Below, piece after piece: positions 1-64,000 of a DNA stretch of 64,000 nucleotides. Source of the DNA: Eledone cirrhosa (taxonomy: Eukaryota); assembly GCA_964016885.1 (NCBI GenBank), contig OZ024742.1:312232001-312296000 (forward strand), read 5' to 3'. The notes beneath the pieces were generated by a model. The model worked only from the letters and a program-made list of their open reading frames with translations, had not been told where the DNA came from and did no database searches. Positions within the stretch are counted from its first letter, which is position 1. Each line of letters opens with the position of its first letter. Both the position numbers and the translations under genes were made by a program.

Positions 1-20
1 TACTATTGAACTGGTTAGAA

Positions 21-673
21 CAGTAGTTCCTAAACTGGAATCTGCAAAAGTCTTATTGAGGGTCGGAAGTCTGCAAGCTGAGCTGAACATTTTAAAAGGC
101 TGCAGTGTTAAATGTATAATTATTTAATGGCTGTATATGTAAATATCTACAGGTATTTACATACTTATAGGTAATACCTGTCATTATTTTAAAGATGCAG
201 GCATGGCTATGTGGTTAAGGAGTTCACTTCACAACCATGTGATTCTGTATTCAGTTTCACTGCACAGCACCTTAGGCAAGTGTCGACTACTATAGCCTTG
301 GGTTGACCAAGGGAATTTAGTATACAGCATCTGCAGAAGTTCTTCATATGTTTGCATGTGTGTGTGTGTTCATGATTATGTTTACACCTGTCTCTATGTT
401 TCATTCAGTAAAAAGGGACCAATAAAATAAGCACCAGATTTGAAAAACAGGTACTGGGGTTGATATGGTCAACTAATCAAGGCAGTGCCTCAGCATGATT
501 ACATACTAATGACAAGAACCAATAAAATAATAAGGCTGATTAAAATAAGTTTCCAAATGACTAACATCAATAAAAAAAAAAAAAAAATAATAATAAGGCT
601 GATTAGAATAAGATTTCAAAATTTCGAAGCCATTTACAAATCAGTAGAGCTTGAAAAACATTGGGAACCACTG
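21..673. mobile_element. Non-autonomous hAT (Buster-type) MITE carrying a nested SINE
   Basis: Termini CAGTAGTTCCTAAA / TTGGGAACCACTG are imperfect inverted repeats; flanking 8-mers ggtTAgaa (13-20) and agcTAgaa (674-681) match 6/8 and fit the nnnTAnnn Buster target. Confidence 0.7.
199..540 (+). mobile_element. tRNA-headed SINE, family 1 (degenerate)
   Basis: A-box-like TGGCTATGTGGTTAAG and degenerate B box, then CACCTTAGGCAAGTGTC and a 3' part ending in A-rich units; homologous to 18397-18790 and fragments at ~10390-10485, ~16330-16440 and ~59750-59850. Confidence 0.65.
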
Positions 674-808
674 AGCTAGAATCTAGAGTGGGCCAGGTAG
701 CCTGGGGTTACCATATTTATTTAAGTCAGAACAATGTCAATATGTGTAGTAGTCTTACACATTAAACTCTCAGCCACTGTATTTTATGTCTGAAAAATAT
801 AAAGTTAA

Positions 809-1041
809 CCCTTTTGATATCAAACTGCCTGGAACTGCTCCTGGTTCAATAATACAAATCTGTTTTCAAGTGTTTATATTCATAAAAACTGTCCATTATA
901 ATTTTATATAAGAATTTTTGTTGCAAACAACAACTTAATAAGGAGAAAGCTTTTCATTAAATGCCTCCAAATTTGTGATTATTTTCAAAATTATTTGAAA
1001 ATTATAGGAAATATCTTATTGGAACTATGGTAACAAATAAG
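809..1041. mobile_element. TTAA-flanked piggyBac-like MITE, family B (~235 bp)
   Basis: TTAA at both ends, left terminus CCCTTTTG; homologous copies or fragments at 34756-34986, ~35930-36390, ~38165-38405, ~11990-12165, ~47160-47430, ~50520-50735. Confidence 0.65.
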
Positions 1042-1355
1042 TTAAGAACTGAAATTAGTCAGCAGTGGCACCATAAATATAATTTAACATCAGCTTTTTC
1101 CTGCTGGCATCTGCGAGACTACATATACTCAGATGCCCTTCCTGGTACCAACCCTTTAGCTCCCTCTCATAACATACAGGAATATATATATATATTCCTG
1201 TATGTTTATATCCTTCTCCTATTGCCACTGGATTTCGTTGCCAGAAGATTTTCCCATCTGCATTGTAGAGGCTTCCAAACTGACTATTTTTTTTCTTTTT
1301 CCACAATGGTTCAAGCAAACCTGAACACTCTCATATATATATACATATATACATA

Positions 1356-1493
1356 CAGGGTGTCCAAAAAATGTATACACACTTTGATTACCTGTACAGG
1401 CAATATTTATTAGAACCCATGCTAGCGTGGAAAGTGGACGTTAAACGAGGATGAATGCTGTTGAAGTGTGTATACATTTTTTAGGATACCCTG
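1356..1493. mobile_element. Tc1/mariner-type MITE with a 37-bp RTE-tail insertion
   Basis: TA-flanked TIRs CAGGGTGTCCAAAAAATGTATACACAC / GTGTGTATACATTTTTTAGGATACCCTG; an uninterrupted copy lies at 12739-12853. Confidence 0.85.
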
Positions 1494-1554
1494 TATGTGT
1501 GTGTGTGTGTGTGTATTCTTTTATTGGTTACAGTCATTAGACTCCTATATTTAT

Positions 1555-1588
<34 letters not shown>

Positions 1589-1594
1589 GAAATG

Positions 1595-1900
1595 ATCGGT
1601 AGAGGGTCGGACGCAATGCTTTGACGCAAGGAGTTACGGCCCTTTCCATTCTGAGTTCAAATCCCACCGAGGTTAACTTTGCCTTTCATCCTTACGGGGT
1701 CGATAAAATAAAGTACCAGTAATGTACTGGGTAATTGCTGGCCTTGTGCCAAAAGTAGAAACAATTATTATCATTGTTTCAAATCCCGCTGGGGTTAACT
1801 TTGCCTTTCATCCTTACGGGGTCGATAAAATAAAGTACCAGTAATACACTGAGATAATTGATGGCCTTGTGCCAAATGTAGAAACAATTATTATCATTGT
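1595..1900 (+). mobile_element. SINE family 2, tandem pair
   Basis: B-box-like GAGTTCAAATCCC, conserved body GCCTTTCATCCTTACGGGGTCGATAAAATAAAGTACCAG and tail GGCCTTGTGCCAAAAGTAGAAACAATTATT; the body resembles (from memory) the Meta/MESC-type SINE central domain. Confidence 0.75.
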
Positions 1901-3767
1901 TAAACTAATATATATATATACATACACACACACACACAATTATATACTATATACTCACATAGTCACATAGTTATAGTGATTATTTCATTTCATTTGTGCT
2001 ACTAAAGTCACCAGAGACCCCCCCCCCCCCCCTGCAATAACCAATTTGACTTATTACTCATTAATGGAACAATACTACTGGTTACAAACAATCAAGACTG
2101 AAACTACAGATATTTAATCTTTGCAGAACCTACCCACCTCCTTGCAGCCACCACCACCACCACCACCACCACAACATACTACTCCATTCCAGTATCCTCA
2201 TTTACAGGAGCCTGTTAAAAGCTCAGCTGACCTTTGTAAATTTCAACAGTGATCATCTATGTGTACAACCTAGAACTAACTGTCAGTACCAGCATAGTTT
2301 ATGTCTATAGCTACCTCAACACTGGATATTGAGAAGATCAAAGTGAACTAATATACCTTTCCATTAATCATGTTTTATGGGGTCTCTGCAAGCTTCTTTG
2401 TTCTATGCTAACAAACACACACATACACACTGTTCATTGAAATCAGGTCCAAATGAGTTTATCTTCCTAGCATGAAATAGAGACACATCAGTGCTGGGAA
2501 ATAAGGTTACATGAATAGATAGGGATAAGTAGTATATAGATTAATATCTAGAAATATAGATAATGGATAGCTAGCTAGAAAGATAGATTGTATAAACTGA
2601 GAGCTACATGTATATGAATGAAACATCTCACGTTTACACACACACACATATTATATATAAATTACAAACATATAAACAAAAAAAAAAGACAATATAATTA
2701 AAGACTGGTTGTGGAAGTGAACTAGAAAACAAATAGAGACAAGATAGGTGTAAGATTAAGATGCTGTTCTAGTAACCAAGTGATTGAGTTCAAATTTAGT
2801 TATAGCATTCATGCTGTACACTTCAGCAAGACATGGGTCTCCTCGTTACAGATAAAGGGAAGATCAGTTCAAATCAGAAAACAGAAACAAACATACAGTG
2901 CATGTGTTCAAAACAAGTATATTACATACAACTCTGAAAGAGTCATCCCAGCTAGCTAACTTGTTTTCAAATCCAACAGATAGTAAGTATCATTGAATTT
3001 GAATTCTGCAACTAAGTTGCATTCAGTAATCAGAAGAAGGGAGGTTGACATAAAAGCCAAACTTGCTATCTCGATAGAGTGCATAGCTTGGATAACATCC
3101 ATGGGCTTGGCTGGTCTCACTTGGGGATCTAGCCAGATCAGTTCGAGAGGGTTGCTTCTGATAGGACCTGCTGAAAGGACTCTTCCCCCACGACCCTCAC
3201 AGAATAAGTGGGCAAAGAAGAAGGTTAATTCACCTCTGTATTGCACACAGTAAATGGATCTAACAATAAGGTGTAAATCATTGTTCTGAGGTTCCAAATA
3301 CTAGCTGAGAATTATAATACAGATTCTGATATGTAGTAGTTATAGTAGTTAATTGTATGGGATACAGTGATAGTTGGGACATGCATGTTTAATCAAATAA
3401 CTTTTTTTTTTCTTGATGGAGAAGAGACATGGTTTCAATGGCTGGATGCTTTTCTTAATGCCAAGCATTTTACAAAGTGTTTTGGGTGCATATTATTATG
3501 TCACCAGCAATAGAGAGGATATGTAACTGAAAAATCCTTTCTGCTCATTTGGCATGTAGACTATATAAGTTTGACAGTTTGAAAGATAGTGTGCTAGCCA
3601 GCATTTTGAGTTGTTTCTGAAGAAAATATTCAATATTTTTGTGTATGAATGGATAGAAAATGGAGTCAAGCAGTTTGCTGATATCGGTGCTAGTTAAAAA
3701 GATAATGTGGGCATATTTATTCTTTTTCTGTTCTCCCCCCCCCCCCCTTCTTTATATATATATGACA

Positions 3768-5990
3768 ATATAATTCAAGCATGTTTTACAACGTGAGGAC
3801 CAGAAACAGGAGGTATTCAAGATTGCGAGGCAGTGTGTCAGAGATAGTTGTGATGTCATTGGAGAGAAGTGTATCCGGAATGATAAAGGTGAGCTTGCCC
3901 TCACAAGTGCTGAGAAGAAAGATGCATGGAAGAGTCATTATGATAGATTACTAAATGAGGAGAATGCATGGGAAGAAGAGACCCTACCCCAAGTAGACCC
4001 TATAGAGGGACCAGCAGTACAAGTCAGCGGCAGCGTAGTAAGTAAGGCAATCAGAGATATGAAGATGGGGAAGGCAACCGGTCCATCGGGTATAGCTGCC
4101 GAGATGCTGAAGGCATCTGGGTCTGTAGGTCACACTATAACCACACGTATCGTTAACCAGGTAATACTAGAAGGGGCCATACCAAAAGATTGGTGCAGTA
4201 GCATCATTGTCAACTGCTACAAAGGCAAAGGCGACGCACTAGATAGAGGAAACTATAGAGGTATAAAGTTGATGGACCAGGTCATGAAAGTAACAGAAAG
4301 AGTTATAGCACAGCTGATTAGGGACCGGGTGAATATAGACGAGATGCAATTTGGGTTTGTACCAGGAAGAGGCACCACTGATGCCCTCTTCCTTGTGAGG
4401 CAATTACAGGAAAAGTACCTAGCTAAAAGTAAGCCACTCTACTTGGCATTTGTCGACCTTGAGAAAGCCTTTGACAGAGTTCCACGTGCTGTAATCTGGT
4501 GGGCTCTTAGAAAACTAGGAGTAGATGAATGGCTTGTGAAAGCGGTACAAGCCATGTATAGAGGAGCAGTCAGCAAAGTTAGGATTAGCAATGAGTATAG
4601 CGAGGAATTTAGCGTACAGGTTGGGGTCCACCAGGGCTCTGTTCTTAGCCCTCTCCTGTTCATCATAGTCCTGCAGGCAATAACGGAGGAATTTAAGACC
4701 GGATGCCCATGGGAACTCCTGTATGCTGATGACCTCGCACTCATAGCTGAATCTATGATAGAACTAGAGAATAAATTCCAAACCTGGAAGCAGGGACTAG
4801 AGAGAAAGGGTCTCAAAGTCAACATGACAAAGACTAAGGTCCTTGTAAGTAGACGAGAAAACAGAACCCAGATCCCCTCAGGGAAATGGCCTTGCTCAGT
4901 ATGTAGGAAAGGTGTAGGTAGGAACTCCCTTCTCTGCCCCAAATGCAAACAATGGGTACACAAGAGATGTAGCGGGATCTCAGGAAGCTTAATTAAGAAT
5001 GTAGGATTCACATGCAGCAGCTGTGCTGAAACAGCAAGCAGCAAACAGCCACAGGAAACAAGTACCACCAATCTCTGGGAGGGCCCTGTAGAAACAGTAG
5101 ACAGCTTCTGCTACCTAGGTGACCGAATTAGCAACGGAGGTGGGTGTTCAGAAAGTACAATAACTAGGGTAAGAACGGGATGGAAGAAGTTTAGGGAACT
5201 ACTACCACTGCTAGCTGCAAAAGGCTTTTCCCTCAGAATGAAAGGCAGACTGTATGATGCGTGTATCCGAACATCGATGTTGCATGGTAGTGAGACCTGG
5301 GCGCTGAAGGTGAAAGACTTACGTAGATTAGAGAGAAACAAAGCCTGCATGCTCCGATGGATGTGTAACAGTAATATACGTGAACGACAAAGTATAAATG
5401 AATTGAGAGAGAGACTGAGCATAAGAGGAATCAAATGCTGTGTGCAGGAGAGGCGGTTGCGCTGGTATGGACATGTGATGCGTATGAAGGATGACAGTTG
5501 CATAAAAAGGTGCAGAGCACTAGAAGTTGATGGAAACCGCGGAGTGGGGAGACCCAAGATGACCTGGGATGAGGTGATAAAAGCCGACCTTACCCAATTA
5601 CACCTCTCAAAGACAATGACACACGACCGTGACTTCTGGCGTCACGCAGTAATACAGAGTACCCGACCTCCCATGGGTACATGCTGAAGCATATAAACAA
5701 TATGCCCCCACACCCCCCACCGCAAGGTGGTCGTGGAGGTGCCACGGCAAAAAAGCACCCAGCCCACACTGTAAAGTGGACGTGTAGGCGCCACGAAAAA
5801 GCACCCAGCACTCACTGTAAATGAGGTTGGTGTTAGGAAGGGCATCCAGCTGTAGAAATCAAGCCAGATCAGTTCCTGTATGAGCAAGGCATGGTCAGCC
5901 GACCAGACACTGCACACAACAGGACAACCCGTCTAACCCATGCTAGCGTGGAAGAACGGACGTAAAACGGTGATGATGACGGTGATGATG
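3768..5990 (+). mobile_element. 5'-truncated RTE-clade LINE
   Basis: RT ORF, (GAT)n tail at ~5970-5990 and an 8-bp TSD ATATGACA at 3760-3767 and 5991-5998. Confidence 0.92.
3774..5687 (+). CDS. RTE reverse transcriptase (partial; endonuclease lost by truncation) with inserted PHD-like finger
   Basis: Frame open from 3774 (first Met 4059); motifs NYRGIKL, QFGF, AFVDLEKAFDRV, GVHQGSVLSP, YADD, YLG, HGSETW, LRWYGHV, GRPK..W. Confidence 0.93.
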   Translation, partial: FKHVLQREDQKQEVFKIARQCVRDSCDVIGEKCIRNDKGELALTSAEKKDAWKSHYDRLLNEENAWEEETLPQVDPIEGPAVQVSGSVVSKAIRDMKMGKATGPSGIAAEMLKASGSVGHTITTRIVNQVILEGAIPKDWCSSIIVNCYKGKGDALDRGNYRGIKLMDQVMKVTERVIAQLIRDRVNIDEMQFGFVPGRGTTDALFLVRQLQEKYLAKSKPLYLAFVDLEKAFDRVPRAVIWWALRKLGVDEWLVKAVQAMYRGAVSKVRISNEYSEEFSVQVGVHQGSVLSPLLFIIVLQAITEEFKTGCPWELLYADDLALIAESMIELENKFQTWKQGLERKGLKVNMTKTKVLVSRRENRTQIPSGKWPCSVCRKGVGRNSLLCPKCKQWVHKRCSGISGSLIKNVGFTCSSCAETASSKQPQETSTTNLWEGPVETVDSFCYLGDRISNGGGCSESTITRVRTGWKKFRELLPLLAAKGFSLRMKGRLYDACIRTSMLHGSETWALKVKDLRRLERNKACMLRWMCNSNIRERQSINELRERLSIRGIKCCVQERRLRWYGHVMRMKDDSCIKRCRALEVDGNRGVGRPKMTWDEVIKADLTQLHLSKTMTHDRDFWRHAVIQSTRPPMGTC

Positions 5991-6034
5991 ATATGACACC
6001 TTTCCCAGTCCATAATGGCTTAAAAATCTGCCCC

Positions 6035-6068
<34 letters not shown>

Positions 6069-6716
6069 ATAATAATAAATTTGAAGACTAAAATCCAAAG
6101 AGAGCTCGATAAGGATAAATATATATCAGCGCCATTATGGACTGAGAAAGGTGTCTTTTATATATATATATAAAGAAGGGGGGAAAAAGAAAAGCAGAGA
6201 AAAAGAATAAATATGCCCACATTATCTTTTTAACTAGCACTGATATCAGCAAACTGCTTGACTCCATTTTCTATCCATTCATACACAAAATAAATATATA
6301 AGCAGCGATTCTTTGCTTAAACTTTAATCTGTTATTTTAATAAATATATATATATATTTATATTCCCACACACACACAGAATAGGTAATAGGTAACCAAG
6401 ACTGCAACAATGTTTATATAAATATAAACATTTTTAATATGAAGTCATGTAAACACCAATTTTCCTGTAAATTGAAAAAAATGATAAACCCCTCAATATA
6501 TATATATATATCATCTTCATCCCAGTTTAATGACATATAAACTCACATATCTGACAAGATGTCGAAAAATACTCAGGCCCTGTTGTCTTGATTGTACCCT
6601 GAGCTGATTGATATCAAAACAATTAAAATATGCCAATAAAGTTTGTACATACTCTGCAACACTGACTTCGATTCTACTTAATCTATTTATCTATAGCATC
6701 ATCATCATATATATAT

Positions 6717-6850
6717 GGTGAAGGCGTGTGGCTGAGTGGTTAGAGAATTGGATTCGCAATCGTGAGGTTGTGCGTTCACTTCCCAGACCAGGTGATGCGT
6801 TATGTCCTTGAGCAAGACACTTTATTTCATGATGCTCCTTCTACCTGGAG
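6717..6850 (+). mobile_element. tRNA-headed SINE family 3, 5' fragment
   Basis: GTGGCTGAGTGGTTAG A box, GCGTTCACTTCCC B-like box, TCCTTGAGCAAGACACTTTATTTCA; homologous to 17985-18120. Confidence 0.7.
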
Positions 6851-6954
6851 TTGCGACCGATAGATAGTATTAGCAACAATTGGAAAGACCAATGGAAACA
6901 TTGTTTCCTCAGTTCGATTTGATGAAAGTCGATCGACTGTCATATATATATATA

Positions 6955-7110
6955 TATGAAGTATTCAGGATCCCGATCGCTGAGCTCCTGCAGTTTTAAC
7001 AGCTATTTTCGAACTGTTAAAATGACAGGAGCTCAGCCTTTGGGGTCACGAATCCTTCATATTCTACACTCTACTATCCCAAATATTGAGTACTCTGGTG
7101 AGTAATGGTC
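6955..7110 (+). repeat. Palindromic repeat family: ~107-bp hairpin plus conserved ~50-bp flank
   Basis: 6955-7061 is self-complementary; a second copy lies in the opposite orientation at ~55910-56085. Confidence 0.8.
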
Positions 7111-7131
7111 TAACAGATTTTTATTGCATCC

Positions 7132-7171
<40 letters not shown>

Positions 7172-7211
7172 TCACCACCACTTAATGTCCATTTTTACAC
7201 ATTAATATGGG

Positions 7212-7250
<39 letters not shown>

Positions 7251-8089
7251 GTCAATACTCATCTTTTTCCATTTATCTGAGGGTTCTAAACCCCATTATC
7301 AGACTAAAATTTCTTTAGTCAAAGATACGGTGAAAGCTATTCTATTTTCTAATTTTAAACCTGCTCACTGTTTCAAAACATACTTACTTGCGATATATAT
7401 ATATATATCTGAATGGATGCAATAAAAAATCTGTTTTCAAATTGATATAATTTCATATATTAAATTTTGTATTATATATATATAATACAAAATTTAATAT
7501 AATATGAAATTATATCAATTTGAAATTCCCAACTATCCTTGCAACTGGTTTAAAAAATAACAGGGTAGTTGAATGGGTGATAGGGGAAAATTTGGGATTG
7601 CACAGCAACTTTGGAAAATATACTGGTGTGTTGGCATATTTATTGGTAAGAATGGTTTTGGAGAGAGGAAGGATGGTATGGAAGATAACCATAACAACAA
7701 ATAGAGACAGTGATGGTAATAATAGTGGTGGCTTTTGTGATTCTAGTAGTAGGTCAGTGGTCAGTGTTTGCTCAGTAAGTGCTTTTCTTTAGCTAGCGCT
7801 CTCTCTTACTCTTTCACTATCTATTTCTCTCTCTCTCGTTATCAATATCTATGTATCTTTCTATCTGGCAAAACTAGAGTGAGTCATCATTTCTAAGGAG
7901 ACTGGGAGATAAAGCATGGCTGGACCTGATTGATCAGACAGACTCTTGGACACAACAGCAGCAGTGACAGCAGCAACATAGATGAAAGATGGTGGTGATT
8001 GTAGTAAAAGAGATGAGGACAGATAGCCAGGAGAGTGATAGTGAATGACAGAGGGAGATAGTGAGAAAAATATATATAGGGAATGACAA

Positions 8090-8142
8090 TTATATATATA
8101 TGTGTGTGTGTGTGTATGTATATATATATATACATACATATA

Positions 8143-8174
<32 letters not shown>

Positions 8175-9830
8175 CACACACACATATATGTATGTATATA
8201 TACATACACATATATACATGTGTGTATATATATACACACACATATATAAATATATACACGCATATATATATATGTATGTATACACACACACACATATATA
8301 GTGAGAGTAAGAGAGTACACTGAGCAATGGACAAGACAAAGACACATGCAATAAAAGTTTGTGTGGCTGTATCAGAGAATTGTAGAGATAAGAAGGAGGG
8401 TGAGGGAGTGCAGAAGGTAGCACTTGCGGGGTGGATGGGTGGGAGTTGCATGGTCAGGAGGAGTAGAATAGTAAGGTAAAGGATGGGGGGGGGGGGGGCG
8501 TGGGGGAGAAAGATAGAGTTTGATATGGCTAGGACTGTGGGGAAGTAAAGAAGACAATGGTGGTGTGATGGTGGTGGTGGCAGTGAGGAGGGGGCTGGTG
8601 TGGTGAATAGCCATGATGGTGGTGGTGGTGAGAGATGAATAGTCATGGTGGTGGTGGTGGTAGAGGTAAGGAAGATAGTGTAGACATACATACATATATA
8701 GGTACATATGCACATATGGCAATATATATCTATATGTACATACATACATACATACATACATTGGTACATACATACATACACTACATCCTAGATGGTCAAT
8801 ATCCTAGATAGTAAAGAAGGTGATAGTGGTGATATGGAGGGGGGGGGGTGCAAGACCATGAAGTAGTAAGGAAGATGGTGGTGGTGGTGAGCAGTTAGAT
8901 GGTCAGAATTGTAGAATAGTAGGGGGGAGATGGTGGTGGTGGGGATGGGGTCCAGGTTGGATAGTAAGGCTGATGGTGCTTGCTGGTGGGGTGTATGAAG
9001 GTTGGATGGTCAGAATGGTAGGGTAAGGTGAGGGAGATACTGGATGATCAGAATAGTGAAGTGCTAGGGAAATTATCATTAGAGTTAATGGTGGTGGTGG
9101 TGGAGGCAGTGGTAGTAGTAGTAGTTGTAGTGGCGGTGGTAGTAATAGCAGTAGTAGTAGTAGTAATAGTAGTAATAGTAGTGGTGGAGGCAGCAGCAGT
9201 AGTAGTAGTAGTAGTAGTAGTCTTAAAAACAACAAATGAGAGAGAAAGATAGAGAATACATAGTGAAAGTTATGTTTGTTTGAACATGCATGTATGCAGG
9301 TGTACGTCTGTGTGTGTGTGTGAGTTTACATGTGGAGGGTGTAAGTATGGGAGGAGACCTATGAGGGTGGTGTAAGGTTAGTGAGAGGTGAGTGTTAGTT
9401 GGAGTATAGGATGGATGTGTATGTGTTCTTGTTTGAAAATAGATAGAGAGAGCTTAAAGCTGGGGGGGGGGGGGGATAAGATAGATAGAGACAGAGAGAG
9501 AGAGGGATAAGATAGATAGATATATAGATAGACAGAGTATAAAGTAGAAGACTGGGGAAAACAGAAAAGATAGGGAAAAAGAAAACAATGCTTATATGTA
9601 AACCTATACATTTATAATACACACATATATAAATACACACACATATCTGGACATACATCTATCGGTATACACATATAGATACATACATCTATAGATATAT
9701 GCATATAGATACATACATCTATTGATATACAATATATGTCGGTACTTATATATGTCTCTAGGCATACACACATATATACTATACACATGTATAGGTACAT
9801 GTGTATACACATATACATATACAAACCACT
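8090..9830. repeat. Low-complexity block: (TA)/(CA)/(TG), (GGT)/(GTA), (GATA) microsatellites
   Basis: Seen directly; the overlapping ORFs are simple-repeat translations. Confidence 0.9.
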
Positions 9831-11092
9831 TCACCTGATTCACACACACAATGGCCACTACCAACTAGCATCTGAAGCAATGGAGGATGTGTGTGGTAGT
9901 GGTGGAGTCAGGACAAGACCTGAAATTGAATTGATTGTTATTTTATTGCAGGAATGACCACAATCAGAGAAGCAGCACCTCCATGATGTCTACAGTTATC
10001 ACACACACACACAATGTCTGTCTCTTCCTTCCCAATCTTTCTCCCCCCCCCCCCCCGCGCATCACATCTATCCATAGGAGTCACAGAGATTATCAGATAA
10101 AATGCTCAGCAGATAGCCATCATGCAGACCCCTAATTTCCTAGTAGTAATGGCCTAGCAGCCACTGGTTGGAGGGGGGCCTATTCCCAGCTTCCCATTTT
10201 TAAAGGAAATCATCATCCACATTTTACACCCACATTCCATTTTTATATGGGTAGAATGGGTCGTCCCTGGGTCTTGACTGGTCAAAGAACCATATCTTGA
10301 CTCTTATGGTTGGTTTGGTTTCTACAGCTTGATGCCCTGCTAACAGTGTCCTTAAAACTACTTTGTAGCTGTCACATCTTAGATGTGACAAGGCTATAGT
10401 AAAAGACACTTGCCCTAGGTATCACACAATGGAAGAGCCACATGGTTGCAAAGCAAATTTCTTAATCACACAACCATGCCAGCACATTGCTAAATGTGTA
10501 AATATTTGTAGAACAGTTTAATCCTTTAGTATTTGAATTACTCTATATTTACTATTGTATTTTTGCGGAAAATGCATTACCTCACGTAATGGTCACACAT
10601 AATACTGAGTCCATGAGATTTTGATATTATTTATTTGGAAAACAATACCTTAACGTTGGAATAAGTGGCCAGTTATAGCTGGTTTCAACAGAATGAGGTG
10701 AGAGAATTTTGGCCAGATACAGCTGGATTAAATACATAGGAGCTGTCTACAGGACCCTTCATGAAATAAGCAATATTTACTAATAGTTACCCTCAACAGT
10801 CGATATATAGTAACAGGCAGCTACAGGAAAAAAAAAAATTAAAAAATAATAATCACAGGGCAAAGGCAAAAGAAATCAAAGTAAGTGGCACTTAATTTGA
10901 AGTGAAGTGCCATTTCTTTGTTTCTACCCACACCCCATCTCCACTGAAACTATCCTTGGAATAGATTCCATTTGTAAGGGGGACAAATATTAAGCTGATT
11001 ACCTCCTAGGAAACCTCGTGGTGGGGGAGCCAAGTTTGTGCATTTGACACAATTTGAGCCACTGTGTGTAAGTGAGAGAGAGGGGGGGGGGT

Positions 11093-11143
<51 letters not shown>

Positions 11144-11585
11144 AGATGCATGTTTTTGGTTTCTTTTCTCATCCCCACCCTCTCATCTTTGTTATGGCAT
11201 TTAGGTTTCATTTCAAAAGGTCAGGAAAAAAAAAACAAAGTCACAAATTGTAAACTGGAAACACATTATTCACTTAACTAATTAGATTGGCAATGACATT
11301 TACAACATTATCTTATATTAATTGGTGGTTTTACTAGTTGGTTTCATTGTATGAGGACAATAGAAAATGAAAATAGCAACAACAACTACTACATACAATA
11401 CCAATAATATTGATGATGATGATAATGAGCTATGGTAGAGTGGAGAAAATAACTAACTGGTTTATTGGTGGTGTTGTCCACACCTGCAAGACAAACCTTA
11501 ATTATGCTAAAAAAATTCCACAACCATAATGATGTCTGGATACTTGAAAAACAGAGATTCTTAAGATGGCTGGACACTAAGAAAT

Positions 11586-11628
<43 letters not shown>

Positions 11629-12738
11629 GATCACTGGAGATTGAGAAATGATACTCCAAGAGGGCATAGATCACTGGTATGATGTACAACAGAGGAAAAG
11701 GAAGGGAGGACTAATTTCACTACACTTGGAATATGAAATTTGTTTTTTAAATATCTCTTCAAACATGAATATTTTTAGTGAAAATGACAGTTACAAGGAA
11801 AATGATTTCCCTAAATGAAAAAATAAAAATAAAAACCTAAGCCAAAAATGTCCTTGAAGATGACCACAAGTGTGATTGAAAGTAATAAACAAAATATAGC
11901 AAAATATTTATGCAAATTTCTGGCATTAATCTGTAACCACCACAGTGAATAGAGTAGAATCTATAATGGTGGATACCATCAAGAAGTTTGAAGTGATTTA
12001 GTAACATAACTTTTTCATTTTTAAGCTGGTGTTTGGGACATAACTTAATAAAGGTTGTTACATAAAATTATGATGGAATGTTATTAGATAAATATCAACA
12101 TTTTAAAACAGTTTTGTATTGTAGAAACAGGGTCAGTTTCTGGCAGTTTGGTATCGAAGCAGTTAAGAATAAATTACACAGTACATCCTACCTAATATAC
12201 AAAATATCAGATTTGAAATCTGAGATCCAATTTAGTCAGACTGAAGCTCAAATGTAAAAGTAGAACATATTAATTGTAAGCCATTCACAGAAGGAATTTT
12301 AAACAGGACTTCAGTTCCACTTCAGTAATTAACAACAGGTGAAAGGAAGAAATCAGACCCTTAGTCATGTTGTATAGGAGTGGAACAACTTCAACTAACC
12401 AGAAGCCACACAAATATAACAACCTCCCTGATATTATGTGTCAAAAGATATCTGCAACACACAAAGCACAAAAGAAAGCCCCCCCCCCCCCCCCGCCAAT
12501 AATAATAATAATATATATATATATATATAAAATAAATCATATTGTTGGCTACTTGCCCCTATTGCCACCTCATATCTATCTATAATTGACAGCACCCATT
12601 TATAGGAATTGGAAGCAATTCACCTGCTAGGACCCTAGAAAAAGAAGACCTCTGTAAAAACATTTCATACATAAGAGATAGAAAGAGATAGGTGTGAAAA
12701 TGTGTGAAACAGGGGGGAGACAATTATATACACACACA

Positions 12739-12853
12739 CAGAGTGTCCAAAAAGATTGCATACACACTTCAACAGCATTCGAATAAATATTGCCTGTACA
12801 GGTAATCAAAGTGTGTATACATTTACTTTTTTGGGGGGAGGGGGGACAGCCTG
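12739..12853. mobile_element. Tc1/mariner-type MITE (uninterrupted homologue of 1356-1493)
   Basis: Internal sequence is the reverse complement of the 1356 copy without the RTE tail; related small copy at ~17894-17965. Confidence 0.75.
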
Positions 12854-14519
12854 TATACATGTGTGTGTGTATGTGTGTATACACACATACATACATATAT
12901 ATATATACACACATACAGAGAGAGGGCAGGGCTGGAAGATATAGAAAAAGGCAAACATCAAGTGTGGCATATTGGCTTATATGTGGAAATTAATCTTTTG
13001 TACAAGCTACAAAACCATTAGTAAGTCATCCTACTCTTCAAATTAAAATTTCCTCAAAAATCCCATTTTCTGACATATACAAACAACATCACTATAACAT
13101 CAGTAATTCTACTACTACCATCATCATCATAATTTATTAAGGACTAGAGCAATGGAGTTCACAGAAATGATAGAGGACAAAATATGTTCCATCATTTAGT
13201 TTGGAACCTAGTGCTTAAGAATCCAACTTATTCTGAAACAATTTGACATATTTTCCTCTCAGTGTGTCTATAAAATAATTATGTATCAGTAATATATCAG
13301 GGAAGTTTATATATCTTCTAAACCTACCTAAAAAGTCATTAGGCTGTCAGATTAAAAATGCCTCACTGCACTCGGGGCTCAAATACTTGTGGTCAACTTT
13401 GCTTTTCATCCTAAGGTACTGGAGTTGGACGTCTCTATCCCTCTCTTTCTCTCTCTGGGAAAATCAGTAGTGCTCCGACTCCGAGGGAGATGGGCTCTGC
13501 CAGGTTTAAAATACTCAAGTCACACTGTATGCTATGACAGTACCCAGACAACTCCATCAAGAATGATGGGACCATTATTTACCTTTTTACTTTTTAATAC
13601 TAACCGAAAGAGTTGGCTTTAAGAGAATAGAACATTACAGAACTATCCATGACAGTATTTAGCTTTGTTCTTATTAGGTTCCAAGTTCAAACACAGCTGT
13701 AGTCAAGTGTAATGGTCACCTTTGCAGGATCAATAAAAGGTAAACACCAATAAATCATACTAAATTAGGCTATGAAAATTTTAGAACAGGTACACTGAAT
13801 ACCTGCATGTAAAAGTTTAGTATCAACAAGGTCCTCCTGGTCCTAAAACACTGATTCTAAAAGAACCCCATGAGTATGAAAATTGTTATGGGGCTGGCAA
13901 AAAACAAAAACAAAACAAAATGTCCATAAAACATCTGTAGAGAGAGGGCGGGAGAGAGAAACATTTGTTGAGAGTCAAATAAAATTTGAAGAAGCTCTTG
14001 GTTACAAATCAGATGAGAATATCTGATATGGACGAGTTCTCAAAAAGAAAAGCAACATTGTTTTTAACCTAGATAAAAAACGAGAATCTACAAAATGCTT
14101 TCAACATAAGCTCTTTGTCTAAGAGGTATCCCTCTACATGGTCACCAAACTTGCTAGAAATGGCAACTAAATATCCTTCAGATCATATCCTACTGTCTTA
14201 AAAAAGAAGACCATACATTAGATAATGTAGTCCAAGACCCCTAACCCTTTTCAGTACCAATCAGCCTTGAACCACTTCTGGTTCTATGACAAAACAGTCC
14301 ATTTTAAAGTGTTGATCTAAATTGTTGATTCTAACATATCTACAAAAACAAAAGTGAGATTATTCAATGGTACAGTGGAATCAATTTTACTGTATTCCTG
14401 TGAATCATGGTCAGTGACAATACTTCATGCCAAAGCTTTAGATGGTTGCTACACCTGAATGTTAAGAAATATAAATAAAAAAAAAATAAAACCTCTTGAC
14501 TGTGTATTACAAACAAAAT

Positions 14520-14750
14520 TCTCGATGGCAACCTCCTGACCATTAGCCATACCATCCATATCAGGCATCTCCAACTTGCAGGTCATGTCATGATAGGCAA
14601 CAAATCTGCCACAAACACGGAAGACCTCTCAAGATATTAAAAAGTAATTGAGGAAGATACAGAATTGTTTGGTGAAGAACTGAGGCAGTTAATGTTCGAT
14701 GGTGTGAGATGGAAAGGTTTTATCATGTCACCACAAAGAAGTGGAGGAAT
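14520..14750 (+). pseudogene. Highly decayed LINE C-terminal remnant
   Basis: Translates HTIHIRHLQLAGHVM, like the R-R-L-x-x-x-G-H motif near the end of RTE-group ORFs. Confidence 0.4.
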
Positions 14751-14776
14751 TTAGTAGTTAGTAATAGTATATTTAA

Positions 14777-14981
14777 CCCTTTAGCATTTACATTACTCTA
14801 TATTTACTATTGTAATTTCACAGTAAAGGCTTTACCTCACATAATATCAAATCTATGAGATTTTGATATATATTTTGAGAAGAATACCTTAACATCAGTA
14901 TGAGTGGCCGGTTATGGCTGGTTTCAACAGAAAGAGGTGAGAGAATTCTGGCCAGATATGGCCAGTTTAAATACTAAAGGG
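14777..14981. mobile_element. TTAA-flanked piggyBac-like MITE, family A (~205 bp)
   Basis: TTAA|CCCTTTAGCATTTA ... TAAATACTAAAGGG|TTAA; further copies at ~10520-10735, 17129-17280, 17298-17487, 23150-23348, ~23510-23671, ~24140-24285, 24490-24672, ~24985-25070, ~50738-50945, ~53398-53544, 53575-53809. Confidence 0.88.
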
Positions 14982-15285
14982 TTAAATGAAAACCTTCCAT
15001 CCTAATCTTATGTAAGAACTTTGTTGTCAGATTTTTAACACGAACATAAAGACATAACAACCTCACCAGTGTTGATGCCACAATAAGATGCACACGTAGA
15101 GAGCAGAAATGTATGTAAGCAGGAAGTTGGGCCCAAGTTTGCCTGAGAGGTCAGCAGCTTCGATTAAGTATTGACTTGGTTTGTGGCAGCCCTTGCTTGC
15201 AGGGAAAACGGATGTTAAAGGATGATGATGATGATGATGACACATTTATTTAGGGATTTTAGAACAAACAATCACATGTACACAG

Positions 15286-15328
<43 letters not shown>

Positions 15329-16079
15329 CACACACACACACACTTCAACAGACGCCGCAAACAACAGCTGACACAGACATATTTACACACTGAGTACATA
15401 GAGACATAGCCTCACGTACACACAGATATAGACACATTGAGTATACACAGGACTTAAAGCAACACACACTCCTACATAGACACAGCTATGTTTACATATT
15501 ATTGAGTACATACATACTTATAGCCTGACCAACACACACATACACTGATGTTTACACACTGACACATTGAGTACATAGAGACTTATAGCCTCACATACAC
15601 ACACACACACATACATTAAATCTTATATCCACATACACACACACACACACATACATTAAACCTTATGGCCACATACATACACACAGATATGTTTAATTAG
15701 ATTCTATTAAATTGCAGCACTGCCACATTGAAATCAATGTTAGCCAGACAAATTCCAGCGAAAATCAAAATGACTATATTTATTCTACAGTTTGGCTAAA
15801 CTAACTCACTTCTTTGGCCAATTTTATTTATTTCATCCCAAACCAGATCAATAATCTAGTGGGGCTGGTTGATGATGGTGATGATGATGATGATGATGAC
15901 AGTGGCAATGGCATAGCCACTGCTCGATGATGATGATGATGATGTCAATACCACAACCAATGATGTATAATTACCAAGCTTAATCAGTATGACACAATAT
16001 TTGATAAGGTTGCCTTTTTTTAATTACAGGTAAACATCTATTTTCAGGTTCTTCTATACAGCTTCTTTTTCATTTTTGC

Positions 16080-16255
16080 TCACTTATTCCTGGGAGGGTT
16101 GTAGGGGCAGAGTCCTCAAAGACGCCTCCCAGAAGGTCCTGCCATAAGTAATTGTCTCCAATTGATTTGGCTGGATCCTCAAACGAGATCAGTTGAGCTT
16201 GTGTATGTTATTCAACTATCTTGCTTAGGGTCTACACCTGGGTCTCCTGCTAGTC
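16080..16255 (-). pseudogene. Decayed RTE (Expander-like) 3' end
   Basis: Minus strand reads RRPRCRP...RLRIQPNQLE...RTFWEASLRTLPLQP, resembling RTE C-termini; contains stops. Confidence 0.4.
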
Positions 16256-16479
16256 AGGTAAAATTCATTTTGAAAGACTTCTATACATTCTCTGTCAACC
16301 AAATTTCATTTACAAGGCTGAGGTCAACCCAAGTTTTATAACTAAAATGGAAGACACTTTGCCAAGATGTCTTGCAGTGAGGTTGAACCTGGAATCTTAT
16401 GATTGTGAAATGAACTTCTTAACCTATCAACCATGTCTATATGTACAATATAACAAAACTGATTTGGATTGGCTTTGAC

Positions 16480-17055
16480 GCATAGTTATGACCCTTGCCA
16501 TTCATCCTTACGGGGTCAATAAGATAAAGTACCAGTAATACACTGGGTAATTTGCTGGCCTTGTGCCAAAATTAGAAACAATTATTATTATTATCATTAT
16601 CATATTGGCAGTATCAATAGAGGGTCTAACACTATGCTTTGCGGTACAGAGTTACGGCCCTTTACGTTCTGTGTTCAAATCCAGCTGAGGTTAACTTTGC
16701 CGTTCATCCTTAAGGGGTCGATAAAACAAAGTACCAGGGAGGCACTGGGGTTGATTTAATCGACTTTCGCCTCCCCCAAAATTGCTGGCCTTGTGCCTAT
16801 ATAAGAAATCATTATTATTATTAAGAGAGATGAGGGCTTTGGATTGCCAGTATCGGTAGAGTATCGGACATGCTTTGCATTATATAGTTACGCCCTTTAC
16901 ATTCTGGGTTCTAACCTTGTTGAGGATAGCTTTGCCTTTCATCCTTACAGGGTCGATAAAACAAAACACCAGTAATGCACGGGGGGGGGGGGGGGGTTAA
17001 TTAACATTCCCCTCTCCTAAAAATGTTGGTCTTGTGCCTAAATCAGAAGCCATTG
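16480..17055 (+). mobile_element. Head-to-tail array of three family-2 SINEs
   Basis: Three successive TTCATCCTTA.GGGGTC.ATAA bodies, each followed by a CTTGTGCC tail. Confidence 0.8.
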
Positions 17056-17532
17056 GTAAGAACAGCCAATAAGACAGTGTCTGTGAAGATACACAGCTTG
17101 CTAGAAATAATAGTGAAATCTCCTTTAACCCTTTAGCATTTAAACTGGCCAGATACAGCCAGAATTCTCACCTCTTTCTGTTCAAATTGGCTGTAACCGG
17201 CTATTCATACTGATGTTAAGGTATTGTTCTCAAAATAGATGTCAAAATCTCATAGATTCGATACTATATGAGGTAAAGGTTGGAGTGAACGTTTTAACCC
17301 TTTAGCATTTAAACCGGCTGTATCCAGCCAGAATTCTCTCACCAGTTTCTGTTCAAACCGGCCGTAACTAGCCACTCAAATAAATAAATAATATCAAAAT
17401 CTCATAGATATGATATTATGTGAAATAAAGCCTTTACCAAGAAAATACAATATACAGTATATATAGAGTAATGCAAATGCTAAAGGGTTAAATTACATCT
17501 TACTGTCCTATTAAAAAAAAAAAAAAGATATA

Positions 17533-17610
17533 CAGGGTATCTACAAAGTCACTAGACAATTATATATATATATTTGTATAAAATTGTCTAGTGACTTTGT
17601 GGACACCCTG
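17533..17610. mobile_element. 78-bp Tc1/mariner-type MITE
   Basis: TA|CAGGGTATCTACAAAGTCACTAGACAATT ... AATTGTCTAGTGACTTTGTGGACACCCTG|TA. Confidence 0.85.
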
Positions 17611-17984
17611 TATTATTGTTCACAGCTGGAATGCCTTTAATCATAGGTTTGATCAACCAGGACTAACATGGGGCTAAATAACAACAGCAGGAAACCAGGC
17701 TAGTTATAACTGACTGAAATGTTTTGTCCAATCAGCTGCTACCATATAGTTTTCTCTCTAATCCTTTCCCTAACCACAAGGAGAGATCCATAGCACTGGT
17801 GCTTATCAATGGTTGTCATCCACCCTTCTCTCTCATTCTAATCAATAAAAGAAAGGAGCAAAATAAACAATAAAAATTAAATATATATATGTATAGGGTG
17901 TCCTCAAAAATGAATACACACTTCAGTACCATTCTAATAAGTGTGTATATACTTTTGGGACACTGTGTGTGTGTGTGTGTGTGT

Positions 17985-18380
17985 GGAGGCACATGGCTTA
18001 GTGGTTAGAGCATTGGCCTTGCAATCGAAAGGTTGTGAGTTCAATTCGCAGACCGGGTGATGTGTTGTTTCCTTGAGCAAGACACTTTATTTCACATTGC
18101 TCCAGTTTATTCAGCTGTAGAAATGAGATGATAGGGACTGGGGTCCCTATCATTCCACTGCAAAGTGGTCGTAGAGGTGCCACGGCAAAAAAAAAAAAAA
18201 GCACCCAGCCCACACTGTAAAGTTGACGTGTAGGCGCCATGGAAAACAAGCACCCAACACTCACTGTAAAAGAGGTTGGTGTTAGGAAGGGCATCCAGCT
18301 GTAGAAATCAAGCCAGAATCAGTTCCTGTCCCACCCTTGCAAGCAGGGAAAAGCAGACGTAAAATGATGATGATGATGAT
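17985..18380 (+). mobile_element. Composite SINE: tRNA head + body + two 49-nt modules + GGAAGGGCATCC box + RTE tail B
   Basis: A/B boxes at ~17993-18050; module shared with 5727-5877; tail CCCACCCTTGCAAGCAGGGAAAAGCAGACGTAAAA(TGA)n almost identical to the end of the LINE at 62461-62516. Confidence 0.85.
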
Positions 18381-18396
18381 ATATATATATATATAG

Positions 18397-18790
18397 GTGA
18401 AGAGTTGGCTTTGTGGTTAAGGAATTTACTTTGTAATCACGTGGTGTGGATTCAGTCCCATAGCCCATCACCTTGGGCAAGTATCTTTTACTATAACTTC
18501 AGGTTTATCAATACCAATGCCTAGTGAGTGAAATTTGGTAAGCAGAAACTGTGAAAAAGCCTCTCGGATGTGTGTTGTGTATATGAGCATGAACATGTTT
18601 ATTGTTTGTTTGTAATGCTTAATTTTGTAGTTCAACAAACAGAGATCATTAAAATAAGTAGCAGATTACAAAAATATAAATAATATAAGTACTGGGATTG
18701 ATATAATTCACTAAATCCATTGAAGGTGGTGCCCCAGCATATCCACAGTCTAATGATAGAACCCAGTAAAAGAACAAAAGAATCCAAGGA
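18397..18790 (+). mobile_element. tRNA-headed SINE, family 1
   Basis: TGGCTTTGTGGTTAAG, GGATTCAGTCCC, CACCTTGGGCAAGT, and a 3' part as in 199-540. Confidence 0.7.
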
Positions 18791-18904
18791 AAAAAAAGGA
18801 GAGGTATGGTGAGAAATAAGATGGATATGTAAAGAAAGGGAAACAAATATAAAATGAAGGAAATAGTGAAGATGAGGAAGAGAAATGAGATATAGAAGTA
18901 AAAG

Positions 18905-18982
<78 letters not shown>

Positions 18983-19848
18983 GAGGATGGTGGGAAAAGG
19001 GTGAGGTGGATTGAAAGAACAAATAGAGAGGAAGTGAAGAGTAAGGAGAAGTGGGGGAGAGAGATGGAGAGAGAGAGAGAAAGAAGAGGGAGAGATAGAT
19101 ATTCATTTACTGAAGGAATAGGGGGTTTGGATGGCCAATGAAAAGGTATGGAGGAGAGAGAGAGAGACGTGTTTGCTGAAAAGATAGGACAGAGAGAGAG
19201 AGAGACGTGTTTGCTGAAAAGATAGGACAGAGAGAGAGACAGACTCATTTATTGAAAAGGTAAGAAAGAGAGGGAGATGTAAGCAATGGCAAGAAGAAGA
19301 AAAGATTCAGAAGAAATAAGAAAATGTGAGGAAGATAGATATGAGAAAAGGAGGATAAGAAGCATCTTATCCACCCCCCCCTCAACCTTCTAAAACTATC
19401 ACCACAACCTCTACCACCAAAAAACATATTTACTACAAAAATATAATAATCTTAACAAAAAACTAGAAAAAAAAAAGAAAGAAAAAAAAAATCTAAAACT
19501 TCCCCACCAGTTTTTTGGTGATAGCTTCATTAGGCAGCAAACGATGTGTCAAATGTGATTTAGTTGATCAGAGAGCATGTTATAGACAACAAAGTTATTC
19601 TTCTCACCAATTTCACACAGTGTGAGAGAAGGGGTGAGGTGGAGAGAGGTGTAGTGAAGAGAGAGAGAGAGAGAGGTACCGTGGAGAGGGAAGCGCAGAG
19701 AGATGGGGTGAGGTGGAGAGATAGAGAGGGGCAGGGCGAGGTTGTGAGATAGTGAGAGTGAGAGAGAGATGGAGTGAGGTGAAGAGAGGTGGTGGGGTGG
19801 AGAGAGGGTGAGGTGGAGAGGAGGTGAGGTGGAGAGAGGGTGAGGAGC

Positions 19849-19882
<34 letters not shown>

Positions 19883-20089
19883 CAAAAGAGATAGAGAGAG
19901 GGGGGTGATGTTAAGAGACAGAGAGACAGACAATAAACCAATGAGCAATGTGCAGTGTGTTGAAATTCCTTGATTAAAAAACACACACAAACAAATGAAG
20001 AGTAAAGTAGAAGTAAAACAGAGAAGCAACAGCTCAGCTCCAGTAATTTGACAAGAACAAACTAGAAGCTGCTAACATAGAACAACAGA

Positions 20090-21140
20090 TAATAATGGTT
20101 TCTTATATAGGCACAAGGCCAGCAATTCCGGGGGAGGAGAAAGTCGATTAAATCAACCCCAGTGCATTACTTTTATTATATCAATCCTGTAAGGATGAAA
20201 GGGATTTGAACTCAGAACGTAATAATAATAATAATAATAATAAACCCATGCTAGCGCGGAAGATAGACGTTAAACGATGATGATGATGAATAATTGTTTC
20301 TACTTTTGGCACAAGGCCAGCAATTACCCAGTGCATTACTGGTACTTTATTTTATCGACCCCGAAAGGATGAATGGCAAGGGCCGTAACTCTATGCATCA
20401 AAGCATGGCGTCCAACCCTCTACCAATACTGCCAATCCACAATAATAATGGTTTCTTATATAGGCACAAAGCCAGTAATTTGGGGGGAGGGGAAAGTCGA
20501 TTAAATCGACCCCAGTGACTGGTACTTTATTTTATCGACCCCGTAAGAATGAAAGGTAAAGCTAACCTCAGCAGGATTTGAACTCCGAACATAATAATAA
20601 TGGTTTCTGATTTAGGCACAAGGCCAGCAATTTGGGGACAGGGGAAAATCGATGAAATTGACCCCGTAAAGATGAAAGGCAAAGCTAACCCCAGCGGCAT
20701 TTGAACCCAGAACATAAAGGGCCATAACTCTATGCTGCAAAGTATGGTGTCTGATGCTCTACTGATATTGCCAATCTACCGCCCTTGATTGTTTCTACTT
20801 TAGGCACAAGACCAGAAATTTTGGTGATGGAAAGCCGATTAAATCAACCTTAGTACTTTTATTTTATTGACTCTGTAAGGATGAAAGTGATTTGAACTCA
20901 GAATGTAATAATAATAATAATGATAATGATTTCTAATACAGGCACAAGGCCAGTAATTTGGGTGGAGGGGAAAGTCGATTGAATTGACCCCAGTATGCTA
21001 CTGGTGCTTTATTTTATCGACACCATAAGGATGAAAGGCAAAGCTAATCTTGGTGGGATTTGAACCCACACTGTAAAGGGCCGTAACTATGCCACAAAGT
21101 ATGTTGTCCAACACTCTACCAATACTGCCAATCCACATCC
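20090..21140 (-). mobile_element. Array of about five to six family-2 SINE units with an embedded RTE tail A (20243-20288, +)
   Basis: Repeated GGCACAAGGCCAG...TTTTATCGACCCC..AAGGATGAAAGGC units separated by (AAT)n. Confidence 0.85.
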
Positions 21141-21548
21141 TATACAATAAATGACCTCAGGACTGTGAAACAAACTTCTTAACCACTTAGCCGTACCTGC
21201 ATCCTAGTATTTCCTCAATAACATATCAGTTATTACATAAGAACCAAATGCAACTGTATTCCCTTTAAACTCTTTTGTGGACATATTTCTAATTAAATAC
21301 ACTGTCCTTATGATACAATTAATTTTGAAAATGATAACAAATTTAGAAAATTTTGTATCTGAAATTTCCATTATTTAGATGGTATTTGGAACATAATTAA
21401 ACAAAAGCTTAAAACTTTGATGGATAGAAAGGTGAAATTTTAAACTTTTAATTTGAAAATAAACATTCTAAATTTAATCTTTATTTTCTTCTCCTTTTAC
21501 ATATTTTTTTTTTTCTAACAGCTATGGTCGCCTCTAGTTGATCTAGGT

Positions 21549-21638
21549 CAGTGGTTACCAACCTTTTGGATCTCACGGACCACTAAATTCATAATTCTAA
21601 ATCCTGCGGACCACTAATATGAATTTTTTTAAAAGCTG
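21549..21638. mobile_element. 90-bp internally deleted Buster-type hAT MITE
   Basis: Left TIR CAGTGGTTACCAACC, terminal CTG, perfect 8-bp TSD ATCTAGGT at 21541-21548 and 21639-21646. Confidence 0.8.
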
Positions 21639-22509
21639 ATCTAGGTAACAATAACAAACTGATGATAAACATAGTATGAAGGTGTGAATGACTACAATTA
21701 GACTGTTAAAGGAGGTGACAAAATGATGTTCAAAAGACATGTGAAGCTGTGAAAATGAGAGTGTGTTACATTCATAATTTTTTTTTTTCACAAGGAAAAT
21801 TAGCTGTATAAGGAAAACAAAAATGCTAGAACTTAATAAGAACTGATTGACAGACACAGTTTCTGGAAGTTTCTAGATCTGTTTCATTAAGGAGCTTGCC
21901 ATGCCATGAAATATTTAACAAATTAGATTTAGTCCTCTTTATCCCAAATGGGTCATAAGAATGTAATAATTGTATTTGGTATCATACTGTGTCTTTGTAC
22001 CAGGTCAATATCGCCTCAAATCAGCAGAGGAGACCGGAACATCCATATCAAACAACAGCAAAAGGAAAATATGCATTAAAACTATGAAGGCGATAATAGA
22101 TAATTGTTATAAATAAATGTCAATGCATCATACCACAAATTTCATTAACTATTTATTGCAGACACATAAGTATACTACCATGATTTTGGTAGGGGTATGT
22201 TGGGAACAAGGTATAATAGAATACTTAATGATGTAATAAGAAACTAACTGTGATATAAAACTGCCTATAGAAGTAAGGAAATTTCTGTAAAATTTAATAC
22301 TTTCTCTTTAAAGATTATGTTATCCAATTGGTACATAGCAATAACACCATCTACCAAGTGTAAATTTGAAAATATTAAGTTTGAAACTGAATATAACAAA
22401 CTTCCAAAATAATGACCACACAGAGAATAACAGAAAGCCCAAGCTAACACCACTTGAAAACTGTTGTACAAATGAAGAATACTGCTGGCAGTCTTCTAGT
22501 CTGACTGTA

Positions 22510-22675
22510 TTCACTGCTGTCTGTTGTAAAGTGAACGCTGAGTAGACAATGTGTTCACTACTGTCTTACTGTACAAACAGTGTGTCCACTACTGTCTTTT
22601 GTAAAGTGAACACTGTACAAACAACGTGTCCATTGCTGTCTTTTGTGAAGTGAATACCGTACAGACGATGTGTAA
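22510..22675. repeat. Degenerate ~43-bp tandem repeat (about four units)
   Basis: Repeated CACT.CTGTCT...GTAAAGTGAAC.CTG...A.AC...GTGT just upstream of the pogo remnant. Confidence 0.6.
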
Positions 22676-22732
22676 AAGACCTAGTGCAGTATTTTCGACA
22701 TTTTATTGTTTATCATATGAAACATCGCAATG

Positions 22733-24130
22733 ATGCTTAAAGTTAGTGAGAAGAAGAAACAAAGGAAAGCCACATTAAAAGTTAGTTATAAACTAGATAT
22801 CATTAAGAAAATAGAATGAGAGGTATCAGTAGAAATGTGTTAATGACATAATATAACACTGAATCATTGATTTTATATGACATTCAGAATTCAAAAGAAA
22901 AGCTTTTAGATTTTATTGCAGGTTCTGAGCCTAACTATAAAATAGAAAATAGAAAAAAAATCTGTATAAAGCAAAATGTGGTAATTTAGTTAAAATATTG
23001 AATGAGTGGTTTTTAATGAAGTGATTAGAGGGTATAGCTATATTTGGGACTGATTTTAGCCATAGTTAAATATTCTAAAAAAGAAAATGATTTCAGAGAC
23101 CTCAATTGTTTTCTCATTATCAAACATTTTCTATGGCCTGATGGTTTAACCCTTTAGTGTTTAAACTGGTCATATCCAGCCAGAATTCTCTCACATCTTT
23201 CTGTTCAAACTGGCCACTCATACTGATGTTAAGGTATTGTTCTCAAAATAAATAACATCAAAATCTCATAGATACAATATTATGTGAAATAATTATGTAA
23301 GATAAAGTCTTTACTGCAAAAATACAATAGTAAAAATAGAGTAAAGGGTTAAGATATGATATAGAAGAAGAAAACTAAACAGTGCTGGCTAAAAATAACA
23401 AGCAGTAGGCTCAGAAGCAGCTATAACATACATTACATGATGATTGTCTCAAGCAACATGATCTTATAATGGAACAAATATAAAACACTGATGACCTGGA
23501 GATGATTACCAGAGTTCTCTCACCTCTTTCTGTTCAAACCGGCCGCAATTGGCCGCTCATACTTATGTTAAGGTATTGTTCTCAAAATCTCATACCTTCA
23601 ATATTATGTGAGATAAAGCCTTTACTGTGGAAATATAACAGTAAATATAGAGTAATGTAAATGCTAAAGGGTTAATAATGAAAAGGTTAATTATTTTTGT
23701 TCAATTCTCTAAATTTGTCATGATTTTCAAAATTTACTGAAACACATAGGTAGTGTATTTCATTAGAAATACAGTAGCAAAAGATTGCAAACATTCCGGT
23801 CTATTTTAGTTTCACAATTTAATTTATGGTACAGACAAAAGTGATTTTGATGATTTTAGTGTTAGTCAGAGCAGAAAAGAAATAATGTAGACAGTACAAA
23901 CAAACGTCCATACAATGTTCATTAGTGTCTTGAGGATAAAGATATTGGTGATTGGATTTCAATTGACAACGATATTGAATAAAAACAAACTTTTTCAGAT
24001 CAAGAGATTATCAACAGCATGGTTAATATCTCAAATCAAAATGCAGCTATTTATTTCAATGAAAATGATGACAGACACAAAACAATAAAAAAGATGGCTT
24101 GGTCTAAAACTCAGTTATATGTGGATACAA
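22733..24130 (+). pseudogene. pogo/Tigger (CENP-B/Jerky-like) transposase remnant, fragmented by MITEs
   Basis: MLKVSEKKKQRKATLKVSYKLDIIKKIE (psq-type HTH), YKAKCGNLVKILNEWF (CENP-B HTH), EQI*NTDD (cf. QIYNxDE) near 23470, DIGDWISIDND...FSDQEII near 23941; many stops and frameshifts. Confidence 0.7.
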
Positions 24131-25244
24131 TCCTCTCACAAAATATTGAATCTATGAGATTTTGATATTATTTATTTTGAGACCAATACCTTAACATAAG
24201 CATGAGCAGCCAGTTATAGCAGGTTTGAACAAAAAGAGGTGAGAGAATTCTGGTCAGATACAGCCAATTTAAATGGCTAAAGAGTTAACATCCTGCAATG
24301 ATTTAGCAGAAAATATTTAAAAACAGATTTGTCAAATCTCATGTTTATATTGTCTTTACTAGCAGTCAGATCTTTGTGAAAATTCGCAGTAAATTAAAAT
24401 AAAGAATTCAATTTTTAATCTGATTCAGTCAAGATGTTATTTTATGCTTTCCAACAGTATATGTGGTTTCATGTGGTAGAATATATTAACTCTTTAGCAT
24501 TTACATTATTCTATATTTACTATTATATTTTCACAGTAAAGGCTTTATCTAACATAATTATCTCACAAAATATCAAATCTATGAGATTTTGATATTTATT
24601 TTGAGAACAATACCTCAACATCAGTATGAGTGGCTATTCTGGTTGGGTACAGCCGGTTTAATTGCTAAAGGGTTAAACAGAATCCAAGCTTCTCTATACA
24701 ATAAGTTATTTCAACATGGCACAATGAGTTGTTTTCTATTATAGCCTTCGGTTAACCAAAGCTTTGGAAGTGAAATTTAATTGAAAGAAACTGTGCTGAA
24801 GCCTGTCATATATATATATGAGTGTGCGTGTGACTGTTGAGCTCTACACTGCTTACCAACCAGGCTTAAAGATATGTACTTATGTTAATATAATTGATTA
24901 TATTGTGCCTAAATCAAAAAACATTTTTAAGTTGGTGTTTGGGACATTACTAAACAAAAATTTCTTTTAAAAAATGTTATTCAACCCTTTAGCATTTAAA
25001 GCAGCTGTATCTGGCCAGAATTCTCTTACCTCTTTCTGTTCAAACCATCTGTAACCAGCCACTCATTCCAATATAATCAATTATATTAACATAAGTACAT
25101 ATCTTTAAGCTGGAACAATATCATTTTGTGATATTGTTCCAGCATGGCCACAGTTCAATGACTAAAACAAGTGAAATAGTAAAAAATTTTGAAGGGAAGA
25201 AATAAAATTGTTTGACATTCTGTGCCATTTGCAATACAATGGAA

Positions 25245-25440
25245 CATCTGCAGCCCATCTGAGGAAAGAGCCTCACGAGGTGGGGTGGCTGTTGCAGCGA
25301 GTGTCACTGGCTATTTTCTGCAGGAGTGCTTTTGTGGTCTTGTCCATGGGGTGCAGCCCCATTACAGCCACGTCCTAGGCCCAGACCCCAATCAGACCCC
25401 AATCTGTGATACCGGAGCCCTTGCCTTTCCCTTCCTTTTC
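25245..25440 (+). pseudogene. 3' fragment of a CRE-like non-LTR retrotransposon (restriction-like endonuclease C-terminus)
   Basis: Frame from 25253 reads AHLRKEPHEVGWLLQRVSLAIFCRSAFVVLS, homologous to EPRELEWLFQRVSLTILRGN at 43590-43783. Confidence 0.65.
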
Positions 25441-26771
25441 ATTTTTTTTATATATTTTTTTTATTTTACATTCTATTCTTCTTAATCTATTTTTTTTCTT
25501 TTAAAAAGTATTCAACAATATTATACTAAATGGAATAGTGAAGCCAAAAGAGTATCTCAAATTCAACTCACTGGGTGCTGTTTCTGGTTTTGCAAGCATT
25601 TATCCTCAGCTCTACTAACAGTAATATAAATCTGTTATCTGTTTAAGTATGTTTCCTGACTAACCTCAAATGATTTTTAAAAATTTTTATTTATGATATA
25701 AAAGCAATAAAAAGAGACACAGGGATGAAAGTGGGAGAACACTGCTTTAGTAATATGATTGGCAACAAAGTATATTAGCTAGATTATGGATGTTGGAACC
25801 AGTTAAAAAAGTAATAGATCTCTTCATGATTTCAGAAGGAAGAAGTTCCTCAGAAGAAACAACATACTCCTCACTGTTCTAAAGATGAAGTGATTTATTA
25901 ATCACCTTAACAAAAAAAAAAAGGGGGGGGGGGGGTAGCCGGATATATAAAGAGGTTGAAATAGAGAGGGGGTGGGATAGAGAGTTGGGGAGCTTCAATT
26001 AGGAAAACATTATTATTAGCATATGAATGCCATAAAACAGTAAGACAATGTAGCCAAGAAGTCTATTGTGGGCATCTTTTGAGAAAGGCATGGCAACAAC
26101 TAAATGATGCCACCACAGCCACTAAAGGAAAACAACATCCAGCAACAGTATCCATAACAAAGGAGGGGTCCATAAAATGTATCCAAAAGCACATTTTCAG
26201 CAAGTTTCTATCAAGATCAAAGGAGGAGAAGAAAAACAACAACAAAGTATTCAGAGGCAAGAATGAGCTGAGAATAAAAACAAAGAGGGTGGAAGAGAAT
26301 AGAGACCTTTCTCAGTTCAAAGACAGAAAATGTATAATTATTTAAATTCAACACAAGGAACAGAAGTTTGTAGTAATTCTTCCTTTGTTCTTCCTTTCTC
26401 TTCTACTTGAGATAAAAATTAAAATACAATAAAAAGAAAAAACATGAGTTGAAAGGAATGAAGACAAAAATATAAAAACAAGGAGAAAAAATTACACAAG
26501 TTAGTGCTTAAATACAGAAAATAAAATTGAGTTTAGGTGCCAAAACAAATTCTTGCATTTAATTGAAGTGAAGGTCTTTTGTCTTCAGGATTAAGAAATG
26601 AAGTAAACAATGCTGAATGAAAACTCAACAGTAAAATAAATTGGTTCAATTTTCATTCCATTTTATATTTCCAAACATATATATACACATATAACACAAA
26701 TATACATACATGTACTACATTCACCAAACTCCTCCCAAACGCTTAAATATCATACTTCCTTAAGAAAATAT

Positions 26772-27503
26772 CATCATCATCATGATCATCATGTTCCCAC
26801 AACTGGTGCAGCCAGTCATTGGGGTGTCACTCTAAACGCTTTTGCAGTCAGTTGTCCCCATTGGCCTCTATTTTCTGTCATGTGTAGAAGGGTCTCTGTG
26901 TTGTGACAGGTCCAGTCTTTGATGTTGTCAGACCAGGATTTTCTTTGCCCTCACTTGACTGTGCTCTGAAGGATGGTTTTGGGCAAGGAGTTGTGTTGGG
27001 CTATATGACCATACCAGGCAAGCCTCTGTCTTTTCACTATCACAAGGAGTGGTTCCTGTCTGCCAGACAAAGCTGTTTGTTTCGTGGGATGTGTAACAAC
27101 CTTCTAAAACACTTGTGCTCCAATGATTGAATTCTTCGTTCCATGTCAGCTGCGAGAGTCCAACTCTTACATCATCATCATTTTACGTCCGCTTTTCCTT
27201 GCTTGCAAGGGTGGGGCGACATCCATACAAAAGGATCAGGAGCATATGGAATGGATATCAGCTCAGAAAAGAGCAAGATTCTGGTTAATAGTAATAATCA
27301 GAATACAGGAACCAACATCATGTTGAATGGAGGTAGACTTGAAGAAGTGGACACCTTCAAGTAGCTTGGATCCACTCTGACCAGAGGTGGCCGGTCTCAA
27401 AAGGAGATACTGACAAGACTCACTCTGACCACTTCTGCCATAGTAAAGTTGAATGTCATGGAAAAGCAACTCCATCAGTTTTCCAACAAAGCTCAAACTA
27501 TGC
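26772..27503 (-). mobile_element. Decayed RTE LINE (distinct family) with 5' inversion
   Basis: Minus strand ILLYGC|KSWTL...AWYGH...GQRKSWSDNIKDW with (CAT)n tail; plus strand 27237-27503 encodes the upstream thumb (AYGMDISSEKSK...FK*LGS); TSD AAGAAAATAT (26762-26771) / AAGCAAATAT (27504-27513). Confidence 0.8.
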
Positions 27504-27644
27504 AAGCAAATATACATATTCCCATAACAGCATGTACACATACAAACTACTTTCTAACATATGTTTATCAAATAAAAAGAGAGTTGGGTGAAAAGACTAC
27601 AAAAATCTCATCTCAAGAAGGGGTGAGATAAAGCTTAGAAAAAA

Positions 27645-27842
27645 TAATGGTTTCTGATTTAGGTACAAGGCCAACCATTTTGGGGAAGAGGGGAAGTCGA
27701 TGTTTTATTTTATCAACCCCATAAAGATGGAAGGCAAAACTAACTTCGACTGAGTTTGAACTCAGAATGTAAAGGGATGGAACTACATGATGCAAAACAT
27801 GTTGTCCAACACCCTGCCAATACTGCCAATCCACCACCCTCC
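27645..27842 (-). mobile_element. Family-2 SINE
   Basis: Reverse complement of the GGTGGATTGGCAGTAT...GAGTTCAAA...GGCCTTGT unit. Confidence 0.75.
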
Positions 27843-28249
27843 AATCCATAGAAATAATAATAATAATCAAAACTAACAGTTACTTAAAATTCTTTATAGG
27901 TTATGGCTTTTCTTACTGTTACGGCTCTTATTATTTGCAGTGAAAAAGGCCCAAATCCTGGATTTCTTATATTCACAACGACAAAGACGGCGACGATGAT
28001 GATGATGATAAATTATGCTCTAAACACCAGTTTAATAATGAGAAAGGTGGTTAATTATATTACTAAATACTTCTAAATTTTTGATTATTTTCTATCATCA
28101 GAAATATGTTAACAAAAGGGTTATCCTATTGTTATGGCTATCTTATTTCCCTGATGAAGCATCTACAATGTATAGCTTAGTGATTGAAACATCAACACAA
28201 TCAACAACACCAACAGCCACAAAGAGCCCCAAAATGAACTTCTATAGAG

Positions 28250-28480
28250 TTGTTCAACTTGCTAGAAATAGCAGCTAAATTCTCCTTAAATATTGTCCTA
28301 CCATCTTTAAAAAAAAAAAAAAAAAGGATGCTTTGGCTAATTTAGCCATAGAAATCTTTTAAAAAAAACAAAAAAATAACGCAAAAGAAATAAAAAAAAA
28401 AACAGGTGATTCGAGGCTGGAGCTTCTTTGCTCATAAGTTTGCTCAATCAAGATTGACCTGGGGCTAAACAACAATAACA
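28250..28480 (+). mobile_element. Interspersed repeat (SINE-like family 4) ending in GGGGCTAAACAACAA
   Basis: CTTGCTAGAAATAGCAGCTAAAT...GACCTGGGGCTAAACAAC; homologues at ~14150-14240, ~17097-17690 (split by MITEs), ~46980-47056, ~60950-61155. Confidence 0.6.
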
Positions 28481-29089
28481 GTTACCACTACCACTAAACT
28501 ACAAACAGAAGAAACTGATGTTTACTTAGTAGTTTTCTTATCACACTAGTTCTCCTATGGGTGCATAGCAACCAGAAATTGAATTCACTGGACACACACA
28601 CCGATATGTACACACAGAACCTTTTCTCTCCAGGCCAAATATTTTAAAAACTAAGGCTATTGTAATCCCATGTCTTCTCAGCTCTTAATCTGGGAAATCA
28701 AAATCATTTGCACATGTGTGTGAGTGTGTGAATTGCATGTGTGTGTGTGTGTGTTTGAATGTTTGTCTCTGTGTGTGCACATGTATATGCTTTGAATGTT
28801 TGTATGGGATTTTTTTAAATGAATGTGTGTGTGTGTGTGCATGTTTTTGAATGTGTATGCATGTGTTAATTTGTTGTTTTTGTTTTTTAATGCGTGTGTA
28901 TGTTATTTTAAAATGCTTGTGTATTTTTTTAATTTAATATGTGTGTATGTTTTTGGATATGGGTGAGAGTGCAGGGATATTTTTTTAATGTGTGTTTTAG
29001 AATGAGTGTGTATTTCAGTAATGTCTTTGGATTTGCATGTGATGCATTTCAGGAAATAATATTTGTTAATTTCTTCTAATTCTTAGAGC

Positions 29090-29705
29090 ATCAGACAAAA
29101 TCCTTCCTGGTATTTGTTCTGGCTGTATTGATTCTGAGTTCAAATTCTGTTGAGATTGACTTTGCTTTTCATACTTCCAGGTTCAATAATATAAAGTATT
29201 GGGGTGATATAATCAACTACAGCTCTGCCCCTAAATTTCTTGCCTATATTGATTGTTGTTGCTATTGGGTCATTTAATTAACTTTCCCCTCCCCTTCAAA
29301 TTGCTGCCTTTGTGCCTAAAGTAGAAACAAGTATTATTTTTATAAGGGCGGTGGATTGGCAGTATCGGTACAGGGTCGGTCGCCATGCTTTGACGCATAG
29401 AGTTATGGCCCTTGCCATTCTGAGTTCAATCCCTCTGAGGTTAACTTTGCCTTTCATCCTCACAGAGTCGATAACATAAAGTACCAGTAATACACTAGGA
29501 TAATTGCTGGCCTTGTGCCAAAAGTAGAAACAATTATTATAAGGCGGTGGATTGGCATATCAGTAGAGCATTAGACAGAATGCTTTGCAGAATAGAGTGG
29601 CAGCCCCTTATGTTCTGAGTTCAAATCCCGTCGAAGTTAGCTTTGCCTTTCAACCTTATGGGGTCGATAAAATAAAGTACCAGTAAGGCACTGGAGTTGA
29701 TTTAA
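29090..29705 (+). mobile_element. Array of three family-2 SINEs
   Basis: GGCGGTGGATTGGCA heads at ~29347 and ~29543, each with B box and conserved body; degenerate unit upstream. Confidence 0.8.
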
Positions 29706-30005
29706 TCTGTCAAATCAATGACGCAACAAACTTTTCTAGTGCTGGTGCCATGATAATATGCACCTAATACTTTCTGTAAAGTTGTTGGCATTCATAAGGG
29801 TATTCAGCCCAAGAAATCATGCCAGAAAGGGTCGACAGGAATCTTCACACAAGCCAACCATCTGACAACTTCTCTAATGCTGGTGCCATGATAAAATGTA
29901 CCCAATACTCTCTGTAAAGTGGTCAGAATTAGGAAAGGAATCAAAGTCAAGAAACTATGCCAAAACTGGAATGTGTATAAGATGTAGCTCCTGGATGGTC
30001 TAGGA

Positions 30006-30173
30006 CAGTGGTTTCCAAAGTGGGTTCTGCAAAGGAGTGTCTGGGGTACCGTGAAAAAAAGGTAGAGGAGTAAATTTATAATATGACCATATAACAGTAT
30101 TAAACTTTAGGGCTCCCTTAAAAGTTTCTGAACCAAAAACGGTTCTGCATTTGAAAAAGTTTGGGAAACCCTG
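30006..30173. mobile_element. 168-bp Buster-type hAT MITE
   Basis: TIRs CAGTGGTTTCCAAA / TTTGGGAAACCCTG; perfect TSD GTCTAGGA at 29998-30005 and 30174-30181. Confidence 0.9.
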
Positions 30174-30954
30174 GTCTAGGAGAATGTTAGCAGCGATTAG
30201 ATACTGACTTGCTCTTTAATGACCTGTCCAACCTAAGCCAACATGGAAAAATGGACATATGATGATGATGATCATCATCATCATTTTTATTTTTATGTCT
30301 GCTTTTCCATGCTGGCATGGGTTGGATAAAGATAAACTGCTGCATATTGTCTTTAGAATCTTTATAGAGGATATTGCTTTCACAGACAGCCAAATGAGAC
30401 TATAGTTGCAGGATATTAGTGGAACATATGCTATATATGAGGTTGTATGTGTGATAAACAATGTTATCTGCATGTGCAAAAAAAAAAAAAGTGTAATGGA
30501 TGCGTAGATGTGAAGAAGTTTACAAAATGCTGTCTTCTAATTAATGTACACTTTAAAGGCTATAGGCTGGTCCCTAGCCTTGTACATTATAGTAATCACT
30601 TCCCCTTGTCTTTCTATATTGCATCTCCATAATTCTACTTGAGCGCCTCATTCAATACGGACAGTTATATATACATACATACACAGAAACACACTCACAT
30701 ATACATATAAACAAACCCACACCCCTACGTATACACACACACACACACTTTAATACTTCAAAGGAAGCAATGAAATATGATGTAATAATACAGAACTGTT
30801 TGATAATTACATTATATAAGTAAGTAAAAGACAACAACCGGCACAAGACACACACACACACACACTCATACCACACTGTCCAACCACACTGCAGAGACGC
30901 ACACAATTACAGAGACGCACACATGCACCAACTCATACACATAACCATACAGAG

Positions 30955-31350
<396 letters not shown>

Positions 31351-32059
31351 AGGGGGTGTAAGAGAAAGAGGAAAGGCATTTAAGCCAATGTGAAGAGCTT
31401 ATTTGGGGGGGAGTTCTTTTATTGACTCTTCTAAAGCAGTAACTTCAAAGTGGAAAGAGCCAAGTTAAATTACATCTGCTGTTAGAAGATAGCTATAGCA
31501 AAGTTCAGAACCTTCTAGAAGTTAAACTTAACTTCATACTAAATAGTTCCAGATCTCAGAAAAACACTAGCTACACTAATTGATATTGTTACTGTTGTTG
31601 TTGCTGTTGTTGTTGTGGTGGTGATGGTGGGGTGGTAGTAGCAGTAATAATGGTGGTGGTTGTAGTGGTAGTAGTAGTGGTGGTGGTACTAGTAGTGATA
31701 ATTGTGGTAGTAGTATAGTAATGGTGATGGTGGTGATTGTTGTAGCAGTAGTGGTGGTGGTAGTAGTAGTAAATGATAATTGAAGAGAGGGGAAGATGAG
31801 AGAGAGAAGGGGAAAATGAAAAACAAAAGAATAAGAAATATAAAAAAGATGAAAGGGAAAAGACTATTGAGAGTTGAGAGAGAGAGAGAGAGAGACTGAG
31901 GAGGGACAGCAGGTCTTTAAAAAAATGGAAGTGAAGTTAGAAGAAAGGTTGATATAATGACTTGATCTTGGAAATGTCTGATTCTATTGGATGGGATGTC
32001 TGTCAAACATCACAGATGATGCCAGTGGAATGAAACTGTTACTTTGAAAAATGATCAGT

Positions 32060-32240
32060 GTTCCAGTTGTTTGATAAACAGTACAGCAAGCTTGGGAAAT
32101 TAACATGTAAGTGGCTGAGCATTCCACAGATATGTGAACCCATAATGTAATTCTCAGGGAAATTGAGCATGACAGAACATGTGACAAGGTTGGCTGGCTC
32201 TTTGAATTCAGGCACAATCCATCCAACTAATTTCACTCAA
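32060..32240 (+). mobile_element. Interspersed repeat (SINE-like family 5)
   Basis: AATTAAC.TG.AA.TGG.TGAG.ATTCCA..A.ATGTG.ACCCATAA shared with ~59570-59705 and, reversed, ~38600-38700. Confidence 0.6.
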
Positions 32241-32302
32241 ACAGCATGGATAAACCCAAGGCTACGGTAAATGACACTTGCCCAAACACTAATTTAATAG
32301 AG

Positions 32303-32765
32303 TGTTTGTGTAGGTGTCACGACGAAAAAAATCACCCAGTCCACACTGTAATGTGGTCATGTAGGTGTCACAACAAAAAAGCTCCCAGTCCACACTGAAG
32401 AGTGGTCGTGTAGGTGTCATGACAAAAAAGCACCCAGTCCACACTGTAGAGTGGTCATGTAGGTGTCACGACAAAAAAGTACCCAGTCCACACGGTAGAG
32501 TGGTCGTGTAGGTGTCACGACAAAAAAGCACCCAGCCCACACTGTGAAGTGGTCGTGTAGGTGTCACGGTAAATAAGCACCCAGTATGCACTATAAATGA
32601 GGTTGGTGTTAGGAAGGGCATCCAGCTGTAGAAATCCAGCCAAAATCAGTTCTGTATGAGCATGACATGGTTGCCTGAACTGCCATTGCCCACAACAGGA
32701 CAACCCGTCTAACCCATGTTAGCGTGGAAGAATGGACGTATGATGATGATGATGATGATGATGAA
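32303..32765 (+). mobile_element. RTE-dependent non-autonomous element: six 49-bp units + GGAAGGGCATCC box + tail A + (GAT)n
   Basis: Unit starts at ~32303, 32353, 32402, 32451, 32500, 32549; the rest is colinear with 5820-5990. Confidence 0.88.
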
Positions 32766-35700
32766 AGTTAGTTATATTACTGAATCTCTCCATATTCTTG
32801 ATTATTTTCAAAATAAATTTGAAAACTAACCAGTGACTCTCAGAGATTTAGTAAAGAGAAGGTTAAACCTAACATATAAACATGCATCCACACACATACA
32901 CATCCCTCTGACATAATCTTGGAGGAAAAGTAGTACTACTGAGAATTAATCTTGAAAATCTGGAAACAATTGTTCCTCTACAAAAGTATTACACAATCCA
33001 CCCAGTAACAACTTCTCACTATTAACACAAGCATGCAAGAGATAAGGGGAGTTTATGGTCATATTTTATTTAAATAGTTATCTGTAAAGAAAACACATCA
33101 ATCACTCACTATAACATACAAGATCTTTATAAATAACAAACAGTAAGTGGATCATTTGAATAGAGAAAAAGTATGGAGTTGTATCATCATCATCATTTTT
33201 ATGTTCATGCTAACATGCTGGATAAGCCAATTTTTTCCCCTGCTTTTTCTAAGCTCCTCCCTACACTTCATTAACTCCTACACTGCAGAAAATATTGTTT
33301 ATGCAAAACAAACAATACTACTTGCTTTAAATATTAATATGAAAGAAGGTGCAAATTGACACGCACTCACATATATATACATGTGTGTGTGTGTGTGTAT
33401 CATCATATAACGTTCACTTTCCCTGGGTCCTCATAGACCAAGCCAGTTATGAAGCGGGGCCACTGACATCCTAGGCAGGCCGAGGAAGTCTGTATCCTGC
33501 TTATGTGCAGAGGGAAAGTTATCATGTCTTTTGGGAAAATAGTTACCTAATGGTTGAGATGCTTCTAATTGAAAACGAATTATGTTGGAAAAAGACATGG
33601 CTTCTTCTAATTGGAACAAATTAATCAATGCTAGAATTTTTTTAATAGAACGAACGATAAAAACATCTGCTAGAAGAAACAGGGGAAAAAAAGCCTGTTT
33701 AAATGGAATGAATTAAATAAATAAATAAATACGACCTTTCAGTGACCCAACTATCGCTTGATTTTTGGTGGCACCACATACATCCTGCAATTACATATTC
33801 TGTATTCTGCAGTATACTGTAAAATTCTGATGTTTACAACATTAATTTTACGAGAGAAATTGAAAAAAAATATAATCTCCATGTGGCTTATGAAGTAAAT
33901 AGAAATGTTGTAATAAAACTGGTTACCTAATGGTTGAGATGCTTCTAATTGAAACCAAATTAGAAATGTGAGTATTTTTATAAAAAATGAATGTTGGAAA
34001 AACAAGCAGACCTATGGTCAAAGACAACTTGTCTTTTTCTCAAACAGTATATCTGAAACTACTTTACCTAATGTATCATCGAGGGGGCTTCAATTGTTAT
34101 TTCCAGCAGTGCACATAACCACAGAATGGCTCCCTTTGGTAGCATAAAAGACTAATATGTTATAAATTCATATATAAGCAAACATGCACATGCATGCACA
34201 CACTGAGGTTTCCTTACAGGATTTTTCCATCTCGTAGATAGTCTGTCAGTTAAAACTAAAGAGCAAATATCTATCTATAAGATGAGTTATTCCATACCAG
34301 ATACCACCTTAGTATTTATCCCTGTGGTAAATGCCAGCCTTGCAAGCTGGTGATAGTGACTTTTACGTCTTACTATCATCTGAATTCTATGTACTACTAC
34401 TACTAGATAGGCATTGTTTTTAGCCTGCTAGGTCTCTAGCAACCATCATCACCAGGCTACGTAGGTTAGGTGATGGTTTAGTTACCAACAACCCAACCAT
34501 GCAACAGATTGTTGTAAGATACTCGTTAACTGTAGTGCTCATGAACAGCCTGACAAATACAGTTTCATGCATGTACATGCATGTTTTTAGCCACAACTGA
34601 TACTCAATCACCTAAAATCTATATTCACTTATCGTTTTGCCTCTAACCCCCACATGCATTTCTTATCTAATTCAATTTCTTTGAACAGTACTACTCATCT
34701 ATTCCTCCTTAATCCACTAAAGTTTAACACTTCAAACAAACCAAATTACAGTTAACTCTTTTGAAAGCAAACCACCTGAAACTGAGCCCCTGGTTCCATG
34801 ATACAAAACCATTTATCTAAAATCCCCCCATTATAATTTCATGAAAGTACATTTAAGTTATGTTCCGAAGCCCAAATTAATAACGATAAAGTTATATTAC
34901 TAAATCCCTCCAAATTCTTGATTATTTTCAAAATCATTTGAAAATCATAGGAACTATCTTTCATTAGAAATATAGTAAGAAAATGGTTAAATGGCTTACT
35001 ATTTCTGTTCTAGAAAGATCCCACTGGCCTCAATATATTATTGACCAACCTTCAAATCTTTTGATGATCTCAACATTTGGGTGGCGAGGGATTACAAATT
35101 GAAATATTTCAGAATCTTTTAGGTGAATTACAATCAGATAAGAATACTATCATCTTTCAAATCAACATTACAGAAGAAAGAGGGGACAGTTAAATTAATA
35201 ACCACCCTACTATGATGAAGGGAAAACAGCTGTCTGCATAAATGCTATGAATAAAGACTGTTTGATATGAGGGTATAAAATAAATGAAGCATAGAATAAA
35301 TTCAGAGAATGTGCTAATAATGTAGTGCGTATGTAATAGCTACTACTAACTCAGCAAATCAGATTGTACTGGTCGGCATTATGCATGATAACTACCTAAT
35401 CACTACTATTATTTATTGGATACAAAAGCAAAAAGCGATGCATCAAAGAAGGAAAATTACATAGCTTTATAGTTTATATAGTCAGGGTAATGTTGTATGT
35501 GGTAGAGAGATTCAATGGCAAGGTGACAGTAGTTGTATTGGTGGTGAGAAGAATAGATACAGTTTGATTTTCTGATAGAATAAGTTACCATAGATGCTAT
35601 ATTTCTGGTGTCACAGAAAACTGCTTAGCAATGAACAGACAATTTCAATTTACATGTGTTAATATAGAAAAGATATTCAGTAGAGTAATAAGAAAGTGGT

Positions 35701-36000
35701 AAAAAAGAATGTGAATGAGTGAAAACAATTAGTAAATTATGTGAACATTTCACACTTTTTATACTAAACTACCTGAAACTACATATGGTTCAACAATACT
35801 TTAAACTGCTTATATTTATTTAAAAACTTCCCATCACAATTTTATGTAAAAAAAAACACCAAAACCCAGCTTAATAATGAGAAATTTAATTATTTTATTA
35901 AATCCCCCCAACAAATAAATTTATTCTAACCCTTTAGACACTGGCCCTACTGAAACCATTCTTAATTTTACAATACAATACTGTATTATAAAATGTTTAT

Positions 36001-36193
36001 CATCATCACCGTTTTACGTCCATTCTTCCATGCTAGCATGGGTTGTCCTGTTGTGGGCAGTGTCTGGTCGACTGACCTTGTCTTGCTTGATTTCTACAGC
36101 TAGATGCCCTTCCTAACACCAACCTCATTTACACTGAGTGCTGGGTGCTTTTTTCCGTGGTGCCTACACGTCCACTTTACAGTATGGGCTGGG
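36001..36193 (-). mobile_element. Short insertion of the module + tail A into a family-B MITE
   Basis: TSD TGTTTAT at 35994-36000 and 36194-36200; the empty site AAATGTTTATATTTATCT is seen in the paralogous MITE near 38210. Confidence 0.85.
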
Positions 36194-36889
36194 TGTTTAT
36201 ATTTGTCTAAAAACTTTCCATCATAATTTTATGTAAACACCTTAGTTAAGTTATGCTCCAAGCACCAGATTAATGATGAGAAATTTAATTATTTTACTAA
36301 ATCTTTCCAAATTCTTAATTATTTTCAAAATTATTAAAAGTATTTATAGACAGTGTCTTCCATTAAGAATATAGTAACAAAACAAGTTAAACCTATAATC
36401 TAATTCTTGGTCCACTTCTCTATATATTTGCCAATAAAACTATTATGGAGAGATTCAAGACTATCCCCTATCACTGATGTAAGTTCCAGACCTGGAAGGA
36501 AGGATATTCAATCAACAGGCATGAAGAGAAAAATAAGAAAAGCAGCCAAAAATATGGTTTTATTCAACACAAATAATAATTAAGAACTCTCTACCATGCA
36601 ACAAGCAGTAATATGGGCTAAAGATGGTACATCTAGTAGAATGAACTGTGTGGATTAGAGCTAGCTGTGACAAACTAGTGTCCTCTAATGTCCAGTGGTC
36701 TTTTAGTTAAAGTAATTTGCATTCATCATATAGGAGGTATGTATGCTGACTATATGTTGTTTTATAGTTTATAGTAACTTGTCTTGAAAAAAATTCAAGA
36801 CTCAGGAAAAACTAGTATAATTTATGATAGATCTTAATATATGTGTGTGCGCACGCGCATATATATATATATCCATTACCATTAAAAGG

Positions 36890-36974
36890 GGTCTGACGAA
36901 CCGCGGATTACAGAGTCAGGTTAGATCGATACAGATTGAACCTTGAGCTGATCAGTGGCGAAACGCGCGTCACC
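36890..36974 (+). ncRNA. Type I hammerhead ribozyme (Penelope-type, palindromic helix III)
   Basis: GGT-CTGACGA (36893-36899) - helix II hairpin (36900-36959) - GAAA-C-GCGC-G-TC (predicted cleavage after C36971) - ACC; AATAAA follows at 36979. Confidence 0.8.
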
Positions 36975-37027
36975 AACCAATAAACGTAATGAAGGAGTAA
37001 CCAATCGTCCTTGTTATTTTATTTCAC

Positions 37028-37116
<89 letters not shown>

Positions 37117-37284
37117 AGTGGTGCTGAGAGGGGTTACAAATCTCTTCCTTGCCAGACAAACCACAACAGAAACACAAACACTCCATCGCAACTTTACTTT
37201 TGAAAATCATAAGAACTGTGAAACTGGTAAAGTCGATAAAAATAAATATTCTAAAAATATTCCAGTTGTATTTTCAATTTCTTT

Positions 37285-37319
<35 letters not shown>

Positions 37320-40081
37320 TTATTTGTGTGTGTGTGTGTAGAATAATATATCCAGTTTAGTTTCGGTATAGTGTATTCCTGCATATCATAAGAGGTGACT
37401 AAAAGAGTTGATTCCAGGAGAGACATCCGATAATAAAACATTACTTGAAAAAGGACCCCATGAAGAGTATGATTAAGCCAGTTACAGAGTCCCACAGAGC
37501 TAAACCCTACTTTAACACGAAAAAATGGCCTTAAAACGCTTGTTGTAGTGTTACTGGTTCTTTGTGCTGATCAAATGTGGCACATGTGAGAGCTCTTCAA
37601 GTGTTTCTGCATTGTTTTCATTTCTTTGCCATGTCTTATAAGTGTGCTGAGAATGTTACACAAGTGTTGTGTGTAATTCTAGGTATTTCCTCAGTATATA
37701 TGTGTTATATGTTTATGTTATATATGATAGTTGGTTGGATTTAATGTTTTCTAACATAGCTGGTAAGAAGGGAGATGGTGGTTTTGGCAGATGCTTTTTG
37801 CCTATTTATCTGTAGTTGAAGATTTTTTTTTTTTTTAGTGGTTGAAGTAGGGGCTGAAAGAATTGTGCAAAGATGTGATTATGATGTTATCAGCATATGA
37901 GGTTATGATGTTTCTGCATATGAGTGAGGTTATGTATGTTTTGTAGAAGTGTTAGTAGGTTGGGTAGAGAACATGGGTGTAAAGATAAATCTCTATAGAA
38001 CACTGTTTGGGTTATTACAGGATTCTCTAAGTATTGTTATTTTGTTACTTAGCAACCAGCAGAGAGTTTACTAGCCAGTGTGAGCAAGTAATGGTGGTGG
38101 TGGTGGGATTTTGGGGGACTGGGGGGTAGGGGTAGTGAAACCAAAAGAAAACAAAATTATTCTAACGTCTGACACCATTCCTGGTTCTACAATACAACAC
38201 TTATTATAAAATGTTTATATTTATCTAAAAACCTTCCATCATAATTTTATGTAAACACCTTAGTTAAGTTATGTTTCAAGCACCAGATTAATGATGAGAA
38301 ATTTAATTATATTACTAAATCCCTCCAAATTCTTGATTATTTTCAAAATTTATTTGAAAAACATGGGCAGCGTGTCTAGCACAAGAAATATGATCAGAAA
38401 TATGTTAAGCTGAATATGTTGTTGCCATTTAGTAGGAAGACTGCCCAGATTGTGTGGACTTATGGTAAAAGACATTCCAGGTGTGACAATCCCATATTTG
38501 TTTTCAGAGACAGTATTTTTACCATTACAGTATCCAATGTGTAGTGGCTTAGCAAGCTTTATTCCCTCAACGCTTCAGTCCACACAACTGACAAAAAATA
38601 GTTATACTTGTAATTCAAATTGTCATGCTGAATCTCCCTAAGAACTATGTTAGGGCACACATGCCTGTGGATTGCTCAGCCACTTGCACATGAATTTGTG
38701 GAAGCTGCTCCAATATAACTGGAAAATTTGTTATCAGAACAAATAGAGGGCCAAACACACATTACTCAATGTAGAGAATAATGTATTGTAAAGTAGAGAG
38801 GGATATAAGGGCAAATATCTAGAGAGAACTGTAGTGTCATGAGGGTATAAATGGAAATGAAAAGAAAATGAATAGAAGCCATGTCTTGACCAGGAGATGC
38901 TTGAAGAGAGAATGAGAGAGAGTGAGTGACAGGGGGTTAATCTAGGGAGAGAATAGGCAGTGTCAAGGAGGAAACTGCCATAGGATGTGATGATTAGAAA
39001 GAAGGAAAGAAGGAAAGAGAAGCAGAGACCATCATCATCATCATTGTCATCATCACTGTGACATCTGTGTATAAATATGCTAACATGTGTTAGAAGAGAA
39101 TAAAGGATCAAATAGAAAAAAAATAAAAAAAAACAAAGCAGATGAGAATAGACAAGCCTGACCAAGGGAAACAAACATAAGCAATTCAAATAAATGACAG
39201 TGCCTTTCACATACCCCACACACCTCACACCACTGTATCATCAGTACCCTCTTTATCATTTGTATCCACCCCTCTTAATTGCTCACCTGCAGGCAGGACA
39301 GTAGCTAAGGACAGTGGAAATGGAAGGAAAGAGTTGGGAATCAAAAATCCAATATTTATAGCCCCATCTACACACACACACACACACACACACAATACAC
39401 TGAGTATTTAGTCATCAGTTTATTTTAATTTATATAGCTATTTACTTACCTGTGTTTATCTGTATCTTTTTCTTTACTAATACAGGTGTGTGTGTGTATA
39501 TATATGTGTATGTATGTGTATATATGTATGCATGCATATGCTTGATGTATGTATGTATTTATATCTTCTTATGTATGCATATATCTATCTATACAGTATG
39601 GCTACTATGTATATAGGTATTTATCCCTATGAATATGTTTGTATGTACCTATAGATGTATATATCTATCTATTCATCTATATATACCTACATATGTCTAT
39701 GTATGTAGTGATTTATCCAGCTCAATGAATGAGGGAATGTACATGTGTATAGATCTATTTATCTCTATATATGTACGATATCTATGCATCTATCTCTTAT
39801 CTGTCTCTTCCTTTAAAGTTGCAAATGAATATATAAAGGAATTTCTCCAAACCTTTATTACCTCGTTAATCAGTAAGGTATTCAATTACATTTGCATCCA
39901 GTTTCTAAAGACACTCCAGTATTTCCTCAGCCTAGCTTAATTATAATCATCACCAGCACCATCACCATCAACAACAACACACACATACAGGCATACAAAC
40001 ACACACAACAATTGAAAAGAAGGTTAACTAAAGGCAGCCAGACAAACAAACAAAAAAATAGCAAAAAGAAAATGAAAGAGG

Positions 40082-40368
40082 GAGTGAGACACTAGAGGGT
40101 GAGGGAGAGTGAGACACTAGAGGGTGGGAGAGTGAGACACTAGAAGGTGGCATAGTGAGACACTAGAGGGAGGGAGAGTGAAACACTAGAGGGTGGGGGA
40201 GTGAGACACTAGAGGGTGGGGGAGTGAGACACTAGAGGGTGGGGTGAGACACTAGAAGGTGGGGGTGAGACACTAGAAGGTGAGAGTGAGACACTAGAGG
40301 GTGGGAGAGTGAGACATTAGATGGTGGGAGTGAGACATTAGAGGGTGAGAGAGTGAGACACTAGAGTG
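40082..40368. repeat. Minisatellite, ~21-24-bp unit GAGTGAGACACTAGAGGGTGG(G), about 13 copies
   Basis: Seen directly. Confidence 0.92.
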
Positions 40369-40842
40369 TTAGTGAGAGAGATATAAAAAGGTGTGCATGT
40401 CAACCAACCAACCAAAACCATCACAACCAAAACTATCATTCAAAATGGATGTCAGCAAAAACTGAAATTATTTTCTATCCTTTTGAACCCCAAAACACCA
40501 TACAATTTCCATTTATTGCATTAAATTGGCAATCATTGTTGTGTTTATCCATCACAGCACACCAAACCTGCCCACTACCACAGGCCACACCACCCTGCTG
40601 TCTCCCCACAGTGAAAAAAAGGTGGAGAGGACAGGTAGGTAAGGTAAGGTAAGAGAAATTGAGGTGAAATAGAGGAACTCTCTCCAGGTGGGAAGAGATA
40701 ATGGAGGTGGGGGTGGAGGTGAAGATTGGAGTATTAGAGAGGAGGGGGAAGAGGACATTGTTAAAGTGCTTGATGTGGTTAGTTGCCACAATAAACATAG
40801 ATAGGGAGAGTGGGGACACACACACAAATATGTATGTGCATG

Positions 40843-40914
<72 letters not shown>

Positions 40915-40947
40915 TATATACATACATGTTTATATATATATATATAT

Positions 40948-41000
<53 letters not shown>

Positions 41001-41975
41001 AGAGGGGAAAACATTGGTGGGAGTGTTGATGCCCAGGTAATGATAAGGAGTGGCGGTGGGTGGCTGTTAATTGAGTTGCTTAGATGATTCAAGATGGAGG
41101 TGGGGTTGACTATTGTTGAAATATAAAGCAGGAAGGAAGGAACCCTTTCTGAAGGACATGAAGGTTTTTTTAATAACCTTAGCTCATTCAGCCATGTTCC
41201 TTCTTCACCACCACCACCTTCATACACCACCATCAATACCACCAACACCACCACTGCTACTTCTTAAAATCTGGGAAAGAAGAACCAGGTGTCCATACAT
41301 AAATAACCCCCCCCCCTCCTACTGCCTACTGAAGAGGACCTCTTCATAAAAATACCCCCCTCCCCCAAACCCCAGTTTTGAAGTGGATGACCCTCTCATC
41401 ATTCTTTTAGGTAGATAACTGGTACTGTGTATCAAACTCTTTACTGTGTGTGTGTGTGTGTAAAGAGAAGACTGTGTGTGTGTGTGTAACTGGGAATACT
41501 ATGTGTGTTTATAAAGGGAAGCCAATGTGTGCCTAATGTGTGTATGGAGTGAGAGACAAGAGTGTGTGTGTGTGTGTATGTGGAGGAATAGAAAAGAGAT
41601 AATGAGTGTGTTTATAAAGATAAATCTGTGGGTGTGTGTCTGCATGTGTGTATGTAATGGGAAGATTGTGTGTGGAGTGAGAGAGGGGGAGAGTGGTGTG
41701 GAGAAAGAGGAGGTGTGTGTGTTTGTGTGTAGAATAATGGAAGTGGGGGAGGTGGCATAGAATGGCAACATGCTATGTAAGCTGGTGTGACTCCCATGTA
41801 GGGAGGTGATAAACAATATATCACTGACAGGGGAGAGATGCCAGTTTAACTCTCTCTCTCACACACACTTTCTTTACTACTCTCTCTCTTCACAAACAAA
41901 GACACACACACACACACACACACACAAATACATTTACATACACATACACACAATGTATTGACATACTGCATATGC

Positions 41976-42006
<31 letters not shown>

Positions 42007-43589
42007 AATGTAAGTATACCCACACATAGATACACACACACACATAATACATACATATGTATGCTTGCACTCACACATGCAGTTAGATACATACACACAT
42101 ACATACAAGTACACACACACACACATATACATACATGCGTGTGCATGCACTCTCACACACACAGATAGATACATATACACATACATACATGCTCTCTCAC
42201 ATACACACATAGACAGACAGATAGATAGATAGATAGAGAAGGAGGGAGAGAAATCAGAGAAAGTAAGAGGATACATGAGAATGAGGGGGGATTAATGGAG
42301 AATGAATGGAAAAGATTTAAAGAGGAGGGGGGGGGGGGCGAAACAGGAAAAGATGAAGGTGGAGGAGGAAATAAAGTGATAAAAAGAGAGGAACTGGAAA
42401 TAAAGGTAAAGTGACATAGGGAGGAAATTAGTGGGGGTGGGAGAGAGAAAGAAGGGAGCAGGGGGATCAGAATGGATGGAACCACAAAAAGGAGCAAAGT
42501 GAAGGGAGGGTTACAAAATAAAAGGTATCTGTTGGTTAATAGTAGTAATAGTAGAGGTGGTAGTAGTAGTAGTAGTGGTGGTGGTGGTGGTGGTAGTAGT
42601 GGTAGTAAGTAGGAGAGAGAGAGAGAGAGAGAGATATGTGTAAACAATAACTTCTGAATGATAGATACTAATTGATATGCTTCCTATTATGTCTATGCAC
42701 AAACACGCGCATGCACACACACAATGCTAGTGACACAATAAAATGCACCTGACACACTCTGCAAAATGATTTCTGTTAGGGAGGGCATCCAGCCACAGAA
42801 ACCATAATAAAATTGGGACCTATAGGCATGACAATGTTTAATTCGTCTAGGAAAGAGAGCAGAATCTCTGAATATGTATATAATAGGCTTCGTTGAGGAG
42901 ATCTAATAACATTGAAACATGTCCATTGCTTTCACTAAGTTGCTTTAGAGACAAAAACAATACCCAGTGCATTGTCTTCGAGTGTTCCAAGACTTGAATC
43001 AGCCAACGCTATATGAGTTAACTCCCTTGCTTGCTTTCCATGACCTGAATGCCCTATAGGTAAGTTCCGTGCTTGAAATTGCAAAGACAGTTATAGTTGA
43101 TTGGATTTTTTTCCAGACACCACCATATTCAGACAAAGACTGTGTATATGTGTGCACAAACACCTATATCATCATTGTTTAACATCATTTTACCAATGGA
43201 CAGGTCAACACTGACTATGTCAGTATTTGATTGGTGCTTCCGGCCTCTCAGATGGGATGGGAGCTGCATCTCATTTACACATGTTCCCACACTTTACAGA
43301 GTGCACTGGATGCATTTTATCATAGAACCAGCACCAGGAAGGTTGTTATGTTCTCAATACTATTGAAGAGTCCTCTCAACCTTTTGTTTGGCAAGTTTGT
43401 TACAGCTGGATGCCCTTCCTATCACCAACCACTTTACGCCATGTACTGGATGCATTTGTCACTAACATTAGAGAGTTTATCATAGACATCTCATGTCTTC
43501 TAAGAGCCACCTTTTCCAATATATACAGTCACTGCCTTTGTCTCTCTCCCCATCTCTCACTATTATAAGGAAATGAGGGCCCATGTGTT

Positions 43590-43783
43590 GGCTGTCCCCC
43601 AGCCCCGGCAGACAGAATAGGGAAGGTGTTTCCGCGGAGGATGGTGAGAGAGACGCGTTGGAAGAGCCATTCCAGCTCGCGAGGCTCACAGCTGTGGGTA
43701 GTCAACTCCGTGCTGATGGTGGTGATTAGCGAGGTGGTCCTAAGGCCAAGGACACCAGAAGTCTCCAATGCTAATATTAACAT
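43590..43783 (-). pseudogene. 3' fragment of a CRE-like non-LTR retrotransposon (restriction-like endonuclease C-terminus)
   Basis: LALETSGVLG...EPRELEWLFQRVSLTILRGN matches the E-T-x-G ... F-Q-R-L-S-x-A-I-Q-R-G-N pattern of CRE-clade C-termini; locally GC/CpG-rich. Confidence 0.75.
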
Positions 43784-45040
43784 TATGTCAATGGTTTCTA
43801 TGAATGTATACCAATCCTATCAATAACCACTGTGCAATATGAATGGGGTGATACCCAAGTGCATGTGAGATATTTTGCCATTATGACAATGGTTTTATTG
43901 CTAAATGCCCTTCCTATAACCAACAACTTTACAGGATGTACTGAGTGCATTTTATTGTGCTATGAGTGCATGTGTATGTGTGTGCATGCAAGCATTGTCA
44001 TTATAAGCTTAGCAAATGCTAACCACCCAACAGCAATATAGTATGACTGAGGGCAAATAGTCCTCACACACACACAAAATACATACAGACAGACACAATT
44101 TTACTATCACAAATAGTACTAGAAACACTTCCTTCATCAGGAAGACAGAAGTGACATTATAATGACAAACACACAAACATTGAAATTAACTTAATTAAAT
44201 AAAATTAATGAATGAAGAGAGAAGGGGAGAGAAAAAGAGAGTAGGAAAGCTTGTCAAAATCACTTATTCACCATTCTTCTCCCTATATGCCATTTCAAGT
44301 TGACAGTTGGTAAACTGGGAATGTGGGGGTTAGTAGGAAAGAGACAAGAAAGAGATAGGAGAGAGAGAGAGAAGAAAGAGAGAGGAGAGAGAGAGAGACA
44401 GGGGAAGAGTAAGAGGTTTTAGGAGAGAGAAGTAGAAAAAGAAAAGAGAAAATTAGATTTGTCATTTCTTCTAGAAAAAAAAAGACAATAAGGCAAATGA
44501 CAAGAAATCCCAATGGCTGTCTCACTGCCCTACCTACCCCACTGCCTATAACTGAATGCATGCGCGCGCACACACACAGTAATGTGGAAGAGTTCAGGAT
44601 TGAATCTGTGTGACAGTAAAGGTTGATGATTAGTTGAGCAGCCCAGCAACTGAGAGAAAGTACATGCAATTAAAATATAAAATGAAATTACATACCCTGC
44701 TGCTGCTACTACTACTACTACTGCCACCACCACCACCACATAATTGCTGATAGCAATTGTTTTATAGCTCTCAATCTTTTATTCTCCTTCCTACATGCCA
44801 AAAAATAGCCCCAAAATCCTTGTTATATTAAAACAATGACCATTAGAACCAGCAGCAACACCACCACCACTACTATCATTGTTCAAAGGATATATGCTCA
44901 GTATAACAGTTGAGTCCCTATGAGCATGGTTTCTGTATTAATTCCTGATGGAGCCCTAGAGGTGATGTCATAACATATGGCATGTCTTGGCCACTTTAAA
45001 TCTAGCTGAGGTCATTCTTTTCTCTAGATTCCAGCAAAGG

Positions 45041-45109
<69 letters not shown>

Positions 45110-45594
45110 AAGCAAGAGGGGGCGGGTAAAGTGATACAGAAGCATAGATTGCAGTAATGGACTAGTGCTTGAGCCTAAACAAATATCGCAAAGAAATGTA
45201 TCTGATGTACACATAGCCAATTTCTCGAATTTTTACGAAGTGCTGAGCGGATAAAATGAATATAAAGAGTGGTGTGCTTATGCAAGGAGTTGCTATGAAA
45301 TAGCTTATAAAATAGGGTGTAGACTCTTCTTGTAGAAGAGATGTATTCCACTGATCAGAAAGTTCATCTACAGCCAACACCCTCAGTACAAAATGTTCAG
45401 TATGCTGTAGCTATTATGTCCCTTGATCAGCTCTCCACAGCTGCCACTCCCATTTCAAGTAACAGAAACATTGAAAATTGGCAACCACCAAGTAATATCC
45501 TTGTAGGATAACTCTTAATGTAGGATGATTTTAACATTTTGTGCTATTTCATGGTCATACTTTTGAGGGTTTTACGAACATTATTAATTATTTC

Positions 45595-45753
45595 ATTAAT
45601 GAAATAATTGTTTCTACTTTTGGCACAAGGCCAGCAATTACCACAGTGTATTACTGGTACTTTATTTTACAGGGTTGATAAAATAAGGCACCAGTAATAC
45701 ACTAGGATAATTGCTGGCCTTGTGGCAAAAGTAGAAACAGTTATTTCATTAAT
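45595..45753. repeat. ~160-bp palindrome made of two inverted SINE 3' halves
   Basis: Arms ATTAATGAAATAATTGTTTCTACTTTTGGCACAAGGCCAGCAATTA...CTTTATTTTA and its complement, around a ~9-nt spacer. Confidence 0.88.
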
Positions 45754-46777
45754 AAGATTATAACTTAACATATTGTTCTTATACAAAATTATGCTGGAAG
45801 ATTTTTATTTTAAACAGGAACCTTTAAAATGTATGGTTTTATTTGTTAAACCCCCCACCTGGTTTTTGCTGGGTTGGTATAGAAAGTATTAAAGCTCTAT
45901 ACCATTTTGGGTAAGTCTTTGTTCATGGAATACTCTTCTATATTCTGACCTCACCTGATAATTTACTGTCTTCACTAGCTCACTTCCTCACCCCACCTAC
46001 CTATCTTTCTATGAATTTTCTTTTATCCTGAGCCTTCCCCTGTCTCTATTTCTATCAAGTATATTCAATCTTTCTCTCTCTCCATTATTGTTAACTTCCA
46101 GTTCTGTCTAGTGCTCTGATAAGGGGGACATTTTTATCAGACTGGTGGAAATTTATTACAGAAATCTGTCTTTTCAGCCAGACTTTTTGTCTCAGTTCCA
46201 AACTTCATCCAAAGTCTGTTTAGAATCACAGAGAGTAAATCTTTACCTAAGATGAAGTCCAGCAGCTATGATGGGTTACATAGGAGTCAAATACTTCTAA
46301 TAATTAATTTTTTCTGTGAAGGTCAATGAAAGTCAGTTAAGTTATCTCAGGAAGTGTTATTTTTTTTTTTGGTGGTGTAAATTTATAAATGACAAAAGTA
46401 ATTACAAATACACACACAACTGTGGGTATGAAGGAAAAAATAAAACAATCAACAAATTACAAATGTTCTATAGATGTAAATAGTGTAACTTCTTATGTAT
46501 TTAAATAAATATATAAGGCCTGGTTGACCTACGAGGCATTAAGAAATTCCAAATATATATTTATCATCATCATTGCCACCACCATTTAACATTCATTTTT
46601 CCATGCTAGCATGGGTTAGACAAGTTGTTCTATTTGAGACAAATCAGGTCAAAAGACCGTGTCTTGCTCATACAGAACTGTTTCTAAATTGGTTTCTATG
46701 GCTGGATGCCCTTCCTAACACCAACTTTATTTAAAGCATGGACTGGGTACTATATATATATAATTATATATATATAT

Positions 46778-46809
<32 letters not shown>

Positions 46810-48032
46810 TTATTTAATTATGTAATAAACAACAAAAGATAAATATTTCATTTACCAGTGGTTTCTTGAAGGCAGATGTTGTCTGTTTTCAGTCGCCAGA
46901 ATGAATAAATAACATATATATATATACACACACATTGACCATGTATATCTATCTAGTTTAGAATAGGCAAAATAAATAGGATGGTCATGGCAGGAGCACC
47001 ATTGATTCATACAGTCAGTTTGATTAGAGTCTATCTAGGGCTAAACAATAACAACAATATGATGCAGCAAAAGATTTGATTGATATTAAATGTTGTAAAT
47101 CACTGCAGTTAACAGCAAACATAGCAGCTATTACTAAAATATAAAGGAGGAACCAAGAGAGACATGGAAACATTAGCACTTTTATTACCATGTTTCTAAT
47201 GAAACACACTCTTAATATGTTTCACATTATTGATAAAATAATCTACCATTTTGAGGAATTAAGTAAAATAACTTTTTTCATTAGTAAGCTATTGTTTGGA
47301 AAATAACAACAAAATTTCTTAAATACTTCTAATGGAAAGCATTAATATAAATATGAACACTTTAAAATGAGCAATTTTGTATCATAGAACCAGGGGCAAT
47401 TTCAGATGTTTTGGTATCAAATGGGTGAAGGGACTGTTTAACATAATTATAGAAAAAGACTTGAAACAAAACGTAGAAAATAGCTTTTCTTCGCCTTTGG
47501 GGACTCACATTTAACAGAATACTCATCATCATTATCATCAATGTTTAATATCCATTTACTATGCTTGCCTGGGTTAGACTGGTTGTCCACATCATGAGAC
47601 TGTTTTTTTTTTAAAATTATTTCCTTATATTTTTAATGAAAGATACAGCCTATGATTTACAGTTAATCAAGAATTTAAAGGGATTTAGCAAAATAACTAA
47701 CTTTCTTATTATTAAGTTCGTTTTTGGAATTTAACTTAACAAAACCATTTCTAACAGCATCCATCACCCAACAGATCACAACAACCTCTCAAGGGTTTAT
47801 GCCACTGATAAAACTCCTCTAGCCCACCCCAACACACTCTAAGGTGGTAGTGTTGGTACCTTGATAAAATATACATAATATACTCCGCAAATGATTGACA
47901 TTAGCAAGGCTAGAAGCCATGCCAAAAAAAGGAACATATGAGTAAGATGTGGCCCCACAACCCAGGCCAACATGGAATAGAGATGTAAAATGATGATGAT
48001 AAACACTTTAAAACAAGCAGTTTTGTCTAGAA

Positions 48033-50464
48033 CGTGGTCCAAGTGGACCACCGGTGGTCCACAGAGAATTCGTAACCATAAAAAAATTGTAGCCATTTCA
48101 CAAAAATGTAACTAATATAATATTTTGTTTAATTACACACATATCCATTAAATTTGAAAATTTCGAAATTACGTAGGTATTATGCAGTGCTATATTTATT
48201 TATTTATTTTTTATTCATATAAAAAATGGTACTTGTAACGAATGTACGTACCGTGAAATCTTCTTCGTTGATAACTAAAACGGACAGACAGACAGACATT
48301 CGGCAAATTATAGTAAGATATTCAAGAGAATAGCAAAGACTCGGTACATATATCCGCCACAAGGACCCAAAAAATTATTCCTATGCTAATAGATCACTAC
48401 ACAATATTGTTTGATAATAAATTTGATATTTCTAATTTATAGAAATAAAGTATTTATTATTTTTTTTTTTTCATATCAGTTGTAAGAATGTCTGAACCAA
48501 CTGCTAAAAAGGCAAAACTGAGGAATTACACAGAAGATTTTATCATGTTTGGCTTTGTATCTGTAGACTCAAAACCTATGTGTCTTGAATGTGGTGCCAT
48601 CTTGACAAAACATTCCATGGAAGAAAGTTAAGCTGGAGCAGCACCAGAAATCAAAGCATCCATCATCTGTTGGTAAAGATAGGGAATATTTTGAGAATAA
48701 AAATATAAGTCAAACTATCCAACTTTGTAAAGAAGATGAATACTACAAAAGCAAAGACACTCAAACCAAGTTATTTGGTCTCTGAAATTATTGCCAAGGT
48801 TGCAGCACCTCAGGTTTATGGTGAGAAGTTTGTCAAGCCTGCTATGATAGGTTGTGCAAATGAGATTCTGGGAAAAGATGCTGCATCTACCCTGAGTACA
48901 ATTCCACTTTCAAATGACACTATTACAAGAAGACAGGATGAAATGTCTAATTTTGTTGAGGAGAAGATGGTGGAAATTCTGCAAAAGACAAAGTTTTCTA
49001 TCCAGGTTGATGAGAGCACAATTCATAACCAAGCTATCCTTCTGGTCTATGTCAGATTCATCCATGATATAAGGGAAGAAATGTTATTCATTAAAAGTTT
49101 GCCTGAAACTACTAATGGAGAAGATATATTCAATGAAGTAATGCAGTATTTTAATGATAAAAAATATTCCATTGACTAATTTGATCAACATTGCATCAGA
49201 TGGAGCTGCAGCCATGCCTGGAAAAGTGAAAGGCTTTGTTTCTAGAATGAAATCGGTTGCTCCTCACATCTTTTATATACATTGCATTATCCACAGACAG
49301 CATTTGGTTGCTAAGAATATTAGAGGAGACATGCAAGAAGCACTCAACACTGCCATACATGCAAATCAAACTCAGTGAATAATAGATTTTTTGTGCAATT
49401 CTGTGAAGATAAAAATTTAAAAACCCTATTGCTTCACACAGAAGTAAGATGGTTGTCAAAAGGCCTGAGTCTTGAAAGACTAGTGAATTTGTGGGAACCA
49501 TTAATCAACTTTCTCATGTTCAAATCCCAAATGACTCATTACAACTCCAAGAAGCAAGCTGATACAGCTAAGGAAATTTTGGAAAGACTTCCTGAGTTTA
49601 AATCAAAAATATTCTGATTGATATTTTTAAAACAGTGAATCTGCTTAACTTGGAGCTGCAAGGTAGAAGATCAGATTTAGTCACCTGTGCTCAGAAGATA
49701 AAAGGCTATATGGGGAAATTGAAATTTTGGAAAAAACAGTTTGAGAAAATTTTTTTAGCGTCATTTCAAAATGTCAACACCACTGCTCCTCCATCAGAAT
49801 GCATTGCCCATCTTCAAGGTCTTCGTGTAGACTTTGAGAGAAGATACAATGATCTATTAAAGATGGATTATCCACTCTGGTTTGTAGACCTAGAAAATTA
49901 TGAGCCAGGAGATGAAAATGTTGAGTTGACTGAAATGTTGTTGGACTTGAAAGAGAATGTAAAACTGAGAAGAAGAGTTGACAAAGAAGGTGTCTTTGCC
50001 TACATATCGATAAAGGACTCGCACCCAAATATTTTTCAACATGTAGAAGCAAGCATAATTTCTTTCCCTACCACATGGATGGTGGAATCTGGATTTTCAG
50101 CTGTTGTGGATGTTTTCAGTAGAAAAAGAAATAAATTAGATCTCAACAGCAGAGGAACTATCAGACTAAGACTGATTGACTTCATCAAAATTGATTATGA
50201 TATCTTGTGTCAGAAACACCAAGATCAAGGTAGTCACTAGCTGAATGGACTAAAACTGAATGACTTCATCAAAATTGATTTTGATATCCTGTGTTTATCC
50301 TTGTTTACTAAAATAAATTTTAAAGTGTAAATAGACTATTTTGTCTTTTCATTAAGTATTTTAGTGTGAAAATGGAACAGCTTAAAAGTAAAAGTAGGAG
50401 TGGTCCATTGGAATTTTTTGAAGAAAAAAATGGTCCATGGGCTGAAAAAGGTTGAGAAGCACTG
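48033..50464 (+). mobile_element. Buster-type hAT DNA transposon (decayed, left TIR mostly deleted)
   Basis: Right TIR GGTTGAGAAGCACTG; subterminal TGGTCCA repeats at both ends; TSD GTCTAGAA (48025-48032) / ATCTAGAA (50465-50472). Confidence 0.88.
48488..50240 (+). pseudogene. Buster/ZBED8-like hAT transposase pseudogene
   Basis: BED-like finger (PMCLECG...LEQHQKSKHP), PLSNDTITRR, FSIQVDEST, ASDGAAAM, HCIIHRQHL, HTEVRWLSKG, FPTTWMVESGFS; split by several frameshifts and stops. Confidence 0.93.
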
Positions 50465-51394
50465 ATCTAGAAGTACCAGGGACAGTTTGAGGTAGGTGGC
50501 TTCGTTCTCAAAAAAGTAAACTCTTTTCGTACCAACCTACCCAAGACTTTCTCTAGTTCTATGAAATGAAACTGTCTATTTTAAGTGTCCTTACTTGAAT
50601 TAAAATTTTCCAGCATAATGTTACAATTACTAGCTTTACATTGAAAAAGTTAATGATCTTAATAAACCCCTTCAAATTTTTCATTAATCAATTCAAATAC
50701 AGTGTATCTAATTAGAAATGCAGTACTGAAAGAGTTAATCCTTTAACATTTAAACTGGCTGTATCGGCCAGAATTTTCTCACCTCTTTCTGTTCAAACTG
50801 GCCATAGCTGGCCACTCATACTGATGTTAAGGTATTGTTCTCAAAATAAATTATATAAAAATCTCATAGATTATATATTATGTGAGATAAAGCCTTTACT
50901 GTGAAAATAGAACCTTAAATATAGAGTAATGTAAATGCTAAAGGATTAGGATTTTTTAGTATAATCACAGACAAAGCCTGTTCAAATGAGACAAAAAATG
51001 TTTGGAGACTTACAGTTAGAGGGCAATACTAAATAATTTTTTTTTTTTTTTGTGGGGCAGTGATCAGAAATATAGTTTGAAAAATTATGCTGTGTGGATA
51101 TCAAGAAGGAATAATTGATTCATAAAAACCAAGTAAAAAAACAAAAAACAGATATACACAAAATCACACATACTCACACACAATCTCTTTCACCCTCTCA
51201 CACACATGCATACACTGTCTCCTTTACACACACACAATCCTTCTCTCTCTCTCTCTCTCTCATGCTCACACAAAGTGTTTATTGCTCTAGACAAGACTAG
51301 AAAGAGAATAAAACAAAACTAAGAAAAAAATCCATAAATACACTGAAGTTCTTTATCAACACTATAAAACGAGAAGGGGGATAGAGGAAGAAGG

Positions 51395-51426
<32 letters not shown>

Positions 51427-51879
51427 ACAGGACAGGCAGATACAAACAAAAACACAGTTACAGGATTAAGTTATTGAAAGCTAGAGTGGCCTGCACTAGC
51501 CACCATGCACTAGTTGTGCAGCTGCAACATCTGTTGGATCTATATCAGTGAAGAAACGTCTCTGGCTATTGTTCAATCCTACAGTTAACTGTGCAGTAGT
51601 TAGTTTTACAGACTACTGAAAGAATAAAATAAATAAGACTTAGAGTAAATAAGATTTGAACAGATGCTGTGATAGGGGTTACTTCACTACAACAGTGGTT
51701 GTGAACATACCACCTAACTTATCCTGACAACAGGATGATGGTTACGTACCTACGCACATAAAACTGGTCAATTACAATGACGATTGTTTCAGTTGATAAC
51801 AGTCATGTTGCTTTCTTTGAACTTTTTAAGAAGGCCTTCAAAATGCAGTTTGATGTGTTACACAACTATAAGAGATAAA

Positions 51880-52240
51880 TACTGATTCCTAATTTAAGCA
51901 CAAAGTCTCAAATTTAGGGTCAGGTTATATCAACCCCAGTATTCAGCTGGTATTTCTTTTATCGAACCCTGGCGGATAAAAGACAAAGTTAATCTCTGTA
52001 GGATTTCAACTTAAAACATAAACTGATGTAACTAAATATGGATTTCAGCAAATTTGAAGGAAGGGCAAAGTTGATTAAAGCAACTCCAGTACATGATAGG
52101 TATGTTATTTTATAGGCTCCAAAAGGATGAAAGGCACAGATGACCTCACTAGGATTTGAACTCAGAATATAAAAATGTAAAAGCCAGAAAAAATACCTTA
52201 ATGGCATTTTATACTGCCAATACTGCCAATCCACCACATT
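51880..52240 (-). mobile_element. Degenerate family-2 SINE pair
   Basis: AAGGATGAAAGGCA...GGATTTGAACTCAGAA...CAATACTGCCAATCCACC. Confidence 0.6.
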
Positions 52241-54354
52241 ATATATAACTAAATATTGCAAAGCATTTTGTGGAGGCTCTACTCATTCTGTTATCAATTC
52301 CATATGCCATCCAATATGTCATATAACAATGGAGATGATAATGACATGGATCTTTGTGGATTTAATAACAATAAGAAAAGGTCAAGCCAATAAGAGAAAC
52401 TCTAACTTGTATCTCAATCTGTTTACACAAAGGCAGTCAAATTATCTTCCTTCAACAAACTTGCAGTAACCTCTGAATAAGGTCACATATATCAGATCTT
52501 ACTTATTATTTACCCTGAAATAATAACAGCAAAGCTATATGGTTAGAAACTGCTTCATTCAGGGAACTATTTCTATGTCAAGGATACTTTTCAAGCAGAG
52601 TTCACTGGGGCTATCCAACAATAACATCAGTGTTGACAGAGAGGCAGAACTACTGTAGTGAAGAAAGATTGTGATAACCTTCCATTGGCTATAGTCAACG
52701 CTTTTTACCTTTAGTCACTACATACAGAACCACACACACACACCTATACTAGAAAGTTGGCTCAGAGGTCAGTGACCATATATATTTTCTCACACACCAA
52801 TTCACAGGGAAAAACTAAACTAACAATAAAAACTTTACCAAAAAACAAACAAAAAAAAACATTAAGCACCAGCTACATTTTAAACAAAGTAGATTGTTTT
52901 CCTCCCATTTTCAATTAATATCAAAGATTAATTTAGATTTCAAATAATTCAGGAGAAACTGCAGCATTTTCAACCAAACGTTGAATATAAGAGAACAAAA
53001 AACAAAAAAAAACAATTAAAAAAATATATATATGAGAAACGACAACAAAACAAACCATGTCTTTAAACATAGGAAACCAGATTTTTTTTTTCCAACAAAG
53101 CAAAAGTTATGTTGTAGAGATGTGTAAATAAAAGTAAAAATAAAATCAATGGCTACAAAGTATAAAAGCATAAAGTGAACATTAGAGTGTCTTCTATATG
53201 GTTTAGTATAACAAATGCTGTTGGCAACACAAATGAATCATTCATGTGGAAGATCCAATGTATTTTGAGATTTAACTCTTCTATTACCCTATTTCTGATG
53301 AAAGACATTACCTATGCTGTTTAAATAAGTTTGAAAGCAATCAAGAATTGTTTAAAGGATTAAATAAAACAACTAAGGTTCTCATTATTAACTCTTAACC
53401 TTTTACCATTTACATTACTCTATATTTCCTATTATATTTTTATAGTAAAGGCTTTTTCTCATATAATATCGAATCTATGAAATTTAGCTACCCATTTTGA
53501 GAACAATACCTTAACATCAGTTAAGCTGCTGGTTATGGCCAGTTTATGTGGTTTCATGTGGTAGAATATGTTAACTCTTTAGCATTTACATTATTCTATG
53601 TTATTCTATATTTACTATTGTATTTTCACAGTAAAGGCTTTATCTAACATAATTATCTCGCAAAATATAAAATCTATGAGATTTTGATATTATTTATTTT
53701 GAGAACAATACCTCAACATCAGTATGAGCACCCAGTTATGGCCAGTTATGGCCAGTTTGAACAGAAAGAGGTGAGAGAATTCTGGCCAGATAGTTTAAAT
53801 GCTAAAGGGTTCAGAGTTAAACTGGTGTTAGGAACATAACAAATGATTTTTCATAAAATTATAATGGAAGGTTTTTAGATAAATGTAAAAATAATTTTGT
53901 ACCTTAAAATTAAGAGTACTTTCGGGCACTTTGATATCAAAAAGATTAAAAAAAAAAAAACTACAATATTCCCTGCATTGTTTTTTTGTTTTTTTTTGCT
54001 TTGAGAGTATCTTGCAGCAAGAAATGAATGGTCAGATAAATTATCTGAGATGTAAATATCCCAGAAACTATAAAGTCTAGGAGAATAAGACTGAACAGGA
54101 TTAATGTTGATCAACATAAGATTTATTCTACAAAATTTGTCATCATTCTAACACTAATTCACAATATATAGTAGTAGTTCCTCAGATATTTACATCTCAA
54201 ATGATATGTAATTTTTGAAACACCCTGTGTGTGTGTGTCTATATATATATAATAATAATGAAATTATTGTGTACAGCGCTCAGGTGCATGTATATCATCA
54301 TCATCATTTAACGTCTATCTATCATGCTAGTATATATATATATATATATATATA

Positions 54355-54500
54355 GTTCAACGAAACAACAAACAGAGGTATAACAAGTCTTATTAGTTTC
54401 ACACTTTAAATGGAAAAGGAGAAAGAAAGTTCGATGAGTCGGGCTTTATGCCTTCTTCAGGAGTATAAAAATAGAGACAGGATCACAAAGGATAGATACA
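54355..54500 (-). mobile_element. Probable Penelope-like terminal-repeat remnant with degenerate hammerhead core
   Basis: Minus strand CTGAAGA-AGGC-ATAAA-GCCC-GA(CTC); the GAAA box is damaged; adjacent to (TA)n. Confidence 0.4.
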
Positions 54501-55573
54501 GATGGATAAGTATATAAAAAATTAGGCATCTACAAATACAGCCTAAGAAAGGTCTGATAACATATTTTTACCCTTTCATTTCTATATTTCTAATGAATGT
54601 CACTCCCTACATTTTTCAAATTTTGAAAACAATCAAGAATTCAAAGGGATTTAGTAATATAAGTAACTTTCTCATTAAGTTGGTGTAGGACAGTGAATTG
54701 ACAGAGTTGATAGAGCATTAGACAAATGTGTAGCAATATTCGTTCCAGCCCTTTACCTTCTGGGTTCAAATTCCACCAAGGCCAACTTTCCAGGTCAATA
54801 CAAGGGTCAATTTAATTGACTTTTTCCTTCAGCAAAAATTACTGGCCTTGTGCCTAATGTAGGAATCATTATTAAGCTGGTATTTGGAACATATCTTAAC
54901 ATAGGTTCTTATTGGGACTAATAATATGGAGTTACATAACTACTATAGATTAGTTACTATATTGATTTATCATGATCAATCAACCTTCTGAAATGATCGT
55001 AAAACAATGGATTAAGCACTAGACTTCTTTTGTTTTCATTGTTCAACATATATGTATACGACACTGTCCTCATTTGAATATTCAAGGAAATCCAAACTGA
55101 TGAAAGCGTACTACAAAATCAAGAACTCTCATCACCTGTTCTCGTTGGAATTATTACTTCATGGAGTTCAAACAGTGTTATTGGTCCTATCATAGACATG
55201 CAGATACCAGTATAAAGAAATTAAAGTAAATTCAGGCTGTTTCAGGTAGCTTAGTATGAAAAAGGTTAAAGAAAAGGATCCTGAGAAATCATGTTGCGAG
55301 GAGGCCATAGACACTTATCTTTAGTAGCTGGGTCATCAGTAAAATTAAGACAGACAAAAGTGGAAAAAAATAAAGTTTTGTTTGATGGGAAAATGCAGAA
55401 AAGCTTTTCTTTTATTTATGTTTATGCAGAATCAAGGCAAAAAGTTATTTGCTGCATTGCAGATTCAACAAACCCGTGCCAAGTTAGAACAGTTTATGGT
55501 ATGTTACTATGTGTGCATATGTGTATATATATATACACATGTGTGTGTGTGCGCGTGCGTGCGTGTGTGTGTG

Positions 55574-55606
<33 letters not shown>

Positions 55607-55909
55607 ATACATATGATGGATTTTCTGCCAGTTTTGAAATGAGTTTTCAGGCAGAATCTCTGTGACACTATGTCAGAATATAGGACCATTGAGTTATGGG
55701 TACATTCCCTACAGTGGGATTCCACAGAGTTTCTGACTACCCATTTTCCCTAAAAAAATTTTGGTTAACTAGGAGGTCATGCAGTGGGATTAAACCCAAG
55801 GTATGATTGCGGAACGAATATCTTAACCACTCAACTGCACACATACACGTGCGTATGTATGTACGTACACACACATATATATATAACAAAGAGAGTGTGG
55901 TAAGATACC

Positions 55910-56085
55910 AGGTGGACCATAATGCATCAGAGTACTCGATATTTGGGGTAGTAGAGGGGGTAATATGAAAAGATTCAGGACCTCGACGGCTGAACTCCGG
56001 CTGTTTTGACAGATCGATCCGAATGTTCGGATATATCTGTCGAAAGGACTGGAGCTCAGCCGTCGGGGTCCTGAATCTTTTCATA
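55910..56085 (-). repeat. Second copy of the hairpin + flank family
   Basis: 55964-56085 is a 122-bp near-perfect palindrome; 55915-55963 is the reverse complement of 7061-7110. Confidence 0.82.
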
Positions 56086-56316
56086 TAGATATAGATATTA
56101 TTAGTACAGAATAAAAGTTTAAGCAAAGATTTCTGCTTCCACCCTAAGTGGGATCATTTGAAACAGAGAAATATCAATCTGTAAATACAGATTATCCTTT
56201 CTGGATTTTGGTATTTTTGTATTTACTATTACTATTATATATCATCCTTACGGGGTCGTTAAAATAAAGTACCAGTAATACACTGGCCTTGTGCCAAAAG
56301 TAGAAACAATTATTAC

Positions 56317-56393
<77 letters not shown>

Positions 56394-56614
56394 TATAGAT
56401 ATGAAATGTAACTGGGTGCATGGACAAGAGGCTACAGACATGTTATGGAGAAATAATTTTACGAAAATAATCTTTGGAGTTGTTAGCAAGATAACTGACA
56501 AAAGCCAGTCACAAACTGAATTGTTCAAAATAGTGCAGACATGCTAATAGTTTGGCAATAGCCACCCCTACCACACCAATATAGAACAATGATATAACAC
56601 AGTGTGTGTACATG

Positions 56615-56653
<39 letters not shown>

Positions 56654-56852
56654 ATTCTCTTTAGTTTGGGTGCATGGTTATATTGTTATATGAGTGTATG
56701 TGTGTGGATGCAAATGTGACTTTCTATCAGTTTATTATTTGGTATATAATTCTCTGTGTATGTGTACGAATACTAATGCAGTAGGGTATGCAAATGCACA
56801 AGTAACGAGACATTTGCATATAAGTGTAAGTGCATCTATATGTATGCATGCA

Positions 56853-56885
<33 letters not shown>

Positions 56886-56931
56886 CACACACGTTTATTT
56901 CACATGGGTATCTCCAGATTATATGCAGATA

Positions 56932-56998
<67 letters not shown>

Positions 56999-57460
56999 AG
57001 GCAATATTGTATAAGCACATCTTGTGATGCACTCAGTACATTTAAGTTTCAGGGCAATAATTGCTAACAAGTTACATACATACAGAGAAACACATACATA
57101 CATACATACACACACACAAACACTTACAAAGACACAGAGAGAGAGCAGCTATAAAAGATGAAAGATGACTGAGACATCAGTGAAGCAAAAGGAAAGACTG
57201 ACATGTTGAAGCAATAACAGAAACAAATGAATCCCTTCATGCCCATCATATTACATCCAATATAAAGAGGACATCAACATAAAAACAAAGGAAGGAATTA
57301 GAAAGAAAGAAGGCAAACTATTTATCTATCATCATCATCATCACCATTTTAAGTCCATTATTCCATGCTAGCATGGGTTAGATGAGTTGTTCTGATGTGG
57401 GCAATGCAAGATCAGGTGACCATGTCTTGCTCATACAGAACTAATCTATCTATCTATCTA

Positions 57461-58283
57461 TTTATAGAGGGTTAGTATGTCACAAGGGCGATAACATGCT
57501 CAGAAGACTCTAGGCGTCAAAGACGACAAACTCACCGGTCTGTTTGGTAGGACTTTCCGCCCGGAACCTATGGACAACTTCCAGAGGTCCCTGGCCTGGC
57601 AGTGCTACCGAGGCGCTCTACCAGTTCGTGACAAGATCAACAGGCACGGACGCCCCGGCAGGGATCCTTCCAAGAGGACGTGTCCAAGATGCGCGCAGGA
57701 CATTGAAACCGTCCTGCACGCAATTGTACACTGCCTGGGCGTAAGCGACCTGTGGAACTATGCAGAACAACTGTTGTCGCGTATGGGACAAATCCAGTTG
57801 ACCGCCGAGTCCATAGTAAGGATCAAACCGCCAACTTCTTTCAAAAACGAAAGAGAGGCGGTTTTCCTCTGTATAGTAGTGGCTATGGTGAAAGAGGTTA
57901 TATGGTGGATGAGATTGAGAGGACTGAGGACAGATGCCTTTCTCTCCGGACAACAGAGGCACTGCACCCCAGTAAATTTACTGAAAGGTGGGTGAATGTG
58001 GCAAAAATGGCCCGAGTGTTTGGGCCTTCTCTGTATATAAACCTGTAGGTTGAAGAAGAGAGCAAAAAGAAGAAAGGAGCACTTGCACAACACGCTCCTG
58101 AAGTTGAGGGTTGTACTATCGATGGGGTATTAAACAGCCCATTTGTGGCGCCTCCCCCCTATTGGGGATTTCGATTGTTATAATTGTTTGTTTTATATTT
58201 TTTTACACAATTGCATGTAAAATTCCCGGCATGTCTTTGTTTTTGTCCCCTTTTCTTGTGCGCCCTTGTGGCTAATAAAGAAA
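57461..58283 (+). mobile_element. 3' fragment of an L1/Tx1-clade LINE (zf-RVT region and 3' UTR)
   Basis: AWQCYRGALPVRDK...CPRC...ETVLHAIVHC..VSDLW (CCHC zinc-binding motif after RT); T-rich 3' UTR with AATAAA at 58274; CpG-rich. Confidence 0.85.
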
Positions 58284-58589
58284 TATATCTATATATATAG
58301 ATAAACATAGAGAGAGAGAACTGGTGCTATAGTGATAAGTATCAAGTAAGGTGGATGGCATTAGCAAGGCATCCTATCATAGAAAACCAGACCAAAATTG
58401 GATTGTTTGAGGAAGACGCAGTCACTGGACTTGACTGCTCTCATAACCTAATACACCTAACCCATACAAACATAGAAAATAGATGCTAAACAATCATTAT
58501 GGTGATATCTATCTATCTACACACACACATGCATATATAAATATATATATGGATATGTGTGACTTAGAATAAAAACACTGTATTCTTGC

Positions 58590-58740
<151 letters not shown>

Positions 58741-59483
58741 AGCAATATAGAAAAATATCAAACCTAGTCAGTGCTTCTTTCATTAACACCCACCCAACCA
58801 TAGCAAATATCCAAAGACTTTCAGTTTATCCAATCACAAATCAATCAATCAATTAATCAATATACATAGGATGCAAACAGAGGGAACTGATTGACATTCT
58901 AATGAGAATAATTTGTCAGTAGGTAATTAGTTCTACTGTTTTCAGTCAAGAATAAAATTGTAGTTCAGTCAGTCATTTCTCTTCTTCTTCTAATGATGTA
59001 TATATATATATGTATATACACACATACACACACACACATATATACCTATTCTTGTGTTCCCACACAACACCGTTGTTCCACAATGTAACATATTGTGTCA
59101 ACTCTGACATACAGATACGCATTTACAAGATACGATTTTTGTAAAATCATTGAGTTAGTGGTAAACAGGGATCTTGGGCAAATTCTGTTTGTCTGGCTTG
59201 TTAAAATATATATATATATATATTAAACTACCTTCATACCAAGTAATCATTCTCATATCCATCAATACCACATAGATATATGTGTGTGCACGCATGCATG
59301 CGTGCGTGTATATATATACTCACATATACAATGAGACTAAATGTATGTATGTGTATCATCATCATCATTTAACGTGTTATGAGACCGGCCAGGTGACCAT
59401 GTCTTGCTCATATAGATTTGTTTGTGTATATATCAACATCATTATCATCGTTTAACGTCCATCTTCCACGCCTGCATGGGTTT

Positions 59484-59516
<33 letters not shown>

Positions 59517-59864
59517 AATATATATTATACAAATACATACATACGTACATACATGATGGATTATCCATTGATTTGATGAACTGAACATGAATTAACGTGC
59601 AAATGGTTGAGTATTCCAGACATGTGTACCCATAACATAATTTCCCAGTAGAGTTTATGTGACAATATGACAATGCCGGGCCTTTGAATTACAGGTACAA
59701 TCTATTCAAGGGGTATCCTCACACTTTCTGTTTACCTAAATTCAGTCACAAGACTTTCAGTGATCTAAGGCTATGGTAAAGATACTTGCCCAAGATACCA
59801 CAAAGTGAAATTGAAACCAGAACCATATGAATGCAAAGCAAACTTATTAACCATTCACCTATAT

Positions 59865-60725
59865 CAGAGGTTTTCAAAGAGGAGGGGGTGGGTTATTGAG
59901 AAGGTCCTGGGGGGGGGGGGGCACTGGGGACTAACGGGTCGGTAGAGATGATATAATATTATATTAAATAACAATGATACATATCATCATCATCCTTATT
60001 TTAAGTCCGCTTTTCCCTACTTGCAAGGGTTGGACAGGTCCTATTCAGTACATCATCTCTCCATTTGTCACGGTCCTTCGTCATCTCCTCCGTGAGTTTC
60101 AGCGATCTGAGGTCTGCTCTCATCACCACCTCCGCCCATGTTTTACGTGATCTACTTCTTCTGCGTCTTCCTTCTACTGCGATTTCTTGGCACTTCTTTA
60201 CCCAGTGGTCATCCTCCATGCGCATCACATACCCATACCATCTCAGCCTTCTCTCCTACACACCACAACTTATCCCTCTTATACCCAGTTTCTTTCTCAA
60301 CTCGTCCATGCTTGGTCGTTCGCGCATATTGACATTGCACATCCAACGGAGCATACTTGCTTCATTTCTTTCCAGCCGTCGCATATCATCTGCAGTTGCC
60401 GCCCATGTCTCACTACCATGCAGCATCGCGCATCTCACACAAGCATCATATAACCGTCCTTTCGTATGCAGGGAGAAACCCTTCTTTGTCAACAAAGGAA
60501 GCAGCTCCCTAAACTTCTTCCAACCCATTCTTATATATAGTAAAATAAAAAAATATATAATATTTCTTTATACATATTATATATTATAATGTATATTATA
60601 TATAAATTAATGATTTTATTTACAATTTGCATGTAGGCAGGTCTGTCTGGAAAAAGGGGTGGGCGCGTTGAGGTATTACGTGGCCATGAGGGGCGGTGGT
60701 GGCCCCAAAAGTTTGAGAATCTCAG
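59865..60725. mobile_element. Buster-type hAT MITE with a nested RTE fragment
   Basis: CAGAGGTTTTCAAA vs TTTGAGAATCTCAG (11/14 inverted match); flanks ACCTATAT / AGCTATGT (6/8, nnnTAnnn). Confidence 0.6.
59985..60532 (-). mobile_element. 5'-truncated RTE LINE (same family as 62461-64000)
   Basis: GWKKFRELLPLL...HGSETW...TCPTLASREKRT*, one in-frame stop, (CAT)n tail. Confidence 0.92.
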
Positions 60726-61847
60726 AGCTATGTTATGTCCACACACACAGACACAGAAAACTAAATGTAAATGTATTATATATATAAAAACATATTGTAT
60801 ATGAGTTCCTAGAAGTCTTTATTCAACTTTTAATCCATACAGTGGCACAGATAAGTATCCATAGAGCTAGGGCTTATAATTCAGAAAGGGTTAACTTATT
60901 TTTTCTTAATTTTTCAAGGCTATCAAATGATGGAGCTTGTATGTGGTCATTTGAATTGCTACGGAAAATAGCAGCTCAAATCAACTTCAAATAACACTCT
61001 ATGAACTTGAAAAAAAAAGGGGGGGGGGGCGACAACGACACATTAGATAATGTTGTTCATGATACAGAATTCCTATCAGGAGAGAGTGGTCATGGTTGGA
61101 ATACCTTTGATTATAGTTCTGCTCAGTCAGTGCTGACATGGAGCTAAACAACACCAAGAAGGCCATTAGCAACACCAATGAAATCAAATGGGCTATGGAC
61201 TTGCCTCGCAATATCCTTACCTTCATTTATATTATGATATTCACCTCAAAATAACAGAAAATAGCAAAAGAAAAAGGAAAGGGATCTGAAAATGTAAAAT
61301 ATGACTTACTGGAAGTGGTAATCCCATTGGTCCAGGACCATACATCACCCTCATGAAAAGATGGGCAGCACAGCAAGGCAGACCAGAAGGTTTTCTGTAA
61401 TGGTCATCACATAAGAATGAAATGAACTTATGTTTTCTTTGCAAAATACTGAAGAAGCTTTCCGGAGTCATACTATAAATATACACAGCCACACACACAG
61501 ATATATATATACATATATATATATACACACACACTCAATCCATATCAAGCCCTCTTCAGATTTTAGTCTTCATAATTATTATTATTACTATTATCATCAT
61601 CTTCGTTTAACGTCCATTTTCCACGCTAGCATGGGTTAGACGGGAGTTGTCCTATATATATAATATATATTATATAATAGAATTTTATGAGGGGTTACAC
61701 AAATTTAATTTGAAAATTATCCCCTTTTCTGGATATATATTTCATATATGTAGATGTTATAAGATTTCAGAAAATTCTTAGGTTTGGGTTGCAATGTACT
61801 ATATATGTGTATATGTATGTATGTATGTATGTATATATATATATTTG

Positions 61848-62452
61848 TCAGGTCACCAGTTGGTGCTACTGGTAACATGTATCCCAGTACAACCTGTCTC
61901 ATGGTCGGGTCGTTGGCGACTAAACTGGCAACCCCACCAAGGTTTCTTGGTGAGGAGGGTGACTTTGGACATCCTGCAGGACTAAAAACAAAACCTGTCA
62001 AAGGGCAAAGGAGCTCTTAAGAGTCAATGGCCATCCAAAATCACCGGGAGAGATGACCGCTTAGCCTTTGTCAAGGCAGAATTCTAGGAGAAGGAAAACT
62101 GATATAACACCTGCAACCCTGATGGTATCCAATGATGTTGACTTGTTCTTCTTTTTGGTAAATATCACCTTGGTTAAGAGAGTGGGACTGGCTTTGTGCA
62201 GTGCCTTTGCTCACTATAAAAGCTTCACGGCACAGGCATTGCTTTATATCTGGAGATCTCTCTGCACTTGTCGTCACATGGTACCATGGGCCCAGCACTA
62301 TGTGTAAAAAATTGTCACAAGTGTAGTGTTTGTACCAGAGTTTTCAAGTCGCTGGCTGGACTAAAAAGTCACACTCGTTCAGCGCATTGGTAGGGGTTCT
62401 CCTACAGGGATATAAAGTAGTGGCCGTACTCGAAAACGAGTTGGCAGCCACC
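61848..62452 (+). mobile_element. Probable RTE 5'-UTR-derived non-autonomous element
   Basis: GC-richer non-coding block between TA repeats; contains CTAGGAGAAGGAAAACT (62084-62100), recalled from RTE 5' UTRs; no RT ORF follows. Confidence 0.45.
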
Positions 62453-62460
62453 ATATATAT

Positions 62461-64000
62461 CATCATCATCATCATCATCATTTTACGTCCGCTTTTCCCT
62501 GCTTGCAAGGGTGGGACGGGTCTTATTCAGCACAGCATCTCTCCACTCGTCACGGTCCCTCGTCATCTCCACCGTGAGCTTCAATGATCTGAGGTCTGTT
62601 CTCACCACCTCCGCCCATGTTTTTCGTGGTCTACCTCTACCACGTCTTCCTTCAACTGGCATTTCCTGGCACTTCTTCACCCATCGGTCATCCTCCATGC
62701 GCATCACATGTCCATACCACCTCAGTCTCCTCTCCCGTACACTACATTCTATCCCTCTCAGACACAGTTTCTCTCTCAACACATTTATGCTGGGTCGTTC
62801 ACGCACATTTACACTGCACATCCAACGGAGCATGCTTGCCTCATTTCTCTCCAGCCGTCGCATTTCTTCTGCGGTTGCTGCCCATGTCTCACTACCATGC
62901 AGCATCGCGCTTCTCACACAGGCATCATACAACCGGCCTTTCGTACGCAGGGAGAAACCCTTCTTCGTCAACAGAGGAAGCAGCTCCCTAAACTTCTTCC
63001 AACCCGTCCTTATTCTAGATACTATGGCCTCGGAACACCCTCCTCCCTAGGTACCGGAAGCTATCCACCACTTCTATAGCGCCCTCTCGCATTTGAAAAA
63101 TGTGTCTATCAGTGCGACTTCTACTGTCTAATTTCCCTGTACATCTACTGCATACATATTTCTCCCTACCTGTTAGTTTGCCTGCTATCCCGCTACATCT
63201 CTTGTGTACCCAGGACCTACATTGTGTGCATTTTATAGAATTTATGCCAGTTCCTTTTCTGCATATCGAACATGGCCATTTCCCTGACGGAATCAGGGTT
63301 TTGTCCTCTTTTCTACTCATCAACACTTTTTGTCTTAGCTAGATTTACTCTCAGTCCTCTTGCTTCCAACTGCTGTTTCCATAGCCGGAATTTATTCTCT
63401 AGCTCCTCTACTGATTCTGCCATAAGAGCCAGATCGTCAGCATAGAGAAGTTCCCATGGACAGCCAGTCTTAAACTCCTCTGTTATGGCTTGGAGGACTA
63501 TAATGAACAAGAGCGGGCTGAGGACCGAACCCTGATGTACTCCTACTTGTATCTGGAATTCCTCACTAAACTCCATTCCTACCCTGACTTTACTGAGAGT
63601 ACCTCTGTACAAAGTTTGCACTGTCCTTACAAGCCATTCCTCAACACCCAGCTTCCTTAGGGACCACCAGATGACAGATCGGGGTACCCTATCAAAGGCC
63701 TTCTCTAGATCAACAAAGGCTAAGTATAGTGGCTTATTCTTCTCTAAGAACCTCTCTTGCATTTGTCTCACCAAGAAGAGGGCATCTGTTGTACTCTTCC
63801 CAGGCACAAAACCAAACTGCATCTCATCTAGTTTGACCCTTTCTCTAATTAGTTGTGCTAAAATCCTTTCTGCCACTTTCATAACCTGATCTATCAGTTT
63901 TATACCCCTATAATTGCTCCTCTCCAAAGCATCCCCTTTACCTTTGTAGCAATTTATGAGAATACTGCTGCACCAGTCTTTGGGTATGACACCACCATAT
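62461..64000 (-). mobile_element. RTE LINE, frameshifted RT + PHD-like finger, continues beyond the window
   Basis: ORF pieces 63313-63927, 63015-63326 and 62483-62971 are colinear with the 4059-5687 protein; the stop codon is followed directly by (ATG)n on the coding strand. Confidence 0.94.

What the first reader, a model, noticed from the sequence alone, without database searches (positions are those of the whole stretch)
32303..32640. Tandemly amplified 49-nt pseudoknot + hairpin RNA module shared by LINE, SINE and stand-alone elements
Seen: each unit can form stem GUCGUG/CACGAC, whose loop (UAGGUGU) pairs with GCACC after an A6 linker (H-type pseudoknot), then hairpin CCAC-ACUGUARA-GUGG. 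In the LINE copy stem 1 is GUCGUGG/CCACGGC and the last unit's hairpin is CUCA/UGAG around the same CUGUAAA loop, an apparent compensatory change. Copy number: 6 here, 2 at 5727-5830, 2 at ~18165-18280, ~1.5 at 36001-36193; always followed by GGTTGGTGTTAGGAAGGGCATCCAGCT. Known: RTE 5' ends can carry self-cleaving ribozymes, and some SINE bodies derive from RTE 5' UTRs. Inference: a conserved structured RNA of unknown function (ribozyme, nuclease-resistant fold or RT-recruitment element). Its 5' half superficially recalls pistol P1/pseudoknot/AAA but lacks P2.
Basis: partly seen in the sequence, partly recalled or inferred. Interest (0 to 1): 0.72.

Follow-up and report, generated by a model that had tools for sequence, protein, structure and literature searches.

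The report
Movable pseudoknot handle of RTE retrotransposons
A 49-base repeat in this animal genome is predicted to fold into a small RNA knot plus hairpin, and it sits at the front of one jumping-gene family, at the back of two others and inside a short parasitic element, so it is likely a movable handle used in copying rather than a self-cutting RNA, while the six-copy array itself is an ordinary decaying expansion.

Summary
Observation confirmed. The unit belongs to a very abundant family: one 48-mer has 33,242 exact copies. Three of its four helices are supported: stem 1, the hairpin and the downstream hairpin. One hairpin pair is U-A in 58 and A-U in 50 of 110 copies. The pseudoknot stem is intact in some families but broken in two of the most frequent unit types. 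The unit lies mid-5'UTR in one RTE family (27 of 30 loci), in the 3'UTR of two sister families that lack it at the 5' end, and in a tRNA-CORE SINE. Elements transpose with it intact and show no fixed 5' end there, so a ribozyme is unlikely. Rfam has no match. Best reading: an RTE-leader pseudoknot-hinge-stem, needed once in cis, probably for RNP recognition, as in avian R2. Function is untested. The 6-copy array is a decayed 5'-truncated LINE end: 2 of 6 units are intact, and such arrays are common. The scan noted this motif before in this genome (e1-9544215). The 5'-or-3' placement and the case against cleavage are added here.

The parts
32298..32601 (+). Array of about 6 units (49 nt) in a 5'-truncated RTE LINE 3' end; decayed, 2 of 6 units fully paired
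32503..32552 (+). Best array unit: stem 1 32503-08/32516-21, pseudoknot stem 32511-15/32528-32, A6 linker, CAG-C hinge, hairpin 32537-52
   Evidence: sequence
32601..32634 (+). Downstream ('distal') hairpin domain with AGGAAG loop followed by GUAGAAA; an RTE 5'-UTR-type domain
32635..32764 (+). Spacer and RTE 3' tail ending in (ATG)n; aligns to the tail of the LINE at 5860-5990
3774..5687 (+). 5'-truncated RTE LINE ORF (family A; RT plus PHD-like finger); full-length family ORF is 1040 aa
5730..5779 (+). LINE 3'UTR unit 1, fully paired (6-bp stem 1, 5-bp Watson-Crick pseudoknot stem, 4-bp hairpin)
5780..5825 (+). LINE 3'UTR unit 2: 4-bp stem 1, pseudoknot stem with a C-A mismatch, terminal hairpin CUCA/UGAG
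5825..5990 (+). Distal domain, spacer and 3' tail of the LINE
17985..18057 (+). tRNA-like SINE head with A box (17994) and B box (18037); assigned by eye, not called by ARAGORN
18058..18129 (+). CORE-like SINE domain (by-eye match to the MIR CORE printed in Kojima's supplement); by eye it can also form pseudoknot + CAG + hairpin
18130..18307 (+). SINE body: 9-bp hairpin, lead hairpin, two units, distal domain
18308..18380 (+). SINE tail, 96% identical over 56 nt to the 3' end of RTE family B (window 62465-62520)
36000..36198 (-). 5'-truncated copy beginning mid-unit: 1.5 units, distal domain, family-A-type tail with a deletion
62459..64000 (-). RTE family B LINE (continues into the neighbouring contig stretch L031); short 3' tail without the unit; its truncated 5' UTR begins at the distal domain
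29736..29922 (+). Two older single units (29736-29783, 29876-29922)
43287..43970 (-). Three older units or partial units with distal domains

Best explanation
The unit lies in the 5' UTR of one RTE LINE family, in the 3' UTR of two sister families and in a SINE body; it is predicted to fold as an H-type pseudoknot, short hinge and hairpin, and likely works as a position-independent RNA handle that helps load the RNA into the RTE retrotransposition complex. Shown: the placements, their mutual exclusion between families, and the compensatory pairs. Inferred: origin in an RTE leader. Inferred: a leader-piece + tail cassette (a bipartite non-autonomous element) replaced the 3' end of the A/Y ancestor by template switching just after the KTR codons, and was also joined behind a tRNA-CORE head to make the SINE. 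Inferred: one intact pseudoknot per element is enough, so extra units decay, and DNA-level slippage grows them into arrays after insertion. Untested: that the RTE protein (or a host factor that delivers it) binds the fold.
For: Placement: RTE ORF start within 600 nt downstream in 27 of 30 type-F loci, none with an ORF end upstream. 10 of 10 family-A ORF starts (9 distinct loci) lack unit and distal domain in the 700 nt upstream. 64 of 79 ORF ends are followed by both. All 11 ends with the family-B tail lack them. Retained in an untranslated, Pol III-type SINE: 13 of the first 30 genome hits. Pairing: terminal hairpin pair U-A 58, A-U 50, G-U 1, unpaired 1 of 110. This change separates two 3'-UTR families, so it arose where neither promoter nor initiation is needed. 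Stem-1 pair 2 is U-A 106, U-G 81, C-G 43, C-A only 3 of 253. The last pseudoknot pair is C-G 100, U-G 41, U-A 37 of 276, with 183 paired against 143 expected. On 13 hand-picked type representatives 80% of cells pair against 76% shuffled (9/500) and 30-55% in slid controls. Precedent: avian and turtle R2 proteins bind a 3'UTR pseudoknot-hinge-stem, and compensatory mutants rescue insertion (PMC12180492, passages). RTE SINEs and non-autonomous elements keep a 5'-UTR piece plus the tail (PMC5786205).
Against: No binding or transposition data. The pseudoknot stem is broken in two of the most frequent unit types (type E, 41 copies: only 2-3 pairs or a shifted register; type B, 31 copies: C-A mismatch). 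It is only 4 bp in types D and F. Covariation rests on about ten master sequences, the double changes are single events, and only 5 of 15 pairs show one (118/500 shuffles reach that). Short inverted repeats can be co-corrected by template switching without selection (established mechanism, recalled). Folding z-scores are near 0. A twister-headed RTE family in the same genome shows no such unit next to its ribozyme (read by eye; 0 units upstream of three ORF starts), and the unit model finds nothing convincing in 76 metagenome loci that carry the same distal domain (best E 0.17), so the unit is not universal to RTE. Two A/Y-type ORF ends lacked it (L282, L287). Unlike R2's element it lies 150-250 nt from the 3' end or in the leader.
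Confidence: 0.42

Rival explanations
1. The fold binds the host translation machinery (initiation element in the 5' UTR, cap-independent enhancer in the 3' UTR) and lets the SINE RNA dock on ribosomes near nascent RTE protein, as Alu does through its SRP domain.
For: Fits all three positions. In family B the unit lies about 100-330 nt before the ORF. In Schistosoma RTE, the cleaved twister leader supports translation (PMC8501958, passages).
Against: No resemblance to a known IRES or enhancer family in Rfam. No expression data.
Confidence: 0.2
2. Passenger: the structure mattered only in an ancestral leader (or as a DNA promoter element) and is now carried along; apparent covariation comes from few masters and inverted-repeat correction.
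For: Broken pseudoknot stems in young, abundant unit types. Decaying arrays. Family B 3' ends transpose without it as 5'-truncated copies.
Against: Each family examined at both ends keeps it at exactly one end. Paired double changes separate 3'-UTR families. The SINE keeps it although it has its own A/B boxes.
Confidence: 0.2
3. Exoribonuclease (Xrn1) roadblock that protects the RNA or makes short 3' fragments.
For: Compact pseudoknots with tandem copies are typical of such elements (recalled). An earlier unchecked note (e1-8075267) proposes this for a different LINE pseudoknot.
Against: 5' starts of copies are spread through and beyond the module, with clusters only at family junctions. No match to Rfam xrRNA families. 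Pattern absent from viral contigs.
Confidence: 0.1
4. New self-cleaving ribozyme (pistol-like), occupying the slot that twister fills in other RTEs.
For: In metagenome loci L165, L203 and L109 a twister-like sequence directly precedes the same distal domain. Stem 1 resembles pistol P1 (recalled).
Against: Tens of thousands of LINE and SINE copies carry it internally between ORF or head and tail. Family-B leaders run from 64 to at least 800 nt upstream of it with no fixed start, whereas 3 of 4 twister-family copies begin at the ribozyme (read by eye). No P2 and no Rfam match.
Confidence: 0.05

Closest known systems
RTE 5'-UTR-derived SINE bodies and bipartite non-autonomous RTEs (Kojima 2018, PMC5786205; Kojima 2020, PMC7245038)
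   Same: Internal 5'-UTR piece plus 3' tail of an RTE, behind a tRNA head and CORE domain (same layout as WALLSI2 and SINE2-2_ACar); the leader piece is not the extreme 5' end.
   Different: This sequence was not found in the supplement's text. No RNA structure is proposed there for these pieces in the parts read. Here the cassette also sits in the 3' UTR of autonomous LINEs and is tandemly repeated.
Pseudoknot-hinge-stem of avian and turtle R2 3' UTRs (PMC12180492)
   Same: Pseudoknot, short hinge, stem-loop of similar total size (about 50 versus 65 nt) in a non-LTR retrotransposon UTR.
   Different: Different LINE clade. Sequences were not compared. The R2 element abuts the priming site and is read by zinc fingers that RTE proteins lack at the N terminus (recalled). 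This unit is far from the 3' end or in the leader.
Twister ribozymes at RTE 5' ends (Perere-3; PMC8501958)
   Same: Same LINE clade. The twister is followed by a GGUUG-hairpin-GUAAAA domain like the one that follows this unit.
   Different: No twister core here. The unit is internal and does not mark 5' ends.
CORE domain of CORE-SINEs (MIR; Ceph 5' half)
   Same: By eye the same order: stem, loop pairing downstream, CAG, hairpin with a 7-nt loop ending GUAAA (sequences seen).
   Different: 9-nt loop and a 12-13-nt pyrimidine-rich linker instead of 7-nt and A-rich. The unit HMM and CM do not detect CORE, and MAFFT does not align them in register.
Pistol ribozyme (features recalled)
   Same: CGUG/CACG stem whose loop forms a pseudoknot, followed by an A-rich linker.
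   Different: No P2, no conserved catalytic junction, no Rfam match.

Membership tests
RTE 5'-UTR-derived SINE body / bipartite RTE cassette | Segment occurs in the 5' UTR of an autonomous RTE | tested here: met
   27 of 30 loci have the ORF start downstream;
RTE 5'-UTR-derived SINE body / bipartite RTE cassette | SINE ends in the 3' tail of an RTE | tested here: met
   96% over 56 nt to the family-B 3' end
RTE 5'-UTR-derived SINE body / bipartite RTE cassette | Identity with a named Repbase, Dfam or SINEBase family | not testable with these tools
   Libraries not available; Kojima supplement figure S4 is a picture
Ceph domain, 3' half (RTE-derived) | Sequence similarity to the Ceph 3' half | tested here: not met
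   By eye against the OegopSINE and IdioSINE2 sequences; the Ceph-like piece lies upstream of the unit in older family-B leaders
Pistol ribozyme | P2 helix enclosing the pseudoknot strand and P3 (recalled) | tested here: not met
   The linker runs straight into the pseudoknot strand; no Rfam match at E<=10
Twister / HDV-like RTE 5' ribozymes | Located at, and defining, the element's 5' end | tested here: not met
   Internal in all families; dispersed 5' starts
Twister / HDV-like RTE 5' ribozymes | Conserved catalytic core / Rfam model match | tested here: not met
   the same search finds twister-P1 in 5 of 5 control loci, below gathering score
Any self-cleaving ribozyme | Self-cleavage in vitro | not testable with these tools
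   Only contigs were available
R2-type pseudoknot-hinge-stem | Pseudoknot, hinge and stem in that order | tested here: inconclusive
   Predicted, with partial covariation; pseudoknot stem broken in some types
R2-type pseudoknot-hinge-stem | At the RNA 3' terminus next to the primer | tested here: not met
   150-250 nt upstream of the 3' end, or in the 5' UTR
R2-type pseudoknot-hinge-stem | Bound by the element's protein | not testable with these tools
   No protein-RNA tool
CORE domain | Detectable sequence or profile similarity | tested here: not met
   0 overlaps between 74 CORE hits and unit hits; CM gives no hit on the window's CORE copies at E<=10
xrRNA | Xrn1 stalling | not testable with these tools
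   No Rfam match; no clustered 5' ends

The most novel reading that the evidence does not exclude
RTE retrotransposons need a second RNA handle besides the 3' tail: a portable pseudoknot-hinge-stem that works from either UTR. This would explain why RTE-driven SINEs keep a piece of the leader. The ancient CORE domain of SINEs folds into the same pseudoknot + CAG + GUAAA-loop hairpin, so the most widespread SINE body would be a member of the same structural class and possibly a captured LINE leader element.
Probability: 0.2. Interest if true: 0.82.

Novelty: new variant of a known kind. Interest (0 to 1): 0.5.

Why it matters
Why RTE-mobilised SINEs and non-autonomous elements keep a 5'-UTR fragment, and what conserved SINE bodies do, are open questions (Kojima 2018 calls the origins of widely conserved bodies completely unknown). 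This genome offers a natural experiment: the same 50-nt folded unit at the 5' end in one family, at the 3' end in its sisters, and in a SINE. That makes the handle hypothesis testable with a small construct set. The 6-copy array itself is ordinary.

Tried and rejected
Rfam: no match over the window at gathering score, and only chance matches or none at E<=10 around the array, the LINE copy and a family-B leader. DNA search of the genome with the module returned nothing because common words are skipped; patterns were used instead. Homology to CORE by HMM, CM and MAFFT: negative. The CORE shuffle test used a linker limit (12 nt) too short for CORE and says nothing. An apparent fixed 5' start of family Y at -168 was an artefact of the reference copy. 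Circular or ladder RNA idea: the arrays examined end in the distal domain or tail and several start in LINE 3'UTR sequence; nothing points to rolling-circle origin, and it was not testable. Sequencing runs: no RNA holder listed; contigs cannot show RNA ends. The unit pattern is absent from viral contigs; 2 hits in prokaryote genomes were not examined. The contig look-up tool for protein homologues was closed, so UTRs of the RTE relatives found were not seen and cross-species covariation is missing. Literature searches found no description of this unit or of a CORE pseudoknot. Subscription papers, Gilbert and Labuda 1999 (not held), Repbase, Dfam, SINEBase and picture supplements could not be checked.

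Full report
Observation. The array is real: period 49, 5.8 copies, 32298-32585. Unit 5 has a 6-bp stem 1, a 2-nt loop 1, a 5-bp pseudoknot stem, an A6 linker, a CAG-C hinge and a 4-bp hairpin. A unit HMM gives 22 hits in the window and 401 in 1.264 Mb of genome sample, against 3 in the reversed control. Only 2 of the 6 array units keep the full structure. Shuffles reproduce the layout in 0-6 of 1000 trials (post hoc). The nested fold recovers stem 1 and the hairpin but is no more stable than shuffles.

Abundance and carriers. The window lies in a 3.0-Gb animal genome. I take it for an octopod from recalled repeat sequences; no call shows this. One 48-mer spanning the last unit has 33,242 exact copies, with 0 in the control. 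Of the first 30 hits, 16 follow an RTE ORF end, 13 follow a tRNA-like head and CORE-like domain, and 1 is truncated. In 1.064 Mb sampled mostly at fixed steps there are 254 units in 113 loci: 56 single, 39 double, 5 triple and 13 with four or more units. Arrays reach more than 60 units, and several start in LINE 3'UTR sequence and end in the distal domain and tail (14 of 30 loci examined). The 6-copy array has the LINE's tail. It is a truncated LINE end with local expansion.

Where the unit comes from. Family A (the LINE at 3774-5990) has a 1040-aa ORF and a leader of roughly 400-nt repeats without the motif (RT and PHD). A sister family Y also carries units in its 3' UTR. In family B the unit and distal domain lie in the 5' UTR. 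Of 30 loci picked by a family-B unit pattern (1,573 copies), 27 have the ORF start within 600 nt downstream and none has an ORF end upstream, and shared sequence runs from 64 to at least 800 nt further 5'. The placements exclude each other. 10 of 10 family-A ORF starts (9 loci) and 2 related starts have no unit upstream. Of 79 ORF ends, 64 are followed by unit and distal domain, 1 by units only and 14 by neither; these 14 are 11 family-B ends, 2 A/Y-type exceptions and 1 distant element. Many of these loci were fetched by unit patterns, so the counts are not frequencies. The window's second LINE (62459-64000) is family B, and the SINE's tail matches its 3' end. The SINE is therefore tRNA-CORE-leader piece-tail, the layout described by Kojima 2018 (PMC5786205; main text parts 1-4 of 5, supplement part 1 of 15 and search passages) and Kojima 2020 (PMC7245038, passages).

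Is the fold real? Clustering 276 near-complete units gives 12 clusters of three or more copies. On 13 representatives that I chose (one per type, some decayed single copies), 80% of cells pair against 76% in shuffles (9/500), with stem 1 at 89% and the pseudoknot stem at 80%. The number of pairs with double changes (5 of 15) is not above shuffles (118/500), and terminal hairpins were out of register in that alignment. In register, one terminal-hairpin pair is U-A in 58 and A-U in 50 of 110 copies, which is one event between two masters. Stem-1 pair 2 and the last pseudoknot pair also change in step. Against: type E (41 copies) and type B (31 copies) have a broken pseudoknot stem. Both are second units behind a better-paired first unit. 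Types F and G have an A-G mismatch in outer stem 1. The distal hairpin pairs in 131-148 of 151 copies at each position, and family B has an altered but paired outer stem (by eye). I put the hairpins and stem 1 at about 0.85 and the pseudoknot at about 0.7.

Not a ribozyme, most likely. Cleavage would separate ORF or head from the tail, yet such elements are the most abundant. 5' starts of copies are dispersed, with clusters only at family junctions. Rfam finds nothing. As a control, a third RTE family here has a twister (twister-P1, E 7.5e-6 to 0.07 in 5 of 5 loci, below gathering score), followed by an analogous hairpin; 3 of 4 such copies begin at it (by eye). This matches Perere-3 (PMC8501958, passages).

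Beyond this genome. The distal motif occurs in at least 120 metagenome loci. 92 of the 121 loci start about 30 nt upstream in another family. Three follow a twister-like sequence, one of which runs into RTE endonuclease-like sequence (by eye). The unit CM finds no convincing unit in 76 of these loci. Contigs of coded organisms A, B, C and E carry the distal domain, preceded by the linker and pseudoknot strand; in A and B some copies have a different hairpin loop. The unit thus looks lineage-limited, the distal domain widespread.

Mechanism. An element kept in a leader, in a 3' UTR and in an untranslated Pol III-type SINE is best read as an RNA feature acting in cis, independent of position. 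The nearest tested case is the pseudoknot-hinge-stem bound by avian and turtle R2 proteins (PMC12180492, passages). I give direct RNP recognition 0.42, a translation or ribosome tether 0.2, passenger 0.2, Xrn1 block 0.1 and ribozyme 0.05.

CORE lead. By eye, the SINE's own CORE domain, the MIR CORE and the Ceph CORE printed in Kojima's supplement can all form stem / loop-pairing / CAG / hairpin with a GUAAA-ending loop, with different stem sequences. One low-depth contig of organism D joins a CORE 5' part to the unit's hairpin at the CAG. Profile tests were negative, so this is an analogy, not shown homology.

Literature. Searches found no description of the unit. Also seen: PMC4758252 (passages and section 13), PMC13282606 (part 1 of 3) and PMC9115989 (passages). 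Repeat libraries and picture supplements could not be searched, so the sequence family is probably catalogued even if its fold is not.

Verdict. A real structured RTE-leader module that has moved between UTRs. New variant of a known kind, interest 0.5. The array itself is ordinary.

Noticed in passing
L262-L264, L274 (G000:C1:229591229, C1:234771535, C1:301998643, C3:66203650): A low-copy RTE family in this genome begins with a type-P1 twister ribozyme lacking P3, followed by a GGUUG-hairpin-CGUAAAA domain.
   Followed up: partly
L092-L211 (metagenome contigs): About 90 copies of a short non-coding element start sharply about 30 nt upstream of the distal motif; the fixed 5' end may reflect an upstream cleavage or a defined start. 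Not HDV-like by eye.
   Followed up: partly
window 18058-18129 and CORE copies: The CORE domain can be drawn as an H-type pseudoknot plus hairpin; stem variants GUGUC/GACAC and GUGUU/AACAC occur in this genome. I found no paper describing this.
   Followed up: partly
L213:1685-2230, L224: Family-A LINE leader is built of tandem repeats of roughly 400 nt, recalling the promoter monomers of mouse L1.
   Followed up: no
window 3774-5687 (aa 374-417): PHD-like zinc finger inserted after the RT core; many RTE homologues carry the same Pfam hit.
   Followed up: no
L064, L067, L068, L072: Family Y copies with a 112-nt tandem repeat that includes the unit and the distal domain.
   Followed up: no
window 32151-32300, minus strand: Decayed fragment of a second CORE-type SINE directly beside the array, in opposite orientation.
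   Followed up: no
window 48709-50240: Broken ORFs resembling a hAT/SCAN-type transposase (by eye).
   Followed up: no
window 40082-40366: 23-nt minisatellite, 12.7 copies.
   Followed up: no
L317, L318: Two bacterial MAG contigs match the unit's pseudoknot pattern; chance or contamination not examined.
   Followed up: no

Follow-up and report, generated by a model that had tools for sequence, protein, structure and literature searches.

The window analysed here, a 64,000-nt stretch of Eledone cirrhosa DNA, carries at 36872..37029 a fragment that, from its identity to paralogues, we assign to the canonical-core subfamily A of a Hydra-type Penelope-like element (PLE), as a solo 5′-truncated pLTR. 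Its parts all lie on the plus strand and are described in the usual hammerhead numbering (C3, A9, 10.1, C17 and so on). The core box C3-A9 (CUGANGA; 36893..36899), which is canonical in this copy, is preceded by the 5′ strand of helix I (36890..36892), for which sequence and pair counts give 3 bp, or 2 bp in the most diverged subfamily. It is followed by a bulged, 60-nt helix II (36900..36959), delimited by folding and alignment, in which the 10.1-11.1 pair is A-C. The core G12-A13-A14-A15.1 (36960..36963) runs into an 8-nt palindrome (36963..36970) that, by sequence and folding, makes a 2-bp helix III in the monomer. C17 lies at 36971, with the cut predicted from the hammerhead numbering after it (36971..36972), and the 3′ strand of helix I, again from sequence and pair counts, occupies 36972..36974. 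A hexamer resembling a poly(A) signal, present in most copies seen, is positioned at 36979..36984. The core boxes, the palindrome, the 3-bp helix I and the long helix II are all located where a previous sequence-only reading of this DNA had placed them.

The element is flanked on its 5′ side by (TA)6 (36860..36871), the likely insertion target given that the ends of the family abut (TA)n, and on its 3′ side by (AG)43 (37029..37114), found by a repeat scan. The insertion site was likely the junction between the TA and GA repeats of a compound microsatellite, of which another, comparable and empty, lies at 58593-58739. The copy stops at the shorter of the family's 3′ termini, with the tail absent; no target duplication is readable at its ends, and no other pieces of the element were found within the window or 9 kb either side. 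The 157-nt element has a GC content of 43% and contains 10 CpG dinucleotides, compared with 591 in the entire window. Other interspersed repeats, matching many of the loci fetched, flank it at 35950-36250 and 37130-37270, and the segment 36024-36162 is repeated at 38041-38179. Elsewhere in the window there are minisatellites at 32298-32585 (49 nt, 5.8 units) and 40082-40366 (23 nt, 12.7 units), and LINE-type reverse transcriptase (RT) frames at 3774-5684, 62421-64000 and 57495-57992; one of them, of 637 aa, contains RVT_1 and a PHD finger, and the others are related pieces close to the end of the window and a fragment of zf-RVT. Two frames at 48709-50237, which we take to resemble a DNA-transposase remnant, gave no Pfam match at E 0.01.

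In the window copy the boxes C3-A9, G12-A15.1 and U16.1-H17 are all present in type I order, and three helices can be paired round the core, yet the best fold predicted is a different one. Taken alone, helix II (36900-36959) adopts nearly the pairing first proposed for it, at −19.3 kcal/mol and a z of −3.4 (1 of 500 shuffles equally stable), a value that is optimistic because the stretch was picked for its fold; z was only about −2 in three paralogues. Over its full 96 nt the motif does not exceed its shuffles in stability (z −1.25, 25/200), and in its best fold the core is paired with the 3′ strand and the hammerhead is not formed. A hand-built hammerhead monomer reached −18.3 kcal/mol against −26.0 kcal/mol for the best fold, a difference of 7.7, and the predicted probability of the A15.1-U16.1 pair in the monomer was 0.0. 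When the palindrome was blocked in silico the core opened, its unpaired probability rising from 0.31 to 0.75, and a duplex of two molecules through the palindrome, predicted at 8 bp, gave −13.3 kcal/mol. Because the monomer is predicted to misfold, the window copy likely does not cut on its own. The window copy also has A-C where G10.1-C11.1 is the rule, and a solo copy with such a closing pair is likely silent, as judged from these models. The closure of helix II by A-C, put forward earlier, holds for the window copy but not as a family trait: among the first 100 of 353 matches, tallied by eye, 90 have G at position 10.1, 9 have A and 1 has T. The Rfam comparison that had been suggested as a check did not recover the motif, since Hammerhead_1, a model of 45 positions ill-suited to a 60-nt helix II, gave 19.7 bits against a cut-off of 34 (E 0.27), and in a different register. 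That register employs an internal C8 look-alike at 36948, leaves a helix II of 1 bp and breaks C3-G8, and the look-alike was therefore discarded as a core candidate. At its tip (36923-36936) helix II contains a 10-nt near-tandem repeat that has been lost in some copies and gained in another (L032, L182, L185 and L194), so that arm length ranges from 50 to 70 nt.

The fragment belongs to a large family. In the 3.0-Gb genome, the 157-nt query yielded 2,190 candidates, and the 40 that were scored produced at least 50 matches at 83-100% identity, self included; the paralogues of the window copy are 83-97% identical to it. One 20-mer has 2,245 exact genome matches against 0 for the control, and patterns designed on sister subfamilies have 876 and 259 matches, sets that may overlap. 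In 519 genome copies the palindrome and a G at 10.1 accompany both boxes. The motif is not a product of chance, because it is common to a repeat family of thousands. The 5′ ends of the paralogues are ragged, and some paralogues continue through the 3′ UTR into a GIY-YIG frame. An inverted 5′ partner is present in 8 of 30 loci and a direct copy of another subfamily in one of the 30; the tandem dimers for which a search had been suggested were absent, with no tandem array in any of these 30 loci. Among 79 copies taken in order of position, 36 carry a tail of about 100 nt, and most of the tail-less ones share the end point of the window copy, in TA repeats. Two 3′ termini, separated by about 100 nt, occur in the family, and the majority of these 79 ends lead into TA repeats. 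Most family copies are short and solo, and 24 of the 79 are truncated within the motif. At locus L051 a truncated pLTR stands directly ahead of an open frame of 861 codons, accompanied by an inverted copy, and at L052 there are pLTRs at both ends with 4.8 kb between the hammerheads. The architecture typical of pLTRs (partial tandems, an inverted 5′-truncated copy, an optional tail) was encountered at these two loci and at others. The family is also present in contigs of three sequencing runs of unrecorded kind from one sample, which are uninformative on ends and expression and pointed to subfamily D. The distance from the end of the endonuclease to the pLTR (loci L032-L157) is mostly 0.8-1.1 kb in subfamily A, 1.15-1.5 kb in B and 1.75-2.3 kb in C.

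Two paralogues (L017 and L018) continue upstream into the GIY-YIG frame, and a search with this frame yielded 50,270 candidates, of which 150 were scored. Among eight long-frame loci that were fetched, the 861-codon frame of L051 consists of RT, linker and endonuclease and contains the RT aspartate pair and a GIY-YIG-like motif. By its sequence, the ORF is that of a PLE with a C-terminal endonuclease (EN+), RT followed by GIY-YIG. The linkage to a PLE ORF and the high copy number that the sequence-only reading wished to see checked are both present, as 2,245 exact 20-mer matches and as paralogues that run into RT and GIY-YIG. Canonical-core copies lie downstream of ORF pieces reaching residues 508 and 521 (L274 and L280); no uninterrupted subfamily A ORF was found among 16 extended loci, and no D or E copy tied to the family's own ORF was found in 80 loci scanned. 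Read by eye against the description of the clade (PMC8557442), the family ORF has DKT, not DKG, and a CxCX5C linker, ends with CxxC and CxH, and has neither CCHH nor a cysteine pair between GIY and YIG. The position of the N-terminal RWK reads LWR in L051 and RWR in L052, and the 4.8 kb of L052 exceeds the Hydra tendency to be shorter than 3 kb, which that source gives as non-diagnostic. Because the full 861-aa frame had no Pfam match and an ORF fragment matched GIY-YIG below the cut-off (E 0.0047), the clade call depends on these motifs read by eye, and Hydra membership is a motif match and not a phylogeny. A PDB sequence search gave no match. Of 8,000 database sequences scored, at least 50 are relatives at E≤1e-20, nearly all of them unnamed, and the best are 36-52% identical over parts.

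Other elements of related kind were met at these loci. At L051, a 539-aa open frame (6883-8499) that has a DKS motif and a long insert rich in asparagine, and for which Pfam returned nothing, probably represents another PLE clade; it occupies the place expected for the 3′ pLTR of the 861-codon element. At L056 a second Hydra-like family carries a canonical hammerhead with a helix II of about 38 nt, at 5591 and 7373 on opposite strands; the two form an inverted pair beside a 410-aa frame (ORF 4289-5518). Long arms may be common in the Eledone genome. Unrelated hammerhead-like motifs with a short or medium helix II occur at L024 (220-260 and 985-1020), where the motif is inside a 450-nt inverted repeat, at L044 (2513) and at L035 (331).

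The family corresponds in most respects to the Hydra clade as described by Craig et al. (2021, PMC8557442): it shares the order RT, linker and GIY-YIG, the DKT, CxCX5C, CxxC and CxH motifs and the absence of CCHH, as well as insertion at (TA)n, a type I hammerhead in the pLTR and inverted 5′-truncated copies. It differs in its 60-nt helix II, compared with about 24 nt or less in the 26 Hydra rows of File S2, in which a plant PLE-X row reaches about 53 nt and provides a long-arm precedent outside the Hydra clade (PMC8557442). It also differs in element length (about 4-5 kb, with a 3′ UTR of 0.9-2.3 kb, against <3 kb), in the tail (about 100 nt against 30-40) and in the LWR or RWR that replaces RWK, and the published cephalopod Hydra family carries a different hammerhead (PMC8557442). 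The core, moreover, is degenerate in the likely youngest Eledone subfamilies. With the minimal PLE hammerheads (Cervera and de la Pena 2014, PMC4209133) the family shares the type I form, a short helix I, a palindromic helix III, G10.1-C11.1 in most copies, a mostly solo occurrence and opposite-strand pairs. Unlike them, it has a bulged helix II of 22-23 bp, not 6-8 bp, and no extra nucleotide between A9 and 10.1; the core variant described for minimal PLE hammerheads is the compensatory U3-A8, whereas U4C and A6U of the Eledone family are non-compensatory (PMC4209133). The anole Poseidon element PAc (Frangieh et al. 2024, PMC11167929) likewise has two 3′ termini with an optional tail between them, AT-rich targets and a pLTR hammerhead, but it belongs to another clade, its ORF begins inside stem II whereas the Eledone ORF begins about 30 nt after the tail end, and it has been tested biochemically whereas the Eledone family is known here from sequence.

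Support for the long helix II was sought across subfamilies in 259 copies, retained from 359 matches after 100 that were duplicate, partial or without the core region had been dropped. The pair 36904-36955 is C-G in 175 of these, U-A in 57 and U-G in 17, and the pair 36902-36957 is U-G in 99, C-G in 90, U-A in 36 and U-C in 24. The base of helix II therefore covaries, and the named structure scored 0.121 against 0.097 for shuffled alignments (0/500), with a shuffle control that ignores kinship; the covariation amounts to about two events in one lineage. The 36902-36957 pair is unpaired in 10 of 38 rows, a set of mostly subfamily A copies showed no covariation, and RNAalifold, run on the cross-subfamily alignment, gave a fold other than the hammerhead, at −6.9 kcal/mol and with no covariation. 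We consider the base of helix II moderately supported; its distal part is without support. With the palindrome blocked, the base formed at P>0.5 in 12 of 29 A, 1 of 19 C2 and 4 of 4 B1 copies, from which helix II is predicted, by folding proxies that are noisy, to be lost in C2 and kept in B1. Alternative hairpins that bury the core are predicted in D and C.

The conservation of the CUGANGA box that the sequence-only reading had expected among paralogues is missing from most A, B and C copies, while the expected conservation of helix II pairing finds a counterpart in the basal pairs that covary across subfamilies. When the core was left free in the search pattern, the first 100 of 1,263 matches, tallied by eye, comprised 11 that keep the canonical box, 6 of a damaged A type and 83 of the U4C+A6U type or near it; the pattern excludes D and E. 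At the equivalent of 36893-36899, the box carries U4C in the older D and in A′ and U4C together with A6U in B and C. Unsupervised clustering without the core columns, on a mixture of biased samples, gave eight groups, with divergences of 11.7% for E, 7.8% and 6.9% for D, 6.9% for A0, 4.0% and 3.0% for A, 3.0% for B and 2.0% for C. At position 4, C is found in 41 of 63 older copies and in 87 of 97 B/C copies, whereas 94 of 99 A-type copies have U. The A at position 6 survives in 157 of the 162 older and A-type copies; in B/C, 95 of 97 copies have U there. At core positions other than 4 and 6 the majority letter is unchanged, with A13 invariant (259/259) and C17 a C in 251 of 259.

The order of the subfamilies was judged from divergence and from the endonuclease. 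In position-ordered samples, A diverges by 5.0% at non-CpG and 12.3% at CpG positions (n=30), against 2.9% and 3.8% in C (n=24; p about 0.001). Tail divergence is 5.4% in A and 2.8% in C2 (n=11 and 7, p 0.017); the comparison of A with B2 and C2 together was not significant (p 0.12). In an outgroup-rooted endonuclease tree, A′, then B, then C are nested inside A with starred support; it contains 19 family rows and six outside proteins on long branches. Three rows were labelled by hand, and duplicates, short pieces and rows whose core type was not known were excluded. B and C, likely the youngest subfamilies, are the most numerous and contain the longest open frames. The word "young", applied earlier to the window copy, holds only in a relative sense, given that its subfamily is more diverged than its degenerate-core sisters. 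From the core counts, the divergences, the tail and the endonuclease tree, we infer that A6U is derived and that U4 has toggled. A6U is, on this comparison of sequences, the sole clean derived change, and the canonical U4 of A may be a CpG-type reversion. The simpler idea that the canonical core is ancestral was dropped because the older subfamily D is mostly C4. Majority changes between A and C2 number 0 of 38 positions in the 3′ half and 26 of 193 elsewhere (p 0.01), with 20 of those 38 positions fixed by the way C was sampled; B-type loci, not so selected, show the same 3′-half letters by eye, and D and E differ there. The core changes of B and C are predicted to cripple the ribozyme. U4C and A6C variants retain low activity in other ribozymes, however (PMC3088659), so B and C may not be dead.

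Our preferred explanation, which we regard as very probable, is that the window copy is a solo 5′-truncated pLTR of a high-copy Hydra-type PLE, that its type I hammerhead motif has a helix II of 60 nt, and that the copy is likely inactive as a lone monomer. The earlier suggestion of a solo PLE terminal repeat with an atypically long helix II is in agreement with the ORF-linked paralogues, the pLTR architecture and the arm of 60 nt against about 24 nt. For its origin, we propose that the endonuclease nicked a TA microsatellite, and that reverse transcription started from the inner of two start sites and ended after about 157 nt. The start site is suggested by analogy with PAc, in which the tail sits between two RT starts (PMC11167929). 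In the parent element, slow cleavage might take place after C17, with a second pLTR pairing the palindrome into helix III and the element's protein probably acting as chaperone. Cleavage would need a second pLTR, and perhaps protein, because the monomer hammerhead is so far above the best fold, the palindrome can form a stable duplex between molecules and blocking it opens the core. Such a need fits the schistosome PLE, whose monomer is inactive and whose dimers are weak (PMC4209133), and PAc, whose cleavage needs protein and whose hammerhead mutants insert normally in vitro (PMC11167929). Over the history of the family, cleavage was probably weak and dispensable; U4 toggled, and A6U was presumably fixed afterwards in the B, C lineage, from which most A, B and C copies came.

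A bolder extension, which we hold to be possible rather than probable, is that one PLE lineage records the death of its ribozyme: the fold was kept by compensation, U4C and A6U were fixed, two other hairpins appeared and amplification went up. Since the substrate half is unchanged from A to C, it would either have taken on a new role as a structure that binds protein or still be cut in trans, through the palindrome, by canonical solo copies like the one in the window.

Alternatively, the hammerhead might have been non-catalytic throughout the sampled history, with the hairpin kept for protein binding or RT positioning and the U4 of A arising as a CpG-type reversion. The prevalence of C4 in the older D (41 of 63 older copies; 876 matches), the predicted hairpins that bury the core in D and C, and the dispensability of PAc cleavage in vitro (PMC11167929) would be expected if this were so. 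We nevertheless think that it is unlikely: C3, G5, A6, G8, A9, G12-A15.1, U16.1 and C17 remain the majority letters in the older groups as the columns beside them vary, a viroid tolerates U4C in vivo, and canonical copies occur in the most diverged group (cluster 1, with U in 14 and C in 10, partly selected for U). Another scenario is that the long helix II stabilises the fold, so that the window copy or its G10.1 form cleaves as a monomer and cuts host transcripts of the plus strand. It draws on the wholly canonical core nucleotides of the window copy, a helix II that is stable alone, the covarying basal pairs and the 519 copies with both boxes, G at 10.1 and the palindrome. The 3-bp helix I and 2-bp helix III, the core paired in the best fold, the zero probability of A15.1-U16.1 and the A-C mismatch at 10.1-11.1 nevertheless make it very unlikely, and no host exon was identified nearby, the four long frames scanned being transposon-like or of no assigned kind. 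Finally, a non-autonomous, retrozyme-like unit that amplifies itself through circular RNA with the PLE enzyme in trans, a possibility raised by the sequence-only reading, has on its side the short, solo copies (24 of 79 truncated within the motif) and a 2026 preprint that derives retrozymes from pLTRs (bioRxiv 10.64898/2026.07.22.740005). Non-LTR retrozymes also share with the family a short repeat bearing a type I hammerhead and a palindromic helix III, but the retrozyme scenario is scarcely credible given the lack of tandem monomers (0/30 loci) or of a fixed unit, the ragged 5′ ends continuous with the UTR and an autonomous ORF, and the inverted partners typical of PLE integration.

Viewed as a solo pLTR of a Hydra-type PLE, the window copy itself is an ordinary fragment. 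PLE hammerheads are known already; what the Eledone family adds is the long arm and the series of core variants. In a literature search that covered few subscription papers and no Repbase, neither the Eledone family nor an animal PLE with a 60-nt arm was described, and no PLE lineage with a decaying core came to light; given that scope, the silence is a weak sign that no such account exists. PLE hammerheads whose arms reach 60 nt would escape standard Rfam scans and descriptors built on short stems. The role of PLE hammerheads has been described as unclear, and they are possibly parasites (Craig et al., PMC8557442); the sole biochemical test is that of PAc, for which cleavage was dispensable in vitro (PMC11167929). 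The Eledone family provides an ordered allelic series on one backbone, canonical, U4C and U4C + A6U, with copy numbers attached. It is therefore a natural test of whether PLEs need hammerhead cleavage, in which a cleavage gel could reveal whether they spread without a working ribozyme.
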